NCBI GenBank assembly: GCA_048885535.1
Contig: JBHLLO010000080.1
Coordinates: 1 to 13,382, forward strand
DNA: 13,382 bases
Source of the DNA: Candidatus Hermodarchaeota archaeon
Lineage (GTDB): Archaea > Asgardarchaeota > Lokiarchaeia > Sigyniarchaeales > SOKP01
Direction: 5' to 3'
Below are positions 1 to 13,382 of the stretch, in pieces. Under the pieces are notes generated by a model. That model ran no database searches, was not told where the DNA came from, and saw only the letters and a list, made by a program, of their open reading frames with translations. The position numbers were made by a program, and so were the translations under genes. Position 1 is the first letter of the stretch. The number at the start of each line of letters is the position of its first letter.

Positions 1-21
1 TGATGATAAATAAGGATTATA

Positions 22-516
22 TTAAGTCAGTTTTGAGCCACAATATTCACAAAACCTAAGGTTTTCAGCATCTTTTAAGTTACCCCCACACGTAGGGCAA
101 AAATTTGGTTTCTCAGGAGCAGGAGAGCCTTTTTTAATAACCTTATACTCTATTGGTTCTTTGGATTCTTCAAAATATTCAAATTTATGACCACAATTAT
201 CACAAAAAGTTATACCAACACGTAAGTATTGATTACAATTTGGGCACATTGTGATAAGTTTTAAACCACAATTCCTACAATATTCTGAATAAATGCTAAT
301 AGGGATATTACATCTAGGACAATGCTTTTGAGGTTCCCACGAAAAACGAATAATAACGAGTGCAATTATTATTATGATTATAATGGGTATGATTATGGAT
401 AAAACAAGTAATACGTCAAAAAATAATAGAGAGATCAATAAGGAAAATATAAAAACTCCCAATAGGAGGAGGGCTATAATTGAAAGGGATTTTCGGTTAT
501 AGTTTCTATAACTCAT
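22..516 (-). CDS. Membrane-anchored multi-zinc-ribbon (double zinc ribbon-like) protein
   Basis: 164 aa. Long hydrophobic N-terminal stretch (~aa 12-57, probably two TM helices), followed by six CxxC pairs: CPRC/CRNC, CPNC/CDNC, CPTC/CEYC. Confidence 0.8.
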   Translation of the reverse strand: MSYRNYNRKSLSIIALLLLGVFIFSLLISLLFFDVLLVLSIIIPIIIIIIIALVIIRFSWEPQKHCPRCNIPISIYSEYCRNCGLKLITMCPNCNQYLRVGITFCDNCGHKFEYFEESKEPIEYKVIKKGSPAPEKPNFCPTCGGNLKDAENLRFCEYCGSKLT

Positions 517-580
517 GATAGGAGATCATTAATATATAATTAAAATTCTTTATTTTCTTGCCAAAAAAGATTATGGTTAT

Positions 581-748
581 CTATTTAACAGATAATTGTT
601 TTGTATTACAGTATGGACAGATTTCTGTGCCTGATTTTATATTTTCTCCACATGCAAAACATTTAGTGTACGATTCTCCATATTGAATTTTCTGGTCAAT
701 GAAATCTTTTGAAGTGATTTTACTATTTTCAAATTTTTTTTCAACCAT
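581..748 (-). CDS. Small zinc-ribbon protein (55 aa), not in the ORF track
   Basis: Manual translation from ATG 748 to TAG 581-583: MVEKKFENSKITSKDFIDQKIQYGESYTKCFACGENIKSGTEICPYCNTKQLSVK. Has a CxxC-x10-CxxC motif and is co-oriented just upstream of the 22-516 zinc-ribbon gene. Confidence 0.8.
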   Translation of the reverse strand: MVEKKFENSKITSKDFIDQKIQYGESYTKCFACGENIKSGTEICPYCNTKQLSVK

Positions 749-925
749 GTTAACTCAATTAATAATAATATATTAAAAATTTGATTGCTATTTAAAAAAA
801 ATATCAAAGCTCTATAAAAAAAATGGAGTCCAATTTTTATTTTATTTAAATTTGAAATAATGACAAAATTTAAGAGTTTAAATTATTTTCTAATAATATA
901 ACAAAAAATTCAAAAATTTGCTAAT

Positions 926-933
926 GGAGTGGA
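926..933 (+). promoter_or_regulatory. Shine-Dalgarno-like site for rpS30e
   Basis: GGAGTGGA ends 6 nt before the ATT at 940. Confidence 0.55.
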
Positions 934-939
934 TTAGAT

Positions 940-1143
940 ATTCCCGGTTCGCACGGCTCATTAACAAAAGCAGGAAAAGTAAAACAACAGACTCCAAAAA
1001 TTGAGAGAACAGGAGTAAATTCATCAAAGAAAAAATCTCCTCGTGTCAGATTTAGAAAATTATACACTAAAAGATTTGAGGAAGGAAAATATAGTGGTCA
1101 ACGTGATTCTCTTGGCGCTAAACGTGCTACTTATTCACGTTAA
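940..1143 (+). CDS. rps30e: 30S ribosomal protein S30e (eS30), probable ATT start; not in the ORF track
   Basis: Translation (M)PGSHGSLTKAGKVKQQTPKIERTGVNSSKKKSPRVRFRKLYTKRFEEGKYSGQRDSLGAKRATYSR contains the diagnostic HGSL-x-x-AGKV-x-x-QTPK motif. There is an in-frame TAA at 922-924 and no in-frame ATG/GTG/TTG before the motif, so ATT 940-942 is the inferred start. Confidence 0.92.
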   Translation: MPGSHGSLTKAGKVKQQTPKIERTGVNSSKKKSPRVRFRKLYTKRFEEGKYSGQRDSLGAKRATYSR

Positions 1144-1151
1144 TTAATTTT

Positions 1152-3044
1152 TTATTCGATTACACCAATTTTTCTTAATTGATTAACTAAAACTTGGCTT
1201 TGTTTATAGTAATAAGTTGAGTTATTACTATCTTTAGCTAACATATCAAAAAAATCACACATTAATAAATTCCATCTTATAGCTCTCTTTATTCCCGGTA
1301 TTTCCTTTACATAAACAGCTAATCGACTTTCAACACCCTTAAGCAGAAATAAAGCTTTTCTTGAATCAACACGGTGATGAATGTAAAATTCAGCTAGCTC
1401 TAATATGAGATCATAAAAAATATGTTCATACTTCTTATCTTCAAAATCTAATCCAACAGCATCAATTCCAGATCTTAATAATTTCTGGGCTTGAGATAAA
1501 TTCCCAAAATTCTTATAATATTTTGCTCGAAGAAGATAATAATTTAATTTAACTTTGATAGAATTGGTAGTCAATTGAAAAGCCTTTTTAAGAAAAACTT
1601 TTGATTGAGTAATTTGACTTTGGGATAAATAAATCAAACCTATATGAAGATATGACATTCCGAGAAAATCTTCTGTGTTGATTGAATGTTCTTCCTCTTT
1701 TTCTAAGAATTTAATCATAATTTCGAAATGTTTCATCGCATTAACAAAATCTTGTCTGTTAAAATACCATTTTCCTAATTTATAGTGTATTGCTATAATA
1801 TATTGGATGGGTACTTCTCCTGATTTTGCTACTGCGAGAGCATTCTGCAAATAATTAAGAGCAATCTCTTCACGGTTTAGTAATGAAGCAATCTTTCTTA
1901 GTTTAAGTAGAATTGAAACAACTATTTTCCTTTGACGATTTTTGTTAAATACTTTTAAAGATTTATTGAGTAAATCTGTTGCTTCATCAAAGTGATAGTT
2001 CTTTATTAGTTCTTCTGCTTCGGTATATGTAATCAGAGACTCAATGGTTTCAAAGTTAACAGGTGGTGAATTTAAAAGATCATTATGAATAGGATATAAT
2101 TCTGATTTTGAGATTAGGCTTTCATAGTGAAGTGGAGAAAAAGGAAAGTTATGTTGTTCTAACTCAAAATCGGTGTTATCTAAATCTCTTGTAGGTCTTA
2201 AATTTAAAAAATCATTTTGAACAATTTCTCCTAAACTGATTATTTCTATCACAGAATTTAATAGCGTTCTAGAAAACTTTATCCAATTGCCTATAGCTTC
2301 ATTCAATTTAAAATCAGATTCATTAAATAAATTAAGCATTATATATGGAGTGTAGCAATCAAAAAAGGAACGAATGTAGAATTTATTGTACTCTAAATCT
2401 TTAAGGTAAGTAAAGAATCCTTTTTCTAAAATGAAGAATTCATCAAATTTCTCATCATTCGAAAAGAAGAGCGTCTCAGAAGCTCTAAGCTTTGGAACAC
2501 CTCTTCCCAATTCCCAAGGCAATTTGAATGTTGGGTGCAATCCAGTACTTTTTATTATCTTTACAAAATCTGCTACATAGGAATTGTCAAATTCATTAAA
2601 CTTTTCTCGTTTATTGAATAAAGATATCCTTATTCGATTTATTCTAGAATTCTCGTTTTCATCTTTTATTGGATCTGGCATTAAAATATTTAACAAATCG
2701 AGTAAATCGCTTTCTTTCCCTTTAATTGGAAAGTTGTGTTCTATGGAAACTCGCATAGCGAGATCTCTGAGCATTCTCATAACATAAAAAATAGTATTAT
2801 TAGTGCCTTGATTTAGATCCCAAAATTTAAATGCGATAGAGACTCTAAAAGTGACTACTTCAAAAGGTACATTAATTCGTATTGGTAAAAAGACTGGTAG
2901 TTTTATAGTAAATAACAAAGTTTTTTCCTTATTAATACTGTATCTAAAATAGTTTTTAGTATACCCATAGATTTGCCATCCGTTCTTTTCTATGGCAGTT
3001 CTCAGATTTGATAGTTCATTATTAGAAAGGGGACGAATTGACAT
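1152..3044 (-). CDS. Large protein with C-terminal tetratricopeptide-repeat (TPR) region; N-terminal half unassigned
   Basis: 630-aa ORF. TPR-like helix pairs from ~aa 335, e.g. IHYKLGKWYFNRQDFVNAMKHFE, SYLHIGLIYLSQSQITQSKVFLKKAFQL, YYLLRAKYYKNFGNLSQAQKLLRSG. Confidence 0.75.
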   Translation of the reverse strand: MSIRPLSNNELSNLRTAIEKNGWQIYGYTKNYFRYSINKEKTLLFTIKLPVFLPIRINVPFEVVTFRVSIAFKFWDLNQGTNNTIFYVMRMLRDLAMRVSIEHNFPIKGKESDLLDLLNILMPDPIKDENENSRINRIRISLFNKREKFNEFDNSYVADFVKIIKSTGLHPTFKLPWELGRGVPKLRASETLFFSNDEKFDEFFILEKGFFTYLKDLEYNKFYIRSFFDCYTPYIMLNLFNESDFKLNEAIGNWIKFSRTLLNSVIEIISLGEIVQNDFLNLRPTRDLDNTDFELEQHNFPFSPLHYESLISKSELYPIHNDLLNSPPVNFETIESLITYTEAEELIKNYHFDEATDLLNKSLKVFNKNRQRKIVVSILLKLRKIASLLNREEIALNYLQNALAVAKSGEVPIQYIIAIHYKLGKWYFNRQDFVNAMKHFEIMIKFLEKEEEHSINTEDFLGMSYLHIGLIYLSQSQITQSKVFLKKAFQLTTNSIKVKLNYYLLRAKYYKNFGNLSQAQKLLRSGIDAVGLDFEDKKYEHIFYDLILELAEFYIHHRVDSRKALFLLKGVESRLAVYVKEIPGIKRAIRWNLLMCDFFDMLAKDSNNSTYYYKQSQVLVNQLRKIGVIE

Positions 3045-3106
3045 AAAAATAGTCGAATTGATTTACTTAATAAACTAATAAAGTTCAATAATTTTAATCT
3101 TTTCTT

Positions 3107-3146
3107 TAAGTATTAACAAGTATAAATACTTGGATTTACTTGTTAA
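3107..3146. promoter_or_regulatory. Symmetric phased repeat array over a TATA-like core in the divergent TPR/MIT intergenic region
   Basis: AAGTA at 3108 and 3118 and TACTT at 3127 and 3137 are symmetric about 3124.5 and overlap TATAAATA (3121-3128). TTAACAAGTA (3113-3122) and TACTTGTTAA (3137-3146) form a perfect 10-bp inverted repeat. Confidence 0.45.
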
Positions 3147-3182
3147 CTTTGAATATTTATAAAATGATAATTTCAATTTATA

Positions 3183-3821
3183 ATGGATATCGCTGAATTT
3201 AATAAGGAATTAAAATACAGAGTTGCTAAAGCAACTGGGCTTGAAAATAATAATAAAATTGAAGAGGCTATAGATGAATGGGTTGCAATTACAGAAATGG
3301 TAATAAAGACGTCTAAGACACCTAATCTAGAATTTTCTTATCGATCAATGCTTATTGATAAAACAAAACAAATTATTGAGCACATTAAAAGTTTAAAAAT
3401 AAAACTTTCAGGAGAAATTACAGCTATTGAAGATATTTCTGAATACAAAGAAGAAGATGATATCCAATCCGTCAAAGCTGAAGATACAATCGAATCTAAA
3501 GAATTTAATGAAGAAGTTACTGAAGTAGATTCTCAAGAACCTATAGAAACTAAAATCATTGATAAAAGTGAATTTAAAAATCTCCCTAAAGGATTTAAAG
3601 AAATTGAAGCTTCAAAAGATTTCGAAATTATTACACCTCATGATAAAGATTATATAAAGAAAATCTTATCTGAAGACAAACCAGATATGAATGTATTTAA
3701 ATTTAAAAAAGGAGAAAATCAAAACCGGATGGATCAAAACAAAACAATTTGTTTTGCATGCGGCATAGAGTTGGCATTTGACACAAAAATATGTCCTCAA
3801 TGTGGAACAAAACTAAAGTAG
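3183..3821 (+). CDS. MIT-like domain protein with acidic linker and C-terminal zinc ribbon
   Basis: aa 1-75 resemble the MIT three-helix bundle pattern (VAKATGLENNNKIEEAIDEW...YRSMLIDKTKQIIEHIKSLK). A D/E-rich linker follows, then C-terminal CFACG-x9-CPQCG. Confidence 0.65.
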   Translation: MDIAEFNKELKYRVAKATGLENNNKIEEAIDEWVAITEMVIKTSKTPNLEFSYRSMLIDKTKQIIEHIKSLKIKLSGEITAIEDISEYKEEDDIQSVKAEDTIESKEFNEEVTEVDSQEPIETKIIDKSEFKNLPKGFKEIEASKDFEIITPHDKDYIKKILSEDKPDMNVFKFKKGENQNRMDQNKTICFACGIELAFDTKICPQCGTKLK

Positions 3822-3855
3822 TATTTTCTCTCACTTTTTAAATTCTATATTAAAT

Positions 3856-4557
3856 TTAGGTCAACTTGATAATAATATCAAAATAAGCATCATCTTTAGA
3901 AGAAGAAGGATGTATTTCTTTAATGTTACATACTACTTTCCTTTTTAACTCTCTTTCAAGTATTCCTTCAGTAATTCCACAAATTATATAAAGATGATAA
4001 TCAAAATCGGTTGTATCAAATAAGAAAGGTGAATTTTTAAATCGAAATGTGGCGCTTTTTCCCTTAGGATCGATTCCTATAATTGAAATCTCAATATCAG
4101 GTGAAAATGGGTCGTAAACTGGATAAAAACTTTTAAAGCTCTCTAGATGTACCCTAGAAATTGGGTTTTCTTTCAAACTTTTCATTTGTTTAAGAATGCT
4201 TTGTCCGAAAGTAAATTTTATATCTTTAATAGCTTCTTTTCCGATTTTCTTTGCTAAACCTTCTGTATCAGGAATATATTTTTTGAATCGTGAAATTAAA
4301 GCTTTATAGTAAGAAATAGCTAATTCTAATGGGATATAACTTCTTTTACTTGTAAAATATAATTTATAGGCCCCTATTTTCTTACTGAAAATTTGATTTT
4401 TAAGTTCTAAGATAGATACATATTTGGATATAGTATTTCGAGAGAATTTGGTAAAGTTAGCTATATCTGAAACAGTTACCCCACCAGGATTATCCCTAAT
4501 ACATTCAAGAATTACAAATTCATGATTAATAGTATTCTTTTTGTTGGTCGTAAAAAT
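3856..4557 (-). CDS. Winged-helix transcriptional regulator with C-terminal V4R/HNOX-like ligand-binding domain; probable ATT start (ORF track shows only the last 109 aa)
   Basis: The frame stays open upstream of 4185 to an in-frame TGA at 4561-4563 and encodes a clear wHTH: ILECIRDNPGGVTVSDIANFTKFSRNTISKYVSILELKNQIFSKKIGAYKLY. The C-terminus has a V4R-like pattern (FRFKNSPF...YIICGITEGILERELKRKVVC). GGTGA followed by 3 nt precedes ATT 4557. Confidence 0.8.
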   Translation of the reverse strand: MFTTNKKNTINHEFVILECIRDNPGGVTVSDIANFTKFSRNTISKYVSILELKNQIFSKKIGAYKLYFTSKRSYIPLELAISYYKALISRFKKYIPDTEGLAKKIGKEAIKDIKFTFGQSILKQMKSLKENPISRVHLESFKSFYPVYDPFSPDIEISIIGIDPKGKSATFRFKNSPFLFDTTDFDYHLYIICGITEGILERELKRKVVCNIKEIHPSSSKDDAYFDIIIKLT

Positions 4558-4599
4558 TTTTCACCATATTAAGGTATTTAATATTATTCAGTGTTTTTT

Positions 4600-4617
4600 G
4601 AAAGAAATATTTATATA
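4600..4617 (+). promoter_or_regulatory. Candidate archaeal BRE/TATA promoter (possibly bidirectional)
   Basis: Purine-rich GAAAGAAA followed by TTTATATA (4610-4617) in the divergent intergenic region between the regulator and the tandem surface-protein genes. Confidence 0.45.
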
Positions 4618-4632
4618 TTAATCTATCAAATA

Positions 4633-4672
4633 ATCAATATAATAAAATATTGATCAATAATATTGTTGATCA
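4633..4672. promoter_or_regulatory. Overlapping palindromic operator candidates
   Basis: ATCAATAT-N6-ATATTGAT (4633-4654, perfect arms) overlaps TGATCAATAATATTGTTGATCA (4651-4672, 22-bp palindrome with one mismatched pair). Confidence 0.55.
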
Positions 4673-4692
4673 TTAATTATCAAGTTTAAAAT

Positions 4693-6366
4693 ATGTCTAA
4701 AAAATCATTAATTATATCTGTGATATTACTCGCTATTGGCTCAGGTTTAGTTCCTACAGGAGTTTTACTTGAAGATTATATAAATGAGATGGTTATTAAT
4801 TCTCTTGACGAGGGTCTTTTAGGAATAGAAGAAGAGGCGATTCCTTTAATTGAACCAATGATAAAAGAGAAGGGAATCCCTCAAACACTTAGAGGCATCA
4901 GAGATTTGGGAATTCCTATTCTTGAAGATATGGTAGAAGTGACCTTCGTAGCGGTATTAATTAATACATTTGTTAATACAGGGGGAGTTGTGTTTAGCAC
5001 ATTCTTTCCTCCTATAGGTAGAGAAAGTTTCTTTAATAATGACACAACAGGAGTTTGGGTTATTTTTAGCGGTATTTCCACCTATCACGGGGTCCCACTT
5101 AACTTTACAGAGGATGCTCAAAATAGGATATTGTACGGTAATAGCACAACAATCCCGGGTTATATCTCTGGTATTCAAGGCCTTCTCAACGATACTTCGA
5201 CAGGTGAGGGTGTAGCGAACTTTTTAGCTCAATTTTCTGCCGCCAATTCAAGTGGGACTGATAAATTAAATGAAACTATGCAAGAGAATTATAACTGTAC
5301 ATGGTATCAATTAACTAAATTAAATGAATATATTAGTGCTTATCTTATAGACCTTGTAATACCGATAATAATTGCCAATAACTTACATGTGGATTATATG
5401 CCACAATTAGCAGGGCTACTTTCGGTTAATGCTATTGCCAAAGCATTATTCATGGAACAATGGGCAAATGGAACTGTTCTAAACGAGACTCTCTATGAAG
5501 GAGGGATCGATTTTAGTGAAATGCTTGAGAATGTAAATGAAACTTTAGTTGGGTTTGAAGTGGGGCGTATTAATCCTTCAAATATAACCCGAAAATCAGC
5601 TTATGCATTATTCAATGAAATAGATTATCCTAATGCCATAACAAATGACAGTGGAATTGAACAGTGGGTTAATGCATCTAAAAATGATACGATAAAAATA
5701 TCTTTAATGAATGAATTTAATCTTACTCTATCTCAAATAGATATGATCCTTTTTTGGTTATTCGAAGAATCATTTCAGGATAATATTGTTCCTGAACTTA
5801 TGAAACTTCCTCCTCCAGATGGTGTTGGTATGAATATTACTGAATATGCAAGAGTTCTATTTTTGGAACAGTGGACAAATGGAACGGTAGTAGGTGAAAT
5901 TATTTATCCTTATGGATTTCCGCTCCCATTAAAAGCTGCTACCATCTATGGGTTTGAAATTGGGTATGTCGATCAATCTCACCCTGTGATACCTTCCAAT
6001 ATATCTTTAGTATCAGCAGAGTCTCTATGGGACGTCACAAATCCCTTTTCATTGGTAAACAGTAATGGTTTAAAAGAGTGGTATGATGCATTAGCCAATC
6101 CTAATTCTGCTGGTGCTTATGGATTACAAGTGGCAAATAAGCTTAATAAAGATCAAATAGCCATGATATTCGCTTGGTTACCAAAATTTAGGGATAACGT
6201 TATGCCTTTTCTTGCACAAGAAGACCAAAATCTTCCCAGTGATTCAACATCATTTGCTAATTCAATAGAGCTTGGAATGATTATTCCAGGTGGAATTTTG
6301 ATTGGAATTGGTTTAGTAGGTATAGTGAGTAAAATTTACCTTAGAAGGAAGGAAAATATAATCTAA
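4693..6366 (+). CDS. Two-TM cell-surface glycoprotein with internal ~137-aa repeats (paralog A)
   Basis: 557 aa. N-terminal and C-terminal hydrophobic helices with short basic tails; about 18 N-x-S/T sequons by hand count. Repeated motif EQW[AT]NGT...GFE[VI]G...P[ST]NI[ST]...G[IL]xxW...QIxMIxxWL. Confidence 0.8.
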   Translation: MSKKSLIISVILLAIGSGLVPTGVLLEDYINEMVINSLDEGLLGIEEEAIPLIEPMIKEKGIPQTLRGIRDLGIPILEDMVEVTFVAVLINTFVNTGGVVFSTFFPPIGRESFFNNDTTGVWVIFSGISTYHGVPLNFTEDAQNRILYGNSTTIPGYISGIQGLLNDTSTGEGVANFLAQFSAANSSGTDKLNETMQENYNCTWYQLTKLNEYISAYLIDLVIPIIIANNLHVDYMPQLAGLLSVNAIAKALFMEQWANGTVLNETLYEGGIDFSEMLENVNETLVGFEVGRINPSNITRKSAYALFNEIDYPNAITNDSGIEQWVNASKNDTIKISLMNEFNLTLSQIDMILFWLFEESFQDNIVPELMKLPPPDGVGMNITEYARVLFLEQWTNGTVVGEIIYPYGFPLPLKAATIYGFEIGYVDQSHPVIPSNISLVSAESLWDVTNPFSLVNSNGLKEWYDALANPNSAGAYGLQVANKLNKDQIAMIFAWLPKFRDNVMPFLAQEDQNLPSDSTSFANSIELGMIIPGGILIGIGLVGIVSKIYLRRKENII

Positions 6367-6392
6367 GAAAAATTTATCATTGATGTTAGGAA

Positions 6393-8033
6393 ATGTCAAA
6401 ACGAATTGTAATTGCATCAGTTCTGTTGGTTGTAATGGGCTCTGGTCTAATTACTGGTGGTATCTTAATTAAAGATTATATTAATGAACAAGTCGTTAAT
6501 TCTGTTGATGAGGGTTTATTGGGGATCGAAGAGGAAGCCTTACCGATGATTGAATCAATGATAGCAGAATTAGGTATACCTAGAACACTTAGGGATATTA
6601 GAAAGATTGGATTAACAGAAACCGAAGCAATAGTTAATGCAACTTTCTTTATGTTTCTAATTAATATGACTTTACATGAGCCATCTGTATTAGGGGTTGT
6701 CCCTTTAGAGCTATTATTTGATCGTTGGATTCAATGGGTATTAATTATTCCTGTTACTTACAGTTCATCTCTGCAAGGAATGGGTTATCCTCCCATTAAA
6801 GGGATTTCAGAATACCATCAACAAAATCTTTGGTATGGAAATGCTAAATATTTTTTGATCAATGGAGCGGATACACTTCCAGGTTTAGTGGGTAATAATA
6901 CATTAGGTACGGGTGTTTTAGAATTTCTTGAATTATATGATAATGCAAATGGAAATCCAATTTTAGAACAAGAGCTTGCTGTTGGTTATAATACGACTTG
7001 GATTAAACTTACTAAATTAATTGAATATTATAGAGATTATTTTGTTCCTATAGCAATCCCAATGTTAGTAGCAAATTTATCTACAATTATGCCAAAATAT
7101 TCTGGGATGAATACAAAGGACATCGCAGAGATGTTTTTCTTTATGCAATGGGCAAACTGTTCTTTATTTGAAACAGGTATAGATCTGAGCTCAATGGTAG
7201 ACGATTTGGAGGAACCACTTTATGGATTTGAAGTTAGCAGATTTAATCCTTCGAATATCACACTCAGTTCGATTTACTCACTCTGGGATGATAATGACAT
7301 AAAGGCAATCACCAATGACACTGGAATTAATGAATGGATAATTGCTATCAACAATATAACAAAACAACAAGAGTTAGGGGAGTATTTTCGTTTACAACCC
7401 TACCAAATAAGTATGTTGTTAAATTGGTTATGGGTAGAGTCATTTAAATGGAATATTGTCCCTGTACTTATATTACTTCCACCTCCGCTTGGAGAGGGAA
7501 TGACTTTATCGGAATTTGCTAGAAATATTTTTTTAGAAGTTTGGACCAATGGAACGGCTGATGGTAAACGCTTATATCCATATGGCTTTCCGCTCAAATT
7601 AAAAGCAGGTACAATATATGGATTCGAAATTGGTTATAGAGATCAATCTCATCCAGTTATACCCACTAATATATCATTAGAATCTGCAAAGTCTCTTTGG
7701 AATTTCTCAAATCCATATTCATTGGTAAGCAGTATCGGTTTAAAAGATTGGTATTATGCTTTAGATAATCCTAATTCTGCTATTACTTACGGCCTGCAGT
7801 TAGCAAATCAACTTACTTCTAATCAAATAAAAATGATCTTTGTATGGTTACCAAAATTTCGGGATAACATCATGCCATTCCTTGCACAAGAGGATCAAAA
7901 TTTACCGATGGACTCAACGACCTTAGGAAATGTGATAATGATTGGAACTATAGTTCCTGGAGGTATTTTAATTTCGCTCTCTATTACTGCTATAAGTAGA
8001 AATTTAGGCAAGAAAAGAAGATTAAAAACGTAA
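6393..8033 (+). CDS. Two-TM cell-surface glycoprotein with internal repeats (paralog B, tandem duplicate)
   Basis: 546 aa, colinear with 4693-6366 (shared DEGLLGIEEEA, YPYGFPL, DQSHPVIP, WLPKFRDN, FLAQEDQNLP). About 12 sequons; 26-nt gap suggests an operon. Confidence 0.8.
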   Translation: MSKRIVIASVLLVVMGSGLITGGILIKDYINEQVVNSVDEGLLGIEEEALPMIESMIAELGIPRTLRDIRKIGLTETEAIVNATFFMFLINMTLHEPSVLGVVPLELLFDRWIQWVLIIPVTYSSSLQGMGYPPIKGISEYHQQNLWYGNAKYFLINGADTLPGLVGNNTLGTGVLEFLELYDNANGNPILEQELAVGYNTTWIKLTKLIEYYRDYFVPIAIPMLVANLSTIMPKYSGMNTKDIAEMFFFMQWANCSLFETGIDLSSMVDDLEEPLYGFEVSRFNPSNITLSSIYSLWDDNDIKAITNDTGINEWIIAINNITKQQELGEYFRLQPYQISMLLNWLWVESFKWNIVPVLILLPPPLGEGMTLSEFARNIFLEVWTNGTADGKRLYPYGFPLKLKAGTIYGFEIGYRDQSHPVIPTNISLESAKSLWNFSNPYSLVSSIGLKDWYYALDNPNSAITYGLQLANQLTSNQIKMIFVWLPKFRDNIMPFLAQEDQNLPMDSTTLGNVIMIGTIVPGGILISLSITAISRNLGKKRRLKT

Positions 8034-8044
8034 AATCAAGTAAA

Positions 8045-8590
8045 CTATTTCTTTTTATTTTTAATATTTGTGTATTTTTTAATTGCTCTTTCTCTCCAAA
8101 TTGTATTCCATCTTTTAAATCCGGATTTTACATACTTCTCTCTTCTATAGAAATTATAACAAACCCAATTATATAGGATAAAATATCTTTTTACTCCACT
8201 TTCTTTCGTTAGTTTTTTAGATTTTATGCCCAAATCATTCTTTAAATGAGAGATAAATTTACCTTCAATTGCATCTTGTAGTTTCCCTTCGATAATTGAA
8301 TTTTCATAATTAATACCCTCTTCATAAAAGTAGTTTCTAACTTCATCAAAAATATTTCCTCGACAAAGTACTATCTTTTCTTCGTCTTTATTAAAGTTTA
8401 ATTCCCTTAAACCTTCCTTAACTAATTCTAACGTTCTTTTATAAGGTGCCTTATTTTTCCAATTTTCATTTTGAAATAGCTCTACTGGCAGTGTTTTGAA
8501 AATTATTTGTCCAGTTTCTTTTCTTAATAAGCCAATAAATGCGTTCCCAACTATGTCTCCAGTCCCAGCATCATCAATTTCAATCGTCAT
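8045..8590 (-). CDS. RNase HII/HIII-like (RNase H fold) protein, atypical
   Basis: N-terminal IEIDDAGTGDIVGNAFIG resembles the type-2 RNase H first motif (GIDEAGRG / GSDESGKGD). ATG at 8590 (MTIEIDD) is preferred over TTG at 8608. Confidence 0.55.
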   Translation of the reverse strand: MTIEIDDAGTGDIVGNAFIGLLRKETGQIIFKTLPVELFQNENWKNKAPYKRTLELVKEGLRELNFNKDEEKIVLCRGNIFDEVRNYFYEEGINYENSIIEGKLQDAIEGKFISHLKNDLGIKSKKLTKESGVKRYFILYNWVCYNFYRREKYVKSGFKRWNTIWRERAIKKYTNIKNKKK

Positions 8591-8610
8591 TTTAATGCAT
8601 GATTTCAAAA

Positions 8611-9990
8611 TTATTGTAAAAAGTGTTTATTTTTATCCTCAATTTCTGATCTTCTTTTTCGCATTAATTCTCTAAATTGTTTAGCTTCTTTAGGATAATA
8701 ATAGTATGTTACAATCCAAAATGTTCCCCCTAATAGATTTATAAGCAATACTAATGAAACTGAAAATGGTAATAATGAGATGTCTTGTTCTATCAATGAA
8801 GATAAGACTAAATTTCCAATAATTGCACCAATATTTACCATTACACTATTAAATGCATTCGTGGTATTTCTTACTTCAGGAGCACTTACTTCTGAATATA
8901 TCGCAAATTGATTACCTACTGAGAAGTTTATGAAGAAATATCCCATAAAACCTAAAATTATAAAGATAATCCAAGAAAATGTAATTTCAATTATGGTCCC
9001 TGTAAAAAAGGGTAATAAGTAAAATCCTAACAAACATAATGAACCAAGTACAACTCCTATAAATGAAAAAATAACACGCCCTTTCAATTTTCCTGAATTA
9101 TAGTATTTATCTCCTAATCTCCCTCCAATAATAACTCCTGGTAAGCCTCCTGCCCCAGATATTAGATAAAGAATAGAGGCATATAATTCTGAGCCACCAC
9201 CGCTAATTTTTATACCCAAATAAAAAATACCCCATAATGCAATTGTAGAAATTGCAATACCTTGACATAGTACATAAAGTAAAACACTTAGGACGGATTT
9301 TTTCTTAAATAGGGTGAGTAGATTACTAAAAGTAATTTTATAATTATATTCAATTGAAGCTTTAAGGTCAATAAACTCGGGTTCACTACTAGCTCTTTTA
9401 GGGTTAACAGCTTTTAACCCATAGATGGATAACGGTATTAAACCTAGGAAGAATCCAGCCCCATATGCATATCTCCATCCTCCAGATCCAAGATAGGTTC
9501 CCAAACTTCCACCAAGAATTACTCCAACTCCAACACCTAAAGCTAAACTGACCTGCATTGTTCCGTATTTTTTAGCTCTATCTTTAGGTGGAAAGAAATC
9601 ACCAATGATTGAATACCCTATTGGTAAAAATGCTCCCGATCCAATAGCAGCAATAGAGATAAATATTAAATAGAAAACATAATTAACAGCTAAGGATGCT
9701 AAACCATAACCAATAATCCAAATGATATTGGTATAAAAAAATAGCCATTTCCGTGGAATTTTTTCTGAGATTTTATCGCAAAAATAGCCAAAGAATAATG
9801 AGCTTACTATAGATATTATATAAAATGCAGCTATTGACAATCCAATAGCAAATTCAGTGGTTCCAGTTAAGAATAATATTAAGTTATCCAAATTAGCAGT
9901 TAAAACACCCGTACAGTAAAAAAGGGTCAAATACAAGAACCATATTGAACGAAAAGTAGTTAGTGCGATTTTACTTTTAGTATTTGCCAT
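8611..9990 (-). CDS. Major facilitator superfamily transporter
   Basis: About 12 hydrophobic segments. Motif A-like GYFCDKISEKIPRK and GRLGDKY, plus IIGDFFPPKDRAKKYG. ATG at 9990 (MANTKSK) is probably the start; GTG 10002 is the alternative. Confidence 0.9.
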   Translation of the reverse strand: MANTKSKIALTTFRSIWFLYLTLFYCTGVLTANLDNLILFLTGTTEFAIGLSIAAFYIISIVSSLFFGYFCDKISEKIPRKWLFFYTNIIWIIGYGLASLAVNYVFYLIFISIAAIGSGAFLPIGYSIIGDFFPPKDRAKKYGTMQVSLALGVGVGVILGGSLGTYLGSGGWRYAYGAGFFLGLIPLSIYGLKAVNPKRASSEPEFIDLKASIEYNYKITFSNLLTLFKKKSVLSVLLYVLCQGIAISTIALWGIFYLGIKISGGGSELYASILYLISGAGGLPGVIIGGRLGDKYYNSGKLKGRVIFSFIGVVLGSLCLLGFYLLPFFTGTIIEITFSWIIFIILGFMGYFFINFSVGNQFAIYSEVSAPEVRNTTNAFNSVMVNIGAIIGNLVLSSLIEQDISLLPFSVSLVLLINLLGGTFWIVTYYYYPKEAKQFRELMRKRRSEIEDKNKHFLQ

Positions 9991-10112
9991 AGAAGATATC
10001 ACTTATATGAAATAAATTCTGTTCAAAATGATAATAATATTATTGTATTGAGAATTATTTAAAAGATTATAGTTCTCATGAAAAACTCTTAATTATATCA
10101 TTTTGATTTATA

Positions 10113-10901
10113 ATGGAATTTGAAATTTTAGTTATAGGAAATGAAATTCTAATTGGAAAAACTCAAGACACAAATTCAAATTGGATGGCTAAAAGAATTG
10201 CAAAGTATGGACATAAATTAAAAAGAATAACTACTATTGGAGATGATATAAATGAGATATCATCATTTTTGATTAAAATCTTAAAACGAAAGCCAGATAT
10301 AATCATTACCTCTGGAGGACTTGGACCAACCTGGGATGATAGAACTTTAGAAGGTGTAGCTAAAGCATTGAATAAAAAACTTGAGTTAAATCAACATGCT
10401 TATAACTCAATAAAGAAAGCCTATGAGCATGCTTATCATAGAGGTCTTTTAAGATTAGAAGGAATGACTAAAGAAAGAGAAAAGATGGCTTATCTTCCTC
10501 AAGGATCGACACCCTTGCCGAATACAGTTGGTACTGCTCCAGGGGTTAAGTTAACCAAGGAAAATGTTAAACTTTTTATATTACCTGGTGTTCCAGCTGA
10601 AATGAAAGCAATGTTTAGAAACATTATAACACCAATGTTAAAAGAAAAACAAGGTAAATTTGTTGAGCAGAGTTTTCTCATTTCTAGAATTGGAGAGAGC
10701 CAAATTGCTCCTTATATCACCAAATTAGAAGAAAAATATCCGCAACTTTGGATAAAAACTCATCCTAGAATAGGATTATCTGTAGAAGTAGAGATTTCTA
10801 TTACCTGTTTCGATGTGGAGAATGGAGAGGAATTAGTTAATAAAGCTTTAAATGAAGCTAAAGAAATAGTTTTGAATTTGAATGGCATAATAAAACAATA
10901 A
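10113..10901 (+). CDS. cinA: CinA N-terminal / MoCF-biosynthesis-like domain protein (COG1058; competence/damage-inducible protein A-like, probable nucleotide pyrophosphatase)
   Basis: Motifs IGNEILIGKTQDTNSNW, TIGDD, SGGLGPTWDDRT, NTVGTAPG, LPGVPAEMKAMF and GESQIAP. No C-terminal PncC deamidase domain. Confidence 0.88.
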   Translation: MEFEILVIGNEILIGKTQDTNSNWMAKRIAKYGHKLKRITTIGDDINEISSFLIKILKRKPDIIITSGGLGPTWDDRTLEGVAKALNKKLELNQHAYNSIKKAYEHAYHRGLLRLEGMTKEREKMAYLPQGSTPLPNTVGTAPGVKLTKENVKLFILPGVPAEMKAMFRNIITPMLKEKQGKFVEQSFLISRIGESQIAPYITKLEEKYPQLWIKTHPRIGLSVEVEISITCFDVENGEELVNKALNEAKEIVLNLNGIIKQ

Positions 10902-10915
10902 TAATTTAAATTTCT

Positions 10916-10989
10916 AGATGCCACCTCGCATGTGGAATTCTCAATAAACTCTCACCATAAAGGTGTTTAGGTTTATATCACTGACATCT
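10916..10989 (-). ncRNA. Eukaryote-like SECIS element (cis-acting) in the selD 3' UTR
   Basis: Minus strand reads AGAUGUCA-GUGAU-AUAAAC-CU-AAA-CACC-UUUAU-GGUG-AG-A-GUUUAU-UGAG-AAUUCCACAUGCGAGG-UGGCAUCU. This gives an RUGAN/NGAN non-Watson-Crick core, helix II, unpaired AAA, an apical mini-stem and a closing helix I. Confidence 0.88.
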
Positions 10990-12018
10990 TTATAAATTTT
11001 GTATTTCAATATTTTCTATGTTTTCATCAACCCTAACAATTCCAGGTTTCAAAGAATCAATGGTTCCAATAATCCAATTCTTAATCCCTCTACTATAAAG
11101 TGTATTAGAAAATTCTTCTGTTTTAACAGGATCAATCACCATCAACATACCTCCCGCGGTCTCATGACAGGCACAACTATCAAAAGCATAACCTAATTCA
11201 GTTGAGAGCTCCTTTGATAGTTTTATAGAAGGAACTTTTTCTAGAATCGCTGATAAATTAGAATTTTGTAATAATTCCTTAGTATGACCCGCCAATCCAA
11301 AACCAGTGACGTCAGACATAGCATGTATGAAAGAGAAATCTTTGTAAGAATGTATAGTCTTTACTACATTTTGGTTTGACGTGGTCATAATTTCAATAGC
11401 AAAGTTTATAGATTTCTTTAACTCAACTTCTGAATATTGTTCCAACATTTCAGGGAAATCTTTTAAAATTCTGTATGCTGCCATTATTGCCTGAATTCCT
11501 ATTGGTTTTGTAAGGATTAATTTATCTCCATCTCTAACGCCTTGCTTTTTAATAATCAAATTCCTTTGGATATAACCAGACGCTTCTCCACCTATTAATG
11601 GATCCTGAGTATATATAGTATGTCCACCGACTATTTTAGAATTAATTTTGTTCTCCATAAAGTTTTTAATCCCTATAAGTATTCTTTCCGCAATATTCAT
11701 AGGCATATTAGTATTTATCCCTAGAAAAACTAACATCCCCGAAATTTCAGGCACATTCATCGCAAAAATATCGTTTGTCACATTGCATGCTGCAATTTCA
11801 CCTTGAATTTCTGGTTCATCTACGATTGGGGTGAAGATATCCAAATTTTTCACTAGAACTAAATCACTATCAGGTATCGGTAATACAGCAGCGTCCTCAA
11901 AGTCTCCAAGTATTCCTGCTTTCCGCAATAAATCTTCTAGACTATTTGGACCAAGTTTACATGATCAACCGTGTATTTTAACTTGTGAAGTAAGTCTATA
12001 CTCTTTCTTTTTTTCCAT
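10990..12018 (-). CDS. selD: Selenide, water dikinase (selenophosphate synthetase), selenocysteine-containing (Sec18)
   Basis: From ATG 12018: MEKKKEYRLTSQVKIHG-TGA(11965-11967)-SCKLGPNSLEDLLRKAG..., in frame with the 10990-11928 ORF (342 aa total). SelD motifs DIFTPIVDEP, GGHT, LILTKPIG, DVTGFGLAGH and ETAGGML are present. Confidence 0.96.
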
Positions 12019-12021
12019 ATC

Positions 12022-12028
12022 TCACCTC
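12022..12028 (-). promoter_or_regulatory. Shine-Dalgarno site of selD
   Basis: Minus strand GAGGTGA-GAT-ATG is a strong archaeal SD directly before ATG 12018. Confidence 0.85.
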
Positions 12029-12080
12029 GATGTCTTTTTTAATTTAGAGTAATTTTATTGTTTTTGTATAATCAACAAAC

Positions 12081-12194
12081 TATTTTTTCGAAGTTGATAT
12101 TTTTCGAAATTGCTAATTATATTTTAGTTTATCCATTTTTTCAATAAACTTATTGATGATTTCGATAAATCGAAACTGTTAGGAATAAACTAAA
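12081..12194. repeat. Cluster of direct and nested inverted repeats upstream of selD
   Basis: Tandem TATTTTT(T)CGAARTTG x2 (12081-12112). Outer inverted repeat TTTAGTTTAT (12123-12132) / ATAAACTAAA (12185-12194) encloses TCAATAA-AC-TTATTGA (12141-12156) and TTTCGAT-AA-ATCGAAA (12160-12175). Confidence 0.65.
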
Positions 12195-12200
12195 TTTTTA

Positions 12201-13382
12201 TTAGGGTAAGAGGAGATCAATTTTCTTTGTTGTTTTGCGAGTGATATCGAACGGATCTCTATAATACAGATTAAGCTTAATCTCATCTACAGTTGGATCT
12301 GCTAGGTTTTTCTCAATATTCCTGTCGATTTTAACAACATAATTAAATTTAAATACACTCCCAGACTTCAACTCACTAAGATACAAGTAGCTTGGAAAAC
12401 TCTCTTTCATAATAAACGTGAGATATGAAGGTATTTTCAACGAAATCTGGATTTCTCGAAATTCGAAATTTGTAGGGTTGTTTAATTTAAAATTTAAATA
12501 CATTTTATTACCTATTGTTTTTATATTTTTGAAAAAGAGTAGATCTTTAGCTTCAATAATATCATCTTCAAGTCGAGGTGAGTAGAGGTTTTCATTTATT
12601 ATTTTTGCATTTAGTTTTCCTTTATGAATGAAGTTTAAGATAATCTCTTTTAAATACTCAACTTCTAATTCTAAGTATGAGGCAAGGCTTTCTAAATTTA
12701 TTGGATTAATTACTTCTAAATAATATTTAATTTGGCTCAAATAAATTTTGCTATAACCCTTTTCTGAGAAGTTTTTAGATTTATTAATAAGTAATTCTTT
12801 TGCTGATACAAATTTAGTAATAAATGGTCTAATATATAAATTAAAAATGTCATTTCTCTCTTCAGCGACTTTACCAATTATATTGTCAATTTGAGCTTCA
12901 TAATCTTCGATAAAGTTTTGTATTTGCCTTGAATTCATTTCAATAAGTTTCTTTGCATCACGAAATTCACTCTTTTGAATAAGTGTATTTAATTTTAAAT
13001 TCAGTTTATCAAACCCATCATTAAATTTTTTAAAACCTTCGATGCCTTGGGTTATTATCGATTGAATATGCCCTTGAAATAATTGAAATCCTAATTCATT
13101 TTTGATTCCATTAACTTTTAATTCCTGTTTATCTTCTTTGGTCGTTTCTACGAAATAATTTACTATTTTGTCTTTTATTTGTTTTATTTTCTTATCTAAT
13201 TCACTTAAAAACTCTTGAATCTGGATTTTTGATTCAACCCATCTCCTTACTAAATCTTTAAATATCTCATTAAATTCTACATTATTTACTAAAATGTCTC
13301 TAATTTCATCATCAAGTCTAAATAGATAATTTCTTAATTGCGTAATTTGAGTGAGACCCTCTTCTATTTCTTTATCTTGGGT
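12201..13382 (-). CDS. 5'-truncated large helical/coiled-coil protein with PCI-like winged helix and C-terminal Ig-like beta-sandwich
   Basis: The frame is open from the window edge (148 extra codons upstream of 12938, no stop). PCI-like segment INPINLESLASYLELEVEYLKEIILNFIHKGKLNAKII, then a beta-rich tail (MYLNFKLNNPTNFEFREIQISLKIP...IKLNLYYRD). Confidence 0.75.
   Translation of the reverse strand, partial: TQDKEIEEGLTQITQLRNYLFRLDDEIRDILVNNVEFNEIFKDLVRRWVESKIQIQEFLSELDKKIKQIKDKIVNYFVETTKEDKQELKVNGIKNELGFQLFQGHIQSIITQGIEGFKKFNDGFDKLNLKLNTLIQKSEFRDAKKLIEMNSRQIQNFIEDYEAQIDNIIGKVAEERNDIFNLYIRPFITKFVSAKELLINKSKNFSEKGYSKIYLSQIKYYLEVINPINLESLASYLELEVEYLKEIILNFIHKGKLNAKIINENLYSPRLEDDIIEAKDLLFFKNIKTIGNKMYLNFKLNNPTNFEFREIQISLKIPSYLTFIMKESFPSYLYLSELKSGSVFKFNYVVKIDRNIEKNLADPTVDEIKLNLYYRDPFDITRKTTKKIDLLLP

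Follow-up and report, generated by a model that had tools for sequence, protein, structure and literature searches.

The selD locus and the element behind its stop codon

The window, by which we mean the whole stretch of 13,382 nucleotides that was analyzed, is contig C80 of a MAG that is 91.6% complete; the genome that was scanned amounts to 3.09 Mb. On the minus strand of the window, positions 10990..12018 hold selD, which encodes selenide, water dikinase (selenophosphate synthetase), a protein of 342 amino acids if UGA is read as Sec. The single in-frame UGA (11967-11965) falls at residue 18 within the motif HGUSCK, and the stop codon UAA occupies 10992-10990. The product contains AIRS and AIRS_C domains and scored 193.1 bits against NCBIfam TIGR00476, for which the cut-off is 125. 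A convergent gene with a MoCF domain ends at 10901, and the intergenic gap that separates it from selD is 88 nt long. When related genomes were searched with the SelD protein, a match was obtained in 60 of 61, and among the selD-like matches listed for these relatives there was one in-frame TGA each. In many genomes of the same genus, two tandem Sec-selD paralogues are present that are ~60% identical to each other.

The element under study (10916-10989, minus strand) starts with the base directly after the selD UAA, and 984 nt separate the selD UGA from the SECIS core downstream (Table 1). Read from its base toward its apex, it is predicted to consist of a lower stem of 5 bp, a C stem of 2 bp stacked on the lower stem, an A-G-U bulge, and the G.A and A.G pairs with U.U behind them. 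Beyond this core would come helix II with 6 bp, the unpaired AAA, and a mini-stem of 4 bp, with a 4-bp hairpin carrying a YGC loop branching from the nonbulged strand. The linker AUU joins this side hairpin to the C stem. Given the side hairpin and the lower stem that closes the structure, the element is therefore a three-way junction. Above helix II, a pairing of CU (10970-10969) with AG (10952-10951) is possible. The motifs listed in the first-pass annotation, namely GUGAU (10981-10977), UGAG (10943-10940), the AUAAAC/GUUUAU stem, the AAA, and CACC-UUUAU-GGUG, were all found where it had placed them. Its interval was also wide enough to cover the lower stem and the side hairpin, although the structure it described left both of them out.

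Table 1. Parts of the selD 3′UTR element, with positions in the window
Feature	Position	Strand	Pairing, identity, or basis
Whole SECIS element, 74 nt	10916..10989	-	Covariance model R1 and covariation
Helix I (lower stem), 5′ strand AGAUG	10985..10989	-	Pairs with 10920-10916
Helix I (lower stem), 3′ strand CAUCU	10916..10920	-	Columns 9-13 with 84-88; RNAalifold
k-turn C stem, 5′ strand UC	10983..10984	-	Pairs with GA 10940-10939 (U10984-A10939, C10983-G10940)
k-turn bulge AGU, L1-L3 (A10982, G10981, U10980)	10980..10982	-	G of GUGA = L2
5′ core G-A-U	10977..10979	-	Sheared G10979.A10941 and A10978.G10942, then U10977.U10943
3′ core U-G-A, then C-stem G-A	10939..10943	-	Sequence and alignment
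Helix II, 5′ strand AUAAAC	10971..10976	-	Pairs with GUUUAU 10949-10944
Helix II, 3′ strand GUUUAU	10944..10949	-	Covariation, RNAalifold
Unpaired AAA, helix II to mini-stem	10966..10968	-	A in 83/83 at each column
Mini-stem CACC/GGUG with loop UUUAU (type II apex)	10953..10965	-	Columns 34-36 with 45-47
3′ side hairpin CCAC-AUGCGAG-GUGG	10921..10935	-	Nonbulged strand, between C stem and helix I

Two checks on the single sequence gave no support to the element, as the MFE fold turned out to be a different structure and the covariance models of Rfam returned no SECIS match. For a 94-nt region, the MFE fold differed from the SECIS fold and 11 of 200 shuffled sequences folded as well (z = -1.77). 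For the 74-nt element, the SECIS fold gave -10.5 to -11.9 kcal/mol, which satisfies the published criterion of < -5 kcal/mol even though this fold is not the MFE fold, while -17.7 kcal/mol was obtained for the alternative that is; the nearest-neighbor energy model used here gives no credit to G.A pairs. We rejected the MFE fold as the decisive structure, as this alternative, in which the mini-stem pairs with the side hairpin, is impossible in most relatives and is not conserved.

When the whole window was compared with Rfam at gathering thresholds, there were no matches, those to SECIS families included. Relaxing the limit to E ≤ 10 for the region 10800-11100 again gave no SECIS family and only subthreshold snoRNA-like matches, among them a weak C/D-box match of SNORD33 on the element (14.4 bits, E 9.5; gathering threshold, 44). 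We ascribe this C/D-box noise to the core of the element, which is a k-turn. The absent Rfam match was rejected as evidence against a SECIS, since SECIS tools for eukaryotes and archaea are also reported to miss Asgard elements, SECISearch3 among them (PMC11227280).

Pattern scans for the k-turn, the stem, and the AAA gave 210 matches in the genome and 91 in the reversed genome, and with the side hairpin and the lower stem added to the pattern there were 38 and 18, respectively. The motif by itself is not above chance in this AT-rich genome. Because chance matches are too many, motif scans are unusable as a selenoprotein finder, and we relied on the covariance models R1 and R2 instead. For the same locus, we judge the element to be real because it is conserved in homologues, and not from its own sequence.

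Conservation among selD 3′ untranslated regions

To compare homologues, we took 98 selD 3′UTRs of sufficient length, 88 of which are distinct, and left out three truncated matches. The loci from named records comprise 56 archaeal ones from Promethearchaeota/Promethearchaeia, a few of them labeled by their depositors as Odin-, Hod-, or Thorarchaeota; two bacterial loci were left out. A SECIS was found directly at the stop codon in all 88 distinct UTRs, with 83 of type II and five that are type I-like. The five type I-like elements (L053, L056, L065, L067, and L071), which have a 9-bp stem and a loop of ~11 nt at the apex, were left out of the alignment, and the remaining 83 type II UTRs make up alignment A1.

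The structure was scored in A1 over 20 base pairs in five helices, and 96.2% of the 1625 cells were paired, with the G.A/A.G core and the AAA kept across the alignment (n = 83); the check for covariation across Asgard selD 3′UTRs that the first-pass annotation had proposed thus came out in favor of the element. In a control in which the 3′ partners were slid by 1 to 3 columns, 28 to 45% of cells were paired. Changes on both sides were seen in 16 of the 20 pairs. None of 500 column shuffles reached the observed covariation score, the number of paired cells, or the double-change counts, and one of 500 did so for the further pair types, a significance that is overstated since the sequences are related to each other; the slid-partner control and the double changes are independent of this relatedness. 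The outcome was the same when the C stem was omitted from the structure.

Each of the helices contributes to this pattern. Helix II was paired in 99.6% of cells with compensatory change in five of six pairs (columns 22-27 with 52-57), the side hairpin in 95.7% with compensatory change in all four pairs (columns 67-70 with 79-82), the lower stem in 93.3% with compensatory change in three of five (columns 9-13 with 84-88), and the mini-stem in 93.2% with compensatory change in two of three (columns 34-36 with 45-47). For the C stem, the pair next to the bulge (columns 15/61) was C-G in 64 sequences and U-A in 19, so that it was unpaired in none of the 83, and the outer pair (columns 14/62) was U-A in 75 of the 79 sequences with letters at these columns. 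RNAalifold, which was given the alignment alone, recovered three of the helices (lower stem, side hairpin, and helix II), and 13 of the 16 pairs it predicted showed compensatory change. The alignment contains 39 G.U cells, which the opposite strand would show as A.C mismatches, and therefore the structure belongs to the selD-sense strand.

A covariance model (R1) was built from the 83 aligned UTRs. Searching its own genome, R1 found the selD site only (88.8 bits, E 2.2e-16; 150 of the 2570 first-look candidates were scored), and the idea that the element could serve as a seed for finding other selenoprotein genes was not borne out. Across 151 genomes of the phylum, R1 gave matches in 23, which are the own genome and 22 of the 25 others in the family, and in none of the 125 outside the family, where the strict filters mean that a missing match does not imply a missing element. 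In every orthologue and paralogue examined, the element is present together with Sec-selD.

Taken together, these comparisons show, at the level of aligned sequences, an RNA structure under purifying and compensatory selection at the stop codon of Sec genes. The covariation among orthologues also backs the earlier reading of a eukaryote-type form-2 SECIS in the 3′UTR of a Sec-selD from an Asgard archaeon.

The k-turn core and related elements

Judged by its letters, the core of the element is a standard k-turn that resembles Kt-7 and the box C/D k-turn, with a Watson-Crick C stem, a 3-nt bulge, and then the tandem sheared G.A and A.G pairs. The sequence features of a standard k-turn were all found, together with covariation of the C stem; the kinked three-dimensional fold is a prediction. 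In A1, the positions G1b, A2b, and A1n and the three A's of the AAA are invariant in 83 of 83 sequences. G2n is G in 78 and A in five, which makes the 3′ dinucleotide GA or AA, respectively (n = 83). The bulge is more variable (n = 83): L1 is A in 57, U in 17, and G in nine; L2 is A in 72, U in eight, and G in three; and L3 is U in 82 and G in one. The resulting tetranucleotides are AUGA in 71 sequences, UUGA in eight, GUGA in three, and AGGA in one (n = 83).

The GUGA of this element had been put forward as a notable variant in an ancestral-like SECIS, a view that the relatives do not support. It occurs sporadically (three of 83), and the closest relatives have AUGA (selD 89% identical) or UUGA (84-87% identical); GUGA here is therefore a recent substitution and no ancestral feature, and it is apparently tolerated at the variable L2 position, as far as the alignment indicates. 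GUGA is also found in two distant selD loci (L130 and L136), and GUGA_GA has been published for the selD of Thorarchaeia (PMC11227280).

The 3b.3n pair of the k-turn is U.U in 28 sequences of A1, A-U in 28, G.U in seven, and A.C in seven, and 3n is G in 13. U.U at 3b.3n is also found in box C/D k-turns. The reported rule for folding in ions holds that a Watson-Crick 3b.3n pair blocks folding in ions alone and that 3n = G or 3b = C allows folding (PMC4382518). Judged by that rule and by the status of U.U, most of the k-turns in A1 would presumably fold only with the help of a protein or a tertiary brace.

An element of this type in Loki and Asgard selD has been published and is taken as a SECIS (PMC4989117; PMC11227280). 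The SPS lokiSECIS was described as having a main stem that is shorter than in other lokiSECIS and an extra apical stem (Mariotti 2016, PMC4989117), and the short helix II, which had been considered notable at first, is thus an already published hallmark of the Loki SPS SECIS. The element examined here shares with the SPS lokiSECIS its place near the stop of Sec-selD, an AUGA-type core with a 3′ GA, a short stem, an apical stem, and unpaired adenines. It differs in having GUGA, and the C stem, the lower stem, and the side hairpin go unmentioned in the text of PMC4989117, where Fig. 5 and Fig. S4 may show them.

A wider survey of >400 Asgard genomes (Huang, Xiao, and Zhang 2024; PMC11227280) reported that selD has mainly type II elements with AUGA_GA as the main core. 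The models in that work cover the core, the upper stem, and the apex only, with family-specific lower-stem base pairs noted for selD. Our element fits the Asgard eSECIS-like type II in its GA_[G/A]A core, upper stem, A-bearing bulge, mini-stem, and apical loop, and the features of place, sequence, and structure that define membership were all found, as it lies in the 3′UTR near the stop of a Sec gene, has the GA...[G/A]A core, and is conserved by compensatory change. With CUAAA on the 5′ side and AGA on the 3′ side, the bulge is within the published limits, as are the mini-stem of 4 bp and the apical loop of 5 nt (4-12, 2-8, and 2-6, respectively). The upper stem has six Watson-Crick pairs plus U.U, and two more pairs could form beyond a 1-nt bulge, which puts it at the lower limit of the published lengths, 6-14 for p1 in the PatScan pattern (after NNGAN) and 7-15 bp in the text on the model (PMC11227280). 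Two differences from that account are that GUGA is seen here in a Lokiarchaeia-type genome, where it is sporadic, and that the side hairpin forms a third helix, which the main-text passages of PMC11227280 do not mention. Both supposed variants, GUGA and the short helix II, lie within published variation.

Eukaryotic type II SECIS elements, such as that of SEPHS2, also reside in the 3′UTR far from the UGA and have the k-turn quartet, the unpaired A's, and the apical mini-stem. Their helix II has roughly 9 to 14 bp, whereas the element described here has 6 bp (plus U.U), a side hairpin on the 3′ strand, and no match to the SECIS families of Rfam; to our knowledge, eukaryotic SECIS are without such a side branch. 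With the SECIS of Methanococcales and Methanopyrus (GAA_A), the element has in common its 3′UTR location in an archaeon. A euryarchaeal SECIS, in which a GAA_A bulge lies between G-C-rich stems, was considered for the locus and rejected, as the sole loose match (11012-10985) consists of A and U only and runs across the stop codon.

On these grounds, we identify the element as the SPS lokiSECIS, also called the Asgard type II eSECIS-like element, and its interest rests on the conserved three-way junction and not on GUGA or the short helix. The initial observation is confirmed; the interpretation first given to it was right in kind and overstated the novelty.

Third arm, probable SECIS function, and recognition

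The side hairpin is found well beyond the sequences of A1. We examined 19 distant selD loci of the same class, with 37 to 50% protein identity, and inspection by eye showed a side hairpin after the C stem in every one of them, with a loop that is usually GCAA, GCGA, or GUGA-like. The closing stem appeared weak by eye in four of them (L125, L128, L130, and L131). With its filters off, R1 matched the selD 3′ end over its full length in 10 of the 19 loci at E ≤ 0.013, a number that rose to 15 at E ≤ 1. A second covariance model (R2), which was built on the VhuD set, gained L130 and L128 when applied to the same loci. An automatic parser recovered the full layout in 12 of the 19, although some of its hairpins were chosen poorly, and the remaining loci were read by eye, with an ambiguous helix II in L132.

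Another Sec gene, VhuD, gave the same picture. In the 3′ regions of 30 of 30 VhuD orthologues, helix II, the C stem, and the side hairpin were paired in 97.4% of cells, and all 30 also had a closing stem of 5 bp or more, whose run averaged 6.7, compared with 4.5 in shuffled tails. In its own genome, R2 found seven sites at E ≤ 4e-8, and the type I elements examined in this genome, which are these seven and the one on contig C58, have the side hairpin and the closing stem in eight of eight cases (by eye). Within the loop of the selD side hairpin, G10929 is invariant in 83 of 83 sequences, and its neighbors are U/C and C/U (a Y-G-Y context).

A third helix on the nonbulged strand is known from k-junctions, in which it directly faces the loop; L7Ae from A. 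fulgidus failed to fold k-junctions (PMC10573300). The element is like the k-junction of the TPP riboswitch in having its third helix on the nonbulged strand (PMC10573300). The side hairpin begins 5 nt after A1n (two paired and three unpaired), and hence the structure is a k-turn beside a three-way junction and no k-junction proper.

We tentatively suggest, with confidence that stops somewhat short of even, that Lokiarchaeia SECIS are obligate three-way junctions and that their third arm may serve as a determinant of function which eukaryotic SECIS lack, either as a brace of the k-turn or as a dock for the reader. In such a junction, the C helix would be broken after 2 bp by a hairpin with a loop of the YGC(R)A type and an invariant G, and the lower stem would close all of it. 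The main-text passages of PMC4989117, PMC11227280, and PMC13188914 make no mention of a third hairpin or a three-way junction in Asgard SECIS, which may be drawn in Fig. 4C, Fig. 5, and Fig. S4 of Mariotti and in Fig. S11 of Huang. If the suggestion is true, the published models of Asgard SECIS with core, upper stem, and apex would be incomplete, and the third arm would have been lost during the transition from archaea to eukaryotes.

We consider it unlikely, though by no means far-fetched, that the side hairpin and the lower stem are instead an adjacent, separate module and that the k-turn arm alone works in recoding, an arrangement that would agree with the branchless eukaryotic SECIS known to us and with the weak lower stem in four of the 19 distant selD loci. 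It would also agree with the published Asgard models, which need the core, the upper stem, and the apex only (PMC11227280). However, both arms lie within the lower stem, which covaries, and the C stem, which changes from C-G to U-A and is paired in 83 of 83 sequences, physically links the arms to each other. Moreover, the branch is seen again in VhuD, where the lower stem has 5 bp or more (30/30), and in the type I elements examined (8/8).

As for the element as a whole, it is very probably a type II, k-turn-based, eukaryote-like SECIS in the selD mRNA of an archaeon of the Promethearchaeota (formerly Lokiarchaeota; Lokiarchaeia), and it would recode the UGA 984 nt upstream as Sec. The hairpins could in principle be a transcript 3′-end, terminator, or stability structure between the convergent genes, with SECIS-like motifs that are incidental, and the element does fill most of the 88-nt gap to the MoCF-domain gene, while some distant relatives (e.g., L128 and L130) have a U-run directly after the side hairpin. 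Yet there is no long U-run after 10916, the invariant positions are the SECIS determinants (G.A/A.G and AAA) and not the stems, and the second selD paralogues keep the element despite quite different downstream sequence, which leaves a terminator or stability structure very improbable. A generic k-turn protein site with no role in Sec insertion, such as a C/D-box-like sRNA or a regulatory element bound by L7Ae, would explain the textbook k-turn core and the weak SNORD33 match, but it is hardly credible, as that score is far below the gathering threshold, the terminal stem has no adjacent D box (CUGA) ahead of the 3′ strand of the lower stem, the AAA, like that of SECIS, does not vary, and the element is tied to the stops of Sec genes (88/88 distinct UTRs for selD and 30/30 for VhuD).

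If the element is a SECIS, the k-turn and the AAA would be its recognition surface, as in eukaryotic SECIS, and would recruit EFSec-Sec-tRNA-Sec directly or via another protein. The ribosome would then read the selD UGA as Sec, with the tRNA-Sec delivered by the archaeal EFSec. Because SBP2 is reported to be absent from Asgard genomes (PMC11227280; PMC4989117), the reader would be EFSec itself or some other protein. As most of the k-turns in the alignment should not fold in ions alone, we propose that the third arm may brace the kinked conformation or add a second contact site, and by analogy a candidate reader, either EFSec or a protein of the L7Ae family, could dock on the third arm in place of SBP2. 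We know of no archaeal SECIS-binding protein. The precisely defined RNA, a k-turn with a covarying C stem, the AAA, and a third hairpin with an invariant G, is a target for binding and reporter work, and such an RNA could reveal how SECIS recognition worked before SBP2 existed.

The machinery for Sec was found elsewhere in the genome. The gene for tRNA-Sec(UCA) lies on contig C73 (9476-9568) and is adjoined by SepSecS (385 bits), and ~4 kb away is an EFSec-like GTPase of 478 amino acids that has the archaeal SelB domain III (aSelB_III, PF21440) and scored 231.8 bits for selB, below the cut-off of 242. A PSTK-like gene (E 1e-48) reached 166 bits, where the equivalog cut-off is 290. This Sec machinery and at least eight further SECIS elements besides that of selD indicate that the MAG decodes UGA as Sec. 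For annotation, this matters since selD, HdrA, VhuD, and other genes would be taken for truncated ones if it were overlooked. HdrA (three Sec) and VhuD (two Sec) form a gene pair with one type I SECIS common to both, and on contig C58 a SECIS element follows an open reading frame of 160 amino acids with Cys-Sec-Sec.

Tandem selD copies and core variants in relatives

In many genomes of the same genus (for example at selD loci L007, L008, L009, L010, L020, L021 and L024) we observed two tandem Sec-selD paralogues that are about 60% identical, each copy with its own type II SECIS, whereas just one Sec-selD was seen in the genome to which the window belongs. SECIS core variation is wider in the neighbouring family, where the selD 3' UTR of locus L128 (genome G044) has the core ACGA, with a C at loop position L3, and that of locus L130 (genome G037) has GUGA. 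Both of these 3' UTRs carry a U-run immediately 3' of the side hairpin, and their closing stem is weak.

Other SECIS elements and Sec genes of the genome

An arrangement already published for Lokiarchaeota, a single type I SECIS after VhuD, was found here as well: HdrA (647 aa, three in-frame UGA codons) lies directly upstream of VhuD/MvhD (146 aa, two UGA codons, PF02662), and one single type I SECIS 3' of VhuD is present for the pair. On contig C58, a type I SECIS that includes a side hairpin begins 1 nt past the end of a 160-aa ORF, to which Pfam and NCBIfam searches assigned no family; this ORF is a candidate selenoprotein. The SECIS-model match on contig C15 has AUGC at the 5' core in place of AUGA, with a short ORF containing one UGA upstream, and is either a degenerate SECIS or an unusual core variant. 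The Sec machinery genes are clustered at C73:8104-14710.

Features noted in the genome and the window
Feature	Location	Strand	Basis or remark
HdrA and VhuD/MvhD pair	C50:5521-7969 (locus L145 522-2970)		
160-aa ORF	C58:18140-18687 (locus L146 306-788)	-	Cys-Sec-Sec motif (GCUU)
SECIS-model match	C15:29000-29077	+	42.6 bits
SepSecS	C73:8104-9261	-	
tRNA-Sec	C73:9476-9568	-	
EFSec-like gene	C73:13823-14710	+	extent of match
Gene upstream of selD	window 12201-13382	-	PF01399 match; open at window end
557-aa ORF	window 4693-6366	+	similar N-terminal sequence and blocks
546-aa ORF, adjacent	window 6393-8033	+	similar N-terminal sequence and blocks
Euryarchaeal SECIS pattern (GAA_A)	window 11012-10985	-	loose match; spans selD stop

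Further features of the window

The sequence that loosely fits the published pattern of euryarchaeal SECIS straddles the selD stop and has A/U-only stems; this match was judged to be due to chance. The gene upstream of selD gave a weak match to the PCI domain (23.9 bits against a cut-off of 22). In eukaryotes, PCI domains are typically found in proteins of the proteasome lid, COP9 and eIF3. The 557-aa and 546-aa ORFs, whose N-terminal signal/anchor sequences are visibly alike and which share conserved blocks, have the appearance of paralogues in tandem that encode a secreted or membrane-bound protein.

Follow-up and report, generated by a model that had tools for sequence, protein, structure and literature searches.

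The closest described counterparts of the locus analysed here are the selenophosphate synthetase (SelD, SPS) genes of other Asgard archaea. The text of Mariotti et al. 2016 (PMC4989117) deduces a Loki-like SPS that carries a single in-frame UGA at its selenocysteine (Sec) position. The SECIS of this gene, the SPS lokiSECIS, is described as distinct, with a main stem of reduced length and a further stem at the apex, "resembling a eukaryotic type II SECIS"; according to the same text, the existing SECIS tools found nothing in the Loki genes. In the text of Huang et al. 2024 (PMC11227280), SelD is reported to be a selenoprotein in 87.2% of the Sec-using Asgard archaea, and the group is described as having SECIS elements mainly of type II, variants with GUGA_GA, selD genes that are frequently doubled, and no SBP2. 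The same picture is given in the text of a 2026 review (PMC13188914). A Sec-containing SelD with a type II-like SECIS in Lokiarchaeota and other Asgard archaea is already known, having been published in 2016 and 2024. The gene described here is a further example of the Sec system of Asgard archaea, under study as the bridge between archaeal and eukaryotic Sec decoding, and leaves this picture unchanged. Two by-products of the analysis may be new, namely an extra 3' hairpin in the SECIS and a protein family with a tandem UGA-UGA.

Our selD gene shares with the Loki and Asgard SelD genes described in these texts (PMC4989117, PMC11227280) the single UGA at the homologous site and a 3'-UTR element directly past the stop codon. 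The elements themselves are alike in the kink-turn-like [A/G]UGA...GA core, the unpaired adenines, the short main stem and the apical ministem. The present gene differs in its GUGA core, which in the text of Huang et al. 2024 is mainly a feature of Thorarchaeia selD, and in being the only selD of its assembly, whereas in its genus 13 of 24 genomes have two Sec-selD genes side by side. With the SelD of Methanococcales and Methanopyrus (model PRK14105) it has in common the archaeal origin, Sec at the identical site and a SECIS in the 3'-UTR. PRK14105 was the best-scoring model over the full length of the product (271.8 bits, positions 2-344 of 345), but the score stays below the cut-off of 291; the match comes from a diverged Asgard branch. 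Euryarchaeal SECIS elements are described with a GAA_A bulge and GC-rich stems (text of PMC11227280), whereas our element is predicted to be of the kink-turn type.

Eukaryotic SPS2 genes and type II SECIS elements resemble our locus in that SelD/SPS is itself a selenoprotein and in the AUGA/GUGA...GA quartet, the AAR motif and the apical ministem. In contrast to them, our element has an upper stem of only 6 Watson-Crick pairs, an extra hairpin on the 3' side and no Rfam match, and the text of PMC11227280 reports Asgard genomes to be without SBP2. The bacterial Sec-SelD of Aquifex aeolicus (2yye/2zod) has the Sec/Cys-x-x-Lys loop in common with our product. Different from the bacterial system are the location of our element, about 1 kb downstream of the UGA, and a machinery of the PSTK, SepSecS and aSelB kind. 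In bacteria the SECIS follows the UGA immediately and is part of the coding sequence, and the system works with SelA and with a SelB that has winged-helix domains.

The window, i.e. the whole stretch of 13,382 nucleotides that was analysed, is an entire 13.4-kb contig (C80) of an assembly comprising 3.09 Mb in 112 contigs with 30% G+C and an estimated completeness of 91.6%. Read directly from the minus strand, the selD frame extends from ATG 12018-12016 to TAA 10992-10990 and contains a single in-frame TGA at 11967-11965, which is codon 18. Reading this TGA as U yields a product of 342 aa whose only U is residue 18 (context ...VKIHG-U-S-C-K-L-G). The first-pass annotation had described this frame by its ATG, a GAGGTGA Shine-Dalgarno motif, the TGA and an internal TTG at 11928, and every coordinate was right on re-reading. 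The last three bases of GAGGTGA (12024-12022) themselves form an in-frame TGA; therefore the selD frame has no start further upstream. Between 12018 and the TGA at 11967-11965, ATG, GTG and TTG are otherwise absent. The upstream translations of relatives ("EVKM", "RCM") suggest a similar purine-rich stretch in front of their start codons, as far as can be deduced at the protein level. Taken as sequence alone, the 17-codon open stretch 5' of the TGA is insignificant, and its weight comes from conservation.

The mechanical ORF list offers only 10990..11928, a frame of 312 aa that starts with TTG. It had been anticipated that standard annotation would give a SelD lacking its active site, and in addition to this ORF all five of the shorter homologues that were fetched (303-321 aa), three of which are NCBI records named SelD, begin downstream of the site. 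The problem for annotation is genuine, though already known: SelD is cut short by standard gene calling and loses its active site, also in the public records of relatives. The features of the locus are compiled in Table 1.

Table 1. Coordinates of the selD gene and its 3'-UTR element in the window (paired strands are given 5' strand with 3' strand)
Feature	Position	Strand	Remarks
selD / selenophosphate synthetase CDS	10990..12018	-	342 codons + stop, one Sec codon
GAGGTGA Shine-Dalgarno-like motif	12022..12028	-	3 nt 5' of ATG; putative ribosome-binding role
UGA codon 18, predicted catalytic Sec	11965..11967	-	conservation, structure-chain alignment, run contigs
AAA codon 21, Lys of Sec-x-x-Lys	11956..11958	-	sequence and alignment to solved chains
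Internal TTG picked by the ORF caller, not the real start	11926..11928	-	ORF list; truncated annotations of homologues
SECIS element in the 3'-UTR, three-way, 72 nt	10917..10988	-	starts 2 nt past the stop; covariation and covariance model
Lower stem	10988-10985 with 10920-10917	-	4 pairs: 2 invariant, 1 one-sided change, 1 two-sided
Core 5' side, GUGA	10978..10981	-	UGA invariant in 50/50
Upper stem	10976-10971 with 10949-10944 (span 10944..10976)	-	4/6 pairs changed on both sides
AAAC bulge	10968-10965	-	invariant
Ministem	10965-10963 with 10955-10953	-	2/3 pairs changed on both sides; fourth pair in the window
Core 3' side, GA	10941..10942	-	A invariant, G in at least 90%
Extra hairpin H4	10921..10935 (10935-10931 with 10925-10921)	-	3' of the core GA, 5' of the second lower-stem strand; 5/5 pairs covary

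Judged by its sequence, the readthrough product is a selenophosphate synthetase SelD. Alignment to the SelD families, which had been proposed as a check, gave 193.1 bits with the NCBIfam model TIGR00476 (selD) against a cut-off of 125, and the architecture of the PurM superfamily was recovered by Pfam with AIRS (44 bits) spanning residues 41-148 and AIRS_C (55 bits) spanning residues 162-322. The top matches among solved structures were human SPS1 (E 1.3e-35), the SPS of Leishmania (5l16) and the SelD of Aquifex aeolicus (2yye/2zod). In the alignments, U18 pairs with the Cys of "GCSCKL" in 5l16 and of "GCAAKVGP" in 2yye, in agreement with the earlier assignment of the TGA to the catalytic position of the Cys/Sec-x-x-Lys motif. 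The Gly-rich N-terminal loop, G17-U18-S19-C20-K21, lies opposite "GCSCK" (5l16) and "GCAAK" (2yye). Its counterparts in E. coli SelD are the motif residues that we take to be numbered C17, C19 and K20. The role of the Lys in the Sec-x-x-Lys motif is part of the established biochemistry of SelD.

Conservation of the UGA codon was assessed in two sets of genomes. A locus scan with one genome per species yielded 57 loci, 55 from archaea and 2 from Lachnospiraceae. The aligned codon was TGA in all 54 Asgard loci that cover the site; the remaining one of the 55, L068, ends at a contig edge before reaching it. The two Lachnospiraceae loci (L072, L073) also have an in-frame stop at the homologous site. 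In a search of 40 related genomes, exactly one TGA was found in each of the 50 SelD-level matches covering residue 18, which came from 37 of these genomes. A SelD-level match was absent in three of the 40, which are 63-82% complete, and the only two strong matches without a TGA were fragments starting at residues 169 and 224. The relatives keeping the TGA are at 39-89% identity. The flanks of the codon are conserved as well, with YRLT..VKI[H/F/Y]G among the 17 residues before it and [S/N]CKL after it. An in-frame UGA opposite the Cys or Sec of homologues, with coding conservation on both sides, is what is expected of a selenoprotein gene. Among 16 database homologues that were fetched, all 11 full-length ones, from metagenomes, show W at the site, i.e. 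the gene caller translated through the TGA.

It had also been suggested to compare the TGA with sequencing runs. Contigs of four public runs span 11965-11967 with no listed difference and agree with the TGA; among them are records with 0 differences that span 11500-12001, 11753-12080 and 11593-12001. These are Logan contigs, and all four runs belong to one study and may include the source sample, so that their support cannot be counted as independent. Among named SelD relatives, the closest come from MAGs labelled Promethearchaeota/Promethearchaeia, with some labelled Thor-, Hermod-, Hod- or Odinarchaeota. The source of the window is an Asgard archaeon of the Promethearchaeota/Lokiarchaeia (Loki) group.

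The 3'-UTRs of 56 selD genes, from the window and the 55 loci, were compared. Of these, 50 carry a common element that starts 1-10 nt past the stop codon, 5 carry a type I element (L039, L042, L051, L053, L057) and one carries a variant (L061, AGGA replacing AUGA); these six were omitted from the alignment. In the 50 sequences the element is made up of four helices with 18 pairs, 12 of which show compensatory changes on both sides, and RNAalifold alone predicted the identical 18 pairs. Paired cells amount to 98.0%, compared with 90.9 +/- 0.4 in shuffled alignments (none of 500 shuffles reached the observed value), and sliding the 3' partners by 1-3 columns left at most 52.4% of the cells paired. 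A covariance model (R1) built from 43 loci, without the window and its six nearest relatives, gave a single match in the window, at 10915-10990 on the minus strand (78.5 bits, E 2.4e-17), and one match at the same place in the whole 3.09-Mb genome. Both the covariation and this model place downstream of selD, in its predicted mRNA, the SECIS that a selenoprotein gene requires. Contigs from related strains show variants at four positions inside the element (10937, 10943, 10950 and 10951), and none of these belongs to a paired column.

Directly 5' of the core UGA, 42 of the 50 sequences have A, 5 have U and 3, among them the window, have G; the five nearest relatives have a UUGA core. By analogy with kink-turns, the GA of the GUGA would form tandem sheared G.A pairs, a non-Watson-Crick pairing, with the 3' GA, and the core would probably adopt a kink-turn geometry. 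The type II criteria of Huang et al. 2024 comprise a core 5'-GA_[G/A]A-3', an upper stem of 7-15 bp with up to 2 mismatches, a bulge of 4-12 nt, a ministem of 2-8 bp and an apical loop of 2-6 nt. Our element has a GA...GA core, an upper stem of 7 (6 Watson-Crick pairs plus U.U beside the core) with one mismatch, the bulge CUAAA, a ministem of 3-4 bp and a loop of 5 nt, and belongs to the type II eSECIS-like elements of Asgard archaea. The SECIS families of Rfam gave no match in the whole window (E up to 1) or in 10880-12060 (E up to 10), in agreement with the failure of SECIS tools on the Loki genes stated in the text of PMC4989117. The sole Rfam row in 10880-12060, snoR66 at E 7, was discarded as a chance match. 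Folding of the single 3'-UTR sequence was insignificant (z -1.77, 11 of 200 shuffles as good) and its MFE structure differs from the consensus; we relied on the comparative analysis and set the single-sequence fold aside.

A search of the genome for Sec machinery supported the earlier view that this organism has a working Sec system. The tRNA-Sec gene reached 61.2 bits against an Rfam gathering score of 47, and ARAGORN likewise classified it as SeC with anticodon TCA. It is adjoined by a SepSecS gene (486 bits, cut-off 224.85), beside which lies a member of the Asgard-specific family NF045535, named "putative selenocysteine system protein" (227.1 bits, cut-off 132). On the contig shared with SepSecS, a SelB-like GTPase was found at C73:13796-15232, with 231.8 bits for TIGR00475, below the cut-off of 242.25, and with the Pfam domain aSelB_III. 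Another contig encodes a PSTK-like kinase whose score for TIGR03574, 166.6 bits, is below the cut-off of 290.5. Despite these scores, TIGR00475 and TIGR03574 are the best family matches of their respective proteins. Each of the four components, tRNA-Sec, PSTK, SepSecS and SelB/EFSec, is represented in the genome, the first and third above the respective cut-offs and PSTK and SelB below.

We regard it as highly probable that the gene is the single selD of an Asgard archaeon and that its UGA 18 is recoded as Sec via a eukaryote-like SECIS in the 3'-UTR. Translation would start at ATG 12018, and the ribosome would insert Sec at UGA 18 instead of terminating. The Sec-tRNA(Sec) would be formed by the archaeal/eukaryotic route from SerRS via PSTK to SepSecS, with selenophosphate as a substrate of the latter, and would be delivered to UGA 18 by an archaeal factor of the SelB/EFSec type. 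The recoding signal would be the type II-like SECIS about 1 kb downstream of the UGA. The Sec would occupy the N-terminal Gly-rich loop at the catalytic position of SelD, in Sec-x-x-Lys. The gene, its conserved UGA, the covarying RNA structure and the machinery genes are present in the data; from them we infer actual Sec insertion, a SECIS-reading protein and feedback behaviour. Points of caution are the scores below cut-off for PSTK, SelB and PRK14105, an A.G mismatch in the extra hairpin, and the GUGA core, compared with AUGA in 42 of the 50 sequences.

The full-length SelD would make the selenophosphate needed for its own Sec, and its synthesis would depend on its own product because a Cys paralogue is absent from the assembled genome, in which a search with the SelD protein found a single selD. 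Within the assembled 91.6% of the genome, the loop postulated in the first-pass annotation stands, in which selenium is required to make the selenium-donor enzyme itself. A Cys-type selD may be located in the missing part.

The UGA might be read as Cys, Trp or Gly rather than Sec, either by near-cognate decoding or by a reassignment throughout the lineage. Gene callers working on short contigs did enter W at the site, and low-level insertion of Cys at Sec codons is known in other systems. This reading is improbable, since the Sec-specific machinery is complete in the genome, a conserved SECIS lies beside the gene and the codon falls on the catalytic Cys/Sec position of SelD proteins. Furthermore, UGA still appears as a stop codon in the clade: of 55 selD homologues, one has a terminal TGA at the position at which TAA or TAG is found in the rest, and TGA ends 194 of the 1279 long stop-to-stop frames of the genome, which is weak evidence.

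Even less probable is that the TGA acts as a true stop, leaving either a pseudogene or a SelD-like protein without the catalytic loop that starts at TTG 11928. Exactly this ORF appears in the ORF list, the public annotations of homologues are similarly truncated, and none of the 15 runs listed with the stretch is an RNA run. However, conservation at the protein level covers the 17 codons before the TGA, and every relative in the two sets (54 of 54 and 50 of 50) retains the TGA, unlike in a decaying pseudogene; moreover, a covarying SECIS follows the gene, and the truncated product would be left without the Sec/Cys-x-x-Lys loop. A sequencing or assembly error for TGT or TGC, for which no supporting point was found, has a negligible probability, since the contigs of four runs cover the codon with no listed difference and independent assemblies of 54 other Asgard genomes carry TGA at it.

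The extra hairpin of the SECIS, designated H4, has an invariant G in its loop, and its innermost pair is the A.G mismatch in the window. The hairpin is enclosed by the lower stem, so that the comparative alignment points to a three-way, k-junction-like SECIS, which may be new. The extra hairpin is not mentioned in the texts consulted (PMC4989117, PMC11227280), whose figures or supplements may show it, and our literature search for three-way-junction SECIS elements in Asgard archaea returned no paper.

The same module recurs in type I elements, namely those of the 5 selD loci and of 6 genes in the present genome, where a lower-stem strand comes after a short hairpin whose loop is YGCRA-like. 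In VhuD genes, a lower stem and a 3' hairpin were found in 46 of 46 cases compared with 28% of shuffled downstream sequences, in a per-sequence scan with loose criteria in which some automatic picks are not the best pairing. RNAalifold on the unrefined MAFFT alignment of the 46 VhuD SECIS regions recovered an 8-bp main stem only and no H4-like hairpin.

We consider it possible, although with the chances against it, that the Asgard SECIS is in general a three-way element whose extra hairpin is the site for a factor replacing SBP2, maybe aSelB or the "selenocysteine system protein" encoded beside SepSecS. On this view, the selD of the window, whose core is GUGA, would serve as a readable example. 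The conserved third SECIS helix would matter for finding the binding factor and may merit the attention of specialists. For the Sel_Asgard protein, encoded on the minus strand at L086:1807-2487, an AlphaFold model with a mean pLDDT of 75.6 was obtained. No Pfam family, fold or function was assigned to it, Foldseek against the PDB found no match at E <= 0.001, and the best Z in the VIA wide structure comparison was 7.2, within the noise range of the tool; an L7Ae-like fold was not seen among these results.

Other selenoprotein genes seem to be encoded in the same genome. Three of 8 VhuD/FlpD-type matches have an in-frame TGA at the Cys positions of their paralogues, and two of these three genes lie downstream of hdrA-like genes, with a type I SECIS after each of the two. 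A pattern search for type I SECIS elements resulted in 10 hits, of which 6 with a 9-bp stem were kept. The other four (C6, C33, C46 and C71), mostly A/T-rich hits with a stem of 8 or 10 bp, were dropped.

An unannotated ORF of 160 aa on contig C58 contains a tandem TGA-TGA in the context D-V-G-C-U-U-E-K-V-K and is followed by a type I SECIS right past its stop codon. No Pfam or NCBIfam family was assigned to this ORF, the protein is absent from the seven Asgard selenoprotein families given in the text of Huang et al. 2024 (PMC11227280), whose figures or supplements may contain further families, and a literature search for tandem-UGA selenoproteins of Asgard archaea found no paper. The tandem TGA and the 35 residues following it are kept in two other genomes (86% and 49% identity). 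Database homologues show WW at the site in all 7 readthrough sequences, and all 11 aligned truncated ones end in ...GC. This family, possibly worth a specialist's time, may represent a candidate new selenoprotein family with adjacent Sec-Sec and, according to the structure model (mean pLDDT 86.6), a ubiquitin-like or sulfur-carrier fold. The nearest solved folds are of the beta-grasp type, with Z values that are borderline by the guidance of the tool (transcobalamin beta domain 8.4, SAMP1 8.1, CysO 7.9, MoaD 7.0-5.4), and CysO aligns with its C-terminal end to the G-C immediately 5' of both Sec codons.

The SECIS elements of this archaeon and its Asgard relatives share a structural detail beyond the core. 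That detail is a small hairpin, capped by a YGCRA-like loop, which occurs both in the type II elements of selD and in the type I elements of VhuD and other genes. As it lies between the core GA and the lower stem, the SECIS takes the form of a three-way junction. In the selD elements the hairpin is supported by strong covariation. For the VhuD elements its sole support is a loose scan, in which it was found in 46 of 46 elements versus 28% of shuffled sequences, and RNAalifold did not recover it there. Coordinates of these and further features are listed in the table.

Features in the window, in contigs of its genome (G000) and in loci of related genomes
Feature	Location	Strand	Remark
Hairpin, YGCRA-like loop	window 10921-10935	minus	between SECIS core GA and lower-stem 3' strand
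Same hairpin	G000 C15:16465, C18:39040, C28:25759, C50:7911, C57:8856, C58:18196		
Same hairpin	L089-L133 (VhuD homologues)		around stop codons
TGA overlapping SECIS core AUGA	~1021-1042 of each locus, L095-L130 (VhuD homologues)		
160-aa ORF, tandem TGA-TGA	G000 C58 ~18205-18687 (= L136:606-1088)	minus	
Type I SECIS	core ~C58:18196		directly 3' of the stop of the 160-aa ORF
226-aa protein, NF045535 match	G000 C73:7306-7986 (= L086:1807-2487)	minus	
Upstream neighbour of selD	window 12201-13382	minus	weak PCI-domain match, 23.9 bits (cut-off 22)
557-aa ORF	window 4693-6366	+	no Pfam family; adjoins 546-aa ORF
546-aa ORF	window 6393-8033	+	no Pfam family; adjoins 557-aa ORF
630-aa protein	window 1152-3044	minus	weak TPR matches

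One of the type I elements follows a 160-aa ORF on contig C58 which contains two adjacent in-frame TGA codons within the motif DVGC-U-U-EKVK and matches no family in Pfam or NCBIfam. Both TGA codons and the tail beyond them are kept in two related loci (L140, 86% identity; L141, 49%). All 7 readthrough homologues in the database carry WW at this site, and the truncated homologues terminate at GC in 11 out of 11 aligned cases. The fold predicted for the ORF (pLDDT 86.6) has as its nearest neighbors beta-grasp sulfur-carrier and ubiquitin-like proteins, namely SAMP1 (Z 8.1), CysO (Z 7.9) and MoaD, with borderline scores; the C-terminus of CysO aligns to the G-C of the motif. Genes for a 91-aa protein, a 2x[4Fe-4S] ferredoxin and a membrane protein are located upstream on the same strand. 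The ORF represents a candidate for a novel selenoprotein family of Asgard archaea in which two Sec residues stand side by side.

In the VhuD homologues two UGAs, at match residues 9 and 60, are present in 45 out of 45 sequences and are read as Sec. The first in-frame stop past the conserved region lies downstream of both and is, in 28 of the 45, a TGA that at the same time supplies the UGA within the AUGA core of the SECIS.

A further protein, encoded on contig C73 directly beside SepSecS and tRNA-Sec, matched NCBIfam NF045535, 'putative selenocysteine system protein', with 227.1 bits; among Asgard MAGs its sequence identity is around 70%. No Pfam family was assigned to it, and the comparison with solved folds gave nothing convincing (top Z 7.2). 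It probably corresponds to the hypothetical protein whose link to Sec genes is mentioned by Huang et al. 2024 (PMC11227280).

The window's genome possesses a single selD only. Among the related genomes (G002-G023), 13 out of 24 same-genus genomes have a pair of selD genes together on a single contig, spaced by about 0.5-1.9 kb, each with some 60% identity to the other's type and with TGA in both copies. The selD SECIS core also varies: UUGA replaces A/GUGA ahead of the upper stem in the five nearest relatives (L018-L021, L071), and the element at L061:4018-4100 has AGGA...GGAG where others have AUGA...UGAG, the selD stop codon of this locus being TGA. The scan that yielded the selD loci also returned two bacterial ones from Lachnospiraceae MAGs (L072 and L073), in which the catalytic position is likewise occupied by an in-frame stop ('GG*ASKIGP'); these would be bacterial Sec-SelD genes.
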